64,000 bases of DNA, from contig CAVWLW010000033.1 of NCBI GenBank assembly GCA_963755715.1, positions 64,001-128,000 of the forward strand, given 5' to 3'. Numbering within the stretch: position 1 is the stretch's first letter; each line of letters begins with the position of its first letter. The position numbers and the translations under genes were made by a program. Source of the DNA: an uncultured delta proteobacterium. GTDB taxonomy: Bacteria > Desulfobacterota > Binatia > UBA9968. Positions 1-64,000 of the stretch are shown in pieces. The notes beneath the pieces are model-generated. The model was not told the origin of the DNA, did no database searches, and was given only the letters and a program-made list of their open reading frames with translations.

Positions 1-1059
1 GCCGCCATGACCAGCACGGCTATCTCGGATACGCCGGCGCTTTCGCCGTATAAGCGCGGCTCCAAGAAAAAATTGATAATCAGCTCGATGGCGAGGAAGG
101 AGCCGACGATAATCAGAGATGTCATCCAGCCGGGAAAATAGGCGAGGCTCAGAGCCGTCGGCAGCAAGGCGGCCGACCCATGGCCCGACATAGGGAATAA
201 AGCGCAGCATCGTTGCCAAAAAACCCCAGAGCAGCGCATAAGGAACGTCGAGGAAAAAAAGTATGACGCCGATGGCAAGGCCGAAACCGCTGTTGATCAG
301 CAGCTGTGCGAGCAGATAATGGCTGATTTTCTGCCCTGCTTCTTCCATCGCCTTGGTTGTAATCGTCAGACGACCGTAGCCCGAAACCCGGATCAGGCGG
401 TTGCGTAGCTCTTCCCGTTGAATGAGCATGAAGATAACGAGCACGATGGCCAGCACCGCGCCAGCAAGGCGTTCGACGATCGGACCGGTAGCCAGCGGTA
501 TCGGCCAAAATACCGAGTGCTGGTCGGAGGCAACCACCACCGGCCGCGGCGCTGGTTCTCGCGCCGCCGTTTCCGGTTTGTTCAGTTCTTTCTTGACTTC
601 ATCGACGGTCTGTTCGACTTTTTCCAGTGCGCCGCCTCTTTTGAAGTCGCGCAAATCGGCAACCTTTTGCTGAATGTTTTTTCGATATTGCGGCAGGTCG
701 TTGGCCAAAGCGGCAATCTGCCACGCCACGATCCAGCCCACGCTGAGTAGGATCGAGAAGGAGAAAACCGTCGCGATGACGACCGAAACAACCCGCCCCA
801 AACGCAAGCGCTCGAGCGCGCTTACGACCGGGTTCAGCACGAAAGTGAGCAGCAGGGCGACGGCGATGGGCACCAATACTTGCTGCGCCCAATACAGAAT
901 GGCGACGATCGTCACTACAATAGGCAGAAAAATCCAACCCGGCATTTTGGCGCTGGAGCGAGGGAGCAGCGTCTGCTTTGTCGGGACCGAGGGTGGCGGC
1001 GTTGCTTCTTCCGGCGGAGTGTCCGCGCTTGAGCTCTTGGTGAAAAGTGTCGACAACAT
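1..1059 (-). CDS. AI-2E (PerM-like) family transporter; runs off the window, with apparent frameshift(s) near 170 and 70
   Basis: Manual translation from ATG 1059: ...LYWAQQVLVPIAVALLLTFVLNPVVSALER...QLLINSGFGLAIG...PYALLWGFLATMLRFIPYVGPW, then in a shifted frame LEPRLYGESAGVS. These are typical AI-2E motifs. Not in the ORF track. Confidence 0.85.
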   Translation of the reverse strand, partial: MLSTLFTKSSSADTPPEEATPPPSVPTKQTLLPRSSAKMPGWIFLPIVVTIVAILYWAQQVLVPIAVALLLTFVLNPVVSALERLRLGRVVSVVIATVFSFSILLSVGWIVAWQIAALANDLPQYRKNIQQKVADLRDFKRGGALEKVEQTVDEVKKELNKPETAAREPAPRPVVVASDQHSVFWPIPLATGPIVERLAGAVLAIVLVIFMLIQREELRNRLIRVSGYGRLTITTKAMEEAGQKISHYLLAQLLINSGFGLAIGVILFFLDVPYALLWGFLATMLRFIPYVGPWVGRLAADGSEPRLFSRLDDISDYRRLLPRHRADYQFFLGAALIRRKRRRIRDSRAGHGG

Positions 1060-1077
1060 TTAAGTTAAGCGGGTCGG

Positions 1078-2643
1078 CTATTCGATGCGTTTAGATAGCA
1101 AGTTGCTCAGCCAATTGATGCCCTTGGGAAACAGCGTGTCGCGGCCGGCAGGTATCGGCTCGTAAGTGTCTTCGCCGAAGACCGGTCCTTCGGGGTCGAG
1201 CGGCAGTCCGTCGGGAAAGAAAGTTTCGATCCAGGTCTCGGCTTCTGCTGAATTGTCCAGCAGCGGATGAATGCGCAGGCGCGACGACGGATCTTGAGCG
1301 AACTCATCGAGGCGGCCGACCAAGCCGCCGATCGGTGCGAGGGCATCGGCGGCGGCGCCGTCGAGCCCGGTGTGCTCGGTGAGAAGATTCACGCGCGCGT
1401 CGCGTATCGAGCGCAGCGCGTCGTCGTCGCCGTGGCGCGCCTGCCACGAAACGTTGAGCTCGGTATCCAGTCCCATGCTGCGATTGTTCATGTTGGCCGA
1501 GCCGACGCTCAGGAAACAATCGTCGACCAAGAGAAGCTTAGAATGAATGTAGGTGGGCACGTCTTCACCGTCCTCGGCCCGTGAGGCGGGATAATAGATG
1601 CCCAACTTGTGCCCGGTGTTGGCCGCGAGGTTTTTTAGCTCGCGGATGATTTTCGTCTGGGCGACGCCGATCGATGCCTGCTCGACGAAGGCGTTGGCTT
1701 CCTTGGCCAGCAACAAAACGATTTCCAAGCGCGGGCGGCTGCGGTCGTGCATGCGCCGGACAAGCGCGTCGTAGATCGCCTGCGAGCTGAAATATTGGTT
1801 TTCGAGATATATGAGGGATTCGGCGGCGTGGACCGCGTCGCGAAACAGACGGCGGATTTCGCGCACCGACTCATTGCCAGATTCCAGCGGCTTGACTTGA
1901 GTCCGGCTGAGCGCCACCCGCGGCGAATCGATCGGCAGCGCGTTTTGCGGGCGCAGCGCCGGCTTTTTCGACGGCGCCGGAAGCTCGAGCTCGGACCCAG
2001 ACCCACAGACGATCGACCACTGCTCCTTGAAAAATTGCGCGAGCCGCGCGGCCAGGGCGCCGACGTGGTAGGTTTGCACGTCATGAAACGGCGCGTAGGG
2101 GATCTCATCGGTATTGACGCGGCGCGGGTTGACGGCGCGATGATCGCGCTCGTCCCAGCGCCCCGAGCAGATGTCGAGTCCACCCAAGAAGGCGATCTGG
2201 CCGTCGATCACGACGAATTTTTGGTGATGGCTGGCGCCGAACGCATGACACGAGTCAAAGCAGAATTGGATGCGCTCATTGGCGTTCCATTTGAAATGCC
2301 AGCGCTGCAGCCATTCCCGATCGATGCAGTAAATCATGCTGAAGTTCCAGGCGAGAATGTACACGCGCAAGTCGGGGTTGTTTTCACAAAGACGATTGAG
2401 AAACGAAAGGAGCGTGCTGTCGGCCGCGGTGGGGCCATCGTCGCGCAGGAGTTGCACGTCGCTGTCGAATTGCCAGCCGGACAAGAGGATGTAGCTCTCG
2501 GCCTTTGCCGCCGCAGTCCAAAAAGCGCGATAGTAGTCGCAGCCATCGACCAGCAAACCGCTCTCGCTGACGTTGTCGATGCCGTAACAGTTGATGCCCG
2601 CCGCTAAAATATCTTTCATGGGTTTTATGATCGCGTTCGCCAC
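1078..2643 (-). CDS. Phospholipase D superfamily protein
   Basis: Two HKD motifs (HQKFVVID, HSKLLLVD...GSANMNNRS), 521 aa. Confidence 0.9.
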   Translation of the reverse strand: MANAIIKPMKDILAAGINCYGIDNVSESGLLVDGCDYYRAFWTAAAKAESYILLSGWQFDSDVQLLRDDGPTAADSTLLSFLNRLCENNPDLRVYILAWNFSMIYCIDREWLQRWHFKWNANERIQFCFDSCHAFGASHHQKFVVIDGQIAFLGGLDICSGRWDERDHRAVNPRRVNTDEIPYAPFHDVQTYHVGALAARLAQFFKEQWSIVCGSGSELELPAPSKKPALRPQNALPIDSPRVALSRTQVKPLESGNESVREIRRLFRDAVHAAESLIYLENQYFSSQAIYDALVRRMHDRSRPRLEIVLLLAKEANAFVEQASIGVAQTKIIRELKNLAANTGHKLGIYYPASRAEDGEDVPTYIHSKLLLVDDCFLSVGSANMNNRSMGLDTELNVSWQARHGDDDALRSIRDARVNLLTEHTGLDGAAADALAPIGGLVGRLDEFAQDPSSRLRIHPLLDNSAEAETWIETFFPDGLPLDPEGPVFGEDTYEPIPAGRDTLFPKGINWLSNLLSKRIE

Positions 2644-2708
2644 GGCTGAATTCTAAGGGTCTGGCTTCAGGTACCGAGCTATTGACAGACCGTGGACACC
2701 CTAAAAGC

Positions 2709-2723
2709 GCAACTAGAGTGCCA
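2709..2723 (-). promoter_or_regulatory. sigma54 (-24/-12) promoter for the PLD-AI-2E operon
   Basis: Minus strand TGGCACTCTAGTTGC is an exact match to TGGCAC-N5-TTGC, about 65 bp upstream of the PLD start. Confidence 0.75.
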
Positions 2724-3006
2724 GGGAAAAATCCTTATTTTTTCGAGGGCGCCGATACCTTTTGTCGGTTTTATCCCTACTCCGGTCCCGTCGGTGTGAC
2801 AGGAGTTAACCTGCAAATGCCGATTGCCGGTGCGCTATGAAAACATCTTGCGCCGTGAAAATTAAGAGAATAAGAGTAACTAAAGATTAGCCTAAATCGG
2901 CGGGTGGGGTTTGCGTTCTGGTTGACGGGGGCATCAAACAAATATTTGATCAGTCAGGCACAGATCGTGAATCGCAGGTGTTGTAACGGTACCAAAGCAG
3001 CGATTT

Positions 3007-6000
3007 ATGAGTGACGCGCAAGAGCCTTCTGTTTCGGACTCGGATCTTGACGCCAAAACATCCGACAGCCACTGCACCGTTGTCGGCATCGGCGCCTCCG
3101 CCGGTGGCATCACCGCGCTCAAGAATCTTTTTCAGCATATGCCGTCCGACAGCGGCATGGCCTTTGTCGTCATCGTTCACCTCGCCCACGACCACCACAG
3201 TACTCTTGCGGCAATCCTTCAGTCGAGCACTTCCATGCCGGTGTTGGAGGTGACCGAGACCCTGCGCGTCGAGCCGGATCACGTTTACGTCATCCCGCCG
3301 GGAAAATATCTGGAGATGTTGGACGGGGAAATCCGTCTCGCCGAGCGCACCGAAGTGCGCGGCGTGCGTGTGCCCATCGATATGTTTTTGCGCACGCTTG
3401 CGGACGCTTATGGTCGCAATGCGATCTGCGTGATTCTTTCGGGCAGCGGCTCGGATGGCACCCTCGGCTTAAAACGGGTCAAGGAAGCCGGCGGTATTGC
3501 CATCGCGCAGGCCCCGGAAGATGCCGAGTACGACTCGATGCCGCGCAGCGCCATCGCCACCGACCTCGTCGATTTGATTTTTCCCGCAAGCCAAATCCCG
3601 GAAAAACTCATCGCCCTTAAGCGGACCGCCGATAGATTGCAACGCGACGGCGAAAAAGTCAGCGACGAAAAGATTCCCTCCCAGGACGCCGTGCGCGAAA
3701 TTACCTCGCTGCTGCGCGCGCGCACCGGCCACGACTTTTCGAGCTACAAGCAGCCGACGGTGTTGCGCCGCATCGCGCGGCGCGTGCAGGTGCATGAGCT
3801 GGAGGCCATCGACGAATACGTCGATTTCTTGCGCGGTCATCCGGAGGAAGTCGAAGCGCTGCTCGCCGATCTGCTGATCACCGTCACCGATTTTTTCCGC
3901 GACAAGGAAGTCTTCGAAGCCTTGCAGCAAAACGTCGTGCCGAAGTTATTTAAGGGAAAGACTTCGGCGGATCAGGTGCGGGTCTGGGTCGTCGGCTGCG
4001 CCACCGGCGAGGAGGCCTACTCGATCGCGATGCTGCTGCGCGAGCATGCGGACCAATTGGCTGATCCGCCGGCGCTGCAAGTCTTCGCGACCGACATCAA
4101 CGAACAGGCGATCGCCACGGCGCGCGCGGGCCGCTACAACGAGGCGATGACCGCCGATGTTTCGCCCGAGCGGCTGCGCCAGTTTTTTGTGAAAGAGGGC
4201 AGATTCTATCACGTGAAAAAAGAGATACGCGAGATGGTCTTGTTCGCGCCGCACAATGTGACCCGTGATCCGCCCTTTTCGCGCATCGACCTGCTCAGTT
4301 GCCGGAATTTGCTGATTTACCTCAATCGCGACATGCAGGAACGGATCTTGGAGATCTTTCACTTTGCCCTGCACCGAGAAGGGTTCTTATGCTTGGGAAC
4401 CTCGGAATCGGCTGAAAGCGCCGCGTCGCTATTTTCTGTTTTCGATAAAAAGTGGCGTATCTACAAAAATCGCCAGGCGAGCCTGCCGCACCCGAAGTTT
4501 CTTATCCTCCGGCGCAGGGGAAGTGGCAGGTGCGTTTCCCCGAACCGCCGCCCCTTCAGCGCGTACAGGATTCTTCCTTCGGCGAGCTTCACTTCAAGCT
4601 GATCGAATTGCACGGACCGCCGAGCGTGCTGGTCAATGAAGAAGGGGATATCGTTCACTTGAGCGAGCACGCGGGCCGCTACCTGCGCATGGCGGGCGGC
4701 GAGCCGACCAATAATTTGCTCAAAGTCATTCATCCCGATCTCCATATCGATTGCCGCACGGCGTTGCTTGCCGCGCGCCAGAGCCATCAGCCGAGCGAAG
4801 CACGCAATCTCCGGGTCACGCTCGACGGCGAGCCGCGTAGCGTTAACCTGATCGTGCGCCCGGCAATAGACGGAGGCGAAGCGGGACAGGCCTACTTCCT
4901 CGTGCTATTCGAAGAGCAGGAGGGGCCATCACGTTTCCCAGAGCTGCCACCGACCTCTCCGGCTGCCTTAGCCGGCGATAAGGTGATGGAGACCGCAGTC
5001 CTTCATCTCGAAGAGGAGCTGCAGCAGACGAAGAATCGGCTGCGGATAATCGTCGAGCAGTACGAAACTTCGATCGAAGAGCTGAAAGCTTCCAACGAAG
5101 AGCTGCAGGCGATCAACGAAGAGATGCGCTCCGCGGGCGAAGAGCTGGAAACCGGCAAAGAAGAGCTCCAGTCGGTCAACGAAGAGCTGATCACGCTCAA
5201 TCACGAATTGAAAAACAAAGTCGATGAGCTCAGCCGCGCCAATTCGGACCTGCAAAACCTGATATCGTCGACCGACATCGCTTTGATTTTTCTCGATCCC
5301 GGCCTACGAATTCGCCGGTACACGCCGCAGGCCCAGCACCTTTTCAACATTATTCCGACGGATATCGGTCGCCCCCTCGAACATCTGACGCATAAGCTCG
5401 AATACGAAAACCTGGTGGCGGATTCGACCGAAGTGCTGCGCACGCTGCGGCCGAGCGAGCGTGAAATCCGCAGCACGGATGACCGCTGGTATATTTCCCG
5501 GATCGCGCCCTACCGCACGGTGGAAGACAAGATCGATGGTATCGTATTCACGTTCGTCGATATCACCGAGCGGCGCAACACGGAGCACAATTTACGCCAG
5601 GCGCATGAACGCTTTGAGCTGGCCGTCGAAGGTTCGAGAGACGTCATATGGGATTGGAACATAAGCACCGGGGAGATTTATTTTTCTGATCGGATTTACG
5701 AGCTATTGAGTGAAAACGGACAGCGGTTCACGCACGGGTTTACTTGGCGAGATTGGCAGGCGCTGATTCATCCGCAGGACAGAGCCAGGGTGGTAAAAGA
5801 AACCGAGCGCTATCTGGAAACGCGGGACAAAGTTTACAACGTCGACTATCGGGTGGGCAGCAAAGAAGGAGCTTACCGCTGGGTCAATTCTCGTGGGCAA
5901 GCTCTCTGGGACCCGTCCGGCAAGTCGACACGGATGGCCGGCTCGTTGACCGATATTAGCGACCGCAAAACATTGGACGAGGAACTGATCGCGTCGGACC

Positions 6001-7091
6001 GGCGCAAGGACGAGTTCTTGGCGATGCTGTCGCACGAACTGCGCAATCCGCTCGCGCCAATGACCGGCGCCTTGGAGCTCATGAAGAGCGCCAGTGACCG
6101 GGACACCGAGCAGCGCGCGCTTCACGTGCTCGAGCGCCAGGTCGGCCAGATCGTTCGCATGGTGGATGATCTGCTCGACATCTCGCGCATGGCGGTAGGA
6201 AAATTGAGCTTGCGTATGACCCGCGCCGACTTGGCCACGGTAGTCGAGTTTGCGCTGGAAACCTGCCGGCCGATGATCAATGCCGCGGCACATCGGTTGA
6301 CGGTTTCGTTGCCGCCCGAGCCGCTTTATCTGAATGCCGACGTGGCGAGGCTGGCGCAGGTGCTCGCCAACCTTTTGAACAACGCTATCAAGTACACCCC
6401 ATCGGGAGGCGAAATCCGTCTGAGCGCGTCGCGCGAAGACGATGACGCCGTCATTCGAGTGCAAGACAACGGTATGGGCATCGCCCCCGCTGATTTGTCG
6501 CGCATCTTCGATATTTTTACCCAAGGCGACCCCCGGAGCCGGCCCTTGGGCGGTCTAGGCATCGGTTTGAGCCTGGTGAAGCAATTGGTCGAAATGCACG
6601 GCGGTACGGTCTCAGCGCTGAGCGGCGGTTTGGGAAAGGGGAGTGAATTCATCGTGCGCGTGCCGCTGTCGGCCAATCAGGACGAGCAAGTCACCGCGCA
6701 CGAAGAAGCTAAAATCGCCAAGGCGGTCCCGCGGCGCATTCTCGTCGTTGACGACAACCAACACGCGGCGGAAATATTGGCCAAGTGGCTAAACCTGGAG
6801 GGGCATTCGGTGACGACGGCTTTAGACGGCGCCAGCGCGATCGAAAAAGCGCTCGTGTTCAAGCCGGAGGTTGTTTGCCTCGATATCAGTTTGCCCGATA
6901 TCAGCGGTTACGACGTTGCCGCGCGCCTGCGCCGCGATCTGCCGGACCTACTCATCATAGCGATCTCCGGCTGGCTGCAGGAAAGCGAGAGCCAGAACGC
7001 TAAAGAAATCATCAATCACTATCTGTTGAAGCCGGTCGATTTTAAAGATCTCCGCGCCAAGATCGCCGGCACAAGAGCGCCCGACGAGTGA
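3007..7091 (+). CDS. CheB methylesterase-CheR methyltransferase-PAS-histidine kinase-receiver hybrid (one gene, frameshift near 4465)
   Basis: GIGASAGG/HL (CheB), VGCATGEEAYS and DLLSCRNLLIYL (CheR), SNEELQ coiled coil, PAS, SHELRNPL (HisKA), GLGIGL (HATPase), C-terminal receiver. The two ORFs join at an A5 run. Confidence 0.88.
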
Positions 7092-7127
7092 CGTCGCGAT
7101 GGCGGATTGGTTCGGTCTTGTCGTCAG

Positions 7128-7435
7128 TCAAATTCTATCCGCGTCATGACCCGGCCGGGCGAATCTATCGGTTATCACCAGCTCGCCGACACGCAACCGC
7201 TTGACGTTGAGATCATCGATCTCGAGCGAGCGGATGTGCGAAACATCGACAATAAAACGTTTGAGCACCAAACGTCCGATCGCCAAGGCGCCGATCGCGA
7301 GAGCGCCGACGGCGAGGACGCCGATCGCTTGTGATCCGACAGCCAACGAGCCGATCGCAGTTTTTTTCGCGGCAAAAAGCGCAAGGCGCCGCGCGCCGCT
7401 TGGCTGCTCCGCAGTTTGGTTACACCGGCATTCAT
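7128..7435 (-). CDS. Small hypothetical membrane protein with G(A/V)LA(I/V)G repeats (frameshift near 7365)
   Basis: ATG 7435 with GGAG upstream joins the frame AIGSLAVGSQAIGVLAVGALAIGALAIGRL...LEIDDLNVKRLRVGEL across a homopolymer run. Confidence 0.6.
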
Positions 7436-7490
7436 CTTCGTGATCTCCTCTCTCTAAGCTGGACCTTGGCTCTTCAACATCTCTTTTTTT

Positions 7491-7982
7491 CTAAACTGAT
7501 CCATGGTGCACCGACGGCAATGAGCACATGCGGATCAAGGAAATTAGCAGGGCGCTGAAGCCGATCCAATGAAGTACAAAGCGCGCGGCGTGCGAGTATT
7601 CCCACTGGCTACGCCATCGACTCCAGTCCGGCGGAATCGAAGATGCTGTCCATTTGGCCGTCTCGGCATTGACCGGATTGGTAAATCCCAGCCAGACGAC
7701 GAAAAATGCGAGGGCCAGACAAATCGTGCCGGCGAGCGCCAGATAAAAAGCCGGCCGATGAGCGCGCACGAGATAAGATAAAACTGCCGTGGCGATGATC
7801 GCGCCGATCTCGACGGGTGCGCCGACGTAGGCGAAGTAGGGATAAAGCGTGTGCTGAAAAGTTCGCCAAAGCTGACCGTCGACATTCATTTTAGCCGGCA
7901 TCTCCAGCGTATGAGCGAAGCTCGTGCCCATCAGCAACGATGTCAACGTAAGCGTCAGGAAATACCAAACCTGAATAAACAT
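7491..7982 (-). CDS. DUF1772/anthrone oxygenase-like membrane protein
   Basis: Four hydrophobic segments; AHTLEMPAK, TNPVNA and W..WRSQWEYSHAAR motifs. Confidence 0.7.
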   Translation of the reverse strand: MFIQVWYFLTLTLTSLLMGTSFAHTLEMPAKMNVDGQLWRTFQHTLYPYFAYVGAPVEIGAIIATAVLSYLVRAHRPAFYLALAGTICLALAFFVVWLGFTNPVNAETAKWTASSIPPDWSRWRSQWEYSHAARFVLHWIGFSALLISLIRMCSLPSVHHGSV

Positions 7983-8155
7983 AGGCGTGCCGATTGTTCA
8001 ACGAAGACAAGAAATAGGAGCAAGCGCTGGGCCAAGATCGCAATTGCCGCATATGACGCGCGATCTGCGACTGGATTGCGCATTGCAGGCGATGGAATGC
8101 TGCAAGGCTGGAAATTTTTTGTCCCGCTTGTCGGACAGAAGGAGAAGACCCGGCG

Positions 8156-8524
8156 CTATTGCGCGGCGGCTCTCCGATAGCGGGCGGCGCCCATGTGGCC
8201 CAAGCCGATCGTGAGCACTCCGAGCAACAGATGGATCACCTGGATGATCCAGTGATAGTCGCCGACCAGCAATGACGCCTGGATCATGCCGAGCCAGCCG
8301 GTCAACGCGCCGACGATAACGGCGCAGGCGGCGATGATCCAACTGCCGCCTCTAACAAGAGCTTGGCCGATACCGATCACCCAAAGCGCGGCGACGGCCA
8401 GGAGACCGAGCAGCATATGCAGCGAAATAATATTCAATGCCATACCGGTCCAGAGGACCAAGCCGAAAATCAACGCGAGTATACCCGCTAAGCTCAAAAC
8501 GATGGATGCAATACGGATTATCAT
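8156..8524 (-). CDS. Hypothetical 4-TM membrane protein with His residues in the helices
   Basis: MIIRIASIVLSL...LHMLLGLL...HWIIQVIHLLLG; very hydrophobic. Confidence 0.65.
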   Translation of the reverse strand: MIIRIASIVLSLAGILALIFGLVLWTGMALNIISLHMLLGLLAVAALWVIGIGQALVRGGSWIIAACAVIVGALTGWLGMIQASLLVGDYHWIIQVIHLLLGVLTIGLGHMGAARYRRAAAQ

Positions 8525-8582
8525 AAGGGCGAATGTCCTCTCGCGTCCGGCCGCGGCGTGCGTTGTGTAAGCGCGCGCAACA

Positions 8583-8604
8583 AGCATTGATAAAGCTCAA
8601 TGCT
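8583..8604. promoter_or_regulatory. Palindromic operator with an FNR/CRP-like core
   Basis: AGCATTGA-TAAAGC-TCAATGCT inverted repeat; core TTGAT-N4-CTCAA is 9/10 to the FNR box; lies upstream of the 8524 gene. Confidence 0.45.
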
Positions 8605-8817
8605 ATAGAGGTATTAGCAGATTTCCGTGCGGATCACTAAGAGCGGCGCAATATTTGTGAGGGCATATCGGGAGTGAAAGCGGTTATGCCGCTGCGGCGA
8701 TCGACGCAATTTGTGCGGGGAGAATTTGTTTGCTGGAGGTCCTCGAGCCCGCGCCGTTTCCGGATGAATTCGCTCGCCGCGAAGCGGAGGAAAATTTCGT
8801 CTTGATAAGACGTCGCT

Positions 8818-9213
8818 CTAAAATTTCCGATTCGGGGTTGCTGTACGAACAAAGACGGTCATGTGCTCGGCGCTCACGATCTCCACCTCGGTACCGGCGA
8901 CGATCATCTGATCGGCGGGAAGCGCTCTGGCGCTCCAGAGCTCACCTTGGACTCGGACGAAACCCTTCGGTGACAAATCATCGTGCGCGAAACCCCGCGC
9001 GCCGACAAGCGCTTGCAGACCCGTTTTAACGTTCGTCTGGTAGGCTCGGTGTAAAAGCGGATAAAGCATCACGTCTTTCAACACCCAAGCAAAAAAACCA
9101 ACGACGCCGAGCCATGGCGGCAAAAATTCCCAGTGCAAGAGGGCGAGCAAAACCGCTGCTGCTATAAGCCAGCCGGGGATTTGAAATATTAAATAACGTT
9201 GCCAGGTCGACAT
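8818..9213 (-). CDS. NfeD family protein
   Basis: N-terminal TM segments followed by LVGARG...LSPKGFVRVQGELWSARA (OB-fold NfeD signature). Confidence 0.8.
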   Translation of the reverse strand: MSTWQRYLIFQIPGWLIAAAVLLALLHWEFLPPWLGVVGFFAWVLKDVMLYPLLHRAYQTNVKTGLQALVGARGFAHDDLSPKGFVRVQGELWSARALPADQMIVAGTEVEIVSAEHMTVFVRTATPNRKF

Positions 9214-9420
9214 CGATGGAGATTTTACGGATCGCGCGTCTACGAATCAACGGGTTTTCAGTTGATTAGAATCGCATGGATTGACATGATGACCGAGCGC
9301 CTTTTTCAAAGGGGGGCGAACAAAATCTCATTTCGGCCGCGTTTCTCCGGCATTTTTCTTGACGCTCGCGTGCGGTCTCGCTACTGTCACTGGACCCTTT
9401 GTCGAAAGGCTAATTCAGTC

Positions 9421-10152
9421 ATGGATGAGTTACTTAAGGATCTCGCGCCCACAGGAAGAGTACGAGTCGGCATCAATTATGGAAATCCCGTGCTCGCCAA
9501 GAAAGATCCCGCAAGCGGCGAGCTCCGCGGCGTGGCAGTCGATCTCGCGCGCGAGCTTGGCACGCGAATCCATGTTCCGGTCGAGCTCGTCGGCTACGAC
9601 TCGGCGGGAAAAATGTTCGAAGCGGTGAAAGCTGGAGCCTGGGATGTTGCGTTTCTTGCGATCGATCCCGGGCGCGCCGATGAGATCGATTTCACTGCTC
9701 CTTACGTAGAAATCGAAGGCACCTATCTCGTCCCGGCCGGTACGCCTTATCGGGTCGTCGGAGACGTCGATGAGCCCGACGTGCGCATCGGCGTATCCGC
9801 CAAGAGTGCTTATGATCTATTCTTGAGCCGCAGCATCCAACACGCGGAATTAATCCACGCATCGGGCCCCGATGCTGCATTCGCGTTACTCCTCGCCGGC
9901 AAGGTCGATGTGCTGGCCGGAGTCAGGCAACACCTCGTCGCCAATGCAGCGAAGATTCCGGGATCGCGCGTGTTGGACGATCGGTTCATGGCGATCCAGC
10001 AAGCGCTCGGCATTGTCAAAGGCCGCGTCGAAGGCGCCAAGTATTTGCGCGAATTTATTGAGGATGTGAAGGCATCAGGCTTGGTGAAGCGGGCCCTCGA
10101 AAAATCCGGCGTGAGCGGCGTGTCCATTGCGCCGGCGGCGCCGACCGAATAA
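9421..10152 (+). CDS. Polar amino-acid family ABC substrate-binding protein
   Basis: LAPTGRVRVGINYGNPVLA...AWDVAFLAIDPGRA; start moved to ATG 9421. Confidence 0.8.
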   Translation: MDELLKDLAPTGRVRVGINYGNPVLAKKDPASGELRGVAVDLARELGTRIHVPVELVGYDSAGKMFEAVKAGAWDVAFLAIDPGRADEIDFTAPYVEIEGTYLVPAGTPYRVVGDVDEPDVRIGVSAKSAYDLFLSRSIQHAELIHASGPDAAFALLLAGKVDVLAGVRQHLVANAAKIPGSRVLDDRFMAIQQALGIVKGRVEGAKYLREFIEDVKASGLVKRALEKSGVSGVSIAPAAPTE

Positions 10153-10226
10153 TCGGAGTTTCAACTTTATTGCTAACCGCCCGTGGTCGATGTTAGGCTT
10201 CCCTATGAATCAGGAAGGAAATCGTT

Positions 10227-11039
10227 ATGCCTGAAACGATCACGGTTGAAATCCCCTATACCATAGACAGCGGCGAGAAACTCGTTAACGAGACCTTCGG
10301 CCCCAACAATATTCGGCGTAGCCGCACCGGAAGTGACGACAGGAAACCGATGACTATTCAGAACGGCAGACTGTTCGGCGATCGGCTGTCGCTGGATGAG
10401 CAAGGTTTTGTCTTTGTCACACACCTGACCCAAGTAGCTGACTTTTTCGATGCCGACCAATTGAAGTCCGTATATTACCCGGAAGTCGAGCAATTGATCC
10501 GGCGCGAGTCGGGCGCAGCGCGCGTGGTGATATTCGATCACACGTTGCGCTCGGGCGACGAGACGGAAAGGGAAACGAAACTCATCCGCGAGCCCGTACT
10601 GTCGGCGCACAACGACTACACGGAGTGGTCCGGACCCAATCGGGTGCGGGAAATTTTTCCCGATGAAGCGGACGAACTACTGAAGCGCCGCTTTGCGATC
10701 ATTCAGGTCTGGCGCGCGATCAATCAACCGATCCGGGCCAATCCTCTAGCGCTCGCCGACGCGAAGAGCGTGGCGATGGACGATCTACTCGTCGCCGAGC
10801 GTCGCTATCCGCACCGTGTCGGGCAAACCTACCGTTTGAAATACAATCCCAATCATCGCTGGTTTTATTTTCCCGAGATGCGCCGCGACGAAGCTTTAGT
10901 GTTCAAAGTCTACGACTCGGAGACGGACGGACGGGCGCGCTTCACGCCGCATACCTCCTTCGCCGATCCCGCATCTCCGCCCAATGCCCCGCCGCGTCAA
11001 AGCATCGAAGTGCGCGCCCTCGCGTTTTTCGCTTCGTGA
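10227..11039 (+). CDS. CmcJ/NvfI/AsaB-like oxidoreductase
   Basis: YYPEVEQLI, FDHTLR, HNDYT, QVWRAI, PHTSF and RQSIEVR motifs. Confidence 0.8.
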   Translation: MPETITVEIPYTIDSGEKLVNETFGPNNIRRSRTGSDDRKPMTIQNGRLFGDRLSLDEQGFVFVTHLTQVADFFDADQLKSVYYPEVEQLIRRESGAARVVIFDHTLRSGDETERETKLIREPVLSAHNDYTEWSGPNRVREIFPDEADELLKRRFAIIQVWRAINQPIRANPLALADAKSVAMDDLLVAERRYPHRVGQTYRLKYNPNHRWFYFPEMRRDEALVFKVYDSETDGRARFTPHTSFADPASPPNAPPRQSIEVRALAFFAS

Positions 11040-11079
11040 ATGCTGCTCGACCCTTGTCGCTTGCCGTATAGGCTGATCA

Positions 11080-11376
11080 CTATGCGGCGGCGGCTCGCTT
11101 CGGGATGAGCGCGACGACTACGTCTGCATCCAACACTGCGGCTATGCGATGCAGCAATGGCAGCGAATGGCGCCGGTAGCCGGCCTGCTCGACGGCCGAG
11201 ATGGCCTGCTGGCTACAGCCGACTTTTTTTGCGACGTGCTGCTGCGACCAGCCTTTCGATTCGCGCAGACGGCGAATTTGCAGGGCGACCTCGGCTTCAG
11301 GCCGTTTTTTATTGAATGTCGAAGCAAAGATCCGATTGTGTTTCAATCGGCTCAGTTGTCTTTGAAAATTATCCAT
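11080..11376 (-). CDS. XRE-family HTH protein (HigA-like antitoxin, apparently orphan)
   Basis: IRRLRESKGWSQQHVAKKVGCSQQAISAVE; GGAGG RBS. Confidence 0.8.
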   Translation of the reverse strand: MDNFQRQLSRLKHNRIFASTFNKKRPEAEVALQIRRLRESKGWSQQHVAKKVGCSQQAISAVEQAGYRRHSLPLLHRIAAVLDADVVVALIPKRAAAA

Positions 11377-11591
11377 TGATGCTCCCTCCGCGTAATAATT
11401 TATCGTTCGAGACCCGTGATTTTCAATTCAGATTAGACCGCCATGGTCATTCAATCCGCTAAGCGTCGTCGTGTCACATCGCCCCGGAAATAGCTTAGAC
11501 GACGTGGTTTTAGTCAAAGCAAATAAATTACCACTCAACGCCCCACGGCTTGAGCGGATTGAAAAATTTACTGGACCCTTCTTGAATTCGC

Positions 11592-11630
11592 ACGGGAGGG
11601 TAAATAGTGCGCTTACCCTCCCGTACTTTT
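11592..11630. terminator. Perfect 12-bp hairpin with a short T tract on the + strand
   Basis: ACGGGAGGGTAA-N9-TTACCCTCCCGT-ACTTTT. Confidence 0.5.
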
Positions 11631-11836
11631 GGATTACTGCAACAACGCGAGAACGATAGTTTTCAGGTACGATTCTTACGGCAACTTGCTGTCAGATTTA
11701 GGCGACGTGCCGGTACTGCCACGCTCCGGCAAAGATCGCCCCGGACTACTCTTGTCACGCCGAGCCTAGCGGCGGTTTTTTCATCGAGGGTCCCGGTGCG
11801 AAAAAACTTTGCGCCGTTGGTCAGGCGGCTACAAAC

Positions 11837-11851
11837 GCAATCGATATGCCA
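11837..11851 (-). promoter_or_regulatory. sigma54 (-24/-12) promoter
   Basis: Minus strand TGGCATATCGATTGC matches TGGCAY-N5-TTGC. Confidence 0.6.
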
Positions 11852-12165
11852 GCGGAAAATAAATCCGTGCTTTACCAGTAAAATGGGTAAAACCCTGGAA
11901 TTAGGCGGATACCGAGCAGTGCGATTTGAGATGTCCGTTAGAAACGCGCTCGCTGTCTGAATTTTCTAACTACAGGTGTAAGTAATCCCGGTGAGAGAAT
12001 TCGACGGCTCTGCCGCGCCGACGAAGCCGTGCGGATCGCCGAGTGATATTGGGTTAACAAGTGAAAACTGTGGACTGACGGTGAAGCTGCAAAGAATCGG
12101 CGATTACTCGGTGAAGCGAGGCCAAATTCTCCGGCCTGTGCTCGGCGGTTAAGGCACACACGGCG

Positions 12166-12543
12166 TCACCCCGGTCCGACAGGTCCTTTGGAAGTAGCTT
12201 CTTCGGCTCGAACCGGCCGGACGCCGAAGGGCTCGGATCGATTACCAAATAAGACTAGCGCGCCAGGGCCGACGCTGGTTAGCTGGTAATATTCTTTGGC
12301 GGGCAGAAAGACGATATCGTTTTTCTCCATCACTCGTTCGTCTCCCTGGATGCCTTTGACTGAGCATTTGCCATCGATGACGAGAAAAGTTTCCGGTGAT
12401 TGGTGGTAGTGCATTGGCGTGCCGTCGCCCGGCTCGAAGTAAAGCATCCAGGAGCGAAAGTTGTCGGTGCCGAAAAGTTGAACATTTCTGAGTTTGTCCT
12501 TACCTGCTTCATCGATCTTTTGCTTTAAGCTGATGAACTCCAT
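12166..12543 (-). CDS. Cupin domain protein
   Basis: PGDGTPMHYHQSPETFLVIDG cupin motif. Confidence 0.8.
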   Translation of the reverse strand: MEFISLKQKIDEAGKDKLRNVQLFGTDNFRSWMLYFEPGDGTPMHYHQSPETFLVIDGKCSVKGIQGDERVMEKNDIVFLPAKEYYQLTSVGPGALVLFGNRSEPFGVRPVRAEEATSKGPVGPG

Positions 12544-12741
12544 GGGTTGCCCTCCGCGCGTAGTATTCAGGTTAAACTATTGCAGATGGGCTTCGCTTGT
12601 CAATTCACACTTTCACCGTACCGCGGAAAACGATCTCTGGTATGATCCGAATCGTATGCCGCTTTCGCGGGCGATCGGTACACTTGACGGTTGGCTGTAA
12701 GGCGCGGACTGCGGAGCGAATCAGCGAATCGATTGAAATCC

Positions 12742-12957
12742 CTATCGGGATGTCTCTTCGTTCGTGATCTCAATCTCCTCGGGAAACACGTATAACGAAG
12801 AATCACCGTCCCAGCGCACGAGAATCATTCGTCTTCCCAAGTTGTCGATTTCGTGAATCACGGTTCCCACGCTATCAGCATCAATCATCATTTGGTGGGC
12901 GCGAAAGGTTTTTTTTGCCCGGCAGCGGAGTCCTGCTTTACTCGTGTCGATCTTCAT
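12742..12957 (-). CDS. Small hypothetical protein (predicted beta-rich)
   Basis: 71 aa with strong GAGGAGG RBS; GTVIHEIDNLGRRMILVRWD...YVFPEEIE. Confidence 0.65.
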   Translation of the reverse strand: MKIDTSKAGLRCRAKKTFRAHQMMIDADSVGTVIHEIDNLGRRMILVRWDGDSSLYVFPEEIEITNEETSR

Positions 12958-13001
12958 CTCGCCTCCTCGCGTTGCGTTACTTGGGAAGCGGCGCCACTCA
13001 A

Positions 13002-13028
13002 TTATTACCGTTATTACCGTTATTACCG
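13002..13028. repeat. Tandem repeat (TTATTACCG)x3
   Basis: Three exact 9-bp units in the leader of the 12957 gene. Confidence 0.9.
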
Positions 13029-13367
13029 TCTTGCGAAAGCTAATTCCTGTACCAATTCAAAGGGCGCAGGATCTCCACAGGATAATATAACATTTAATAC
13101 CGAGGATTGTGAGTTCAATCCCGACCTATCGGCCGAGTGACCGACTCGCAGGATTTTTCAAAGCGATCCACTTGTATCGCCGGTGTAGAGTGGCAAAAGA
13201 GAGGCCCTAGTCGAGCGCCAATTCTTTGCCACGCGCGCGGCAGTGCGGCTTTGGTAAAAATATTCGGTCGAAGCGGCGGAGATGGAGTACAACCGGCCTG
13301 AGCTTTCCTGCGCCGCCAAATGGCGCCGATCGTTCTGCTAAACGGGAAACTCACATGAAGGCTCGGA

Positions 13368-13574
13368 TCATCCCACCCGGGTGTCGGTTGCGTCGATACG
13401 GGCACGGAGAGACTTAAGGCGCTCAATTGCTCTCGTTCGGCACTGGCAGCACGCGGCAATGGAAAACGACACTTCACGACACCGGCCACACTTACGGTGC
13501 GCGCAGAACGCACAATCGGTTTGCGGAAACGGCCAGAAAGATAATTCGTGTATAAGATCTATGCGTTCTTTCAT
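13368..13574 (-). CDS. Possible small Cys-rich protein
   Basis: CAFC..CGRC..CCQC in 68 aa; no clear RBS. Confidence 0.3.
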   Translation of the reverse strand: MKERIDLIHELSFWPFPQTDCAFCAHRKCGRCREVSFSIAACCQCRTRAIERLKSLRARIDATDTRVG

Positions 13575-14069
13575 GGAGAAATTTTTGGCTGTTAGACGGT
13601 TAGACGTTGGCGGTGATGTTTTGTATACGCGTTGTCGTCCACGAGTTGGAAAATGCTGCTAGTTGCAATATCGGCATTCGTTTCTAAATGATTTGCTTCG
13701 ATGAAGCAAGCATTCGCGCGCGTTTGACGACGATTCAACCAAAAAACTTTGCGTAGATTCGGATGAATGTCTTTGGCTTCGTTAAGCGCGGTAAAAATGC
13801 CGCTCCGGTTTGAAATTTAGCGCCGATGGCGGTGGTATCATGAAGTCCGAAATTGCGGCGGCGATTGCCAACCGATTGTCATGCGCGTGCAAACAGGGCC
13901 GCAGGTTCCCCGGCGGATGATCCTGCGCATGTTCGGCGTAGACTTGGCTTTCGACCTGGACAATTGATAGTTGCTCGTGTAGCTAAGGATTAAGGAGCCT
14001 GTTCAGCGAGAGAAATTTACGCTGCCACATGCCCGACAAACGCGCTAGATCACGGATGGGAGGTGTCGC

Positions 14070-14381
14070 ATGGTCATACTTCACGTTACGGTTCAGATAA
14101 AACCCGAACACATGGCCGAGTATTTAGAAGCGGTGCGCCACGACGCGGAGCACTCAGAAAAAGACGAGCCCGGCTGCCTGCGCTTCGACGTATCCCAGGC
14201 CAAGGATGATCCGAATCGGTTCTATTATTACGAGGTCTATAGAGACGAGGCGGCGTTGGAAGCACACCGTCAAGCGCCCCATTTCAAACTCTATGCGGAA
14301 AAAGTCCAGCCGTGGCTAGCCGCCCCGCCTGAGCGCCGCTTTGGAAAAAATCTGATTCCCGCCGATGCCGCATGGCGCTGA
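14070..14381 (+). CDS. Antibiotic biosynthesis monooxygenase / LsrG-like putative quinol monooxygenase
   Basis: EPGCLRFDV, YEVYRDEAALEAHRQAPHF. Confidence 0.85.
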   Translation: MVILHVTVQIKPEHMAEYLEAVRHDAEHSEKDEPGCLRFDVSQAKDDPNRFYYYEVYRDEAALEAHRQAPHFKLYAEKVQPWLAAPPERRFGKNLIPADAAWR

Positions 14382-14430
14382 ATGAAATCAGCGCGCTTGT
14401 AAGCTGTCAATCGAATTCGTAATCGACTTC

Positions 14431-14454
14431 GCGGGGCAGGCTCTGCCTGCCCGC
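14431..14454. repeat. GC-rich palindrome between convergent genes
   Basis: GCGGGGCAGGCTCTGCCTGCCCGC. Confidence 0.45.
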
Positions 14455-14504
14455 CGGAATGGCAGGAACAAGAGTCGACTTCCAGTCGACAAATTTCAGC
14501 GGCG

Positions 14505-15542
14505 TTAATTCTTCTTGGAAACGCTTTGGATGAATCCCGAGGTTTCGAGCTTATTCATAAAGGAATTATCGATGGCATTTTCGACCCGAACATCGGCGAT
14601 TTTAGGATTGATCTGGGTCATCAGTTTGTGCAGGCGCTTCATTCCTTCAACGTTGGTATGCGGCGCCCGCTCATAGGCATTAATTACCGCATGATAGGAT
14701 TCCTCCGCATCTGCCGAATTGGTTAAGCGCAGGTTCGATGCCAACAGCCGCATGACTATTTCCTTGTTGGCTGGATCGAGCGTAACCGCGATCGCTTCGA
14801 TCATCGCTTTTAAATAACCTTCGATGACCTGAGGTTTAGCTGCCGCGATGCGCCGCGTCGTCACCAGCATGGTTTGCGGTAACGTCACGCCGGTATTTCT
14901 GGAGTTGTAAAGCACGTGATAACCCTTGTTGCCATAGAGATCGCCGACGGCGCCCGTCAACGTCGTTGCATCGACTCCGCCGGTTTCAAGCGCCAAGCGC
15001 CGGTTCATTTCTGTTCCGGGAATTGTTAGAAAGGTGATCTTTGCCTGGGTCGGATCGACGTTGAAATCCTGAAGAGCCAACAATGCTTGCAGATGTGACG
15101 TGGAGCCGGGGCCGCTGATGGCGATGCGCTTGCCGCGCAAGTCTTCCTTCCTTTTAATTTCCGGTCTGCCGTTCAGCCGATAATCGAGCTTCTGCTTCAA
15201 GTTGGCGATGCCGATGAGATCCGCCCCGCTGCTTGCTGCGTTGATGACGTGGCCCGGGCCGACAATGGCGGCGTCGATTTCGCCTGCTAGCAAAGCCGCA
15301 ACGGCCAACGGGTTGCGCGGCATGAGGATGAACTGCATGTCGAGCCCATATTTCTTGAATAGGCCTCGGTCCCGCGCTACCCACAGCGCGGTCATGCTTT
15401 CGCTGGTAACGCTGCCGGCTAAGTTGGTCCGCGTCTGCGCGGCTAGCCGGCCTGGCAGCGCCTGACCGAACAGGGCAGCGAGAAGAATTAAAACTCCGAG
15501 CCGGATTACCGGGACGGAGTTTTTGACCGCGCAAATTTTCAT
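14505..15542 (-). CDS. NMT1/THI5 (TauA/SsuA-like) substrate-binding protein
   Basis: Signal peptide, LWVARDRGLFKKYGLD, DLRGKRIAISGPGS, IDNSFMNKLETSGFI. Confidence 0.85.
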   Translation of the reverse strand: MKICAVKNSVPVIRLGVLILLAALFGQALPGRLAAQTRTNLAGSVTSESMTALWVARDRGLFKKYGLDMQFILMPRNPLAVAALLAGEIDAAIVGPGHVINAASSGADLIGIANLKQKLDYRLNGRPEIKRKEDLRGKRIAISGPGSTSHLQALLALQDFNVDPTQAKITFLTIPGTEMNRRLALETGGVDATTLTGAVGDLYGNKGYHVLYNSRNTGVTLPQTMLVTTRRIAAAKPQVIEGYLKAMIEAIAVTLDPANKEIVMRLLASNLRLTNSADAEESYHAVINAYERAPHTNVEGMKRLHKLMTQINPKIADVRVENAIDNSFMNKLETSGFIQSVSKKN

Positions 15543-15551
15543 CGCTGTTGT

Positions 15552-15944
15552 TTAGCTCGGTTTTTTCTCGCCCACCGGTTGCACATCGAGAAAACCATGC
15601 TCCGAGATGTCGAAATAATTGCCATCCGGATCCGACCCGCGGGTCTCCGCATAGGGCCTGCCGTTGGGGCGCGGCTTTGGCAATTTGTTGGGATTGATCT
15701 TTTTCATCTTCTCGACGATGGCCTCGCCGCTTTCGACCTCGAAGCCGAAGTGGTACAGCCCATTGGTCGCGTTTTGATCTTTATTGGGGATGATGGCTAG
15801 ATTGAAATAGCCGTCCGAGAGGAAAATGGTTCCTCCTTCCTCTTTACTCTTGTGGATCACCTTCATATCGAAGACGTCCACATAAAACGACGCTAATTTT
15901 CCCGTGTCTTCCGTGCGAATGCCTAGATGCCGAAGTTTCGCCAT
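15552..15944 (-). CDS. VOC (glyoxalase/bleomycin resistance) family protein
   Basis: LRHLGIR, GLYHFGFEV, DPDGNYFDISE. Confidence 0.85.
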   Translation of the reverse strand: MAKLRHLGIRTEDTGKLASFYVDVFDMKVIHKSKEEGGTIFLSDGYFNLAIIPNKDQNATNGLYHFGFEVESGEAIVEKMKKINPNKLPKPRPNGRPYAETRGSDPDGNYFDISEHGFLDVQPVGEKKPS

Positions 15945-16028
15945 AATGCCCTCCTTGTGATTTAGTAAACGTTGATCTCGGTCGCCTCTGAAATTCGCTT
16001 GAACGCTACAAGATCGCTCGTTGCGTTG

Positions 16029-16437
16029 TCAAGGTAGCGACCACGTTACTGTTACCTGCGCGCCCTCGTCAATTAAGAGTTGCTTTAACAAAGATCTATG
16101 GCATCGGCTTTCGTCTTCACAGTAACAGCCCACTGAAAAATTTGTCCGCGACGACAACGCCGCCAGCAAAGCAATGAGCCGCCGGGATGCCGGTTTAAGC
16201 ATTTCGCGCCGGTATCGCCGTGCGTAGACGGCCCAGCGCTTCGCCGTGAGTGGCTCAGAAAGCGCGTATGACACCAGCGGCGCGCTCGGCGCCAGCTCCG
16301 GCAGCCACACGTCGAAGTAGTTGCGTCTGCGTATATTCAGTTTTGCGCACGCCGCGCGGCGGCCGGCGCACGGTGCCGATGCGCAAGCCTTCTTGCGGCT
16401 TGCGTGCTGACCCGAGTCGCACGACGCGGATTGCCAT
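16029..16437 (-). CDS. DUF488 family protein (frameshift near 16320)
   Basis: MAIRVVRLGS..GLRIGTVRRPPRGVRK joins WLPELAPS...GCYCEDESRCHRSLL. Confidence 0.8.
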
Positions 16438-16636
16438 GGCTTCGATTATTTCTTCCCATCCCTCGCGCGCAAGACTCCAAATATCCGCCTGGGCAGTGGA
16501 GGGAATAATTGCCGCGGATTTCGTTTTAAGATGACGTAAAAAGAATTTAACAATTTGGTAAGTCAGGCGCCAACGGCTCATCGCTCCTGCCGTTTGTTAG
16601 ACGCCAGCCGCGCGGCCCCGAAGGTAAGCCGCCCAT

Positions 16637-17548
16637 TTACGGCACCGACATGCACTGGAGATCAGCACCAATGGTCAGGGGACCTGTATAGAACTTCTTC
16701 AACTCAGCGATCGCAGGTTCAAGATCAAACTGTCCGATGTGACTGAGAATCAGTCGCTTAACGCCCGCGTCTCGGGCGACGCGACCGACGACCGCGGGCG
16801 AAGCGTGAAAAGGATTATCACTTGCGGCCGTGGCGAAATGCATGACCAGGACATTCGCGCCCTGCGCGAACTCGATGAACCTTGGGTTGGTTCCGGTCTG
16901 ATCCGTGCTGAATACGATCGACACATTGCGCGTTTGTACACGGTACGCCAGAGCCGGAATATTGCCGTGCGGTATGCCCAACGCTGTCACGGTGATTCCT
17001 TCCCGGTCGAGCACGGTCGACGGTTCTACTTTCGTAACATCAACAACGCCGACCTCGAGACTAACGCCTCCACCCGTGCCGCCCAGCGTGCCACCGAGCA
17101 CTTGAAAGGCGCCATTTTTCTGATCGAAGAGGCGACTGAGGAACGACGGAAAGCTTGGCGCCACGTTGTTGCCGGAAGGCCCGGTAATGGGCAACGGTTC
17201 CTTGCGCGCCTGATTGCTTAACCATAGCAGGGCGGGCAGGTCAGAGACGTGGTCGGGATGGAGATGGCTTATAGCGATCAACGATAGGTCGCTAAGCCGT
17301 GCTTGGGCCTGGCCAAAGCGAAGGAAGGCGCCGCCGCCGATGTCCACAAGTATTCTCGCCTGAGCGTCGATCCAGAGGAGGTAACTGGACGACGCGCGAT
17401 CGCGGTTGACCCCGGGTCCACCAGAGCCCAGGATCTGGACTGCTACCGGATTCGCGGTGCAGCTTTGAGCCGACGCGGTGGACGGGATGGAGAGAAGGGC
17501 GAGCAAGCTAACAATCGCGAATTGAATCATCATCCGCATCCCGATCAA
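16637..17548 (-). CDS. Secreted MBL-fold metallo-hydrolase (RNase Z/arylsulfatase-like)
   Basis: Signal peptide, LGSGGP, SHLHPDH, LILSHI. Confidence 0.85.
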   Translation of the reverse strand: MIGMRMMIQFAIVSLLALLSIPSTASAQSCTANPVAVQILGSGGPGVNRDRASSSYLLWIDAQARILVDIGGGAFLRFGQAQARLSDLSLIAISHLHPDHVSDLPALLWLSNQARKEPLPITGPSGNNVAPSFPSFLSRLFDQKNGAFQVLGGTLGGTGGGVSLEVGVVDVTKVEPSTVLDREGITVTALGIPHGNIPALAYRVQTRNVSIVFSTDQTGTNPRFIEFAQGANVLVMHFATAASDNPFHASPAVVGRVARDAGVKRLILSHIGQFDLEPAIAELKKFYTGPLTIGADLQCMSVP

Positions 17549-18408
17549 GTTTGCAGATTGTTCTTGAAGTGGTCGAGGGTTTTGGCCCAGGCCTCTTTCG
17601 CTGCTTCGGGATGATAGCGATCGGTACCTTCGTTATAAAAACCGTGTTGCGCGCCGGGGTAGATCTTATAGTTGTACGGGCGATTGAACTTTTTCATCGC
17701 TTCCACCGTGGCGGGAATGTCTTGGTTGACGCCGGCGTCCTTCTCGCCGTAATGGGCAAGGACCGGCGCCTCGATATTTTTCACCAGCTCGATTGGGCTG
17801 GGACTGCGGCCATAGAAAAGCGCCACCGCTTTGAGCCCGCGTACTTGAGTTGCCGTCGAGAAAGTCATTTCGCCGCCCCAGCAAAACCCAATTAACCCGA
17901 GCCGGTCGCCGCGCACGTCCGCGAGCGTACGCAGATAGCTGTAGCCCGCATCGGCGTCTTGCGCGACATTCTGCCAGGGCGCGAGTTCGCGAATATTGCT
18001 CAATCCTTCCATCTTCGGATTTACCTTTGCTGTGCCGCCGTGACGCGAGAGAAAGTCTGGGGCGAGCGTCACGTAGCCTTGCTTGGCCAGCCGGCGCGCC
18101 ACGTCGCGAATGTGGTCATTCAAACCCTGGTTCGCGTGAACCAAAACCAAAGCGGGAAATTTGCCGGACGCCGCGGGTCGAGCGAGATAACCAAAAAGCG
18201 GTCCCGCCTTTCCGGCGAATTCGACTTCATGCCAAAGAACCGCCGGATCGCTGGCGGTGACTTGGGCGACGGCGGTGGAGCGATAGAAGTGCGTAAGCAG
18301 TGCGTTGGCCGCGGCCAAGCTGCCGGTAAGCATTATCGCCCGGCGCACAAATTCTCGCCGCGTGATTTTTCCGGCCTGATAATCACGGATCAATTCGTTG
18401 ATTTTCAT
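17545..18408 (-). CDS. Dienelactone hydrolase family protein with a Tat-like N-terminus
   Basis: ITRREF twin-Arg, GFCWGG nucleophile elbow, YPGAQHGF. Confidence 0.88.
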   Translation of the reverse strand: MKINELIRDYQAGKITRREFVRRAIMLTGSLAAANALLTHFYRSTAVAQVTASDPAVLWHEVEFAGKAGPLFGYLARPAASGKFPALVLVHANQGLNDHIRDVARRLAKQGYVTLAPDFLSRHGGTAKVNPKMEGLSNIRELAPWQNVAQDADAGYSYLRTLADVRGDRLGLIGFCWGGEMTFSTATQVRGLKAVALFYGRSPSPIELVKNIEAPVLAHYGEKDAGVNQDIPATVEAMKKFNRPYNYKIYPGAQHGFYNEGTDRYHPEAAKEAWAKTLDHFKNNLQT

Positions 18409-18627
18409 CGCGCTCGCCTCCTAAATGCAATTTGAATCTTGGCATTCTGGGGAACAGGCGGAAGTTAGTGGATGCCGATCATTGGAGTCAAGGGCAATCA
18501 GCGGCGTCACATCATCGCGTCCCATGTCGAACTTGCGCTGCACACTATGTCAGATGGAGCTGAGAACGGTTGGAAACGTCAAGATTAAAGATGCTGACCC
18601 CGTACCTGGCCTCTTGTTATGTTGCCC

Positions 18628-19143
18628 TTAATCAAAAAGGCTTTTTTGTGTGCAGCTGGATTCTTGTTGCAGATTATTTTCGTTTGATTTTTGATTCTCT
18701 ATATACTCACGAACGAGTTCTGTCGTGACGCCGCTTCCCACACTACCGATATAGTAGCCGACCGCCCAGAGAACATGCTCTTTCCAAATATAGCGTTTGA
18801 TGATGTCAGGAAACTCCTGCAGCATCCTTCTCGCTGATATACTCTTTAAAATCTGCACAATTCTTGCCGGGGCATACTTCGGTGGTGCTTCAATCAGCAT
18901 GTGAATGTGGTCAGGCATCACCTCCATAGCAATGATATGAAAGTGGTAATCACGGGAAATCTCTTTGAGGATTTGCAATAATTTTTCCGCTATTGTTCCG
19001 ACCAAGAAACTTCGACGGTATTTTGGAATCCAGACCAGATGGTACTGCAGACTATAACGGCAGTGGGAGCCAGACCTGGTATTCTCTCGGAAAAAATAAT
19101 GTAAGACTGCCTTCAGAGTTTCCTGTCGATTCAGCTGATTCAT
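18628..19143 (-). mobile_element. tnpA: IS200/IS605 family Y1 transposase TnpA, no tnpB
   Basis: YHLVWIPKYRR, MPDHIHM (HUH motif), LKSISAR, LWAVGYY, EYIENQ (catalytic Tyr); locally AT-rich. Confidence 0.9.
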
Positions 19144-19330
19144 TGCATCTTTTGCCTATCGGGTTTGCAGCCACAAAATCTTCTGTGTCTAACTTGCCTA
19201 ACCAGCCTAATTTGAACTCGCGAAGTTACGATGTCGGGAATTACTTTGTGACAATGCGTGCTTACAAGACACGTCCCCGCGTCTTCACCGCTGACCAGCT
19301 CGCATCGCGTTCTCGAAGGCGATCGAACGA

Positions 19331-19636
19331 TCAGGCGTATTTCTTGACCGACTGCTCGATGGCGCCGCCGGCTCTGGCTTCCGGTATCATGACCGGATGA
19401 ATCTCAACGCTGGCATTGAACGCGAGGAACCACGGCTCGGCGATAGCTGGGATTTGAGATGCATCTGGCATGTCGAGAAAAATGAATCCCGAGCGCTGGC
19501 CGTTGTTGTCGGTAAAATAGAGGGCCTCCGGCTTCAAATCTGCCAGAATGGAATTGATGGTCGCGCCGAGCTTGCCGGTCTTCGCAGCGGCGTTGCCGGA
19601 ATCAACGGGAATGTTGACCTTCAGTAAAAAACGCAT
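19331..19636 (-). CDS. Conserved hypothetical protein (DUF3303/GYD-like)
   Basis: LKPEALYFTDNNGQRSGF...SQIPAIAEPWFLAFNASVEIHPVM; GGAGG RBS. Confidence 0.7.
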   Translation of the reverse strand: MRFLLKVNIPVDSGNAAAKTGKLGATINSILADLKPEALYFTDNNGQRSGFIFLDMPDASQIPAIAEPWFLAFNASVEIHPVMIPEARAGGAIEQSVKKYA

Positions 19637-19711
19637 GCTTCACCTCCAGCGGTTGGGGTAGGTTGATCGGGTCGGACGACGGTCTTGCTAGTTGGCTCAG
19701 CGCGATTGGAT

Positions 19712-19960
19712 TCAATCTAGATTGAGCTGCTTTTTAACATCAGACGCTTTGAGGGTTTTGGTTTGTTTGCCACGGACGTCGAGGAATTTCATTAAAGCCT
19801 TGTTCTGGCGCTTCAGTTCAATCTCGCGATTGAAGTCGTCAATCTCGGCTAAAATGAATTCTTGCCCTTCTGGTGAACGGAGAATAAGTCCTCCTCTTTG
19901 GGCTTTCTTAAGTAACGAGGTGACGGTTTTCGCCTGTGTGGGGATGTTTACTGTCTTCAT
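19712..19960 (-). CDS. Putative orphan antitoxin (Phd/YefM-like)
   Basis: MKTVNI...LLKKAQRGGLILRSPEGQEFILAEIDDF...LMKFLDVR...DVKKQLNL; GGAG RBS. Confidence 0.55.
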   Translation of the reverse strand: MKTVNIPTQAKTVTSLLKKAQRGGLILRSPEGQEFILAEIDDFNREIELKRQNKALMKFLDVRGKQTKTLKASDVKKQLNLD

Positions 19961-19962
19961 AA

Positions 19963-21297
19963 CTACTCCAACTTTTTCTGAATATCTTTCGCGATGCGTT
20001 GGACTTCGTCCATGACCCGCAGGAGGTTGCCGCCCCAGAGTTTTTCGATCTGCTGTTCCGTGTAGCCGCGGCGGACGAGCTCTAAAGTCACGTTGAAGGT
20101 TTCGCTGGCGTCGTTCCAACCGACGACTCCGCCGCCGCCATCGAAGTCGGACGAGATGCCGACGTGGTCGATGCCGATTAACTTTACCGCATAGTCGATA
20201 TGGTCGACGAAGTCTTTCAGCGTGACGGGCGGGTCGCCGGGATATTCTTTGTCGATTTCGGCGAGTTTCCTATCGTATTCGGCGCGGCGATCGGCTGGCA
20301 GTTGGGTGAGCGCTGCTTGGAATCGCGCGCGTTGACCCGGGCCCGCGGCTTCCGGCAGATTGTATTCTTTTCTCACTGTTGCGAGCGCTGCAGTACGTTC
20401 AGGTGAATCGGGTTTTGTCGTCTTGACGAAGCCGCTATAAGCAACGACTTGGATCACACCGCCGCTCTTCTTGAGCGCTAAAAGTTGCTCGTCGTCCATG
20501 TTGCGGCTGACATCGCAGAGCGCTCGGGCGGCGGAGTGGGATGCGATGATCGGCGCCTTCGACAGTGCGGCGGCTTGCATCATCGATTCTTTTGACGCGT
20601 GCGCGACGTCGATCATGATGCCGAGGCGATTCAACTCGGCGACGACTTGTTTGCCGAGCGGCGACAAACCATTCCACTTCCAGCCGTCGCGCTCGCCGGT
20701 GTGCGAGTCGGCGAGCTGATTGTGGCCGTTATGCGTGAGCGACAAATAGCGCGCGCCGCGATCGTAAAATTCCTTGACGCGGGTGATTTCCTCGCCGAGC
20801 GGATAGCCGTTCTCGACGCCGATGAGAGCGACTTTTTTACCCTTCGCGTGGATTCGGCGAACGTCGGCGGCGGTGAGCGCGAGCTCGATCTTGTCCGGAG
20901 CGATCTCGCGGGTAAAGCGCTGGACCGCGTCGAATTTCTCAACCGCGAGTTTGTAAGCTCGCTCGTACCCGGCTGATGTGAACGCATCCGGATTCTGCGC
21001 TTCTCGCGTCTGGCCGACGTAGATGCTGAAGAACAACGCGTCGAGGCCGCCGTCGATCATATTTGGCAGATTGAACTGGGTTTCGAGACGCTGCGTGTAA
21101 TTGCGCTCGCCGGTCAGATTGGCCGGTTCGAAATCAATGTGAGTGTCGAGGTTGATCACTTTCTCGTGAATAGCGCGGGCTCGTTTGATCAGTGCGTCTT
21201 CGGCGGGCGAAGTTTGCGCGAACGGAGTTGAGTTAGGCACGACGATGGGCATGATGATCATCCAGGTAAGTAAAGCAAGTAGCGCATGACGAGACAT
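19963..21297 (-). CDS. Membrane dipeptidase (peptidase M19), secreted
   Basis: DTHID, GVENG, LTHNGHN, IDVAH, SHSAAR, HVGISSDFDG. Confidence 0.92.
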   Translation of the reverse strand: MSRHALLALLTWMIIMPIVVPNSTPFAQTSPAEDALIKRARAIHEKVINLDTHIDFEPANLTGERNYTQRLETQFNLPNMIDGGLDALFFSIYVGQTREAQNPDAFTSAGYERAYKLAVEKFDAVQRFTREIAPDKIELALTAADVRRIHAKGKKVALIGVENGYPLGEEITRVKEFYDRGARYLSLTHNGHNQLADSHTGERDGWKWNGLSPLGKQVVAELNRLGIMIDVAHASKESMMQAAALSKAPIIASHSAARALCDVSRNMDDEQLLALKKSGGVIQVVAYSGFVKTTKPDSPERTAALATVRKEYNLPEAAGPGQRARFQAALTQLPADRRAEYDRKLAEIDKEYPGDPPVTLKDFVDHIDYAVKLIGIDHVGISSDFDGGGGVVGWNDASETFNVTLELVRRGYTEQQIEKLWGGNLLRVMDEVQRIAKDIQKKLE

Positions 21298-21354
21298 TTC
21301 GAATCCTTTAGCGACTCAAGAAGCGATTTACAAACTCCCCGCATTCTCTTCCCA

Positions 21355-21627
21355 TCACGCAACGTCGAGCAATACACGTGGATTCTTGTCAGCGACGATA
21401 AGCAATGTTCTCGCGGCGCCAGACGGTGCTCGACGGCCTTGCTCCCAGTCCTGCAGCGTACGAACCGATACACCGAGCAACTGGGCGAATCGCGCTTGAG
21501 AAAGTCCCGTTTTTTCGCGAATGCCTGCAACATTGGGAATGGTTATAACACGGCCGTACTCGCCACGCTTGATTTCTCGGAGTCCTTCGAGGATTTCAAG
21601 ACCGATGTTTCGTTTGGATTTAGCCAT
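21355..21627 (-). CDS. HigA-type (NadS-like) HTH antitoxin
   Basis: IREKTGLSQARFAQLLGVSVRTLQDWEQGRRAPSG; overlaps the toxin stop. Confidence 0.88.
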   Translation of the reverse strand: MAKSKRNIGLEILEGLREIKRGEYGRVITIPNVAGIREKTGLSQARFAQLLGVSVRTLQDWEQGRRAPSGAARTLLIVADKNPRVLLDVA

Positions 21628-21934
21628 CTTCAATCTCCTTTCGAATCTGCCGAAGAACATGGGCCGGGATATTTTCAGTTACATTTTTGGGATACATCGT
21701 CAGCATCCAAATCATTCCTTGAGTGATTTTGGCGTAGTAGATTACGCGATAACCGCCTCGCTTTCCGCGTCCCGGTGCACGCCAGCGAACCTTGCGGATG
21801 CCACCCGAACCCGGAATGATGTCACCTGCCTCGGGATTTTCTAGCAGCGCGATCTGCAGGCGGCGATATTCGTCGTCACCCAAGTAGTCTTGAACGAGGC
21901 GAGTGAAGAGCCGCGTCTCGATAAAACTATACAC
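21620..21934 (-). CDS. RelE/HigB-2 family toxin
   Basis: FIETRLF...NPEAGDIIPGSGGIRKVRW...GKRGGYRVIYY; GTG start at 21934 proposed. Confidence 0.88.
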   Translation of the reverse strand: MYSFIETRLFTRLVQDYLGDDEYRRLQIALLENPEAGDIIPGSGGIRKVRWRAPGRGKRGGYRVIYYAKITQGMIWMLTMYPKNVTENIPAHVLRQIRKEIEDG

Positions 21935-21940
21935 TGAATC

Positions 21941-21968
21941 AGTATACGGCAATGCCGTATCTAGTCAA
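21941..21968 (-). promoter_or_regulatory. sigma70 promoter with a palindromic operator for the TA operon
   Basis: TTGACT-16 bp-TATACT; inverted repeat ATACGGCA-A-TGCCGTAT (21944-21960) overlaps the spacer. Confidence 0.7.
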
Positions 21969-22109
21969 GGGAGACGTTGAGAAGGTGACGATGAGCGGGT
22001 AGTGATGGGTATTTGGCGACTTCGATCGGTCCGTTTCCGGTATGCATCGCTCATGCGTTAGTTGGTCAGAGCTAAAGAATGATCTTGGACGGAACAAGCT
22101 CGCGTGCGA

Positions 22110-23815
22110 TTAATGACGTCGCTCGGTCGCTGTTGTGTAGCGCTCCAAGACGTGTTGGATCATGCTGCGGGCGAGCTCGTGCTCGCCGAAAAAAACCCTG
22201 CCAGCGTTTTCCTTTTCCAGCAACGCGGCCTCTTCTTCGCTGTGCGTGCGCACGATGATCTCGACTCGGGGGTTCACCGTGCGCGCGGTTTCGATCATGC
22301 GCCGAACATTGAGCATGTCTGGTATGGCGATTACGAGCAGACGCGCGCGATGGATATGCGCTTGGATCAGAACGGCGGGATCGGAGGCGTCGCCGGAAAC
22401 AGCCGGAATGTCGCTTGCGCGCAGCTTCTCGACGATCTCGCGATTCTCCTCGGCAACGACGAAAGGGATGCCTTGCGCAATTAAAGCTTCGCCGATCCGC
22501 CTGCCGACGCGGCCATAGCCGACCAAAACAACTTGTCCGGCGAGGCGATTGAGGTCTACGGTCATCGGCAGCGCTGCGAGGGGATCATCGGGACGTTCCA
22601 GGGCTTGAGCGAGTTTCGAGCGCGCGCGAATCCACGTCTGCGCCGGCTCGATGGCTTGAAACACCAACGGATTGAGCGCGATCGAGATAATCGCGCCGGC
22701 GAGAATAAGATTCTGACCTGCCGTGGGCAAAACGCCGAGGGACACACCCAGCCCGGCCAGGATGAAGGAGAATTCGCCGATCTGGGCCAGGCTCGCCGAC
22801 ACGGTGAGCGCAGTATTGAGAGGATAACGAAATAGCAGGACGAGAAAAAAGCGGCCAAGGATTTGCCGACGACGATGATCGCGATGACCACAAGCACGTG
22901 GAGCGGCTCGCGAATCAACACCTGTGGTTCGAAGATCATGCCCACCGAAACGAAAAACAGCACTGAAAAAGCGTCTCGTAGAGGCAATGATTCCTCGGCA
23001 GCCCGATAGCTCAACGGCGACTCGCGCATGACCATGCCGGCAAAAAAAGCGCCGAGGGCGAAGGACACGCCGAACAACGCGGCCGAGCCGTAGGCGATTC
23101 CGACAGCGGCAGCGACGACGCAGAGGGTAAACAGCTCGCGCGAACCCGTGCCGGCAACCTGCCAGAGCAGCCACGGGAAAACGCGCCGGCCGACAACCAG
23201 CATGAGCGCGATAAAGACCGCGACCTGGCTGAGCGTGAGCGCGAGGGTTGTCAGCAGACTCCGATCGCCGACAACCCGCGCGCTATCCCCGAGCCATGCC
23301 GCAAGCGGCGGCAGGAGCACGAGCACCAGGACCATGACCAAGTCCTCGACCACAAGCCAGCCGACGGCGATGTGGCCGTTGACAGTTTCTAACATCCCGC
23401 GGCTTTCCAGTGCCCTGAGAAGCACAACTGTGCTCGCGACTGAAAGACCCAGGCCGAAGACGATGCTGCCGGCGAGGCTCCAGCCCCACATCGCGGCGAC
23501 GGCCGTACCGAGTAAGGTTGCAACGGCGATTTGCACAATGGCGCCAGGCAGAGCGATGCGGCGTACGGCGAGGAGTTCGTCGAGGGAAAAGTGCAGACCG
23601 ACGCCGAACATCAAGAGCATCACGCCGATCTCAGCGAGCTGGTGCGAGAGATCGACATCGGCGACGAAGCCCGGCGTGGCGGGACCAATGATGATGCCCG
23701 CTATCAAATAGCCCACCAAAGGGGGCAATTTGAGACGAGCGGCGACGAAGCCCAGGATCAAGGCGAGCCCTAAAGCCGCGGCAATCGTGGTGATCAGGGT
23801 TACACTATGCGGCAC
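22110..23815 (-). CDS. ybaL: CPA2 cation:proton antiporter with C-terminal TrkA-N domain, YbaL/RosB-like (frameshift near 22845)
   Basis: LAEIGVMLLMFGVGLHFS, SLAQIGEFSFILA, VLVGYGRVG; the break is at a T6 run. Confidence 0.85.
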
Positions 23816-24087
23816 GCGTCATTTTGCCATTTTGAAACCTTAAATAAAGGACTGCGCTTTCAAATTCCGGCATTGCCTGTGAGCCCCCAGTGGACGCGAA
23901 TCTTCCCTGATACGCGATCGGCGCGAATTTGGCGCGAAAATCTCGCGTCGAAAAGGCGGGCACGAAGCAAGGATGACGTATTTGTCCGGCGCGCTATCTT
24001 GCCAGTCACCTTTGAGTTAATCTGCCCGCATTTGCGCAGCGGATGAAAATGGTTTTTCGCCGATAAGCTTCTGGGAGATTCGCTTCT

Positions 24088-25314
24088 GTGGAACGAAAAT
24101 GGTGGCTCGTCATTGCCGGCTGTATTACCCACGCCGTGAACACCGGTTTCAGCTACTTCGGCATGAGCGCGTTTTTTCCGTCCTTCGAGCGCGAATTCGG
24201 CTGGAGCCGAACGGCGATCTCAGGGGCGTTTTCCCTGGCGCGTGTCGAGTCGGGATTGTTGGGGCCCATCGAAGGTTATCTGACCGACCGGGTCGGTGCG
24301 CATCGCATGCTCTTCATCGGTCTGATCCTTTGCAGCCTCGGATTCATCACGCTCAGTTTAGTGGATTCACTGCCGATGCTCTATGGCGTGATCATTCTCG
24401 GTATCGTGCTCGGCTCCAGCTTGGGCTATAACATGCCCATCAGCGTTTTGATCGCAAAGCTGTTTCGCGAACGACGAAGCTTGGCCTTCGGCGTTTTTCG
24501 CATGGGGCCGGGCATCTCGGGGCCGCTAGTGCCGTTGGTCGGTTGGATGATCGGCCTTTGGGGATGGCGCGCCGCGGCGGTGATTTCGGGCATCATCATT
24601 TTCTCGATCGGACTGCCGATTGCCTGTTTCATTTACAAAATCTATTTGCAGGAAGAAGCGGCAATCTCGAGCTTCGAAGCCGGGAACACGCAAGCTCCGA
24701 CAACGCGTCGTTTGTCGAACGATCCACAGTTCACGTTGCGCGAGGCGATGCGACTGAAAGCGTTCTGGTTTTTGTCCACGGCGATGGCGCTGCGCCACAT
24801 GGTCACGGAAGGCGTGTCAGTTCACTTTGTGATCCTGCTCGTCGATCGCGGCTGGACGACGGCGGCGGCGAGCAGCTTGCTCGGACTCTCGGCGCTGATC
24901 GGCGCGCCGGCGCGCCTCGGCATGGGCTGGCTGGGAGATCTGCTCGACAAGAGGAAAATGATGATGGGTTTGCTCTTGACTCTGAGTTTTTCCGTCTTGC
25001 TGATGGGCTATACCGCAGAGGCGCTGATTTTCACGCCGTGCATGATTGTCTACTCGCTTTCCTACGGCGGTCTTGCGTCATTGCAGGAACCGATCCGCGC
25101 GGATTATTTCGGCACCAAGGCTTTCGCGACGATCCAAGGCATGAGCCGATCTATTACGACCGCCGGCACTTTTATGGGGCCGATCATCGCCGGCTTTCTC
25201 TATGACCTCACCCACAGCTACACGATTGCTTTCGGGATATTTGCGGCGGTTAGCCTCGGCGCGGTCGCGCTGTTGTTTTTGGCTAAACAACCGCAAGCGC
25301 CAACTTTATCGTAG
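24088..25314 (+). CDS. MFS transporter (OFA/MCT-like)
   Basis: About 12 TM segments; EFGWSRTAISGAFS, GYLTDRVG, DYFGTKAFATIQG. Confidence 0.85.
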   Translation: MERKWWLVIAGCITHAVNTGFSYFGMSAFFPSFEREFGWSRTAISGAFSLARVESGLLGPIEGYLTDRVGAHRMLFIGLILCSLGFITLSLVDSLPMLYGVIILGIVLGSSLGYNMPISVLIAKLFRERRSLAFGVFRMGPGISGPLVPLVGWMIGLWGWRAAAVISGIIIFSIGLPIACFIYKIYLQEEAAISSFEAGNTQAPTTRRLSNDPQFTLREAMRLKAFWFLSTAMALRHMVTEGVSVHFVILLVDRGWTTAAASSLLGLSALIGAPARLGMGWLGDLLDKRKMMMGLLLTLSFSVLLMGYTAEALIFTPCMIVYSLSYGGLASLQEPIRADYFGTKAFATIQGMSRSITTAGTFMGPIIAGFLYDLTHSYTIAFGIFAAVSLGAVALLFLAKQPQAPTLS

Positions 25315-25378
25315 TGGGTTCCGATATCGGCCCGGCGACGCCAGCGCTGCCCTCACGCAAGATTTTTAGATTCTCCCT

Positions 25379-25810
25379 ATGGCGGACAGGTTGGATCCAG
25401 TGTTCAAACCCAAGGACACGTGGCGTGCTCCGATGGCGCATATTGTGGTAGATACGGCTCAACTTCAAGGAATGAGATCGTGGAGACTGAGCTCAGCAGA
25501 GACGCTTGCTATGGCGCGGCGATCAGTCGCGAAGAGATCTCACGATCTGCTGGACAAATCGCGCGTGGAACCCGACGAGGAGGCGTTGGAGTCGCTGCTG
25601 GCGAATCTCGTGATCTGTCTGCAGAGTTTATTGGAAATCAATTCTTCAATTGTGACCGCCAACGGCCAATCCGCCAGTCTCGCCGGCGGTCTTAAATCAG
25701 TCAGTGGATTGGCCAACGAAATCTGTGGCGACTGCGTGCCGCACAGTTATGCGCCTGCTCTTAAAGAATCGATGGATCAGATCCAAGAGTTGGCGCGCAA
25801 GATCGCATAA
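25379..25810 (+). CDS. Hypothetical helical protein (alternative start 25433)
   Basis: Open frame filling the gap with protein-like composition; no family recognised. Confidence 0.5.
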   Translation: MADRLDPVFKPKDTWRAPMAHIVVDTAQLQGMRSWRLSSAETLAMARRSVAKRSHDLLDKSRVEPDEEALESLLANLVICLQSLLEINSSIVTANGQSASLAGGLKSVSGLANEICGDCVPHSYAPALKESMDQIQELARKIA

Positions 25811-25859
25811 GCGCTCAACTCGGCGTGAAGTGGCACTTTGCGCCAGCTATAAGTCCGCT

Positions 25860-26077
25860 CGGATATCAAGGCAAAATCGACAACACGACGATCAGACGAC
25901 CATCAAGAAAGCTGGCGGCGGAAAAGGGTTCTACGCTAGGTTCAGGTCGACACCAATCGCGGCGTGGTTCAATTATCCGGTGTCGTAGACTCGGCTGCGG
26001 AACGGAGTCTCGCTGAGCGAGTCACGCGTGGTGTCAGCGGCGTCAAGGGCGTAACCAACAATCTGCAGGTGAAGTGA
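25860..26077 (+). pseudogene. BON-domain (OsmY-like) gene remnant
   Basis: Stitched frames read IDNTTI...KLAAEK...VQVDTNRGVVQLSGVVDSAAERSLAERVTRGVSGVKGVTNNLQVK*; no start or signal peptide. Confidence 0.7.
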
Positions 26078-26087
26078 TCGCCAGCAG

Positions 26088-27096
26088 CTAGAAGTTGCAG
26101 CGCATTTCTTTCTCGAGCTCCGGCACCAGAGTGGGTTCGGCGACATCTTGAGGTTTGATCCCGCGCGCAGACGGAGTCGACGCTGCCGTCATTTGAACGG
26201 CGAGGTCGATGCCTTCGCTCTTTAAATGGGGCCGGGTCGGAATCACATCGGTCATATAAAGCCGATAGAGATATTCGACGGCCGCACCGTCTAGGTCCCG
26301 TCCGCTCTTGGCGACAAACTGCAGAGCTTTTGCCGTATCTTTTCTCGCGACCGCGATGCCTTCGCAGATCGCGCTCATGAATCGCTTCGCATCCTCGCGG
26401 CGTTCCTTCAAAAATGTCGCCGAGATCGCATAGTCGGCGCCGCCGCCGGCATAAATTTTTAGCTGCTTGTGGTCGGTCAGTCTGGTCAGACGGTTTAGTT
26501 TCCCGGTCTTCTCCAACTCATACATCGCTTCCGCGGTTACCATCATGCCGGCAACGTTGCCATCGAGGAGACTCTTGACTCGATCCGTGTTACGGCCTTC
26601 GTCGAAATGAACTAACGTTACATCCTTCTCCGGGTCGATGCCGAGTTTCCTGAGCGCCAGGCGGGTCAATTGATCCGGCGTGCTGCCCGGTTCACCGCTG
26701 CCGACTTTTTTCCCTTTCAGATCTGCCGCGCTCTTGATCGATCGCGTCAGCCAAAAACGCGGAGTAGTTGTAGCCGGTGTTGCCGACCAAAAGCATCGGC
26801 GCTCCGCCGGACGCGTTGTTGTAAACAATGTGGTTGGCGCTGACAACGGCGATATCGGCATCGCCCTTTTTCAAACCGGCGAGTAGTTTGTCATTGGAGC
26901 CGGGATTGGTCCAGGTGATTTTCAAGCCATTGCGTTCGAAGATCCCGGTATCGCGCGCCAAGTACATCGGCAGCTTGCTGATGTTCCAGGGCGGGTAGTA
27001 GAGGACACGGACGGGCTCACTTTGAGCCGTAGCAATCGAAGGAAAGAATGAGGCTAATATAACGGCGACGCGGGTCAGCATGGCTCGAGTGTTCAT
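26088..27096 (-). CDS. NMT1/THI5-like substrate-binding protein (frameshift near 26755)
   Basis: Signal peptide, LPMYLARDTGIFERNGL joins SIKSAADLKGKKVG. Confidence 0.8.
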
Positions 27097-27107
27097 GGCA
27101 TCCCGTC

Positions 27108-28812
27108 CTATTTTTTAAACGATACAATGAAATAGGCCGGCGCCGACTTCGAGGCGGAATCGCCTTGGCCGACCACGATGAGGGGGTAGGTTCCCGCTTG
27201 TTTGGTCAGCGCGGGCGGAACTGTGGCTTCAATCTCGCCGGGGCTGATGAATCGGGTTTCCAATTCCTTGCCGGCCAAGGTTGCTTTGTGGAAACGGTCG
27301 AAGCCGCGGCGCGTGGTGATCTTCACTGTCGCAGCGCCCGAACCCTGAACGACTGAACGCGGCGAGAGCTCTATCTCTTGCGGCGTCGCGCGCCACGGCG
27401 CGGATCGCAGGGATCGGATTCTTATGATTGGCGTGGAATTCGTGATCGACGATCTTACCGCCGAGCACGACTAGTTTGACGTTTTGTGTCGTCCAGACGT
27501 CTTTCAACGGATCGCCGTCCACGGCGATCAAGTCGGCAACTTTGCCGGGCTCGACGGTGCCGAAGTCTGTGTCTTTGCGAAATGCCTTGGCGACGTTGAC
27601 GGTCGCCGCCTGAATTGCCTGCATCGGCGTCAGCCCGGCTTCGACGAACATCACCATCTCTTGATGGACGCCGAGTCCTGGCAGGCCATTATTGGGATCC
27701 GATCCGGCGCGGATGAGACCGCCCGCCTGAACATAACGGCGGATAAGATCCTCTAGTTTTTTGTAGCCTTCGCGCGCGTTGTTGAGGCGTTCGGGCGGAA
27801 ACTTGGCGTACCGTTCATATTGTCCGAGCGCTTGTTCGCGCAACACGCCCGGCAAGTAGCTCGCCTCTTTGCGATCGAGGATTGAGAGTTCCCGTTCTTT
27901 GAAGCGCGCGACGCTCGGCGAAAGTGGCCGGTACCAGGTCGCGATGGTCGGGCTCCAAGAAACGTGTTTCTCGGTCACGGCTTTGACGATCCCGTCGAAA
28001 TTTTCCGGCTCATAATAATAGGATAAATCGGCGGTATTAATTTTTCCGGTCATGCGCCGTTCGTGAATCTCCCAGCGCTTTTTCACGTCGCCGATGGACG
28101 TCATGCCCAATCCCCAGTGATGCTCGACGCCGGCAAATCCCGCTTCCGCCGCCAGAAACGCGTCGAGACAATGGCAGGTGACCGGTAATCCGAGTCGGTT
28201 CGCTTCGGCGGCGCCGGCTTTGATCGCTTCTGGCGCCACGTACTCGTTGAACTTGATGATCTCGATGCCTTCCGCTTTCTTTTTCCGCACGGCGGCGACC
28301 GCCTCTTCCGGCGTTTTGATCAAATAGCCGCGCTCGCCGCGCAGGGCCCAAGCCGGCGGCGGGCCGACCAAGCGCGCGCCGGTCGACCAAATGCGCGGGC
28401 CCCGGATTTTACCGAGACTGGTTCCATCTCGCTGGGCCAGAGTCCATTCGTCGTCGTTCTGGGTTATATCGGGGCAGGTCGTGATACCGAGGTGGAGGTA
28501 AATCTCGCCCATGAAATCGAGCAGGTGGCAGTGACCGTCGATCAGACCCGGGAGAATCGTTTTGCCTTTCACGTCGATGACACGGGCATTTGGGGGCGCG
28601 GCTACTTCACCGCGTTTGCCGACGGCTTTGATGCGCTCGCCTTCGATGACGATGACCGCGTCTTCCATCGGCGCCCGGCCGGTGGCGTCGATGAGGGTGC
28701 CGCCCTGGATGACTAGCGGCGTCGCTTTCTGCGCGTGACTGGCAATTGGCAAGGCGAACGCCATGAAGCAGAGGACACAAGCTATAAGAAACTTCCTGTT
28801 GTTAATTTTCAT
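27108..28812 (-). CDS. Secreted amidohydrolase with a C-terminal Ig/IPT-like extension (frameshifts near 27390-27320)
   Basis: ILPGLIDGHCH, AGSDP, TPMQAIQAAT, GKVADL; tail ELETRFISPGEIEATVP...AGTYPLIVV. Confidence 0.8.
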
Positions 28813-28841
28813 TCTTGTTTTCCATTATTGATGATGGGGAG

Positions 28842-29834
28842 TCACTTGTTGATCGAGTCGATAAAGCCGCTTTTCTCCAATTGTTCGACCAACGACGTGT
28901 CGACGAACTGCTCCGGTTTGGGCAGCGGCTTTTTGCCGGGGAACTGATTCTCGATCATGAATTGAATCGCTTTCAAAGAGGGGCGCGGACTTCTTTGCAA
29001 CGTCGGCGCGTAATCCTGCCAGGTTCCCTCCAAAATCTCCTCGTCATTGAGCTTGCCGTATTTGCCGAGAACTTTCTTGCTGAACTCTTTGTCGGTGCGA
29101 TAACGGTGAATGCCGCGGGTGAACGCGCGTAGGAAGCGTAACGCGGTGTCGCGCTGTTGAGCGATGAAGGTTCGCGTCGTGATCACCGTGCCGTTGATGT
29201 CTTCGATGCCGAGATCACCAAAATTCACCAGCTCCCGCATGCCCAACTTTACCGCTTTCGGGTAAAGCGGGTAGCTCAAGGCGGCCACTTGCACGATACC
29301 GCTCTGCAAAGCGGCGAACGCTTCGGGCTGGGCACCGAAGGTCAGAATGGCGACGTCTTTGGTCGGCTCCAAGTTGAATTTTTTTAACGCGATGCGGAGC
29401 ACTTGATCGGAAGTCGACCCGAAGGTAGTGATCCCCGCCTTTTTCCCTTTCAAGTCGGCCGGCTGCACGATCTCGGGCCGTGCCATCAAACGAAACGGTG
29501 AAACCGTACCGGTGGCGCCGATAATCACAACATCGGCGCCAGCGGCAGTGGCGGTCAATGCCGCCACTGCGCCCGCCTGAATAATCGGCGCGCTGCCGCC
29601 AAGCATGGCGGCGACCATCCGGGTGCTTCCACCGACGCGGATCAATTCCACATCCAATCCTTCGTCGAGAAAGTAGCCGGCTTCCTTGGCAATCCATGCC
29701 GTGGCCCAGGAGCCGGCGAAACTGGGATAGAGAAGCCGCATAGAAGTCTTCGCCGAGGCGGCGAAAGCGGCTGCCGGAAATAGGAGAAAGAGAGCTAAAA
29801 ATAGCAGCGCCGTTCGTAAGCTGTTTCGCGCCAT
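28842..29834 (-). CDS. NMT1/THI5-like substrate-binding protein
   Basis: WIAKEAGYFLDEGLDVEL, DLKGKKAGITTFGSTS, FVDTSLVEQLEKSGFI. Confidence 0.88.
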   Translation of the reverse strand: MARNSLRTALLFLALFLLFPAAAFAASAKTSMRLLYPSFAGSWATAWIAKEAGYFLDEGLDVELIRVGGSTRMVAAMLGGSAPIIQAGAVAALTATAAGADVVIIGATGTVSPFRLMARPEIVQPADLKGKKAGITTFGSTSDQVLRIALKKFNLEPTKDVAILTFGAQPEAFAALQSGIVQVAALSYPLYPKAVKLGMRELVNFGDLGIEDINGTVITTRTFIAQQRDTALRFLRAFTRGIHRYRTDKEFSKKVLGKYGKLNDEEILEGTWQDYAPTLQRSPRPSLKAIQFMIENQFPGKKPLPKPEQFVDTSLVEQLEKSGFIDSINK

Positions 29835-29864
29835 GCGCACCTCCAAGTCGTTCGAGAAAAATTG

Positions 29865-30010
29865 TCATCCAGCGCTTGCCACGACTTCGCGGAACACGCG
29901 CATGAAGTTGCCGCCGACGATTTTCACAACGTCGGTTTCCGGATATCCGCGGCTCAGCAATCGGTCGCTTCTATGATCCCCGCGCAACGAGGCGCCAGTA
30001 TCTTCGATCG
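29865..30010 (-). pseudogene. C-terminal remnant of a membrane dipeptidase (M19)
   Basis: LLSRGYPETDVVKIVGGNFMRVFREV* resembles the M19 C-terminus (compare LVRRGYTEQQIEKLWGGNLLRVMDEV at 20 kb); nothing upstream matches. Confidence 0.6.
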
Positions 30011-30183
30011 TGATCATGTGCACGTTAATTTGCAGTTGGTTTCCGTGCTCGAGCGTTGTAAAGATTTGAAACTTAACCTTCGCGCGCAGAGAATACATCA
30101 AACCTGGTCCGTAAGAAAAGCGAATAGAAAGCAGTTAAGCATGGCTCGGACAGACCGATGAGGCAGCATCTTTTAGGTCACAA

Positions 30184-31338
30184 TTGGGTCCGGTTTTTTT
30201 CCTCGCCGTTATCTTTCTGATCAACTTTACATCGCGAATCATCCTCTCGCCGCTATTGCCGACGATCGAAAGAGAATTGGCGATCAGCCATAGCCAAGCA
30301 GGATTCTTTTTCTTTTTGACCTCCGGCGGTTATTTGGTCGGGCTGTTATTGTCGGGCTTGTTCGCGTCGCGCTCAACGCACCGGTTGGCAATTATTGTGT
30401 CGATCGCGGGCGTGGGGGTTGCGATGTTGACCGTTGCCTTCGCAACGAGCTTGTGGCTGATGCGCTGCGGTCTGTTCGGCGTCGGTTTCGCCGCGGGCTT
30501 ATATCTGCCCTCGGCAATCGCGACGATTACGTCGCTGGTTGACAAACGGCACTGGGGAAAAGCCATCTCGGTTCATGAGCTGGCGCCCAACGTGGCGTTT
30601 TTCGTCAGCCCGTTTATCGCCGAGTTATTTCTTCGCTGGGCGAGCTGGCGCGCCGCGCTGGGCTTCCTCGGCGCACTGTCGATCGCTGCCAGTGTAACGT
30701 TCAGCAAGTTTGGCCGCGGCGGCGGCTTTCTCGGCGAGTCGCCATTCTCCGCTACGTTCTGCGCGTTGGTGCGCGCGCCGGCGTTTTGGCTAATGGTCGT
30801 GCTGTTCGGTTTGGGTGTGAGCTCCACGATTGGCGTCTACGCGATGCTGCCGCTGTATCTGGTGACCGAACGCCACGTCGAGCCGAGTTGGGCCAACACG
30901 ATCGTGGCGCTCTCCCGTTCGTATGGTCCGATTCTTGCGCTGCTCGGCGGCTGGGCTTCGGATAAACTCGGAGCGAAGCAGACGATCGTCATCAGTTTGG
31001 TGTTCACCGGTGCCGCGACGTTGCTGCTCGGGCCGCTATCGGATCATTGGCTGAGCGTCGCAGTGTTGGTTCAACCATTGCTGGCAGTATGGTTTTTTCC
31101 GGCAGCCTTCGCGGCGATCGCCATGATCACGCCTCCTAATGCGCGCAATCTAGCGGTGGCATTTACAGTTCCCTTCGGGTTTCTCATCGGCGGCGGCGCG
31201 ATTCCCACTCTTATCGGAGCCATGGGCGACGCCGGTTCATTCGCCACAGGATTCATGTTGACCGGCGCTTTGATCGCCAGCGGGGGAATTTTAGGGCTGT
31301 TTCTCAAACTGCCTGCGGCGAGCGACGGAGAGAGGTGA
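30184..31338 (+). CDS. MFS transporter (true start may be ATG 30141 via a frameshift)
   Basis: NFTSRIILSPLLP, GKAISVHELAP, GGWASDKLG. Confidence 0.85.
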   Translation: MGPVFFLAVIFLINFTSRIILSPLLPTIERELAISHSQAGFFFFLTSGGYLVGLLLSGLFASRSTHRLAIIVSIAGVGVAMLTVAFATSLWLMRCGLFGVGFAAGLYLPSAIATITSLVDKRHWGKAISVHELAPNVAFFVSPFIAELFLRWASWRAALGFLGALSIAASVTFSKFGRGGGFLGESPFSATFCALVRAPAFWLMVVLFGLGVSSTIGVYAMLPLYLVTERHVEPSWANTIVALSRSYGPILALLGGWASDKLGAKQTIVISLVFTGAATLLLGPLSDHWLSVAVLVQPLLAVWFFPAAFAAIAMITPPNARNLAVAFTVPFGFLIGGGAIPTLIGAMGDAGSFATGFMLTGALIASGGILGLFLKLPAASDGER

Positions 31339-31381
31339 CGGTTATTGTTTTCGCCGCGCGGAGTAGTCTATAAATTGAGCC

Positions 31382-32137
31382 ATGATGACGTTGAGCGATT
31401 TTGCCGAAAAAATTCGCGAGAGCGAGGACATCGTCGTTTTTACCGGCGCCGGGATCAGTACGGAATCAGGCATTCCCGATTTTCGCAGTCCCGGTGGCAT
31501 CTGGACGCGTTACCGTCCGGTCACGTTTCAAGAATATATGAGCAGCGAAGCATCGCGCATCGAAGCCTGGAAACGACGCCTCGACGGCTGGGAACAGTAC
31601 AAAAACGCCAAACCGAATATCGGCCATTACTTTGTTCATTCATTGGACGCCAAGGGAAAACTCGTCGGCCTGATCACGCAGAATGTCGACGGCTTGCATA
31701 GCAGGGCGGGACTGCCGGATGAAAAAATTGTCGAGCTGCATGGCAGCAACCGCAAAGTCATTTGTCTACAGTGCGACCGGGAGTATGATCCGGACGAAGT
31801 GATCAAAAAACTCGTCGGGGATTTCGCGTCGCCGAAGTGCGATCAGTGCGGCGGCATTCTTAAGTCAGCCACGGTTTCTTTCGGCCAGGCGATGCCGGAA
31901 AATGCGATGCGTCTGGCTCAGGAATGGACAGAACAAGCCGAAGTTTTCATCGTCATGGGCTCGTCGCTGCAGGTGCAACCGGCGGCGTCATTTCCCGTGG
32001 TTGCCAAGCGCAACGGCGCGCTGCTCGCTATCATCAACCGCGAGCCCGGACCGCTCGATGATACCGCGGACTTCGTTCATCACGGCGCTATCGGCGAGTT
32101 CTGCGCTAGGTTCGGTGAAATGATCGCGGACGGTTAA
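31382..32137 (+). CDS. cobB: Sir2-family NAD-dependent protein deacylase
   Basis: FTGAGISTESGIPDFRS, TQNVDGLH, ELHGS, CxxC...CxxC, GSSLQVQPAA. Confidence 0.92.
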   Translation: MMTLSDFAEKIRESEDIVVFTGAGISTESGIPDFRSPGGIWTRYRPVTFQEYMSSEASRIEAWKRRLDGWEQYKNAKPNIGHYFVHSLDAKGKLVGLITQNVDGLHSRAGLPDEKIVELHGSNRKVICLQCDREYDPDEVIKKLVGDFASPKCDQCGGILKSATVSFGQAMPENAMRLAQEWTEQAEVFIVMGSSLQVQPAASFPVVAKRNGALLAIINREPGPLDDTADFVHHGAIGEFCARFGEMIADG

Positions 32138-32260
32138 ATCGGAATATCTCCCGCAAAGCATGCCCTGAGCAAGGTCGAAGGGACGCAAAGGTCGCAAAGA
32201 AGAGAATAGAATAAATTCCGAACTTGGCGTCCTTAGCGCCTTGGCGGGCGGAATATCCGA
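32138..32260. repeat. Composite REP-like inverted repeat
   Basis: CCCGCAAAG...GACGCAAAGGTCGCAAAG paired with CTTGGCGTCCTTAGCGCCTTGGCGGG, with CATGCCCTGAGCAAGGTCGAAGGG nested in the left arm. Confidence 0.6.
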
Positions 32261-32288
32261 GTTCGATGCATGGCAACGGAGGTTCAAA

Positions 32289-33293
32289 ATGACCGATTGG
32301 AGAATGATCGACGCGGATGGTCATATCCGCGAAGTTGAGAGCGACGTTTTCGAATACCTGCCGGAGCATTACAAAAACCGCCGCGAGGCGGTGCTGTATT
32401 TTCCGCTGCTGCCGCATCACGGCTGGCACCGACAGGCGGGGCACGGCGGCATGGGCGCGTCCTTTCTCATTCCTACCCTGCAGGATTGGCAGCTGGCGCT
32501 GGATCAAGGCAACATCGAGGCGGCGGTGGTTTATCCGACACGGTTTATGCACATCGGCCAAGTCGGCATGACGGAGTTCGCCGTCGATCTGAGCCGCGCC
32601 TACAACGATTATCTCTACGACCGCTTTCTGCGCGATGAGAAGCGCTTGAAAGGGATTGCGGTGTTGCCGCTGCAAGATGTTCCCGCGGCGGTCACCGAGT
32701 TGCGCCGCGCTGTGAAGGATTACGGCATGGTCGGCGGCGTGTTACCGGCTGACGGTCTGCCGAGGCCGTTAGGCCATCCCGAATTTCATCCCCTTTACGA
32801 AGAAGCGGATCGCTTGGGTTGCATGCTCGCGGTGCATTCTCAGAACTCGCTCCGCAACAACGATCTTTTCATGTGGCGCGGTGAAGCGGCGACGCTGGCC
32901 CACGTCTGGCCACAGATGCGCCAGTTCACCAACTTCATGTTTTCCGGCGTGCTGGGGAAATTTCCTGATCTGAAGATCGCTTTCTTGGAGGCAGGCTGCG
33001 GCTGGGTGCCCTATCTCATGAGCAAAATGGAAGGGCGCATGGGCGAGCTGCCGCGCCCATCGAAGCTCATTGAGCGCGGGCAAATCTATTTTCAGTGCGG
33101 CGAAGAGATGACAACCAGCCGAGATTTAGAATTGCTCGGCGATGAATGCCTATTCTGGGCGTCGGACTTTCCCCATGAAGGGATCGTCGATATGAGCAAG
33201 GCCGTGAATGAATTCTTGAGCCGCGAAGATATTCCGGAAGCGGCGAAGCGGAAAATCAGTTACGACAATCCGAAGAAGCTCTATCGGCTTTAA
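32289..33293 (+). CDS. Amidohydrolase_2 family protein
   Basis: IDADGHIRE, AFLEAGCGWVP, WASDFPH, YDNPKKLYRL. Confidence 0.85.
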   Translation: MTDWRMIDADGHIREVESDVFEYLPEHYKNRREAVLYFPLLPHHGWHRQAGHGGMGASFLIPTLQDWQLALDQGNIEAAVVYPTRFMHIGQVGMTEFAVDLSRAYNDYLYDRFLRDEKRLKGIAVLPLQDVPAAVTELRRAVKDYGMVGGVLPADGLPRPLGHPEFHPLYEEADRLGCMLAVHSQNSLRNNDLFMWRGEAATLAHVWPQMRQFTNFMFSGVLGKFPDLKIAFLEAGCGWVPYLMSKMEGRMGELPRPSKLIERGQIYFQCGEEMTTSRDLELLGDECLFWASDFPHEGIVDMSKAVNEFLSREDIPEAAKRKISYDNPKKLYRL

Positions 33294-33301
33294 GACTGGC
33301 T

Positions 33302-33375
33302 AGTTCAAAACGTTCAAGTCGTCAAAGAAATACGGATCGGATTGAACGACTGGAACGTTTTGAACGGTTTGAACC
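33302..33375. repeat. REP-like (GTTCAA)n/(TTGAAC)n inverted repeat
   Basis: GTTCAAAACGTTCAAGTCG...TTGAACGACTGGAACGTTTTGAACGGTTTGAAC between convergent genes. Confidence 0.65.
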
Positions 33376-33387
33376 AGGACTTATCTA

Positions 33388-33777
33388 TCAGCCGTCGCTG
33401 ACTTCCGCCGGAGCTTGTTGGCGAATGTCTTTACGCGTGACGTAATCGATGATCTGGATCTTTTCCGCCGGGCCGGAGCGGTTGCCCATCATGATCATCG
33501 GACCGTCGCCGGTGTTTTCCAAGGTATAAAACGAACCGCCGGTGATCAGCGCGGCCTGACCGGGCGTAAGGCGCACTTTACCGCCGTCAGGAAAGCTCAT
33601 CGTGCATTCGCCGTCGAGAACGACGAACGTCTGATCCGCGTTGTGGCAGTGCATGGCGTCTTTCTGCCCCGGCTGATAGTAGTGCATCCAAGCATGGAAG
33701 CGCGGCGTATTAAAGATGTTCTTACGCCGTTTTTCCTTGTGCGCCATATCGACGAGATCGACGACTTCGATACCCAT
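33388..33777 (-). CDS. Cupin domain protein
   Basis: PGQKDAMHCHNADQTFVVLDGE; paralog-like to the 12543 cupin (shared GNRS). Confidence 0.8.
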   Translation of the reverse strand: MGIEVVDLVDMAHKEKRRKNIFNTPRFHAWMHYYQPGQKDAMHCHNADQTFVVLDGECTMSFPDGGKVRLTPGQAALITGGSFYTLENTGDGPMIMMGNRSGPAEKIQIIDYVTRKDIRQQAPAEVSDG

Positions 33778-33802
33778 GGAAAATTCCTCCTGACTATTTT
33801 TT

Positions 33803-34183
33803 CTACAAAACTGCGATCACTTCGATCTGAAACAAGTTATCGCCGCGCAGTTCGACTTTTGTCGCGTGGCGCGCGGGGCGGTCGTGCTCGTCCGGGAACA
33901 TCTTGAGCCAGGCTTTGTTGACCGAGTCACGGAGCTTTTCTTCTTTCAGATACACTTTCATGTAGGCGATATTATCGGGCGTGCCGCCGGCGCCTTCCAT
34001 GAACAGGCGTAAATTACGAAACATCGCTTCGGCCTGCTCGTCGGGATTGGGCGATAACACGCCGGTTTTGGCGTCCTTGCCGGAGATCGCCGAAGAAAAA
34101 ATCATGTTGCCGATCACCACGCCGTTGGGAATCGGCGCGCCGTGTTCCATGCCTTTGATATGGATACTTTTTCTTTTAGCCAT
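33803..34183 (-). CDS. RidA/YjgF/YER057c family protein
   Basis: HGAPIPNG, VNKAWLKMFPDEHDRPARH, FQIEVIAV. Confidence 0.85.
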   Translation of the reverse strand: MAKRKSIHIKGMEHGAPIPNGVVIGNMIFSSAISGKDAKTGVLSPNPDEQAEAMFRNLRLFMEGAGGTPDNIAYMKVYLKEEKLRDSVNKAWLKMFPDEHDRPARHATKVELRGDNLFQIEVIAVL

Positions 34184-34281
34184 GAGATTTCTCCTCAGTT
34201 TTCTTACGCGCTGAGGTTTTCATATCATGAGGCGCAAACCCCAGTCTACCCCGGCAAGCGGGTGAGTGTAGTTCCGCTATT

Positions 34282-35052
34282 TCAACTGTCCGGCGCGGTC
34301 AGGAAGCCGGTCACAGTTTGGTAAAACTCGTCGTCGGCGTCGATGTGGACCCAATGGCCGGCGCGCGCGATCGTTTCGATTTTGGCCTGCGGGAAAGCTT
34401 TGCGGATAAGCGCGCTATCTTGATCGGTGACAAAGTTTGATCGGCCGGCGCGGATAAAACAGGCGGACTTAGTAAACGGCCGCTCGATGACGACTGCTTG
34501 GGTCAGCGCGTCGTAGTTTTGCATGATTGCGTCGAGCGCGATGCGCCAACGAAAGCCGCGATCGTCCCGAGTTAGATTTTTCATGAGGAATTGCCGGACC
34601 TCCGCTTCGGGAATTGGCCCACTCAGGGCCGCGTCGATGTCGGAAAAATTTTTCGCGGCGCGTAAATCAACCGCGCGCAGCGCCGCGAGCAGGGATTGGT
34701 GCGTCGGCGGATAGGCTTTGGGCGCGATGTCGACGACGACGAGCTTGTCGACCCTCTCCGGGTACTGGCCGGCAAACTGCATCGCGACTTTGCCGCCCAT
34801 CGAGTGGCCGAGGAGAAACACTTGCGCCAAGCTTTGCTCCTCGACAAACTCACGGAGATCTGCCGCCATGATTGGGTAATCCATCGCGTCACTATGCGGT
34901 GATTGACCATGATTGCGCAGATCTAGACAGTAAACGGTGAAGTGGCTCGACAAGCGCCTGCTCATGGAACGCCAATTATCCGACGAGCCGAGGAACCCGT
35001 GCAAAATGACTAGCGGCCTTCCGTGGCCCTGCACTTGAAAGTTTAGGCGCAT
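34282..35052 (-). CDS. Alpha/beta hydrolase (YbfF-like esterase)
   Basis: LHGFLGSSDNW, DLRNHGQS, GHSMGGK, AGHWVH. Confidence 0.88.
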   Translation of the reverse strand: MRLNFQVQGHGRPLVILHGFLGSSDNWRSMSRRLSSHFTVYCLDLRNHGQSPHSDAMDYPIMAADLREFVEEQSLAQVFLLGHSMGGKVAMQFAGQYPERVDKLVVVDIAPKAYPPTHQSLLAALRAVDLRAAKNFSDIDAALSGPIPEAEVRQFLMKNLTRDDRGFRWRIALDAIMQNYDALTQAVVIERPFTKSACFIRAGRSNFVTDQDSALIRKAFPQAKIETIARAGHWVHIDADDEFYQTVTGFLTAPDS

Positions 35053-35204
35053 AATCGATCTGGCTCGCAACCTGTCCAGAATCCTCGCGCTCGAACCGAA
35101 TGGTTCGTATGCGCAATTTCACTGAGTTGTACTGAGATTTTTCTGAAGGAAAACGAACGCTGGGTCAAGGGATCGATGCAGGTGTGGCAATTCGCGCTGG
35201 CTGA

Positions 35205-36725
35205 TCAGTTCTGGCCGGCGACACGCGGCACATCCCGGCGAATGAAACCCGGCGGCCGCCCGTGTTTCGAGTGGATTTCTAACCAGCCGTCACGGCTGTT
35301 GACGACGCTGACTTTCATCCCAGGTTCGATATCGCCGATCCGCGGCGAGAACTCGGTCGGCGCCGCATAAATCCGGCTGGTGCGGGTAATTTCGTAGATT
35401 GCCGCCACTCTCGCTTCTGGCTTCACCGGCGGCATGGCACTTTCGCTTTCGCTATTTTGCCTAGTGGCGGGCTTTACGATTTCCTAGGCGACATCCGGCG
35501 CTACCCGCCGACCACTGGTTGAGCCCTCCCGGCGGGCGGTTCCTTGGACGGCTCCAGGCCAGGCTCGATTTGCTTTTGCGTGCGGCAGTGACGGTGGGAA
35601 TCACCGGTGTAGTGGAGTGCGACTCAAAGGTACCATCCGCCGAATGCCCCAGTGGCCGCTAACAAAAGCAGCACCGGAAAAATGCCAAAGCGCCGCGCTT
35701 TTTTTGGTTCTGCTTCCGCCCCCGTGGCCGTTTGCTCGGGCTGTTCAAGCCGAGTCGAGCTCTCTCGCGCCGTCGACGAACTCGGAGCATCAGACAAGCC
35801 GGCCGTGGCGGTGGCGTGGGACGGTGCGCCCATCAACCGAGCGAGAGACGATAAATCCTGCTGAAGCTCGCGCTGCATTTCCGCCAGCGATGCATGTTTG
35901 GAAAGTAACTCGTTGTAGGGTTTTTGCAGCGCCGCGAGCTGCTCGCGGTTGGCGTCGGCTTCCGCGATGCGCGCCTGCCAGCGCGCTGCTTCTTGTTCGT
36001 GGTGCTGGATTTCCTCGCGCAGGCTTTTTTGAGCTCTGTTCGGATTCGGCCATGTGAGCGCGCAGCGTTTCGAGTTCCTGAAGCTTTTCCCGACCGGCCG
36101 AAATTTCTCGCTCCAGCTCGGCGACGCGCGCGCCAAGACTTTGTCGCTCCTCCCGATGTCGCGCCTCGAGTGCGTCGATATCGACTTGGTTTTGCCGGGC
36201 GTTTTCCAGCTCGCGAATCTTCGCCTGGCTGTCGTTGAGCTGTTCTCTTAACGCGCCGACTTCGGCGTGTGTCCGAGCGATCTCTTGTTGACTGGAATCG
36301 TGCTGGATTTCTGCCGAGCCTTGCAGTTGCGCTTCGCTGGCGTGCAGTTGGGCGCGCACCTCGTTCAATTCCATTTTCAATTGTTCATTGGCCGCGCGCA
36401 ACTGTTGTGGTTCTCCCTGATCACTGGCGTGGCTTCGCTGGGTTAGCTCCAGCTCTTCGACGGTTCGACGGCTCGTTTCCAGTTTGTTGGTGAGACCACG
36501 AATTTGATTCTGCAGATCCTGGTTGGCAGCTCGCAATTCCGCTAACGCTGCGGAATTATCCGGTGCCGGCGCATTTCCCTGCTGCATGTTTTCAAGCTTC
36601 GTGACCAATTCTTCGACTTCACGCCGCCTAGTTTTTAGCTCTCTTTCGGACGTGAACAAAACAGCGCCTAGTAAAGCGATAGCCACTCCAGCAGACATCA
36701 CGATCCAGACAAACAGACTTTCCAT
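35205..36725 (-). CDS. Membrane-anchored coiled-coil protein with a second TM and C-terminal SH3b domain (several frameshifts)
   Basis: N-terminal TM, long E/Q/L/R heptads, TM FGIFPVLLLLAATGAFGGWYL, then IYAAPTEFSPRIGDIEPGMKVSVV...GWLEIHSKHGRPPGFI. Confidence 0.65.
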
Positions 36726-36777
36726 CGTGCTCTCCTAATCTTTATCTTTAGTGGACAAGGTGAAGGTTCACCTCGTC

Positions 36778-36792
36778 GCCAAATATATGCCA
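36778..36792 (-). promoter_or_regulatory. Candidate sigma54 promoter
   Basis: TGGCATATATTTGGC with correct GG/GC spacing, about 50 bp upstream of the 36725 start and an AT-rich region further upstream. Confidence 0.55.
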
Positions 36793-37031
36793 AGTAACAA
36801 GATGCTCTCTGGGTTGCCTAAATTGCTTATATAGCGATTGTTTTTGACTTGGAAGGGAAATAATTTACCGCCCTGACAAAACTAATTATGAACAAATTCG
36901 TGATTCTCGACTAATTTTGTAAATCCCTAACCCGCAAAGGTTTTCTGGTCATTTTAAGGGTCTTAGTGAGAGCGCCAGCGCGCTGGCACTGCTGCGCCAC
37001 ATGAGATATGCAAAAAGACTAACTTCGCTAC

Positions 37032-38447
37032 ATGACCCGTACGATTCCATCCACGGCTCCTGCCGTCTCACGTTCTGAAGAGCGCGCCATACTGACGGTG
37101 ACTTGTTCGGCTGCATTTCTTTTTTTCAACAGCTTCGGCAGCATCGGTGTTGCTTTGCCGGCGATACAAAAACAGTTCGGCAATAGTTTGTCGGAGATTC
37201 AGTGGGTCACCTTGATGGGCGTGGTGACGATATCGAGTTTATCGTTTTGCTTTGGCCGTGCCGGTGAGATACTTGGACAACGCCGGCTTTATAAGATCGG
37301 CGTGGTGCTTTACGCCGCGGGCGCGGGGTTGGGTGCCATCTCGACTTCATTCCCCGAGCTCTTACTGGCCCGCGCGGTTATGGCCGTCGGGCTTGCGATG
37401 GCCTTGCCGATGTCGACGGCGATTCTAGCGGCGAGCTTCGGCGCCCAGCGGCGTGGCCAAGTTCTTGGTTTGTTCGCTTCGGCGATCGCAGTCGGCCGGA
37501 TGACCGGTCCTACCATCGGCGGTTTGCTTCTGCACGTGGGCGGTTGGCCGTGGATTTTCTGGATGAATTGTATCATCGGTCTGGCGGTAACGGCGGCGGT
37601 GATAAAAATCTTTCGCGGCCCAGGCGAGCGCCGCCGCGAACCCTTCGATTTCCGCGGCGCCTTAGCCTTGCTGATCGGTTATCCCGCGCTTTTGCTGGGT
37701 CTTACCTTCGCCGCCAATCACGGCTGGACATCGCGCTTCGTCGTCGGCTGGTTCGCCGTCGCCGGGATCGCGCTCGCCAGTTTTTTTTGGCTCGAGCTGC
37801 ATACGACCAAGCCGCTCGTCGACGTGGCGATCTTCAGGCGCAAGATGCTCGCAGCGGCATTGCTCGCGGTCGCTCTGAGCAACATGATTCATTATCCGAT
37901 CGCGCTCTGCGCGCCGCTGTATCTGCAAAACGTGCTCGGTTCGTCGGCCGTGGCGGCCGGACTGATGCTCGCGGCCTTGCCGCTCTCGACGGCGCTGGCT
38001 TCGCCGCTTGCCGGTCGACTGGCCGATCGCTTCAATGCGGCGACGATGGCGAGCATCGGTCTGCTTATAATCGTGGTCGGGATCGCTTGCTATTCTCGGC
38101 TCAAAACAGATTCCGACTATCGTCTGGTCCTCGCGGCACTGATCTGCGTCGGCGCCGGGATCGGTATCTTTACGCCGGCCAATCAAACCGTTGCCTTCGC
38201 CGCAGTCAGACAAGAGGATTATGGCGTGCTAGCGGCCATGCTCAGTTCCTTCGGCACCGCTGCTGGCACGATCGGCACGACGATTGCCGTGGCTTTGATG
38301 GAAATCGACGGCGGACAAAAGCTCTGGACTGAACCTGGCACATTTGCCGGCGCGCAACAATTTGCGTTTGCTTGCCTGCTGCCGATTGGGATAGTAGCTT
38401 TGATCGTCGCCGACAAAAGCCGGCGCGAAAAACAATCGGCCGCGTAA
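37032..38447 (+). CDS. MFS transporter, DHA2 (14-TM) type
   Basis: GVALPAIQKQF, GPTIGGLL...GWPWIFWMN, FDFRGA, PLYLQNVLG. Confidence 0.88.
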   Translation: MTRTIPSTAPAVSRSEERAILTVTCSAAFLFFNSFGSIGVALPAIQKQFGNSLSEIQWVTLMGVVTISSLSFCFGRAGEILGQRRLYKIGVVLYAAGAGLGAISTSFPELLLARAVMAVGLAMALPMSTAILAASFGAQRRGQVLGLFASAIAVGRMTGPTIGGLLLHVGGWPWIFWMNCIIGLAVTAAVIKIFRGPGERRREPFDFRGALALLIGYPALLLGLTFAANHGWTSRFVVGWFAVAGIALASFFWLELHTTKPLVDVAIFRRKMLAAALLAVALSNMIHYPIALCAPLYLQNVLGSSAVAAGLMLAALPLSTALASPLAGRLADRFNAATMASIGLLIIVVGIACYSRLKTDSDYRLVLAALICVGAGIGIFTPANQTVAFAAVRQEDYGVLAAMLSSFGTAAGTIGTTIAVALMEIDGGQKLWTEPGTFAGAQQFAFACLLPIGIVALIVADKSRREKQSAA

Positions 38448-38484
38448 CAAGACTCGATCGCTAAATTCGACTAGAGGAATAGAA

Positions 38485-39456
38485 ATGGTCATCGATTTTC
38501 AGCATCACTACATTCCGGTGGAATTGGCCAAAAAGCGCGGGCTCTACTCGGCGACGGGCAAAACTATGTTGCAAGAGGGCGGACTGCCTGCGACCACCAT
38601 GCATCAGCGGCTCTATGACTTGGATTTACAATTGGACGACATGGCTCAAGCCGGCGTCGATCTATCCGTGCTTTCATGTCTGCTCGGCTGGTCGGCGCCG
38701 CTCGAGGAGTGCCGGTTTATCAACGATGACCTGGCGGCGATTCAGAAAAAATATCCGCGGCGCTTCGTCGGCTTGGCGCAAGCGCCGATCCTGGACGGTC
38801 AAGCAGCGCTGGCTGAATTGCGCCGGGCCATTAATGATCTAGGCCTGCGCGGCATGACGATTACTTCCCAAGTTAACGGCTTGTCGCTCGACTCGCCCAA
38901 GCTTTATGATTTTTATGAAACCGCTTGCGCGCTCGATGTGGTGGTTTTTGTTCATCCCGCTCTGGTGCCGACTGGTTATGAGCATCTAAAAGATTACGAT
39001 TTGCCGCGCGTGCTCGGCCGCGAGGTCGACCTCACGGTGGCAACGACGCGACTGATCGCCGGCGGTATTTTCGATCGTTTCCCAAATCTTAAGATCGTTA
39101 TCGCTCATTTCGGCGGCGGCATCGCCGCCGTCAAAGATCGATTGATTGGTAAGGGTTACCGTTTCGGCACGCTGCAAAAACCATTCGCCGACTATTACGA
39201 TAGCATCTATTTCGATATGGCAGGCTTCGAGGGCGGCGTTGTCGCGCTCAATTGCGCGCTTCAAGGGATTCGGCCGGAACGCTTGGTCTTTGCCAGTGAT
39301 TATCCGCAGGATTTCACCGGGGTCAACACGGACACCGGCAAAGGCATGAGCGAATTGAAAAATTATATCGATGCTGTACGCCGGCTGCCGCTCGACGGGG
39401 CGAGCCATGAAAAGATCCTGGGCGGCACCGCGGCGGAGTTATTGAAGCTCGGTTAG
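38485..39456 (+). CDS. Amidohydrolase_2 (ACMSD-like) protein
   Basis: IDFQHHY, VFVHP, AHFGGG, FASDYP. Confidence 0.85.
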   Translation: MVIDFQHHYIPVELAKKRGLYSATGKTMLQEGGLPATTMHQRLYDLDLQLDDMAQAGVDLSVLSCLLGWSAPLEECRFINDDLAAIQKKYPRRFVGLAQAPILDGQAALAELRRAINDLGLRGMTITSQVNGLSLDSPKLYDFYETACALDVVVFVHPALVPTGYEHLKDYDLPRVLGREVDLTVATTRLIAGGIFDRFPNLKIVIAHFGGGIAAVKDRLIGKGYRFGTLQKPFADYYDSIYFDMAGFEGGVVALNCALQGIRPERLVFASDYPQDFTGVNTDTGKGMSELKNYIDAVRRLPLDGASHEKILGGTAAELLKLG

Positions 39457-39523
39457 TTCTGCTTACTCCGATGAGAGTTGCCTCTACGGCATTTCGCCAA
39501 CCAGAAAAATTGCCAGTCTTGTT

Positions 39524-40081
39524 TTACCGTTCGACGGCGGGTTTGGCTAAATTGGCTTCCACATAGCCCGGCTTGTTGCCGCGCTTGGACTCCACCTTGA
39601 GCCAACCCTTGTCTTCTTCGACCACGTTGAGCTTGGTTCCCTTACCGATGTTCGCGACAACGGGATAATGTAACCCCGGGCCGCTCCGCACCTGAGTATC
39701 CATGACGGCCTCGTATCGTCCTTCGAGCGGAGGAGTGGGACTGGCGGTTTCTTTTGTTTCACCGACCGCGGGCTTTACGGATGCCATTTCGATAAAGCCG
39801 GGGGCGTTGCCTTTCTTGGAAACGATCAGCACCCATTCGCCGTCTCTGCCGACGACATTGACCTTGGCGTCGCGACTGATGTCGGCAATGGCGCGAAAGC
39901 GCGGCCCTGGCCCGGCGCGGACCTTGGTATTTTCGGTCGTTACATAGAGACGAGTTTGCTCGTTGAGATCGGGTAGGTCTTTGAGCTCCGGGGTTTTTTC
40001 TTTGTTCCCGCAGGCGTAAACGCCGAGCGATATCGCTGCGACAAGCAACCAAGCTGGTACCCTAAACATGTAACGGTACAT
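39524..40081 (-). CDS. Lipoprotein with two SH3b domains
   Basis: Lipobox VYAC; two repeats VRAGPG...WVLIVSKKGNAPGFI and VRSGPG...WLKVESKRGNKPGYV. Confidence 0.8.
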   Translation of the reverse strand: MYRYMFRVPAWLLVAAISLGVYACGNKEKTPELKDLPDLNEQTRLYVTTENTKVRAGPGPRFRAIADISRDAKVNVVGRDGEWVLIVSKKGNAPGFIEMASVKPAVGETKETASPTPPLEGRYEAVMDTQVRSGPGLHYPVVANIGKGTKLNVVEEDKGWLKVESKRGNKPGYVEANLAKPAVER

Positions 40082-40134
40082 TTGCGGCCTCCGAGGCGTT
40101 ACTATTTTGCTGAGTATAGCATGTTTGCGGCCGC

Positions 40135-40555
40135 TCAATGAATTTCTTTCCAAACTTTGGCCAGGCTCTCACCGTGGACGCTTAAATCCCATTCGCAGAA
40201 GTAACCGAAGGGCGTGATCCAAACTTGATAGCCAGTCTCGCGCAGCCGGTCGGCGAGCGTTACGATCAGCGTTTGAGCAAAACCAGATTCGGCGGTGTCA
40301 CCGCCAAGATGGGTGAAAGAATGCAAAACGATATTTTTGCAGGCGCGCTTATTGGCGAGCCATTTGACATGTTTTAAAGACTGGCGCAAGACGGCGCTCG
40401 CGCGATCTTGCGCGGCATCGGATGCTTCGGCGTGCACGAAACACGACCACGGTCTCGGAAACTTCCTGGTCGATATCCTGGTCGAGGACTTCGGGCAAGG
40501 TTTTGGAATGGGTTTTCCAGCGGAAACGTTTTGCTTGAAAGCAAAGCAGTTTCAT
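40135..40555 (-). CDS. Free-standing archaeal-type threonyl-tRNA synthetase editing domain (frameshift near 40440)
   Basis: MKLLCFQAKRF...ETVVVF joins HAEASD...KHVKWLANK...NIVLHSFTHLG...TPFGYFCEWDLSVHGESLAKVWKEI. Confidence 0.7.
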
Positions 40556-40565
40556 CGCATCCGTT

Positions 40566-41132
40566 TCAATAATGGTCTAAGAAGTTTTTGAGCAGCTTTT
40601 TGCCTTCTTGGTTGAGGATCGATTCGGGATGAAACTGCACGCCTTCGACCGGGTAATTCTTGTGCCGCACCGCCATGATGATGTCGCCGGCGGCGCGCGC
40701 GCTGACCGTTAGCTCGGCAGGGAGGCTGTTCGGGTCGATCACCAAAGAATGATAGCGCATGGCGGCAAAGGGATTTTTCACTTGGCGAAAGATCGTCTGC
40801 GAATCGTGGCTCACATCCGACAATTTGCCGTGCATGATCGACGGCGCGCGCACGATCGCGCCGCCGTAAGCCGCGCCGATCGCCTGGTGCCCCAGGCAAA
40901 CGCCGAGAATGGGAATCCGCGCGCCAAAGCGCGTGATGGTGGCGCAGGAAATGCCCGCTTCCTTGGGCGTGCACGGGCCGGGCGAGATCACGATCTTTTC
41001 CGGTTGGAGTGCCTCGATCTCGTCCAACGTGATTTTGTTATTGCGAAATACTTTCACGTCGGCGCCGAGCTCGCCCAGATAGTGGTACAAGTTGTAGGTG
41101 AAAGAATCGTAATTGTCGATCAGGAGAATCAT
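40566..41132 (-). CDS. trpG: Anthranilate synthase component II (glutamine amidotransferase)
   Basis: LIDNYDSFTYNL, ISPGPCTP, GVCLGHQ, GVQFHPES; ATGA overlap with trpE. Confidence 0.92.
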   Translation of the reverse strand: MILLIDNYDSFTYNLYHYLGELGADVKVFRNNKITLDEIEALQPEKIVISPGPCTPKEAGISCATITRFGARIPILGVCLGHQAIGAAYGGAIVRAPSIMHGKLSDVSHDSQTIFRQVKNPFAAMRYHSLVIDPNSLPAELTVSARAAGDIIMAVRHKNYPVEGVQFHPESILNQEGKKLLKNFLDHY

Positions 41133-42616
41133 CGTTTTCTCCACTGTTCGGCGAGCTCGACCGCTTTCAGCATGGCGCGCGCTTTGTTGAGCGTCTCCTG
41201 GTATTCCATCTTCGGATCCGAGTCGGCGACGATCCCCGCGCCGGCAGTGATGAAAACTTTTTTGCCTTTCATCACGATAGTGCGAATCACGATGCAGGTG
41301 TCCAGATTGCCGTTGTAGCCGAAGTAACCGATGGCGCCGGCGTAAAGGCCGCGCTTTTGCGGCTCCAGTTCGCCGATAATTTGCATGGCACGGATCTTCG
41401 GCGCGCCGGAAACGGTGCCGGCGGGGAAAGCCGACACGAATAGATCGAATGGAGTTTGGTCCGCGGCCAATTTGCCGCGCACGTTGGAGACGATGTGAAT
41501 GACGTGCGAGTAACGTTCAATCGTCATCAGCTCGTTGACCTCGACGCTGCCGATCGCGGCGACCCGGCCGACGTCGTTGCGGCCGAGGTCGACCAGCATG
41601 ATGTGCTCGGCGCGCTCTTTGGGGTCGGCGAGCAGATCGGCTTCGAGCTCGCGCTCTTCTTCCGGGGTGGCGCCGCGGCGGCGTGTGCCGGCGATGGGGC
41701 GCAGCTCGATCGTATCGCCGGTGAGCCGAACCATCGTTTCGGGCGAGGAGCCGATGACCCGAAGATCCTCCAACTCCAGATAGAACATGTAGGGTGACGG
41801 ATTGATGAAACGCAAGGCGCGATAGATTTCAAACGGATCCGTCTTTGTTTCGGTTTCGAGTCTTTGGCTGAGCACGACTTGAATGACGTCGCCGGCCTTG
41901 ATGTACTCTTTGGCTTTCTCGACTGCGTCGACAAAACCCCGCTCGGTCAAATTCGAGCGAAATTTTCGGTCGCCTTTGTTTTGCGTGAGATCCCTTGGCT
42001 CGATGCCACGGGGTTTTTTCTGCAAACTCGAGATGACTTTATGAATCCGCTTGACCGCGGCGTCATAAGCCCGGCGCAGATCGGTTCGTTCGTTTAGCTG
42101 AACGTTATCGATCACCTTGATCGTGTGTTTCAAATTGTCGAAGGCGACCAGCGTCTGGACGAAAACGAAAAAAATCTCCGGCATGCCGAGCGGCTCTTTT
42201 TTATCGTTGGCGATCTCGTGGAACTGTTCGACGGCATCGTAAGAAACATAACCCAGCGCTCCGCCGAAGAAAGGCGGAACGCCGGCGACCGTGACCGGTC
42301 GGCATCCGCGCAACAGCTCCTCGAGGATGGCTAACGGCGCCTGGGAGCGAAGTTTTTGTGACTTGCCGGCTTCGATGATTTCCACTTCGGCGCCGCGCGC
42401 CTTGAAGATCTTGTACGGACGAGTGCCAAGGAATGAATAACGGGCCCAACGCTCGCTCCCTTCCACGCTCTCAAGCAAGAATGAATAGCGGTCGCGCTCC
42501 AGGCGCTTGAAAAAAGATAACGGCGTCTCGAGATCCATCAGCAACTCTTCATACAAGGGAATCAAGTTGCCTTGCTTGGCGAGAGCGCAAAATCCTTTGT
42601 AGCTTGGCTGAATCAT
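41129..42616 (-). CDS. trpE: Anthranilate synthase component I
   Basis: FLLESVEG (Trp feedback motif), NPSPYM, GSSPE, KERAEHIMLVDLGRND, FPAGTVSGAPK. Confidence 0.95.
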   Translation of the reverse strand: MIQPSYKGFCALAKQGNLIPLYEELLMDLETPLSFFKRLERDRYSFLLESVEGSERWARYSFLGTRPYKIFKARGAEVEIIEAGKSQKLRSQAPLAILEELLRGCRPVTVAGVPPFFGGALGYVSYDAVEQFHEIANDKKEPLGMPEIFFVFVQTLVAFDNLKHTIKVIDNVQLNERTDLRRAYDAAVKRIHKVISSLQKKPRGIEPRDLTQNKGDRKFRSNLTERGFVDAVEKAKEYIKAGDVIQVVLSQRLETETKTDPFEIYRALRFINPSPYMFYLELEDLRVIGSSPETMVRLTGDTIELRPIAGTRRRGATPEEERELEADLLADPKERAEHIMLVDLGRNDVGRVAAIGSVEVNELMTIERYSHVIHIVSNVRGKLAADQTPFDLFVSAFPAGTVSGAPKIRAMQIIGELEPQKRGLYAGAIGYFGYNGNLDTCIVIRTIVMKGKKVFITAGAGIVADSDPKMEYQETLNKARAMLKAVELAEQWRKR

Positions 42617-42621
42617 TTCGT

Positions 42622-42660
42622 AAAAAACAAAAAGGGCCATAGGTTTTCCACCTATGGCCC
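42622..42660 (-). terminator. trp attenuator terminator
   Basis: GGGCCATAGG-TGGAAAA-CCTATGGCCC (10-bp stem) followed by TTTTTGTTTTTT immediately before the trpE ATG. Confidence 0.85.
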
Positions 42661-42686
42661 CGGTATAATCAAGTTTTTATGTGGAA

Positions 42687-42764
42687 TTAGCCATGGCGGA
42701 GACGCTTCGTCACTGGCAAGCGCCACCAACCCGTGTTTGTCCGTATCGCTCCTGACCGTATCAT
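42687..42764 (-). CDS. trpL: trp leader peptide, 25 aa
   Basis: MIRSGAIRTNTGWWRLPVTKRLRHG* with tandem TGG TGG just upstream of the terminator. Confidence 0.75.
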   Translation of the reverse strand: MIRSGAIRTNTGWWRLPVTKRLRHG

Positions 42765-43118
42765 AACGGCCCTATACTGCCGTATTGTGTTTTGCGGGTC
42801 AAGTATATGGCGGCAATTCGCCGCGCCGGGGCGAGCATATTCGCACGGCTTCATACGTGCGCTCGCAACGCGTCGGATTTTTACGTACTGGCGAGATCTT
42901 GGCCTAGAGTCTGTAGAGTCTGAGGAGCCGCCGTTCATCAGGTCAGCGCTTTTGCCGCAGAAAAACGCAATATATATCTGGCTGTCAAAACGTCCCTGGC
43001 TTGCTCGTCGCGCCATTTGACAACGCCCGTGGGTTAGCTTAAAACGCCTTTTTGGAACTGCCACGCCGTCATTCGGTATTGGTATCGTTTCGCTTTAAAA
43101 TTTTGTCGAGGGGGAAAC

Positions 43119-43898
43119 ATGGTTCGCCGGGAAAAATCCAATTACGTTATTCAATCGGTTTCGCATGCTCTCGACGTGTTGGAGCAGTTTAACGGCACGG
43201 TCGACGAAATCGGCGTAACTGAACTTAGCAAACGACTTAAATTGCACAAAAACAACGTTTTTCGTTTGCTCGCGACCCTCGAAGCGCGCGGTTACATCGA
43301 ACAAAATAAGTTGAGTGAAAATTATCGGCTGGGATTACGCTGTCTTCAACTTGGGCAGACCTTTATTCATCAAATGGGCTTATTACTGCAATCGCGGGCG
43401 ATTCTTGAAGATTTATCGAAGGCGAGCAAGGAGAGCGCCTATGTCGCGATTCGCAAGGGGAGTGCGATTATTCCGCTTGATTTCGTCGAGCCAGCGAGGT
43501 CGGTGCGCGTGGTTTCGTTTTTGGGGACTGTCCTACCATCGCATTGCACCGCGGCAGGCAAGGTCCATCTGGTGTTTGGAATGGACGGCACGGCTGGTCA
43601 GGATTTGCCGGAGCGCTTGGAACGCTACACCGAAAAAACGATCGTCGATCGAAATATGTTGCGCGAGGACATGAGCCGAATCGGCGAATCCGGCTACGCG
43701 GTAGAACGCGGCGAATTCGCCGAAGACGTCAATGCGATCGCCGTGCCGATCCGCGACTACACTCGCTCGCTCGTCGGCACGATGGCGGTCGTGGGCCCGG
43801 GTTACCGGCTGACGGATGAAACGATTCATGAGGACATTGCGCCTTTGCTGTTAAGAGCCGGCACCGATCTTTCCAAACGGCTGGGATTTCCCGGCTAA
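43119..43898 (+). CDS. IclR family transcriptional regulator
   Basis: IQSVSHALDVLE, GVTELSKRLKLHKNNVFRLLATLEARGY, HCTAAGK. Confidence 0.92.
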   Translation: MVRREKSNYVIQSVSHALDVLEQFNGTVDEIGVTELSKRLKLHKNNVFRLLATLEARGYIEQNKLSENYRLGLRCLQLGQTFIHQMGLLLQSRAILEDLSKASKESAYVAIRKGSAIIPLDFVEPARSVRVVSFLGTVLPSHCTAAGKVHLVFGMDGTAGQDLPERLERYTEKTIVDRNMLREDMSRIGESGYAVERGEFAEDVNAIAVPIRDYTRSLVGTMAVVGPGYRLTDETIHEDIAPLLLRAGTDLSKRLGFPG

Positions 43899-43936
43899 GC
43901 TTAAAGTGACCTATTACAAACCGCGTAGATGGACGG

Positions 43937-43975
43937 CCCGCGTCGGATTTTAATGCGGCGCGGGACTTGTCTTTT
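43937..43975 (+). terminator. Possible intrinsic terminator after IclR
   Basis: CCCGCGTCG...CGGCGCGGG stem followed by ACTTGTCTTTT. Confidence 0.45.
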
Positions 43976-44122
43976 CAACGATTCAACGAAGATAGAATTC
44001 TGTAAAGCACAGTCGGCGGCGGCGTCAGAAGCCGCTGTGCCGCTCCATGCTGCGCCGACGATTTTTGACCGCAGCTCAAAATAGCAATAAGAAGGGAGTG
44101 AACGGAGGTCCATGCGACCGCT

Positions 44123-46120
44123 ATGCTAACCACCATCGAGAAAATACTTTTTATCCTCCTCGCCCTCGGCTCTCTTTACTACGGCGGCAGCAAGTTTTAC
44201 TTGGTTTACCGGGCGATTGCGCGCGGCAAGCCCGATGAGCGTTTCGATGACCTCGCAGGACGCATCCAACGGGCGATTTGGATCGTGCTGACGCAGCAAT
44301 CGGTTTTTAAAAAGCGGCCGATGGTTTCGTTGCTGCACGCGTTTGTCTTCTACGGCTTTGTTTTTTATTTTCTCGTCAACCTGGTCGACGTGCTCGAGGG
44401 GTTCTTTGCCATTCATGCCCGAGGTGGGGCGTGGAATCTCTTCAATCTCGCCGCCGATATTTTTACCGCGAGTGTTTTGATCGGAATCACCGGTTTGATA
44501 CTGCGCCGCTTGTTCGTGCAGCCCAAGGATTTTGAATTTCCAGCCAATGTTCCGGTGCAGCCGGAAGTGCGCAAGGGAATCTTTCGCGATTCCACACTGG
44601 TTGCGGGTTTCATTATCTTTCATGTCGGCTGCCGGCTATTGTTCAGGGCGACGCACCTGGCGCTCGAAGGATGGGATTCCTACCAGCCGGTGAGTTCGGC
44701 ATTTAGCGCCGCCTTTGCCGGACTCGCGCCCGGCGGGCAGGAATTATTAAATCACTTCTTTTGGTGGGGCGCCTTGGGATCGATTCTTTTGTTCATCCCG
44801 TACTTTCCGCGCTCCAAACATATTCATATTTTTCTCGCGCCGGTGAAGCTGGCGTTGAAAAAAGATAAGCCCGGAGCTCTGCAGCCGATGGACTTCGAAA
44901 AGGAGGAAGTCTTCGGCGCGGTCAAGCTCGAGGATTTTACTTGGCCCCGACTTTTGGATTCCTACAGTTGCATCATGTGCAATCGGTGTCAGGACGTTTG
45001 CCCGGCGACGAACACCGGCAAGGCGCTCAGTCCCGCGGCGATTTTGATCAACGAGCGTTATGAGCTGAACAAAATTCTGCCCGGCTTTTCGGCCGGACAG
45101 GAGAGCCCGCGGCCGCTGCTCGACTTCGCGTTGAACGCCGAAGCGGCGTGGGCTTGCACGACCTGCAATGCCTGCATCGAAGTTTGCCCGGTGGGCAATG
45201 AGCAAATGCTGCACATTATCGACGTGCGGCGCGAGCGCGTGCTCACGGCGGCGGAGTTTCCCAAAGGACTGCAAAACACGTTCAACCACATGGAGCGAGC
45301 CGGCAATCCTTTTGGCATGGCAGCCGAGGAACGGCTTGCCTGGGCAAAAGATTTGCCGTTTGCGGTGCCGACGTTGGAGCAAAAGGCCGAGCCGGAAATT
45401 CTCTACTGGGTCGGCTGCGCGGTGGCCTTCGATCCGCGCGCGCAAAAAATCGCGCGCAGCATGGCCGCGATCTTGAATGCCGCCGGGATAGATTGGGCGG
45501 TGATCGGGAAAGAGGAAAAATGCACCGGCGACACCGCGCGGCGCACCGGTAATGAGTATCTCTTCGCCCAGATGGCCGAAGAAAACGTCAACGTGCTGAA
45601 TGAAATCAAGCCGAAAACGATAGTGACGACTTGTCCGCACTGCTTTCATACCATTGCCAACGAGTACCCTCAGTTCGGCGGTAAGTTCGTTGTCAAGCAT
45701 CATACCGAGTTCATCGACGAATTGATTCGCGCCGGACGGCTCAAGCTTGAAAGCGTTGGCGACGGCTCAGTCACCTATCACGATCCGTGCTATCTCGGGC
45801 GGCATAACGGCATCTTCGATCAGCCTCGCGCGCTGATCCAGTCGACGGGAGCAAGATTGACGGAACCCGTCCGGAATCGGAGCAATAGCTTTTGCTGCGG
45901 CGCCGGCGGCGGCCAATTCTGGAAGGAAGAGGAAAAAGGAAGAGAACGAGTGAGCACCAACCGCTACCGCGAGCTGAAGCAGACGGGGGCGCAGACGGTC
46001 GCCACGGGTTGTCCGTTCTGCATGCGCATGATCACTGAAGAAACCGCCAAAGAAGAGCCGGAAAGCGCCATGCAAGTTTTCGATGTTGCCGAGCTGGTCG
46101 CGGCAAGGCTGCAAAAATAA
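44123..46120 (+). CDS. Membrane-bound Fe-S oxidoreductase (FadF/HdrD/GlpC-like, CCG domains)
   Basis: N-terminal TM domain, CIMCNRCQDVCP, CTTCNACIEVCP, TTCPHC, YHDPCYLGRHN, FCCGAGGG. Confidence 0.9.
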   Translation: MLTTIEKILFILLALGSLYYGGSKFYLVYRAIARGKPDERFDDLAGRIQRAIWIVLTQQSVFKKRPMVSLLHAFVFYGFVFYFLVNLVDVLEGFFAIHARGGAWNLFNLAADIFTASVLIGITGLILRRLFVQPKDFEFPANVPVQPEVRKGIFRDSTLVAGFIIFHVGCRLLFRATHLALEGWDSYQPVSSAFSAAFAGLAPGGQELLNHFFWWGALGSILLFIPYFPRSKHIHIFLAPVKLALKKDKPGALQPMDFEKEEVFGAVKLEDFTWPRLLDSYSCIMCNRCQDVCPATNTGKALSPAAILINERYELNKILPGFSAGQESPRPLLDFALNAEAAWACTTCNACIEVCPVGNEQMLHIIDVRRERVLTAAEFPKGLQNTFNHMERAGNPFGMAAEERLAWAKDLPFAVPTLEQKAEPEILYWVGCAVAFDPRAQKIARSMAAILNAAGIDWAVIGKEEKCTGDTARRTGNEYLFAQMAEENVNVLNEIKPKTIVTTCPHCFHTIANEYPQFGGKFVVKHHTEFIDELIRAGRLKLESVGDGSVTYHDPCYLGRHNGIFDQPRALIQSTGARLTEPVRNRSNSFCCGAGGGQFWKEEEKGRERVSTNRYRELKQTGAQTVATGCPFCMRMITEETAKEEPESAMQVFDVAELVAARLQK

Positions 46121-46121
46121 T

Positions 46122-46586
46122 ATGCGCCGAAGCTACGCCTATTTTTTTGCCTTAGGCGTCGCGTTGCTGCATGGCGCCAGCGCTTGCCGAGCAGACCCGA
46201 GAGTGACGATTTCGACCCGGCAACGGGGGGATGTGGCTTTTCAGGTTGAGATCGCCGATTCGCCGGCGAAACGAGAGCTGGGTTTGCAATACCGTCGAGA
46301 TCTTGCTTCAGACCGCGGCATGATCTTTTTGTTTTCGGAGGAGTCGCGGCAGACCTTTTGGATGAAAAACACGCCGATTCCTTTGGACATGATTTTTATC
46401 GGCCGCGATATGAAAGTCGTCGGTATCGTGGCACAGACGATACCGTTTTCCCTCGACCCGCGCTCCGTTGACGCGCCGAGCCAGTATGTGCTGGAAATCA
46501 ACGGCGGCTTGGCGGAACGCCACGGTATCCAAACAGGCGACAGAGTTCGTTTTGATTCGATCCCGACTCAAGGTGGGCGGGAATAA
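46122..46586 (+). CDS. DUF192 family protein
   Basis: EIADSPAKRELGLQYR, FWMKNTPIPLDMIFI, YVLEINGG. Confidence 0.9.
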   Translation: MRRSYAYFFALGVALLHGASACRADPRVTISTRQRGDVAFQVEIADSPAKRELGLQYRRDLASDRGMIFLFSEESRQTFWMKNTPIPLDMIFIGRDMKVVGIVAQTIPFSLDPRSVDAPSQYVLEINGGLAERHGIQTGDRVRFDSIPTQGGRE

Positions 46587-46620
46587 AAAAGGGACCCAGC
46601 GCGCGCGGCTCTGGATCCCT
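46585..46620 (-). terminator. Intrinsic terminator for the GAPDH-like gene
   Basis: Minus strand AGGGATCCAG...CTGGGTCCCTTTTTT. Confidence 0.6.
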
Positions 46621-46641
46621 GGAACGACTCAAGATGTGCTT

Positions 46642-47709
46642 TTAGATCTCGCTGAAGAAGTAAGGCCTTACCGGCGCGAGCTTCTCTTCGTAAGAATCCG
46701 GATACATAAACCATAGCGTCGCGGCGATGCTGCTGAGAAGCGAATTGCCGTCCTGGGGCGTGAAGCAGGTGCCGACGATCTCCTTGTCGCCGCGCATCGC
46801 CAGGCTTTGCGTCACAATCACGGTTTGGTTGAGGATCCTGCCGAACATGCCGTGGTCGCGCCCGAACGAGAACACGGACGCCGATGACTTTTTATTGGTC
46901 AGGGCAACGCGCAGATTCGCCCGCAGCCGGCGCATCAATTCATCTTTGCTGATTCCTCTGCGCAGTTTGAGATTGAAGTGAATGGTGTGCATGTATTGCG
47001 TATTCAGCTTGAGAGCCGAAGAATAAACATCGAGATCCAAGCCGAGAGTTTTGAACAGATAGTGGGCGTCACGGCCCTGGTGGGTGCCGAACTTCGGATC
47101 GTCGTGTTTACCGGCTTCGGGAGCCGGAATGAAATCGCCTTCTTGGCTTAGATCATTGGCGCGGCGCATGCAGACAAAACGGCTTTCCGCCAAGTTGTCT
47201 TCTTTTTCCGGACCCAAGGCGATGGTGTCGATCAACACGGCGAGATTGTGCGTATTGCAACTGACCACCTGGATGAATTGATCCTTGCCTCTTTCGAGCG
47301 CCTTGTCATTGATGCCGCGGGCGTATTTTTTCCCGAAGCCGTCTTCGCTGCCCTGGGCAATGAAGCCACGGCCATTGCTTGCATATTTGTTGTAAAGTTT
47401 TTCCTTGTTCTCATTGCCAACGGGCGTGCAGTCGATGATCACGCTGGCGCGCTCGATCGCCTCTTCCGCCTCAAGGCTGGGATGCATGCCCATCTCGACG
47501 AATTTTTGCCAACGATCTTTGTCAACGGCGAGCTTTGCGCCTTGTTTGCAAGAGACTGTGACCTTGGACCGGTCGGTCACCAGCGGCGTGCGCTTGTGAA
47601 AGGTGATTTCATCGATGCCAAACTGCTCTTTGAAAGTAGAGAGAATGCCGATAAGCGGTTCGCCGATGGTTCCGGTGCCGACGATATGAACAATTTTTTG
47701 TTGTGCCAT
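46642..47709 (-). CDS. Archaeal (type II)-like glyceraldehyde-3-phosphate dehydrogenase homolog
   Basis: IVGTGTIG Rossmann motif, IDCTP, AQGSE, VVSCNTH catalytic Cys, RRAND, MHTIHF. Confidence 0.7.
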   Translation of the reverse strand: MAQQKIVHIVGTGTIGEPLIGILSTFKEQFGIDEITFHKRTPLVTDRSKVTVSCKQGAKLAVDKDRWQKFVEMGMHPSLEAEEAIERASVIIDCTPVGNENKEKLYNKYASNGRGFIAQGSEDGFGKKYARGINDKALERGKDQFIQVVSCNTHNLAVLIDTIALGPEKEDNLAESRFVCMRRANDLSQEGDFIPAPEAGKHDDPKFGTHQGRDAHYLFKTLGLDLDVYSSALKLNTQYMHTIHFNLKLRRGISKDELMRRLRANLRVALTNKKSSASVFSFGRDHGMFGRILNQTVIVTQSLAMRGDKEIVGTCFTPQDGNSLLSSIAATLWFMYPDSYEEKLAPVRPYFFSEI

Positions 47710-47872
47710 TGGTCCTCCGCCCCGTCATTTCGATAGGCGGATACTAGCCCAAGAGCGGCGGGCGATCAATAGATTTTAGCGCACTTCGATGCGCTTGAAC
47801 GGCACTCGGATGAGCGAGAAAGAGCTTAATCCGCCGGCGCTTATGTGGTAGAACTTTTTTGGAGGAAACCAT

Positions 47873-49318
47873 ATGGCAACAGCAAATTTGCCGACGGCAT
47901 TTTTTGGCGACAATTTCGGCGTAAAGAACAGTGATCTGGAAAAAGTTCTCGACACCGCTTTGGCGAAAAAAGCGGACTATGCCGATCTTTATTTCGAGTA
48001 TCGGCAAAACGAGGGCGTCAGTCTGGAAGAAGGGATGGTCAAAAACTGCTCCCAGTCGATCGCCAATGGCGTCGGCGTGCGCGTGCTCGCCGATGCGAAG
48101 ACCGGCTACGCTTACACCGACGATATTACCATAAAAAATTTGGAGCTGGCGGCGCGCACGGCACATTACATCGCGCAAAACCGCCCTTCTCCCATGCCCG
48201 TGCCGGTCGGCCAGCAACGCGGAGAAGCGCATAATCTCTATCCCGTTAAGACTCCGGTCAATGACGTTGACCTGGAGAAAAAAGTCGAGCTGCTCTACGA
48301 AATCGATAAATTTGCGCACGGCCTCGATCCACGGGTGAAAAATGTCTTTGTGTCCCTCGGCAGCGAATATAAGGTTATCTTGGTGGCGTCATCCCAAGGG
48401 CTGGTCGTCGGCGATATCCAGCCGCTGACCCGGCTCAATGTCACCTGCATCGCCGAAGAGAACGGCAACCGGCAGATCGGCAGTTTTGGCGGCGGCGGGC
48501 GGGTGGAGTTCGGTTTTTTTGTCGACAACCAGGATTGGCAGCGCTACGCCAGCGAAGCGGTGCGCCAGGCGATTTTGAACTTGACCGCTACCGACGCGCC
48601 GGCCGGCACTATGGATGTCGTTCTCGGTTCGGGCTGGCCGGGGATTCTCCTGCACGAAGCGATCGGCCATGGCCTCGAAGGTGATTTTAACCGCAAGAAG
48701 ACGTCCGCTTTTACCGATCGCATCGGCCGGCGAGTCGGATCGGAATTGTGCACGGTCGTCGACGACGGCACCATCCCGTCGCGCCGGGGCTCGATCAACA
48801 TCGACGACGAGGGCACGGCAACGCATCGCACGGTGCTGATCGAAAACGGTATTCTCAAAGGCTATTTGCAGGACAAGCTCAACGCCGGTCTGATGAAGAT
48901 GGCGCTGACGGGCAACGGCCGGCGCGAGAGTTATGCGCATATTCCGATGCCGCGCATGACCAATACGTTTATGCTCGCCGGCGACTCGGCGCCCGAAGAC
49001 ATCATCCGCTCGGTCAAAAAGGGGCTTTACGCGGTTTCCTTCGGCGGCGGTCAAGTCGATATCACGAGCGGCAAGTTTGTTTTTTCCGCCAGTGAAGCTT
49101 ACCTAATCGAAGACGGTAAAGTGACCGAGCCCGTGAAGGGCGCAACACTGATCGGCAACGGTCCCGATGTTCTGACCCGTGTCTCGATGGTCGGCTCGGA
49201 TCTAAAACTCGACGAAGGCGTCGGCACCTGCGGCAAAGATGGCCAATCAGTACCCGTCGGCGTGGGCTTGCCGACGATCAAGATCGACGGGCTGACGGTG
49301 GGTGGAACGAGAGCGTAG
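47873..49318 (+). CDS. tldD: Metalloprotease TldD
   Basis: GWPGILLHEAIGHGLEGDFNRK, PMPRMTNT, GTCGKDGQSVPVGVG. Confidence 0.95.
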   Translation: MATANLPTAFFGDNFGVKNSDLEKVLDTALAKKADYADLYFEYRQNEGVSLEEGMVKNCSQSIANGVGVRVLADAKTGYAYTDDITIKNLELAARTAHYIAQNRPSPMPVPVGQQRGEAHNLYPVKTPVNDVDLEKKVELLYEIDKFAHGLDPRVKNVFVSLGSEYKVILVASSQGLVVGDIQPLTRLNVTCIAEENGNRQIGSFGGGGRVEFGFFVDNQDWQRYASEAVRQAILNLTATDAPAGTMDVVLGSGWPGILLHEAIGHGLEGDFNRKKTSAFTDRIGRRVGSELCTVVDDGTIPSRRGSINIDDEGTATHRTVLIENGILKGYLQDKLNAGLMKMALTGNGRRESYAHIPMPRMTNTFMLAGDSAPEDIIRSVKKGLYAVSFGGGQVDITSGKFVFSASEAYLIEDGKVTEPVKGATLIGNGPDVLTRVSMVGSDLKLDEGVGTCGKDGQSVPVGVGLPTIKIDGLTVGGTRA

Positions 49319-49325
49319 TAAAAGT

Positions 49326-49388
49326 AGGTTCAAGCCGTTCAAAAGGTGTCGGAGGTTTGAGTTCGGTAGAACGACTTGAACCTTTTGC
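49326..49388. repeat. REP-like GTTCAA/TTGAAC inverted repeat
   Basis: AGGTTCAAGCCGTTC...GAACGACTTGAACCT; same motif as at 33302. Confidence 0.6.
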
Positions 49389-49403
49389 GATTACGGGGAA
49401 CTT

Positions 49404-50759
49404 ATGGAACGTTTCGAATTAAGCCAGGAACTGGGCCGGGAGATATTGGACACGGCCAAAGCCAAGGGCGCCTCGCAGGGCGACGTCGTAATGGCGGAGA
49501 GCGATTCGTTCTTTGTCACGGTGCGCATGGGCGAAGTCGAGAAGATCAGCCAGGCGGGCGAGAAGCGTTTAGGCTTGCGGCTGTTTTTCGGCAATAGCTC
49601 GGCATCGGCGTCGACCTCGGACATTTCGCGGAAATCGATCGAGAAGCTGGTCGACGACACTGCCCGCATGGCCCGAGTCACCGCGCAAGATCCGCATGGC
49701 GGCTTGCCCGAAGCCGCCGATCTTGCGCGCGAGCTGCCGCAATTGGATTTGCTCGACGAGCCGGCGCGAGCGGTTTCGGTGGATGAGAAAATTCAAATCG
49801 CGCTCGATACGGAGAACGGAGCGTTGACTTACGATGCGCGGATTACCAATTCCGAGGGCGCCGAGTTTTCCAACCAATTCGGCCGGGTGATTTACGCCAG
49901 CAGTCACGGCTTTGCCGGCGAATACGCCGGGTCGACATTCGGCTACTCCGTCTCGCCCGTGGCTTCGCAGAACGGTTCGATGCAGCGCGATTATTGGTAT
50001 TCGTCGAATCGCAAGTTCGCCAAGCTGGAATCGCCCAAAAGCGTCGGCGCTCGGGCCGCCCAACGGGTGTTGCGCCGTCTCGGCGCGCGCAAAGTCAAAA
50101 CCTGTGAGGTGCCGGTTGTCTTCGATCCCGAAATGGCGGCCTCGTTGATGCGCAACTTGGCGTCCGCATTATCGGGCTACGCCTTGTACAAAGGCGCTTC
50201 GTTTTTGATCGACAAACTTGGCACGAAGATCGGCTCCGAGCTGCTCACGGTGATCGACGATGGGACGATTCCCGGCGCACTCGGCTCGCGCCCGTTCGAC
50301 GGCGAAGGACTGCCGACGCGAAAAAAAACTGTCGTTGAACAGGGTGAGTTGCAAAGCTATCTGCTCGATACCTACAGCGGCAAAAAACTCGGCATGAAAT
50401 CAACCGGCAACGCGTCTCGTTCCGTCGGTGAAGCGCCGGGCGTTTCGCCGGCGAATTTCTATCTGGCGTCCGGCAAAGATTCGCCGGAGAAGATTATTAA
50501 ATCGGTTAAAGCCGGCTTGTACGTGACCGAGATGATCGGCTTTGGCGTCAACATGGTGACCGGCGATTACTCGCGCGGCGCGGCCGGGTTGTGGATCGAA
50601 AACGGCGAGTTCGCTTTTCCTGTCGAAGAGATCACGATCGCCGGCAACCTCAAAGAGATGTTGCAAAACATCGAGATGGTCGGTGACGATCTCGAAATGC
50701 GCGGCCGGATCGCCTCGCCGACGATTAAAATTTCCCGGATGACCGTGGCGGGCGACTGA
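49404..50759 (+). CDS. pmbA: PmbA/TldE
   Basis: SRPFDGEG, STGNA, GVNMVTGDYSRGAAG, VEEITIAGNL; follows tldD. Confidence 0.92.
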   Translation: MERFELSQELGREILDTAKAKGASQGDVVMAESDSFFVTVRMGEVEKISQAGEKRLGLRLFFGNSSASASTSDISRKSIEKLVDDTARMARVTAQDPHGGLPEAADLARELPQLDLLDEPARAVSVDEKIQIALDTENGALTYDARITNSEGAEFSNQFGRVIYASSHGFAGEYAGSTFGYSVSPVASQNGSMQRDYWYSSNRKFAKLESPKSVGARAAQRVLRRLGARKVKTCEVPVVFDPEMAASLMRNLASALSGYALYKGASFLIDKLGTKIGSELLTVIDDGTIPGALGSRPFDGEGLPTRKKTVVEQGELQSYLLDTYSGKKLGMKSTGNASRSVGEAPGVSPANFYLASGKDSPEKIIKSVKAGLYVTEMIGFGVNMVTGDYSRGAAGLWIENGEFAFPVEEITIAGNLKEMLQNIEMVGDDLEMRGRIASPTIKISRMTVAGD

Positions 50760-50765
50760 AAATTC

Positions 50766-50831
50766 ACGAGGATCGAAGATGGAGGATCGAGGATCAGGTT
50801 TCCATCCTCCATTCTCGATCTTCTATCCTCG
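50766..50831. repeat. REP-like (GAGGATC)n inverted repeat
   Basis: CGAGGATCGAAGATGGAGGATCGAGGAT...ATCCTCCATTCTCGATCTTCTATCCTCG. Confidence 0.65.
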
Positions 50832-50842
50832 CTGCCGAATCC

Positions 50843-51052
50843 CTAGAGCACCTGAAATCCTGCCTTCAACGCCGCGCGTAAAAAATCATCGATATGGGAT
50901 TGGCTCGGATCGAATTCGAGCACCGCGACGCTGCGCTCCAGGCTAAAATCGATCTTTTCGACGCCGGCGAGAACTTGAAACGCTTGGCGCAAGGTCGGCA
51001 GATCTTCATTCTTGAGATTGGCGATCGAGAGGATGGCGGTTTTTGTGCGCAT
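50843..51052 (-). CDS. HMA-like small protein lacking CxxC
   Basis: 69 aa with AGGAG RBS; LAGVEKIDFSLERSVAVLEFDP...AALKAGFQV. Confidence 0.6.
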   Translation of the reverse strand: MRTKTAILSIANLKNEDLPTLRQAFQVLAGVEKIDFSLERSVAVLEFDPSQSHIDDFLRAALKAGFQVL

Positions 51053-51251
51053 CGTGCTCTCCTTGTTTTTAAATTTGACAGAACTTTCTTGGATTCGCAA
51101 TTTCAATTTGACTCGAGACGATGCGCTCTTTGACCGGGCGGTTTTAGAAAATCGCGGACTCTCGAATTGCCCTTCTCCGTCAAAATCTGTATAGCTCACA
51201 GAATCCGTTCAGCAATCAGCTCCGTAACGACGAAATCATTAATCTTCAAAG

Positions 51252-52132
51252 ATGACTTCCATTCCGGCTGAGTTTTACGCGCTGGCCAACGCGTTTCTAT
51301 TTGCGTTGCACAATATGTTCACCAAAAAAGCGCTGCGCTACTCCAATCCCGCGACCGCGGTGATCAGCAGTCTCTTGATCAACATCATTTTTCTCTGGGG
51401 CGTATCGATCTTGTTCGTGCCGTTGTCATCGCTGACCAGCGCTTCGATCCTGATTTTCGTCGTCGTCGGATTTTTTCAGCCCGGCCTGACCCGCTTGCTC
51501 AGCTACAAAGGCATCGACGCTCTCGGCGTGGCGATCACCGATCCGATCCGCGCCACTACGCCGTCTGTTCAGCGCCGCCATGGCGATAATTTTTCTTGGC
51601 GAGAAAATCACGTTGCCGATCATCGTCGCGACTTTGATGATCATCGCCGGCATCACCTTATTATCCTGGCGCAGCGGTTCGATGAAGCTCGCCGGCTCCG
51701 CGGTTTTTCTCTGGTATCCGATCGCGGCCTCGGCGCTCGCGGGCGCCACGCAAGTCGTGCGCAAGTTCGGCATGGCCGCAGTGCCTCACCCATTTCTCGC
51801 CGCCGCTGTGACCGCGACGTCATCTTTCATCGTATCGATCTTGACGCTTTGGTACGTCGAAAAAAGCCAGGAGACCTGGAAGATGAACCGCCAGTGCTTC
51901 TGGTGGTTTCTCGCCGCCGGCGTCACGATCAGCCTCGGCATGACCTGTATTTATTATGCGCTCGATCTCGGCAAAGTCTCGGTGGTGATTCCCATCAGCA
52001 GTACCGGGCCATTTTTTTCGCTAATCTTGGCCGCGATTTTTTTGCGCGACGTGGAAAAGGTGACGTTACGAATTGTCATCAGCGCCGACGATGATTGTCG
52101 GCGGGGTGGTGCTGCTGACGTTGTGGAAGTGA
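51252..52132 (+). CDS. EamA/DMT transporter (frameshifts near 51565 and 52087)
   Basis: Two EamA repeats; YYALDLGKVSVVIPISSTGPFFSLILAAIFLRDVEKVT. Confidence 0.8.
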
Positions 52133-52236
52133 AGCGAGACGCGATGGAAATCGGACACCGAGGTCTCTCTGCCAATTCTTTTCAAACCGAGCAAAACGCG
52201 TTATGAGAAAGCGATCAACACGGACGAGGTATTGTG

Positions 52237-54577
52237 ATGGCTGACTATTCCGTCGTAGGGCAATCGGTTTATCGAACGGACGCCAATCCGAAAGTGACCG
52301 GGCGGGCGCTGCATGTCGGCAATATCGAGATGCCGGGCATGCTGCACGTCGCGGTTTTGCGGAGTCCGTATGCGCATGCGCGGATTACGCGCATCGAGAA
52401 ATCGAAAGCGGAAGCGCTGGATGGCGTGGCAGTCGTATTGACCGGCGCTGAGATCGCAAAGATGCCGGGCATCGATCCGCACTTCGGGCCGGCGTTTCGC
52501 GATCAGCCGATTCTCGCCGTGGAAAGAGTCTGCTACATCGGCGATCCCGTGGTGGCGGTGGCGGCGGTCGATCGGCGCACGGCGGAAGACGCGCTCCAGC
52601 TCGTCGAGGTCGATTACGAGGCATTGCCCGCGGTCGCACGATGTGCTCGAAGCGGCGAAAGCCGGGATCGCCGCTGGTGCATGAGCAGCATCGGCCGGCG
52701 AAGGCTTTCGCCGATCTCGCCCACGTTAAAGCCGGTCAGCAATCGAACGTCTGTTATCACTTCAAGCTGCGCACCGGCGACGTCGACAAGGCGTTTGCCG
52801 AAGCTGATCGAGTATTCGAAGACACGTTCAGCTCGCCGCCGGCGCAGCATGTGCCGATGGAGCCGCACGTGACGTTGGCTTATCTGGACGAGCACGAGCG
52901 CCTTAACATCTGGACCGCGAGCCAATCGCCTTCTTATGTCCGAACGGAGATTTCTGCGACTTTCGGTATTCCCATGAACCGGATTCGCGTGCGCGTGCCG
53001 TACATCGGCGGCGGCTACGGCGCCAAGCTCTACGCCAAGCTCGAACCGCTGGTGACGGTGCTGGCGCTGATCACGAAAAAGCCGGTGCGTTACGCGCTCA
53101 CACGCGAAGAAGAATTTTTGACAATCACCAAGCACAAAGTCGTTACGAAAATCAAAACGGCAATCAAAGACGGCGCGATCACGCGCGCGTAAATGCGAAG
53201 TCTATTGGGACACCGGCGCCTACGCGGAAATCGGCCCGCGCATCGGTCACAAATCCGGCTACACATCGGCGGGGCCGTATCGCATCCCCAACGTCTGGAT
53301 CGATTCCTACTGCGTGTATACGAACAAAGTGCCCGCGGGTGCGTTCCGCGGTTTTGGCGTGCCTCAAGTTATCTGGGCCTATGATTCGCAAACCGACATG
53401 ATGGCGCGCGCGCTCGGTGTCGACCCCGTGGAATTTCGTTTGAAGCCGATGTTGGATGAAGGCGAGCGCTTCGCCACAGGTACGGTCGTGCGATCGTTCG
53501 GCATCAAAGAAGCGATCCGCCAGGCGGCCCAGGCGATCGAGTGGTCGAAGCCGAAGACCGGCGCAAAACGGAACCAAACGCCGTGGCAAAGGCATCGCCG
53601 CAGGCGTAAAGGCAGTGCTGACACCGTCGATTTCGGGTGCCATCGTCATTCTCAACGCCGATGGCACGGCCAACGTGCTTAGCAGCACCGTGGAGATGGG
53701 GCAGGGATCGGAGACAACGATGGGACAGATCGTCGCCGAGGAATTGGGCATTGCACCTGATCGCGTCCACATCGTTCAGCCGGATACCGATGTTACGCCC
53801 TATGATACGATCACGGCCGGCAGCCGTTCGACTTACCATATGGGCAATGCCGTGCGCATGGCCGCTGGAAAGATCAAAACGGAATTGTGCGAGGTGGTGG
53901 CGTCAAAACTAGAGGTAGCTCCGGACGATTTGCTATTGCGCAATGGCCGTGTCGTGGTGCGCGGTATGGAAGAGCGCGGCATGGCGATCGGTGAAATATT
54001 TCTGGCCAAGTTCGGCAGTCTCGGCACCACGCTCGCCGCCGAGGCGGTTTGCCAACCGACGGCGGCGCACATGGATCCGGAAACCGGCCAGTCGGAAAAA
54101 TGCACGGAGTATTGGTTTCCGTCGGCCACCGCCGCGGAGGTCGAGGTCGACACGGAAACAGGACGAGTTAAGATTCTCCAGCTCTTCAGCGTCGGCGACA
54201 CGGGCACCGCGATCAATCCGCGCCACTGTGAGCAGCAGTTAGTCGGCGCCGCGGTGATGCATTTAGGGCTGACGATGTTCGAGGAGATGATCTTCGACGA
54301 GGGTCAACTCGTCAATGGCTCGCTGCTCGATTATCAGGTGGCTTCGTTTAAGGATATGCCGGAGTCGATTCGACCGATTGTCGTTCAAGTGCCGCATGAA
54401 GACGGCCCTTTCGGTGCAAAAGGAGTGGGCGAAACCGGCGCATTAACAGTTGCGCCGGCGATCGCCAACGCAATCGACGACGCGGTTGGCGTGCGCATTC
54501 GCGATTTGCCGATCACGCCGGAAAAAGTTTTGCGGGCGTTGCTAGAGCAAAAAGAAAATGCCAGTGAAGGCCTTTGA
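52237..54577 (+). CDS. Xanthine dehydrogenase family molybdopterin-binding large subunit (frameshifts near 52637, 53188, 53565)
   Basis: KVTGRA, LRSPYAHARI, QHVPMEPH, IGGGYGAK, GAFRGFGVPQ, EMGQGSET, GPFGAKGVGE. Confidence 0.88.
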
Positions 54578-54619
54578 CGGCCATCGCCGGTTGTCCGAAA
54601 ATCATGGCCGATGCCGTGC

Positions 54620-55129
54620 TTACTGCCCCTTCGACGCGCCTTTTCTCATCGCGTCCATGTTGATGTTCGGCATGCCGGGCATCACGATATCGCCTGGCTT
54701 CTGTCCGGCTTTGCAGGGACCCAGCCATTTCGCTTCGATTACTGATGAGGATTCCTTCATCCCCGACATCGGCGGCTCATAGGTGCTCTTGATGTCGGCC
54801 TTATAGGCTGAGTCGAATTGGCCTGTGAAGACCGCGCGGGTTGTCGCGGTGCTGTTCTGCACTTTGCATACGGATTCGGCGACGATCTTGTCTCCTTCTT
54901 TGCGCATCTCATTCTTGCTGCACTGCGTTTTCTGATTTTCGCCCATCTCTTTTTTCATCAGGTCATCGGTTTTCTCGTCGACACACTGTTGCACCGCATG
55001 ACTGCCTTGGGTCTGCCCGCTCGAAATCTTGATCTCCCACAGGCCGGACTTGCGCTTGGGCGCATCGAAGGAAGCGGCGGCAGCAGCGCTGGCGGCAAAA
55101 AGGACGAGGAGCAGGGCGAAATATCTCAT
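54620..55129 (-). CDS. DUF3617 family secreted protein
   Basis: Signal peptide, PKRKSGLWEI, QQCVDEKTD, EAKWLGPCKAGQKPGDIVMP. Confidence 0.8.
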   Translation of the reverse strand: MRYFALLLVLFAASAAAAASFDAPKRKSGLWEIKISSGQTQGSHAVQQCVDEKTDDLMKKEMGENQKTQCSKNEMRKEGDKIVAESVCKVQNSTATTRAVFTGQFDSAYKADIKSTYEPPMSGMKESSSVIEAKWLGPCKAGQKPGDIVMPGMPNINMDAMRKGASKGQ

Positions 55130-55177
55130 GCTGCGATCCTTATAGGAGGAAGTTTTTCGATTGGCGCCGGACGTGAG

Positions 55178-56158
55178 TTAGATCGCCGCCGGCGAATCGA
55201 GTTCGAAGCCCAAATCCGAGATCATTTGATGGGCATCGGAGGCTTCTTGTCCCGGCGTCGTCAGGTAGCCGTTAACGAAGATCGAATTCGCCGGGTAGAG
55301 CGCCATCGGCTGCAGCGAGCGCAGGTTGATCTCTCTGCCGCCGGCGACGCGGATTTCTTTGCTCGGATTGACGAAACGAAAAAGGCAGAGAGTTTTCATG
55401 CAACGCTGCGGCGTGAGATGTTTTTTGTCCTCGAAGGGAGTTTTCGGGATTGAAGTGAGAAAATTGATCGGGATCGAATCGATGTCCATGGCGCGCAGCG
55501 ACAGTGCCAAGTCGATGATGTCCTCGTCGCTCTCGCCCATGCCGATGATGCCGCCGGAGCAGGTGCTGACGCCGGCCTGTTTGACGTTCTCAATGGTCGC
55601 GACGCGATCGTCATAGGTGTGCGTCGTGACAATTTCCGGATGGCGCGTGCGGCTGGTATTGAGGTTATGGTTGACCCGACCGACGCCGACGTCTTTGAGC
55701 CGGCGGATTTTTTCTTCGTTCATCAAGCCGAGCGAGCAGCAAATATTCATGCCGGTTTGAGCGCGGATCTCGCGCACGGCTTCAGCGATGTCGTCGATCT
55801 CTTTGTTCGTCGGGCCGCGGCCGCTGTTGACGATGCAGAACCGCACTGCGCCGGCGGCTTTGGCTTGCTTGGCATGTTCGACGAGTTTTTCTTTCGACAT
55901 GAAGGGATAGCGGTCGATGGGCGCTTCGGAGACCGAGGATTGAGAGCAGTAGTGGCAATCTTCCGGGCAAAGGCCGCTCTTGGCATTCTGCAACACGTGG
56001 ATTTGCACGCGTTTACCGTAATAGTGGCGTCGCACTTTGAATGCCGCGCTCACCAACTCGGGTAACTCCTCGTCCGTCGCGTCCAATACCGCTTTTAATT
56101 CATCTCGTTCGGGAATAATTCCTTGAAGCGCTTTGTCGGCCAACTGCTGAAAATCCAT
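55178..56158 (-). CDS. bioB: Biotin synthase
   Basis: NAKSGLCPEDCHYCSQS radical-SAM motif, NHNLNTS, CSGGIIGMGE, SIPINFL, IRVAGGRE, NSIFVNGYLTT. Confidence 0.95.
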   Translation of the reverse strand: MDFQQLADKALQGIIPERDELKAVLDATDEELPELVSAAFKVRRHYYGKRVQIHVLQNAKSGLCPEDCHYCSQSSVSEAPIDRYPFMSKEKLVEHAKQAKAAGAVRFCIVNSGRGPTNKEIDDIAEAVREIRAQTGMNICCSLGLMNEEKIRRLKDVGVGRVNHNLNTSRTRHPEIVTTHTYDDRVATIENVKQAGVSTCSGGIIGMGESDEDIIDLALSLRAMDIDSIPINFLTSIPKTPFEDKKHLTPQRCMKTLCLFRFVNPSKEIRVAGGREINLRSLQPMALYPANSIFVNGYLTTPGQEASDAHQMISDLGFELDSPAAI

Positions 56159-56183
56159 TCCTACCTCCGAAGTCAGACCGTTT

Positions 56184-56648
56184 TTAACATGCGCGGTCCG
56201 GCCTTGCAAATATCGCGGCGCGAGCGTGGAATTTCCCCCACGTGTACAAGAAAGCAGCCAGGACGAAATGGAAAAAAATCGGTATCGTGCCGCCGAACCA
56301 GCGCATTTCCGGGCGCAAGATCATGGTTATAACGTAGCGCAGCAGCATACTGCCCGCATAAATCGCGCTGAAGCTGATGAGAAATCTCGCCAAACGCATT
56401 CGCGTCTGCGCAAAAAATCCTTTGCCGCGCCAGACGTCGGAGACGATCTTGACCATACCGATTAACAGGACTACCTGAGTCGCCAGCAGAGTGGGATACG
56501 GAATGAGACCGGACGCCCACTGCTCCGTAGAAGGTAGCCAGCTGACCGAAAAAAATACCACAAGAGCTTGGCCCAAGACGCGCAGAAAGAAGAGCACGGT
56601 GAGAAAAGCGAGAACGGCGCCGTGCGCGCGAAATCGACCTCGCTTCAC
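56184..56648 (-). CDS. Hypothetical 4-TM membrane protein
   Basis: LFFLRVLGQALV..WLPSTEQWASGLIPYPTLL..RWFGGTIPIFFHFVLAAF; GTGA overlap with the GH3 stop. Confidence 0.75.
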   Translation of the reverse strand: MKRGRFRAHGAVLAFLTVLFFLRVLGQALVVFFSVSWLPSTEQWASGLIPYPTLLATQVVLLIGMVKIVSDVWRGKGFFAQTRMRLARFLISFSAIYAGSMLLRYVITMILRPEMRWFGGTIPIFFHFVLAAFLYTWGKFHARAAIFARPDRAC

Positions 56649-58318
56649 GGGAGCAATTCACTGGCCGTCTTTACGACAAACTGGATTTCGCTCGCCTCCT
56701 CAGGAGTAGCGCTCAGAAGCTGCGCCTTGAGTTGCACGTCGCGCGTTCCGGGCTGGAGAGCGGCATTGGCTTTGCGCTGGAACCAGCCCGGTTTCATCAC
56801 GCACAACAGAGGTGCGCCGAGCCGCCGCGACTCGCGTTTCTGCGCATATTCGACATTGAGCGCGCGCAGGGACGCGTCCAGTTCCTGCAGCAATTGCATG
56901 AGACGTTCTTGAGCCGGCATCGCACCGTCCAATTCCACGAAGAAAGAGTAAAGAGATTCTTCCGCATCGGCACAGGCGCGAAAGTGTTGAACCGCCATTC
57001 CCGCGGCGTTTTGCGCCTGTGCCATGGCCTGGATCACCTGGTTGACGTGAAGTTTCTCTCCAGTGATGTTGGTCACATCGCGGCCTTTGCGGACGAATTC
57101 AATCAACGGCGTTTGGTTATAAAAACCGGCGACGCGAACGACGTCATTGATATCGTAGCGGTAAAGACCGGCGGCCGTGGTGAGAACGAGATAATAACTC
57201 GCTCCTGCCTCGAGCTCAGCGCAGGTAAGGATCGTGGGCGCCGGGCTGTCAATTTCCGATTCGGGAATGAACTCATAGAAATTTTCATCGATAGCAAGAA
57301 TCCCGGCCGAGCCTGAGTCGGAAATCGGCAGCGTCATCTGCGCCTCGCTTGCCATATAGCCGAGATCACGCACCGGCGTCGTCTTGCCGAACCAGCGGGC
57401 GAATTCTTGCAGACGGACGCCGACGGTACCGCCCTTCCAACAACCGATGAGTTGCAGTCGCGGCCAATATTCTCTGGGGCGGAGCGACCCGTCGCTCTTG
57501 ATTAAAGATTCGAGTCTTCTCGCGCGCGCGGGGTTTTTCCTGAGACGGCCCGCGAGCGCCGCGCGCATTTCGGGCTGGAGGTTGCACCGCGCCGTGATGG
57601 TGCCGTCGCAAATGTCCTGGATAATTTCGTGTTTATTTCGATTGACGGTTTCAACCAGCTTCAGAATCGTGCTCGGGTTGGGCGTGCCGAGAAACGTAAT
57701 ATCGTGTTCCAGTGCCAAGCGCATGATGAGATAATACTTGGCTTCGAAGTCCTTCACTTCGGCGATCTCGTAGGGTGTTGCATAAGCGTTCTGAATCCAG
57801 CTCGGAGTGCTTTGATAGATCAATCCGGAAGCCGCGCCGAAAGGGATGCCGCCCGCCGTGCGCCCCTCGACGACGGGACTCACGACACCGAGCAGCTTGC
57901 CGCTAAAAAGATCCGGATGGTCGATCAACGCGCGGTAATACCACAGTCGGGTGAGCAGGCGATGATTTCTGCGCGTGGTCTCGGTGATGGGGATCAGTTT
58001 GGGCTGGCCGGTGCTGCCGCTGGTCAGGGTGAACATCAAAACCGGCGCTGCTGTCAACGCATGGGCCTCGCCGTTTTGCGCGCACTCGATGTACGGACGC
58101 AGACGCTCGTAGTCGCCGACGGAGACTTGCGCGCGATAATCGCTGAGAGAATGAATGGCCTCGAAGTGGTGATCGCGGCCGAAGCGCGTAGCGCGATTTC
58201 GCTTGATGAGATCGAAAAGCAGGTGATTTTGGATTTCTTGCGGCTTAGCCGTCAGGTCGTGCCATCGCGTCCACTGGCGACGCGTGAGAAACGCGGCGGC
58301 TTTTAGAAGGATGCCCAT
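56645..58318 (-). CDS. GH3 (auxin-responsive promoter) family acyl-adenylate-forming ligase
   Basis: TRFGRDHHF, TSGSTGQPKLIP, GYMASE, FYEFIPE, GLYRYDINDVV, TGEKL. Confidence 0.9.
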   Translation of the reverse strand: MGILLKAAAFLTRRQWTRWHDLTAKPQEIQNHLLFDLIKRNRATRFGRDHHFEAIHSLSDYRAQVSVGDYERLRPYIECAQNGEAHALTAAPVLMFTLTSGSTGQPKLIPITETTRRNHRLLTRLWYYRALIDHPDLFSGKLLGVVSPVVEGRTAGGIPFGAASGLIYQSTPSWIQNAYATPYEIAEVKDFEAKYYLIMRLALEHDITFLGTPNPSTILKLVETVNRNKHEIIQDICDGTITARCNLQPEMRAALAGRLRKNPARARRLESLIKSDGSLRPREYWPRLQLIGCWKGGTVGVRLQEFARWFGKTTPVRDLGYMASEAQMTLPISDSGSAGILAIDENFYEFIPESEIDSPAPTILTCAELEAGASYYLVLTTAAGLYRYDINDVVRVAGFYNQTPLIEFVRKGRDVTNITGEKLHVNQVIQAMAQAQNAAGMAVQHFRACADAEESLYSFFVELDGAMPAQERLMQLLQELDASLRALNVEYAQKRESRRLGAPLLCVMKPGWFQRKANAALQPGTRDVQLKAQLLSATPEEASEIQFVVKTASELLP

Positions 58319-58324
58319 TTCGCT

Positions 58325-60196
58325 CTATCCGCGCACTTCGTGCTTGACGGTTGCGAGACGTTCCAAGACGTCTTCCCTGACTGTGACGCTGAGGCCGCGC
58401 GTTTTCAAGAGCGGTGCGCGTCCGCCTAAACCGAAAGCGACGCTTTCGTATGTGAGATCCTCGGCGAGGAGCCAAGTGCCGAAGGAGCCTTCGGCGAATT
58501 CGAGCGCAGGCAAATACGCCGCAAAGGTTCGGCCTGCGGCCGAGAGGATACCGGTTTCGCCTACTTGCGCGCCGACTTGGATCTTGATGCCTGCTTCATG
58601 CGCGAGCTTGGCGATGGCCAGGCTGCCGGTGATGCCGCCGTTTTTTGACAGGCGGATATTGAAGTAATCGCAGGCGCCAAGCTCTATGAGCCGGCGCGCC
58701 TGTTCAAGCGTGACGAGCGACTCGTCGGCCATGACCGGGATTCCACTCTCAGCGCGTACGCGTTTCATTCCTTCCAGATCTTTGGCGGGCACCGGCTGTT
58801 CGATTGCTGCCAATTTGAATTGCTCGAGTCGTTGCAATTGTTCGATTGCTTCGTGAGCATTCCAAGCGCCGTTAGCGTCCGCGCGGAGTGCGACTTCGTC
58901 GCCGACCGCTTTGCGCACGGCGTCGAGTCGCGCTGCGTCGTCGGCGGTGCCGACTTTCACTTTGACCTGGTGTAATCCAAGCCGCGCCATGCGTTTGGCG
59001 AGAGCGGCGGCATCTTTCGGCTCATCGGCAGAGATCACGCCGCTGTACACGACTTCGAAACGGGCGGGAGGAAGCAAATCCGCCAGCGCGCAATGATCAA
59101 CGCGCAAGCTCCAATCGAGCAGGGCCAATTCGACGGCGCAAAAAGCTGCATTCCACGCGACGACGGTCGTTTCGCCGTTATCGCCGCGTGTCCAGTTCGG
59201 CATTAGCGCTTGCAGGTGTTCAAGAGTTTCCCAGCCTGGCGCGAAAGTTTGACGAAAAAGTTTTGGCGCCAGGTGGTCGCGAATACGCGCGACCATGGTT
59301 TCCGTCGTTTCTCCGGTAACGTAGGAGCGCGGCAGACTTTCGCCGAAACCGCTGCGGCCGTCGCTGCCGGTGACTTTAACGATCACCGCGTCGCTTTCTT
59401 CGCGGTTGTGCAGCGCATGGCGAAAAACTTGGTGGAATGGGATGCGCAATTGGTAGATGGTTAGAGACTCGATGCGTTGGGCTTGCGCCTTCGCTATTTT
59501 ACTTCGCGTGCGTTGCTTGGAGACCGGCGGAAAGTAGTGGCGCACGAAGAGGTTGTCGCCGAGAGTGAAATGCGCGATCTGGTCGAATAACGGATCGGGA
59601 ATCTCATGAAAGTTTAAATAATCCTGGATCACTGTCACGCCTTCCTCGGCGTGGCGGATATCGACTTCGGAATGAAGCTCAAACCAGAGCAGCGCCGCTT
59701 TGGGGATGGAATAGTGATTCGTCAAGGCTGTGGCAATTTCGCTCGAACAGCGCGACAGCATGAACTCGAAGCTCATGGTTTCCAGCAGGAGAGATAGGCA
59801 AAGCTCGCGCAAGGTCGCCACCGGCACTCGGGTGGCGCAGAAGATCGCCACGCGTTTGCGCGCGTCGGTGATCAGCTGATCGACTTCATTCTCGGGAAAT
59901 CCGATGCCTCGAACCAGCTCGACCAGCAGCGCTGAGTGAGGTTTTTCCTTCTCCGAACGGCCCATTTCCTCCAAGAGATTTTCTTTCAACAGCTCGGCGG
60001 CATTGGACGGAAGAGCGGCAAAGCACAGTGCCACGATATGCGCAGACAAATAATGCGTGCGAAAAACGTTGCGGATGAACTCGTGAGCGGCTTCGGTCGA
60101 GGCGTGACCGCAAGCGAGGCTTTGATATTCTCCGGAGTCGCGAAATTCGCGGGCCGCCTCGTTGAATGCGCGGGTAATTCGCTCGACGGAGATCAT
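58325..60196 (-). CDS. Fusion: heme-oxygenase-like di-iron (TenA/PqqC/CADD-like) domain + MLE-subgroup enolase domain
   Basis: N-terminal ENLLEEMG..PHSALL, SFEF, WFELHSEVDIRH; C-terminal GFGESLPRSYVTGET, KVKVG, DANGAW, EQP, DES, GAQVGET; start placed at MISVER. Confidence 0.8.
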   Translation of the reverse strand: MISVERITRAFNEAAREFRDSGEYQSLACGHASTEAAHEFIRNVFRTHYLSAHIVALCFAALPSNAAELLKENLLEEMGRSEKEKPHSALLVELVRGIGFPENEVDQLITDARKRVAIFCATRVPVATLRELCLSLLLETMSFEFMLSRCSSEIATALTNHYSIPKAALLWFELHSEVDIRHAEEGVTVIQDYLNFHEIPDPLFDQIAHFTLGDNLFVRHYFPPVSKQRTRSKIAKAQAQRIESLTIYQLRIPFHQVFRHALHNREESDAVIVKVTGSDGRSGFGESLPRSYVTGETTETMVARIRDHLAPKLFRQTFAPGWETLEHLQALMPNWTRGDNGETTVVAWNAAFCAVELALLDWSLRVDHCALADLLPPARFEVVYSGVISADEPKDAAALAKRMARLGLHQVKVKVGTADDAARLDAVRKAVGDEVALRADANGAWNAHEAIEQLQRLEQFKLAAIEQPVPAKDLEGMKRVRAESGIPVMADESLVTLEQARRLIELGACDYFNIRLSKNGGITGSLAIAKLAHEAGIKIQVGAQVGETGILSAAGRTFAAYLPALEFAEGSFGTWLLAEDLTYESVAFGLGGRAPLLKTRGLSVTVREDVLERLATVKHEVRG

Positions 60197-60240
60197 TTCG
60201 ACCCTTTCGTAGCTGTTGCGCGCTGAATAAAGAACGTAGC

Positions 60241-63200
60241 TCACGCGCCCGGCGTTTGAGTTTTTTCCTGTGCCATCGCTTTGATTTTTTTTAAGTCGAC
60301 TTTTCCAGTGCCAAGTAAGGGAAGCGCATCGATGGCGTAGAGATTTTCCCGTTTGGGAATCCAAAGCTTGGGTAGCTCGGACTGGTTCAGTTTGTTCCAA
60401 AGATCCTCTTTGCTGACGCCGTTCTGAGCGTAGAACGCGATGAGTCTCTCGCCCCGTTGCTCGTCGGGAAGGGCGGTGACGGCGGAGGCGATGCCGCCCA
60501 AGACCTCGTTGATGACCTCTTCGACTTTCATGTGCGGCACCATTTCGCCGCCGATCTTGCTAAAGCGCGAAAGCCGGTCGGTGATGCGAATGAAACCGTC
60601 TTCGTCGATGGCAGCAACATCGCCGGTGATATACCAGCCGTGGCGCATCACTTGTTCCGTGAGGTTGGGCTGGTTTAGATAGCCGAGCATCACGTTCGGG
60701 CCTTTGATGAGCAACAGCCCTTCTTGGCCGGGGCCGAGAGATTGCTCGGTCTCCGGATCGATGATCTTCGCGGCGACGCCGGGGATTGGGTGGCCGACCG
60801 TGCCGGGTTTGTGGCTGATCTGACTTTCTTTGCCGTCGACGACATCCGGCGTATTTACGGCGACCACCGGCGCGAGCTCGGTGCAGCCGTAGCCTTCCAG
60901 GATAGTGGATCCGAATCTTTCTTGATACGCGTTGGCAATTTGCCCGCGCAGCTTTTCCGCGCCGGCGATTAAATATCGCAGCGATGCGAATTGCTCTCTC
61001 GTGCAACGTCTTAAATAGCCGGCGTAAAAAGTCGGCGTGCTGATGAGCAATGTAACTTGATATTTCTGTACGGTTTCACCGATCGTTTTAGCGTCGGTGG
61101 GATTGGGATGATAGACGACGCCGAATCCGGCAAGCAGCGGCAGCCAAAGTGTGCCGGTAAAACCGAAGGAATGAAACAATGGCAATACGCCCATGATGCG
61201 ATCGCTAGCGGTGAACTGGATCACTTGGCCGATGCCTTCGACATTGGCCGCAATGTTGCGGTGCGAGAGCATGACGCCTTTGGGCGCGCCGGTGCTGCCG
61301 CTGGAAAAAATCACGGTGGCGAGATCGTCGGGCTTCTGGGCTTTGACGTAGCGACGGGTCAGCAAAAATGGGGGCAAGAGGAAAGCTTTCATCGTCGCGC
61401 CGATTTTTTTGATCGGCGTAAAAGTTTTGCGAATCTCTTCGAGAAAAACCATGCCCGCCATTTCTTTCACGCCGGCTTTGGCGAGGAAGACCCGGGAAGT
61501 GATGATGGTTTTGATGGCGCACTGCTCAACCGATGCGTCCATCGCTTCGCTGCCGGCGGTAAAATTCAAGTTGACCGGAATTTTTCCGGCGAGGAGAAGT
61601 GCGATGTTGGTCAGCGCCCCGCCGACGGACGCCGGCAGAATCACTCCCACCATCGACTCTGCAACACAATGTTTTCGCGCCCAGTTCGAGAGCAGCAGGC
61701 TGCCGATCAAGCTCTTACCGTAACTCAATTCGGTGCCGGTCGTGTCGGCCATGCAGAAAGAGAACCAGCGCCGTTTCGCCATCCGAATAAAACTGGCGTG
61801 AAGAAGGGCGGCGCTGCTTTCGCGGCGGCCAAGCGCGTTGCTTTCGAGCTCAAGGACGGCATTGCGCACTTCCTGCACGGTTGCATCGGAGCGAAGCGGC
61901 GAGCCAAAAGAGACGGTCACAGGATAGGAAAAATTTTTCGGCTGTTTCCAGAAAAATCGCCCGCTCTTGAAGCTGAAGATGCTGCCCCAAAGCTGATCGA
62001 GGTGAACCGGCACGATGGGAATATTCGTGCCTTCGACGATTTTTTCGAAGCCGCGTTTAAACGGCAGCAAGTGACCGACGCGGCTGATCGCGCCTTCGGC
62101 GAAGATGCAGACGATATGGCCCTTGTCCAGCTCGTTGCGCGCATGTTTGAGCGACTGAACGATATCGCGTCGGTTGGTTGCCGACACCGGGATCGAGTGC
62201 ATGAGGCGGAAAAACCAGTGCAAAGATTTGAGGTCGTAATAATCGCGATGCAACATGAAGCGCACGAAACGAGCCGTTGCGCCGCCGATCATGAGGGCGT
62301 CGACGAAGGAAACGTGATTCGACACGAGCAACGCGGGACCCCGCGCCGGCAGATTCTCGGCGCCGATGACCGTGATTCGATAAATCGTGTGCGTGACCAG
62401 CCAAAGAATGAACCGGACAAAATAGTCGGGGAGCAGGTAAAGAATCACCGCCGTGCCGGCCAAAGTGACCAGCCCAGTCAGCAAAATGATCGAATCCGGT
62501 GAAAAGTGCAGCGGCGTCTTCAAAATCCAGTGAATTGCCGCGGCGAGAAAGATGCCGATCGTGTTCATGAAATTGTTGGTCGCGATCAGTTGGCCTTTTT
62601 CCTCCTTGCCGCTGCGCTGCTGGAGTAATGCGTTCAGCGGCACGGCGAACAGGCCGGCGGAAAATCCAAGCAGGACCAGCGACATGCCCGTGAGAAGATA
62701 GGACGGCGCGGAGAGCGCGACCAAACCCAGACCAACGCCCATCGCAACGGAGCCCAGGGGCACCAAGCCGAGTTCGATATGGTCGCCCGAAAGGCGGCCC
62801 GCAGCGAGGCTTCCCGCGCCAATGCCGACCGCCAAAAACGTCCCAAGCAGCCCGATGTGAAACTCGTCCAGTTGCAAAAGTTCTTTGCCAAAAAAAGTAG
62901 ATTGATCTGCACGAGCGCGCCGAGAAACCAAAAAAAGGAAATCCCGATCACCGTCAGCCAAAGCGGGCGCTCGGCGCGTAAACGACGCAGGCCGTCGACG
63001 ACCTCACCGAAAGGATTGAGTCGTATCAGCTTGGCGGCGCCGGATGCGGGAACTCGAGTGATGCGCAAACTTGTCAGGCTGCCCACGACGGCGACGGCGA
63101 TCATCATGATCCCGATTACCGGTAAGTTGTGTTTCCACAGCGCAAAGATCGCGCCGCCCACGGAGGTGCCGAGAATGATCGCCATAAAGGTGCTCATCTC

Positions 63201-63641
63201 GAGCAGGCCATTGCCGCGGGACAACTCTTTTTCAGGAAGCATCTCCGGCAAAATGCCGTACTTGGCCGGACTAAAGAAGGTGGCATGGAGTCCCATGAGA
63301 AAGACGCCGGCAAGCATGGCCTGAATATGGCCGGTGAAAAATGCTCCCAGGGCCAAAACCATGATAATGATCTCGAACATTTTGACCGCCACTAAGATGG
63401 TGCGTTTGCTGTACACGTCGGCCAGATGACCCGCATAACCGGAAAAAAGCGCCGATGGCAAAATGAACAGAAAAGCGATCAGCTCGACGTAGTTATCGGC
63501 GCCGTTTGTGGCCAAATCCAGGGCGATAAACGACACCACGATTTTTAAAAAATTGTCGTTGAACGCGCCGAGGAATTGCGTGCAGAAAAAAGCAAAAAAC
63601 CCCGGCTGCCTGAGCGTATCGCTATACTTACCGTTAGCCAT
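60241..63641 (-). CDS. aas: Aas-type acyl-ACP:phospholipid acyltransferase/acyl-ACP synthetase with N-terminal LplT-like MFS domain (frameshift near 62890)
   Basis: TQFLGAFNDN and FSPAKYGILPE (MFS), SNHVSFVD and FAEG (PlsC), FSSGSTGAPKG, EGYGCTE, WYITGD, SKIGGEMV (AMP-binding); the break is at a T7 run. Confidence 0.9.
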
Positions 63642-63839
63642 ATCGACCCAGCTTACTAGCGTCCAATTTCTTCGGCAAGTTCAAAGCTCATCAGAAATTT
63701 GTGCTCCCTTCACTGCGAGCGGCCGTCCTCGCACAGCCGACGGATTCGAAAGTAATTTTACTAGACAGGCTCGCCCCGGCAAATCATGGATTCGCCCAAA
63801 CTGTTGCAGCGATTCAAGGAACCGCCCATAATCGATTAC

Positions 63840-64000
63840 ATGGAAATGGTTCAATTAAAAGTTCCTCAGTGGGAGAAGCACGTCGGTTTGTTGCATGGCT
63901 TCATGGGCCGGCAAGGCGGTAAAAGTGTCGGGCCTTATTCCGGGCTGAATGTTTCTTACCGAGTCGGCGACGATGCCAAGGTCGTCAGCCAAAATGTTTG
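63840..64000 (+). CDS. pgeF: PgeF/YfiH family protein (partial, runs off the window)
   Basis: MEMVQLKVPQW...HGFMGRQGGKSVGPYSGLNVSYRVGDD..VSQN. Confidence 0.75.
   Translation, partial: MEMVQLKVPQWEKHVGLLHGFMGRQGGKSVGPYSGLNVSYRVGDDAKVVSQNV

Follow-up and report, generated by a model that had tools for sequence, protein, structure and literature searches.

A GH3 ligase and an oxidase-enolase fusion in an accessory cassette of uncultured soil Binatia, with a predicted role in building a modified fatty-acyl amino acid lipid

The nearest characterised system to the locus analysed here is the GH3-dependent OlsH/OlsI ornithine-lipid pathway of Singulisphaera acidiphila (PMC12493201, 2025; review PMC12971839, 2026). 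OlsH has been shown to use ATP to couple a free fatty acid to ornithine, giving N-acyl ornithine (PMC12493201), and the authors consider that, beyond the planctomycetes, homologues of OlsH may take amino acids other than ornithine (PMC12493201; PMC12971839). In the text of PMC12493201 and PMC12971839, the words enolase, racemase and epimerase have zero occurrences each. As in that pathway, a bacterial GH3-family enzyme would be the first committed enzyme of our locus, and paralogous clusters of its relatives hold alpha/beta-hydrolases (the OlsI fold) and an OlsE-like hydroxylase. The differences are that our GH3 is no OlsH equivalog, that neither OlsI nor OlsG is encoded in the window (the whole stretch of 64,000 nucleotides analysed), and that the partners of the GH3 are a fusion of a heme-oxygenase-like diiron oxidase (HDO) to an enolase-superfamily domain and a four-helix membrane protein. 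We give about even odds (roughly 0.5) to the reading that the locus contains a three-gene accessory cassette, inserted between lplT-aas and bioB, whose predicted product is an N-acyl amino acid with a modified head group, either an aminolipid or a lipoamino acid. An earlier, sequence-only reading of the same DNA knew of no characterised pathway with this gene set; that holds for the set as a whole, but the OlsH/OlsI pathway (PMC12493201, 2025) is the obvious comparator.

The locus consists of six minus-strand genes in one orientation, namely aas, the HDO::enolase fusion, GH3, the membrane protein, bioB and DUF3617 (Table 1), bordered upstream by a divergent plus-strand Cu-oxidase_4 gene before aas and downstream by a convergent plus-strand MoCoBD_2 gene (53456-54577) after DUF3617. 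Homologue-fitting starts were used throughout: the fusion ORF, listed as 58325-60400, starts at 60196 to give 623 aa, and the bioB ORF, listed as 55178-56209, starts at the ATG at 56158. The resulting gaps, from aas to DUF3617, are 44, 6, -4, 25 and 48 bp, and the GH3 stop and the membrane-protein start share bases in a GTGA overlap read directly from the sequence. This layout agrees with the sequence-only reading, as do the gene identities, which match the Pfam and NCBIfam assignments. That reading saw no internal terminator; a terminator scan likewise left all five gaps free of terminator-like sites, with totals not above chance either way (11 sites versus 14.5 +/- 4.2 in shuffles).

Table 1. 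Features of the six-gene locus (positions within the window).
Feature	Position	Strand	Basis
HDO::enolase fusion gene, 623 aa, cassette core	58325..60196	-	Haem_oxygenas_2, MR_MLE_C, MR_MLE_N (Pfam)
HDO (heme-oxygenase-like diiron) domain, residues 1-222	59531..60196	-	model, alignment A3, CADD alignment
MLE-subgroup enolase-superfamily domain, residues 238-623	58328..59485	-	closest solved chains, catalytic residues
Arg515 codon, end of barrel strand 6	58652..58654	-	alignment to 1jpm, clade members, model
GH3-family acyl-acid amido synthetase, 557 aa, cassette core	56645..58318	-	Pfam GH3, GH3_M, GH3_C
Four-helix membrane protein, 154 aa, unnamed family	56184..56648	-	homologues, AF2 model, loci
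lplT-aas downstream frame: MFS end, acyltransferase, AMP-binding; neighbour, non-core	60241..62961	-	PRK08633, Pfam
lplT-aas upstream frame (MFS / LplT part)	62634..63641	-	PRK08633, LplT
7-T run, aas frame break	62890..62896	-	sequence, X1 contigs
bioB, biotin synthase; neighbour, non-core	55178..56158	-	TIGR00433
DUF3617 protein, hydrophobic N-terminus; neighbour, non-core	54620..55129	-	Pfam DUF3617, 52.2 bits

The gene previously called aas belongs to that family but requires correction: it is a three-domain LplT(MFS)-acyltransferase-acyl-ACP-synthetase gene, frameshifted in assembly GCA_963755715.1. Its downstream frame matches NCBIfam PRK08633 at profile positions 245-1145 (1173.6 bits), together with Pfam Acyltransferase, AMP-binding and MFS_1, and its upstream frame matches profile positions 5-266 and LplT (94.6 bits). 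The frame breaks within a minus-strand run of seven T. Since contigs of run X1 carry one extra base behind 62889 (13.1 of 24.8 depth, 2 contigs) and an eighth T restores a single frame, reading ...INLLFFGKELLQLDEF..., either an assembly error or strain variation probably accounts for the break. The bioB product is a full equivalog match (TIGR00433, 406 bits versus a cut-off of 225) and the only BioB above the cut-off in a profile search of the genome; it must therefore serve biotin synthesis. DUF3617 follows bioB in only part of the genus.

The HDO::enolase, GH3 and membrane-protein genes form a cassette that is gained and lost as a unit in uncultured soil Binatia. The HDO::enolase gene, or its split form, adjoins GH3 in 17 of 18 fetched loci, the eighteenth (L077) stopping at a contig end. 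Within a 123-genome sample of the order, the fusion was found at identities of at least 61% in 28 genomes and the orthologous GH3 at identities of at least 58% in 30; the two occur together in 26 of the 28 fusion genomes, with contig ends or remnants making up the exceptions, and all these co-occurrence counts overstate independence, the sampled genomes of one family being kin. In another family of the class (G263), HDO and enolase are separate genes in the order membrane protein-HDO-enolase-GH3.

The sequence-only reading had joined all six genes into one fatty-acyl tailoring pathway. Spelled out, such a pathway would have Aas activating or attaching the acyl chain, BioB modifying that chain by radical-SAM chemistry and DUF3617 dealing with the product. 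Co-orientation, short gaps, the overlap and the terminator-free gaps are consistent with this, as are the recurrence within the genus of the order aas-fusion-GH3-membrane protein-bioB(-DUF3617) and a single 162-nt RNA-library contig (12 differences, 1 gap) that spans the aas/fusion gap; the acyltransferase domain of Aas, which we take to be of the PlsC type, could moreover O-acylate a lyso-aminolipid. Synteny, however, largely refutes it. Three loci of one genus (L069, L070, L082) carry the cassette with neither aas nor bioB within about 9 kb, and in L068 aas adjoins bioB while the cassette lies 4.3 kb away. Conversely, in a 99% complete genome of the same genus as ours (G373) bioB follows aas after 184 bp and the cassette is absent, and in another (G376, 98% complete) the cassette has decayed in place, leaving between aas and bioB only fragments of the fusion (residues 119-189), GH3 (309-551) and the membrane protein (85-154). 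The distant variants of the GH3-enolase pair in G263, G344, G308 and G164 have neither bioB nor DUF3617 next to them, and bioB is the sole, full equivalog match noted above. Thus, HDO::enolase, GH3 and, mostly, the membrane protein travel together as anticipated, but aas, bioB and DUF3617 are not co-conserved with them, and a six-gene pathway appears very improbable. Most likely these three genes simply lie next to the cassette, with which they may share a transcript.

The membrane protein has no Pfam or NCBIfam match. It has 646 homologues and, in a separate count, 923 representative clusters at E<=0.001, and its AF2 model (pLDDT 93.4) consists of four long helices with no Foldseek match in the PDB at E<=0.001. 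It follows GH3 in 13 of the 17 loci with enough flank, precedes HDO in G263, and is missing from two cassette loci (L068, L073). In 69 of 80 loci, which come partly from the same contigs as the 18 cassette loci, members of the family stand without GH3, HDO or enolase nearby; neighbours there include FAD_binding_4 oxidases (20 of 55 loci scanned), DUF6962 (11) and FMO-like enzymes (10). Because the family occurs mostly outside the cassette and two cassette loci lack it, its role in the cassette may be generic or incidental.

That the membrane protein clearly works in other contexts too would fit a reading in which adjacency means little, the fusion enzyme and GH3 being merely co-operonic and acting on unrelated substrates. 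Against this, GH3 and the fusion are lost together, and the pairing of GH3 with this enolase clade reaches deeper than the cassette. Paralogous pairs at 35-44% identity are adjacent in six of six further loci, in either gene order, and in another family of the phylum (G164) the two genes lie about 1.1 kb apart and divergent, so that the pairing spans three families of the order plus G263 and G164. We therefore regard non-functional adjacency as extremely improbable.

The surroundings of these pairs are of a lipid type, although all such neighbours sit in the paralogous clusters and none in the cluster analysed here. In G308 the pair is preceded by an FA_hydroxylase gene whose only NCBIfam match is the ornithine-lipid hydroxylase OlsE (179.6 bits, cut-off 475). 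Hydrolase_4 alpha/beta-hydrolases lie beside the pair in G344, G388 and G164, with patatin also in G344 and G388. Enolases of the clade that lack a GH3 stand behind a Lip_A_acyltrans gene in all ten loci where that ORF was scanned, and FadL/TodX lies beside seven of these ten. These neighbourhoods in relatives back the earlier prediction that an acid is coupled to an amino acid and that lipid is involved.

The cassette GH3, the only copy in the genome, matches Pfam GH3, GH3_M and GH3_C (232.2, 84.8 and 62 bits), and its nucleotide-motif residues are invariant (alignment A4). Among the bacterial GH3 models of NCBIfam it matches only OlsH. Its assignment as an OlsH equivalog was rejected at 138.1 bits versus a cut-off of 620, and because of this distance neither the acid nor the amino acid substrate can be read from the protein. 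The PDB relatives are plant enzymes (JAR1, GH3.5/3.6/3.8, GH3.12; E 4.6e-35 and weaker), which share the three-domain architecture and nucleotide motifs but conjugate hormones, have no operon context and are distant in sequence.

The fusion protein matches MR_MLE_C (179.4 bits), MR_MLE_N (30.3) and, above the cut-off, Haem_oxygenas_2 (PF14518, 56.8), and was modelled by AF2 with a pLDDT of 80.6. It has at least 120 full-length homologues, 74-89% identical among the matches listed and mostly of 623 aa; a literature search yielded no description of an HDO joined in one protein to an enolase-superfamily domain. The heme-oxygenase-like diiron oxidases and oxygenases include CADD as well as UndA, BesC and SznF. 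The HDO domain is all-helical with seven or more helices, and E77, H87, E144, H175, D179 and H182, each at least 90% conserved (alignment A3), align with six His/carboxylate positions of the all-alpha PF14518 enzyme CADD (1rcw/8va9) that in chain 1rcw we take to be metal ligands. Stand-alone forms of 224-235 aa occur at 49-59% identity. No solved structure is closer than CADD, deposited as "4-aminobenzoate synthase" (E 0.046), which hints, weakly, at aromatic over lipid chemistry. By inference, the HDO could be a functional analogue of OlsE: both are O2-dependent diiron enzymes, of which OlsE tailors an aminolipid head group, and the OlsE-like gene of G308 holds, beside its GH3-enolase pair, the position that HDO has in the cassette. 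OlsE differs in being an integral-membrane FA_hydroxylase-family enzyme, with a fold unrelated to HDO.

The CADD resemblance bears on a reading in which the product is a small water-soluble conjugate, cofactor-related or a signal molecule: HDO would make or modify an aromatic or short acid, GH3 would add an amino acid such as glutamate, and the enolase domain would act on the glutamyl end. A CADD-family model is also the sole HDO-type NCBIfam match (26.3 bits), the PDB relatives of GH3 include the plant enzyme GH3.12, a "4-substituted benzoates-glutamate ligase" (E 6.1e-25), the enolase domain is closest in sequence to an L-Ala-D/L-Glu epimerase (1jpm, E 8.5e-39), and a class-IV aminotransferase, from a Pfam family that presumably also contains aminodeoxychorismate lyase, adjoins the cassette in L082 and lies near it in L068. 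However, both CADD matches are marginal, the NCBIfam cut-off being 200; plant IAA and jasmonate GH3s outscore GH3.12, and the one bacterial model matched is the fatty-acid-using OlsH; the further partners of GH3-enolase in relatives are all of a lipid-related kind (OlsE-like hydroxylase, alpha/beta-hydrolases, patatin, lipid-A-type acyltransferase, FadL); and a dedicated membrane protein goes with the cassette. We consider a water-soluble conjugate unlikely and prefer an N-acyl amino acid lipid.

The enolase domain shares its fold with MLE-subgroup racemases and epimerases (2p88, 2zc8, 1jpm/1tkk, 3q45, 3jva; Z 42-46 over about 350-365 residues), the closest solved chain being the N-succinyl Arg/Lys racemase 2p88 (Z 46.2, rmsd 1.9, 365 aligned), with the dipeptide epimerase 3q45 and the N-acylamino acid racemase 2zc8 among the other closest. 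It retains the KxK motif (K412, K414) and the three metal ligands (D440, E466, D491), and misses all NCBIfam equivalog cut-offs (DgcA, 122 of 400; NF041118, L-Ala-D/L-Glu epimerase, 109 of 500). It departs from these enzymes in its fusion to a diiron oxidase and the lipid-type neighbourhoods of its clade, and in one catalytic residue. The second base of MLE-subgroup racemases is the strand-6 lysine; here Arg515, where model strand E511-515 terminates, takes its place ("FNIRLSK" aligned to "NIKLMK" of 1jpm). Arginine occupies this site in 18 of 18 aligned members of the clade and in all seven GH3-paired or HDO-paired enolases, whereas lysine is kept in the five best PDB relatives and in two MLE paralogues of the same genome (L002, L003). 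A genuine N-acyl amino acid racemase, using Arg515 or another residue as second base and leading to an N-acyl-D-amino acid lipid, would suit the closest structures, and such racemases act on exactly the type of compound that a GH3 enzyme makes. The clade-wide replacement nevertheless argues against a plain racemase, which we hold to be decidedly unlikely, and it makes doubtful the earlier suggestion that the cluster isomerises an acyl substrate.

For the preferred lipid product, GH3 would activate a free fatty acid by adenylation and attach the acyl chain to an amino acid through its alpha-amino group, with neither ACP nor CoA, in the manner of OlsH, a characterised relative. Mg2+ held by the three ligands of the enolase domain would then bind the alpha-carboxylate left free on the N-acyl amino acid, and K414 would abstract the alpha-proton; because the second base is replaced by Arg515, the likely outcome would be not the usual two-base racemisation but a one-base reaction, for example beta-elimination or dehydration. 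This molecule would also be the target of the fused HDO, whose O2-dependent oxidation would most simply be a hydroxylation that either makes or follows the enolase substrate, and the membrane protein would keep the enzymes at the membrane or hand them lipid substrate or product. This scheme is supported by the nearest solved relatives of the enolase domain, which act on N-acylated amino acids, the GH3 product type, and on dipeptides, and by the intact and conserved catalytic motifs of the cassette enzymes. An OlsI-like alpha/beta-hydrolase is absent from the cassette and none scores above the cut-off in the genome, so a complete acyloxyacyl lipid is unaccounted for. An OlsB-like gene lies elsewhere in the genome (PF13444, 111 bits), and the cassette is thus not needed for ordinary aminolipids; it is predicted to provide an undescribed route to a modified fatty-acyl amino acid lipid.

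The six genes between 54620 and 63641 (all coordinates are those of the window) are separated by gaps of 44, 6, −4, 25 and 48 bp, the overlap being a GTGA read directly in the sequence. The co-orientation, spacing and GTGA overlap described in the sequence-only reading were confirmed by open reading frames, by Pfam and NCBIfam matches and by direct reading. A divergent Cu-oxidase_4 gene flanks the block on one side and a convergent molybdopterin-enzyme gene on the other, and a promoter and terminator scan of the region yielded site counts that do not exceed those of shuffled sequences. The genome to which the window belongs is assembled into 76 contigs totalling 7.4 Mb, with a completeness of 93.6%. 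Three libraries that are recorded as metatranscriptomic yield contigs with 90–100% matches to pieces of bioB and of the GH3, fusion and aas genes, some of them with 0 differences (for example, 57803–57977 and 58428–58578), and one 162-nt contig spans the gap between aas and the fusion; such contigs, from libraries in which DNA may be present, cannot demonstrate a transcript and are not counted here as support for co-transcription.

Features of the six-gene block (window coordinates)
Feature	Coordinates	Strand	Basis of assignment
DUF3617 gene	54620–55129	minus	Pfam/NCBIfam
bioB, biotin synthase	55178–56158	minus	TIGR00433, 406 bits (cut-off 225)
154-aa protein, no family	56184–56648	minus	no Pfam/NCBIfam match
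GH3-family ligase	56645–58318	minus	three GH3 domains, all present
HDO::enolase fusion, 623 aa	58325–60196	minus	"iron-containing redox enzyme" PF14518 plus MLE-type enolase-superfamily domain
LplT–acyltransferase–acyl-ACP-synthetase gene (lplT-aas), three domains	60241–63641	minus	PRK08633

The aas gene is read in two frames, which switch inside a run of seven T residues (62890–62896, minus strand) and match PRK08633 over profile positions 5–266 (202.4 bits) and 245–1145 (1173.6 bits), the cut-off being 1221. Contigs of the public run X1 carry one extra base at this T7 run, at 13.1 of 24.8 depth (about half), which would bring the frames into register; the break probably reflects either a fault of the assembly or variation between strains. 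The fusion or the GH3 gene is in pieces or contains stops in several few-contig assemblies of relatives (G377–G384), which resembles a homopolymer error of this sort.

Comparison with related genomes resolves the block into a cassette of two to three genes (the fusion, the GH3 ligase and the 154-aa membrane protein) and an aas–bioB neighbourhood within which it has been gained, moved and lost. Full-length relatives of the fusion are numerous, at 74–89% identity. In an order-level sample of 123 genomes that includes the window's own, the fusion is present at ≥61% identity in 28 genomes (again counting the window's own; within the genus, 18 of the 30 remaining genomes carry it), and an orthologous GH3 at ≥58% identity is present in 30. 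Both genes occur in 26 of the 28 fusion genomes, the exceptions being contig ends or remnants. GH3 adjoins the fusion, or a split HDO and enolase, or the enolase alone, in 17 of 18 fetched loci (the eighteenth is cut by a contig end), and the 154-aa protein lies 3′ of GH3 in 13 of these loci, before HDO in one (G263) and is absent from three; these counts are not independent, the genomes being kin and the fetched loci and membrane-protein loci coming partly from the same contigs.

The flanking genes part from the cassette in several ways. Three loci (L069, L070 and L082) contain the cassette with neither aas nor bioB within about 9 kb; at a fourth (L068) aas adjoins bioB and the cassette is 4.3 kb off; and in G373, a genome of the same genus, 184 bp separate aas from the bioB gene that comes next. 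In G376 a decayed cassette lies between intact aas and bioB genes (locus L099, G376:C2:664000-683900, positions 8744–9987), where only fusion residues 119–189, GH3 residues 309–551 (with a stop) and membrane-protein residues 85–154 remain. It is from these arrangements, namely cassettes without aas or bioB nearby, aas–bioB adjacency without the cassette, and decay in place, that gain, movement and loss are concluded. The proposal that aas, the fusion, GH3, the membrane protein, bioB and DUF3617 constitute one co-conserved fatty-acyl tailoring pathway is therefore not supported, and is rejected on synteny and on the single-copy status of bioB, the sole BioB above cut-off in the window's genome. 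A tailoring radical-SAM role for bioB is rejected as well: beyond its equivalog score, the protein has the Pfam Radical_SAM and BATS domains of a full BioB, and it is the only one that the genome has. A class-IV aminotransferase gene directly follows the cassette in one genome of the sister genus (L082:5588-6574) and lies near it in another (L068:5776-6768); it might encode a D-amino acid transaminase or an aminodeoxychorismate-lyase-type enzyme.

The membrane protein has a much wider distribution. It is modelled confidently as a four-helix bundle (AF2 pLDDT 93.4); a Foldseek search against the PDB gave no match at E ≤ 0.001 (best 2.6), and the ESM Atlas returned only unnamed clusters. Residues R23, Q27, W44, S46, Y97, R104 and P123 are invariant and H127 nearly so. 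An alignment of related loci (A1) had no conserved stretch, and a narrower one (A2) was taken in its place. The family amounts to 923 representative clusters, none annotated. GH3, HDO and enolase genes are all missing from the covered flanks of 69 of 80 membrane-protein loci, and the protein is rejected as a cross-phylum marker of the pathway. Its usual neighbours are FAD_binding_4 oxidases of about 500 aa (20 of 55 loci), DUF6962 (11) and FMO-like proteins (10). Some proteins are fusions of the membrane protein to Peptidase_S15 hydrolases or to DUF6962, and among 17 longer forms scanned seven have Peptidase_S15 and one more has PepX_C alone. Seven loci whose records bear the title Nitrospira, Nitrospiraceae or "uncultured bacterium" have an LplT-Aas gene close to the membrane protein. 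The family extends over many phyla: according to record titles, loci L114–L183 belong to Nitrospira, Acidobacteriota, Gemmatimonadota, Planctomycetes and Verrucomicrobia, and to Chloroflexi-type and Cyanobacteria-type MAGs. In one Binatia MAG without the cassette (L116:6396-7931), a FAD_binding_4 oxidase is encoded downstream of aas and immediately upstream of the membrane-protein gene and bioB, occupying the slot held by the fusion and GH3 in the window; one soluble oxidase partner may have been replaced by another there. The window's own genome also contains a second membrane-protein fragment (G000:C50:99326-99514; residues 83–145, 54% identity) with one TGA inside.

The HDO domain of the fusion (residues 1–222) is all-helical in the AF2 model and matches PF14518 over residues 39–194 (56.8 bits against 28.9). 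Three His and three carboxylates, E77, H87, E144, H175, D179 and H182, show conservation of at least 90% in A3, the alignment used for HDO, and align with positions 81, 88, 142, 174, 178 and 181 of CADD, which we take to be the CADD metal ligands. CADD (1rcw) is the closest solved protein, although at an E-value of only 0.046; the CADD family model TIGR04305 gives 26.3 bits against a cut-off of 200, and the ESM Atlas places the domain only in generic "iron-containing redox enzyme" clusters. This weak likeness to CADD, a point against the lipid reading, would allow a small aromatic-acid conjugate, in place of a lipid, as the product of the cassette, an alternative that we consider improbable.

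The enolase domain (residues 238–623) comprises MR_MLE_N and MR_MLE_C, that is, a capping domain and a TIM-barrel, and by these matches falls in the MLE subgroup. Its nearest solved relatives are the N-succinyl Arg/Lys racemase 2p88 (Z 46.2), dipeptide epimerases and N-acylamino acid racemase, enzymes that act on N-acylated amino acids. Strand 2 has its KxK motif (K412/K414), and strands 3, 4 and 5 supply the metal ligands D440, E466 and D491, with all of these residues at the ends of modelled strands. The strand-6 catalytic position, however, is occupied by Arg515 rather than Lys, and the AF2 model (pLDDT 80.6) places this residue at the end of strand 6. All 18 members of the clade that were aligned have Arg here, as do 7 of 7 enolases whose genes neighbour GH3, whether HDO is present or not, whereas the five best PDB relatives and two MLE paralogues from the same genome (L002 and L003) have Lys, presumably the second catalytic base as in YkfB, NSAR and MLE. 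Judged by these residues, the domain is a member of the superfamily that departs from one defining feature of the MLE subgroup. A plain racemase, as the solved relatives might suggest, is a weakened reading, since Arg515 counts against it. The tree places the HDO-associated enolases in a single supported group (95/87) within the Arg clade, separate from the ordinary MLE paralogues that the same genome encodes (98/98); rows L032 and L035 of this tree bear the label "LipA_pair" by assumption, their neighbours being unscanned.

The pairing of GH3 with this enolase clade extends to loci where HDO is absent. Paralogous GH3–enolase pairs, at 35–44% identity, are adjacent in six of six further loci, with either gene first; in G164 the two genes are divergent and about 1.1 kb apart. 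GH3 itself is rare, occurring in 6 of 301 genomes of the phylum sample. In G308 the pair lies 3′ of an FA_hydroxylase gene whose sole NCBIfam match is the ornithine-lipid hydroxylase OlsE (179.6 bits, cut-off 475); Hydrolase_4 alpha/beta-hydrolases accompany the pair in G344, G388 and G164, and patatin does so in the first two of these genomes. Clade enolases without GH3 come immediately after a Lip_A_acyltrans gene at all 10 loci for which that open reading frame was scanned, with FadL/TodX beside seven of these GH3-less loci and patatin beside one. Arg-clade enolases consistently have lipid genes around them. Stand-alone enolases of the same phylum (L010–L026) overlap or abut a Lip_A_acyltrans (LpxL-like) gene, often next to FadL/TodX, and the coupling of Arg-clade enolases to Lip_A_acyltrans is an unexplained enolase–lipid association in its own right. 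A search of the open-access literature found nothing in print on a GH3–enolase pairing or an HDO–enolase fusion, no paper combining HDO with muconate-lactonizing or enolase terms, and no relevant paper on GH3 in Binatia (one unrelated soil paper aside); the term "enolase superfamily" was absent from the papers that it turned up. Unusual here are the HDO::enolase architecture, not found in the searchable literature, and a clade that keeps the metal site and KxK with Arg in the place of the second base.

The N-terminal, central and C-terminal domains of the GH3 ligase score 232.2, 84.8 and 62 bits (cut-offs 23.6). The residues of its three nucleotide-binding motifs (T99, S100, G101, G104 and K107; G320, S324 and E325; Y386, R387, Y388, N391 and D392) do not vary across 14 sequences, the most distant at 34% identity, and Y321 is conserved in at least 90%. 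The best solved relatives are plant GH3s, and the only bacterial model with a match is OlsH (NF052613, 138.1 bits against a cut-off of 620; 107–131 bits for GH3 paralogues in relatives). In the study of the Singulisphaera acidiphila ornithine-lipid pathway (PMC12493201), OlsH has the three nucleotide-binding motifs and converts free fatty acid, ornithine and ATP to N-acyl ornithine, a second acyl chain being added by OlsI, an alpha/beta-hydrolase; bacterial GH3 enzymes are counted there in thousands, with OlsH the only one characterised. The authors anticipate that homologues elsewhere will act on different amino acids (PMC12493201; PMC12971839) and that further members of the family will produce other N-acyl amino acids (PMC12493201); an enolase, racemase or epimerase is named in neither of the two papers. 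None of the six genes of the window encodes an OlsI-type alpha/beta-hydrolase O-acyltransferase, and the best NF052614 (OlsI) match in the genome has 44 bits against a cut-off of 385. Because both the equivalog score and the OlsI partner are wanting, the cassette is not placed in the OlsH/OlsI system; alpha/beta-hydrolases do, in contrast, flank the paralogous GH3–enolase pairs of G344, G388 and G164. By analogy, the cassette would work like the OlsH branch of aminolipid synthesis, yet without being an OlsH/OlsI member. Another part of the window's genome (G000:C34:2257-2565; L194) encodes an N-acyltransferase domain of the OlsB type (PF13444, 111 bits), and the organism, judging from this domain, probably also has a conventional aminolipid route.

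Our main reading, to which we give a probability of roughly 0.5, is that the cassette makes a modified N-acyl amino acid or aminolipid; any single chemical step is proposed with much less confidence. GH3 would adenylate a free fatty acid and then amidate an amino acid with it. The enolase domain may bind the free alpha-carboxylate of the resulting N-acyl amino acid, with K414 taking the alpha-proton; Arg515 replaces the second base, so that a one-base outcome such as beta-elimination would be expected and not racemisation. The fused HDO domain could oxidise the same molecule with O2, and the membrane protein might localise the enzymes or the lipid substrate. Against the main reading stand the lack of an OlsI-type enzyme, both in the window and, above cut-off, in the genome as a whole, the OlsB-like gene elsewhere in the genome, and the fact that the lipid-type partners are those of paralogous clusters and not of the window's cassette. 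A bolder version, which we hold only tentatively and think rather doubtful, is that the Arg-for-Lys enolase clade works on membrane lipids and that in Binatia it became fused to an HDO diiron oxidase and coupled to an OlsH-like GH3; together these enzymes would yield aminolipids of a new class, their amino-acid head group first being oxidised and afterwards dehydrated, or rearranged in another way, at the alpha/beta carbons, with the four-helix membrane protein as docking or substrate-delivery subunit.

The cassette is a credible, widely conserved and uncharacterised pathway with two unusual enzymological features. The locus and its relatives provide a concrete second bacterial GH3 case, with unusual partners. 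Should the aminolipid prediction fail, the synteny still corrects the six-gene reading and gives annotators grounds to treat the aas–bioB neighbourhood as coincidental. Were the bolder version true, the tailoring of lipid head groups would have its first case of enolase-superfamily chemistry, and bacterial aminolipid biosynthesis would gain a fourth branch, one independent of a carrier. Should the aminolipid prediction hold, it would give a substrate class to an unassigned enolase clade, widen HDO chemistry, offer a first handle on the membrane-protein family, and add a new type of aminolipid in Binatia, widespread uncultured soil bacteria.
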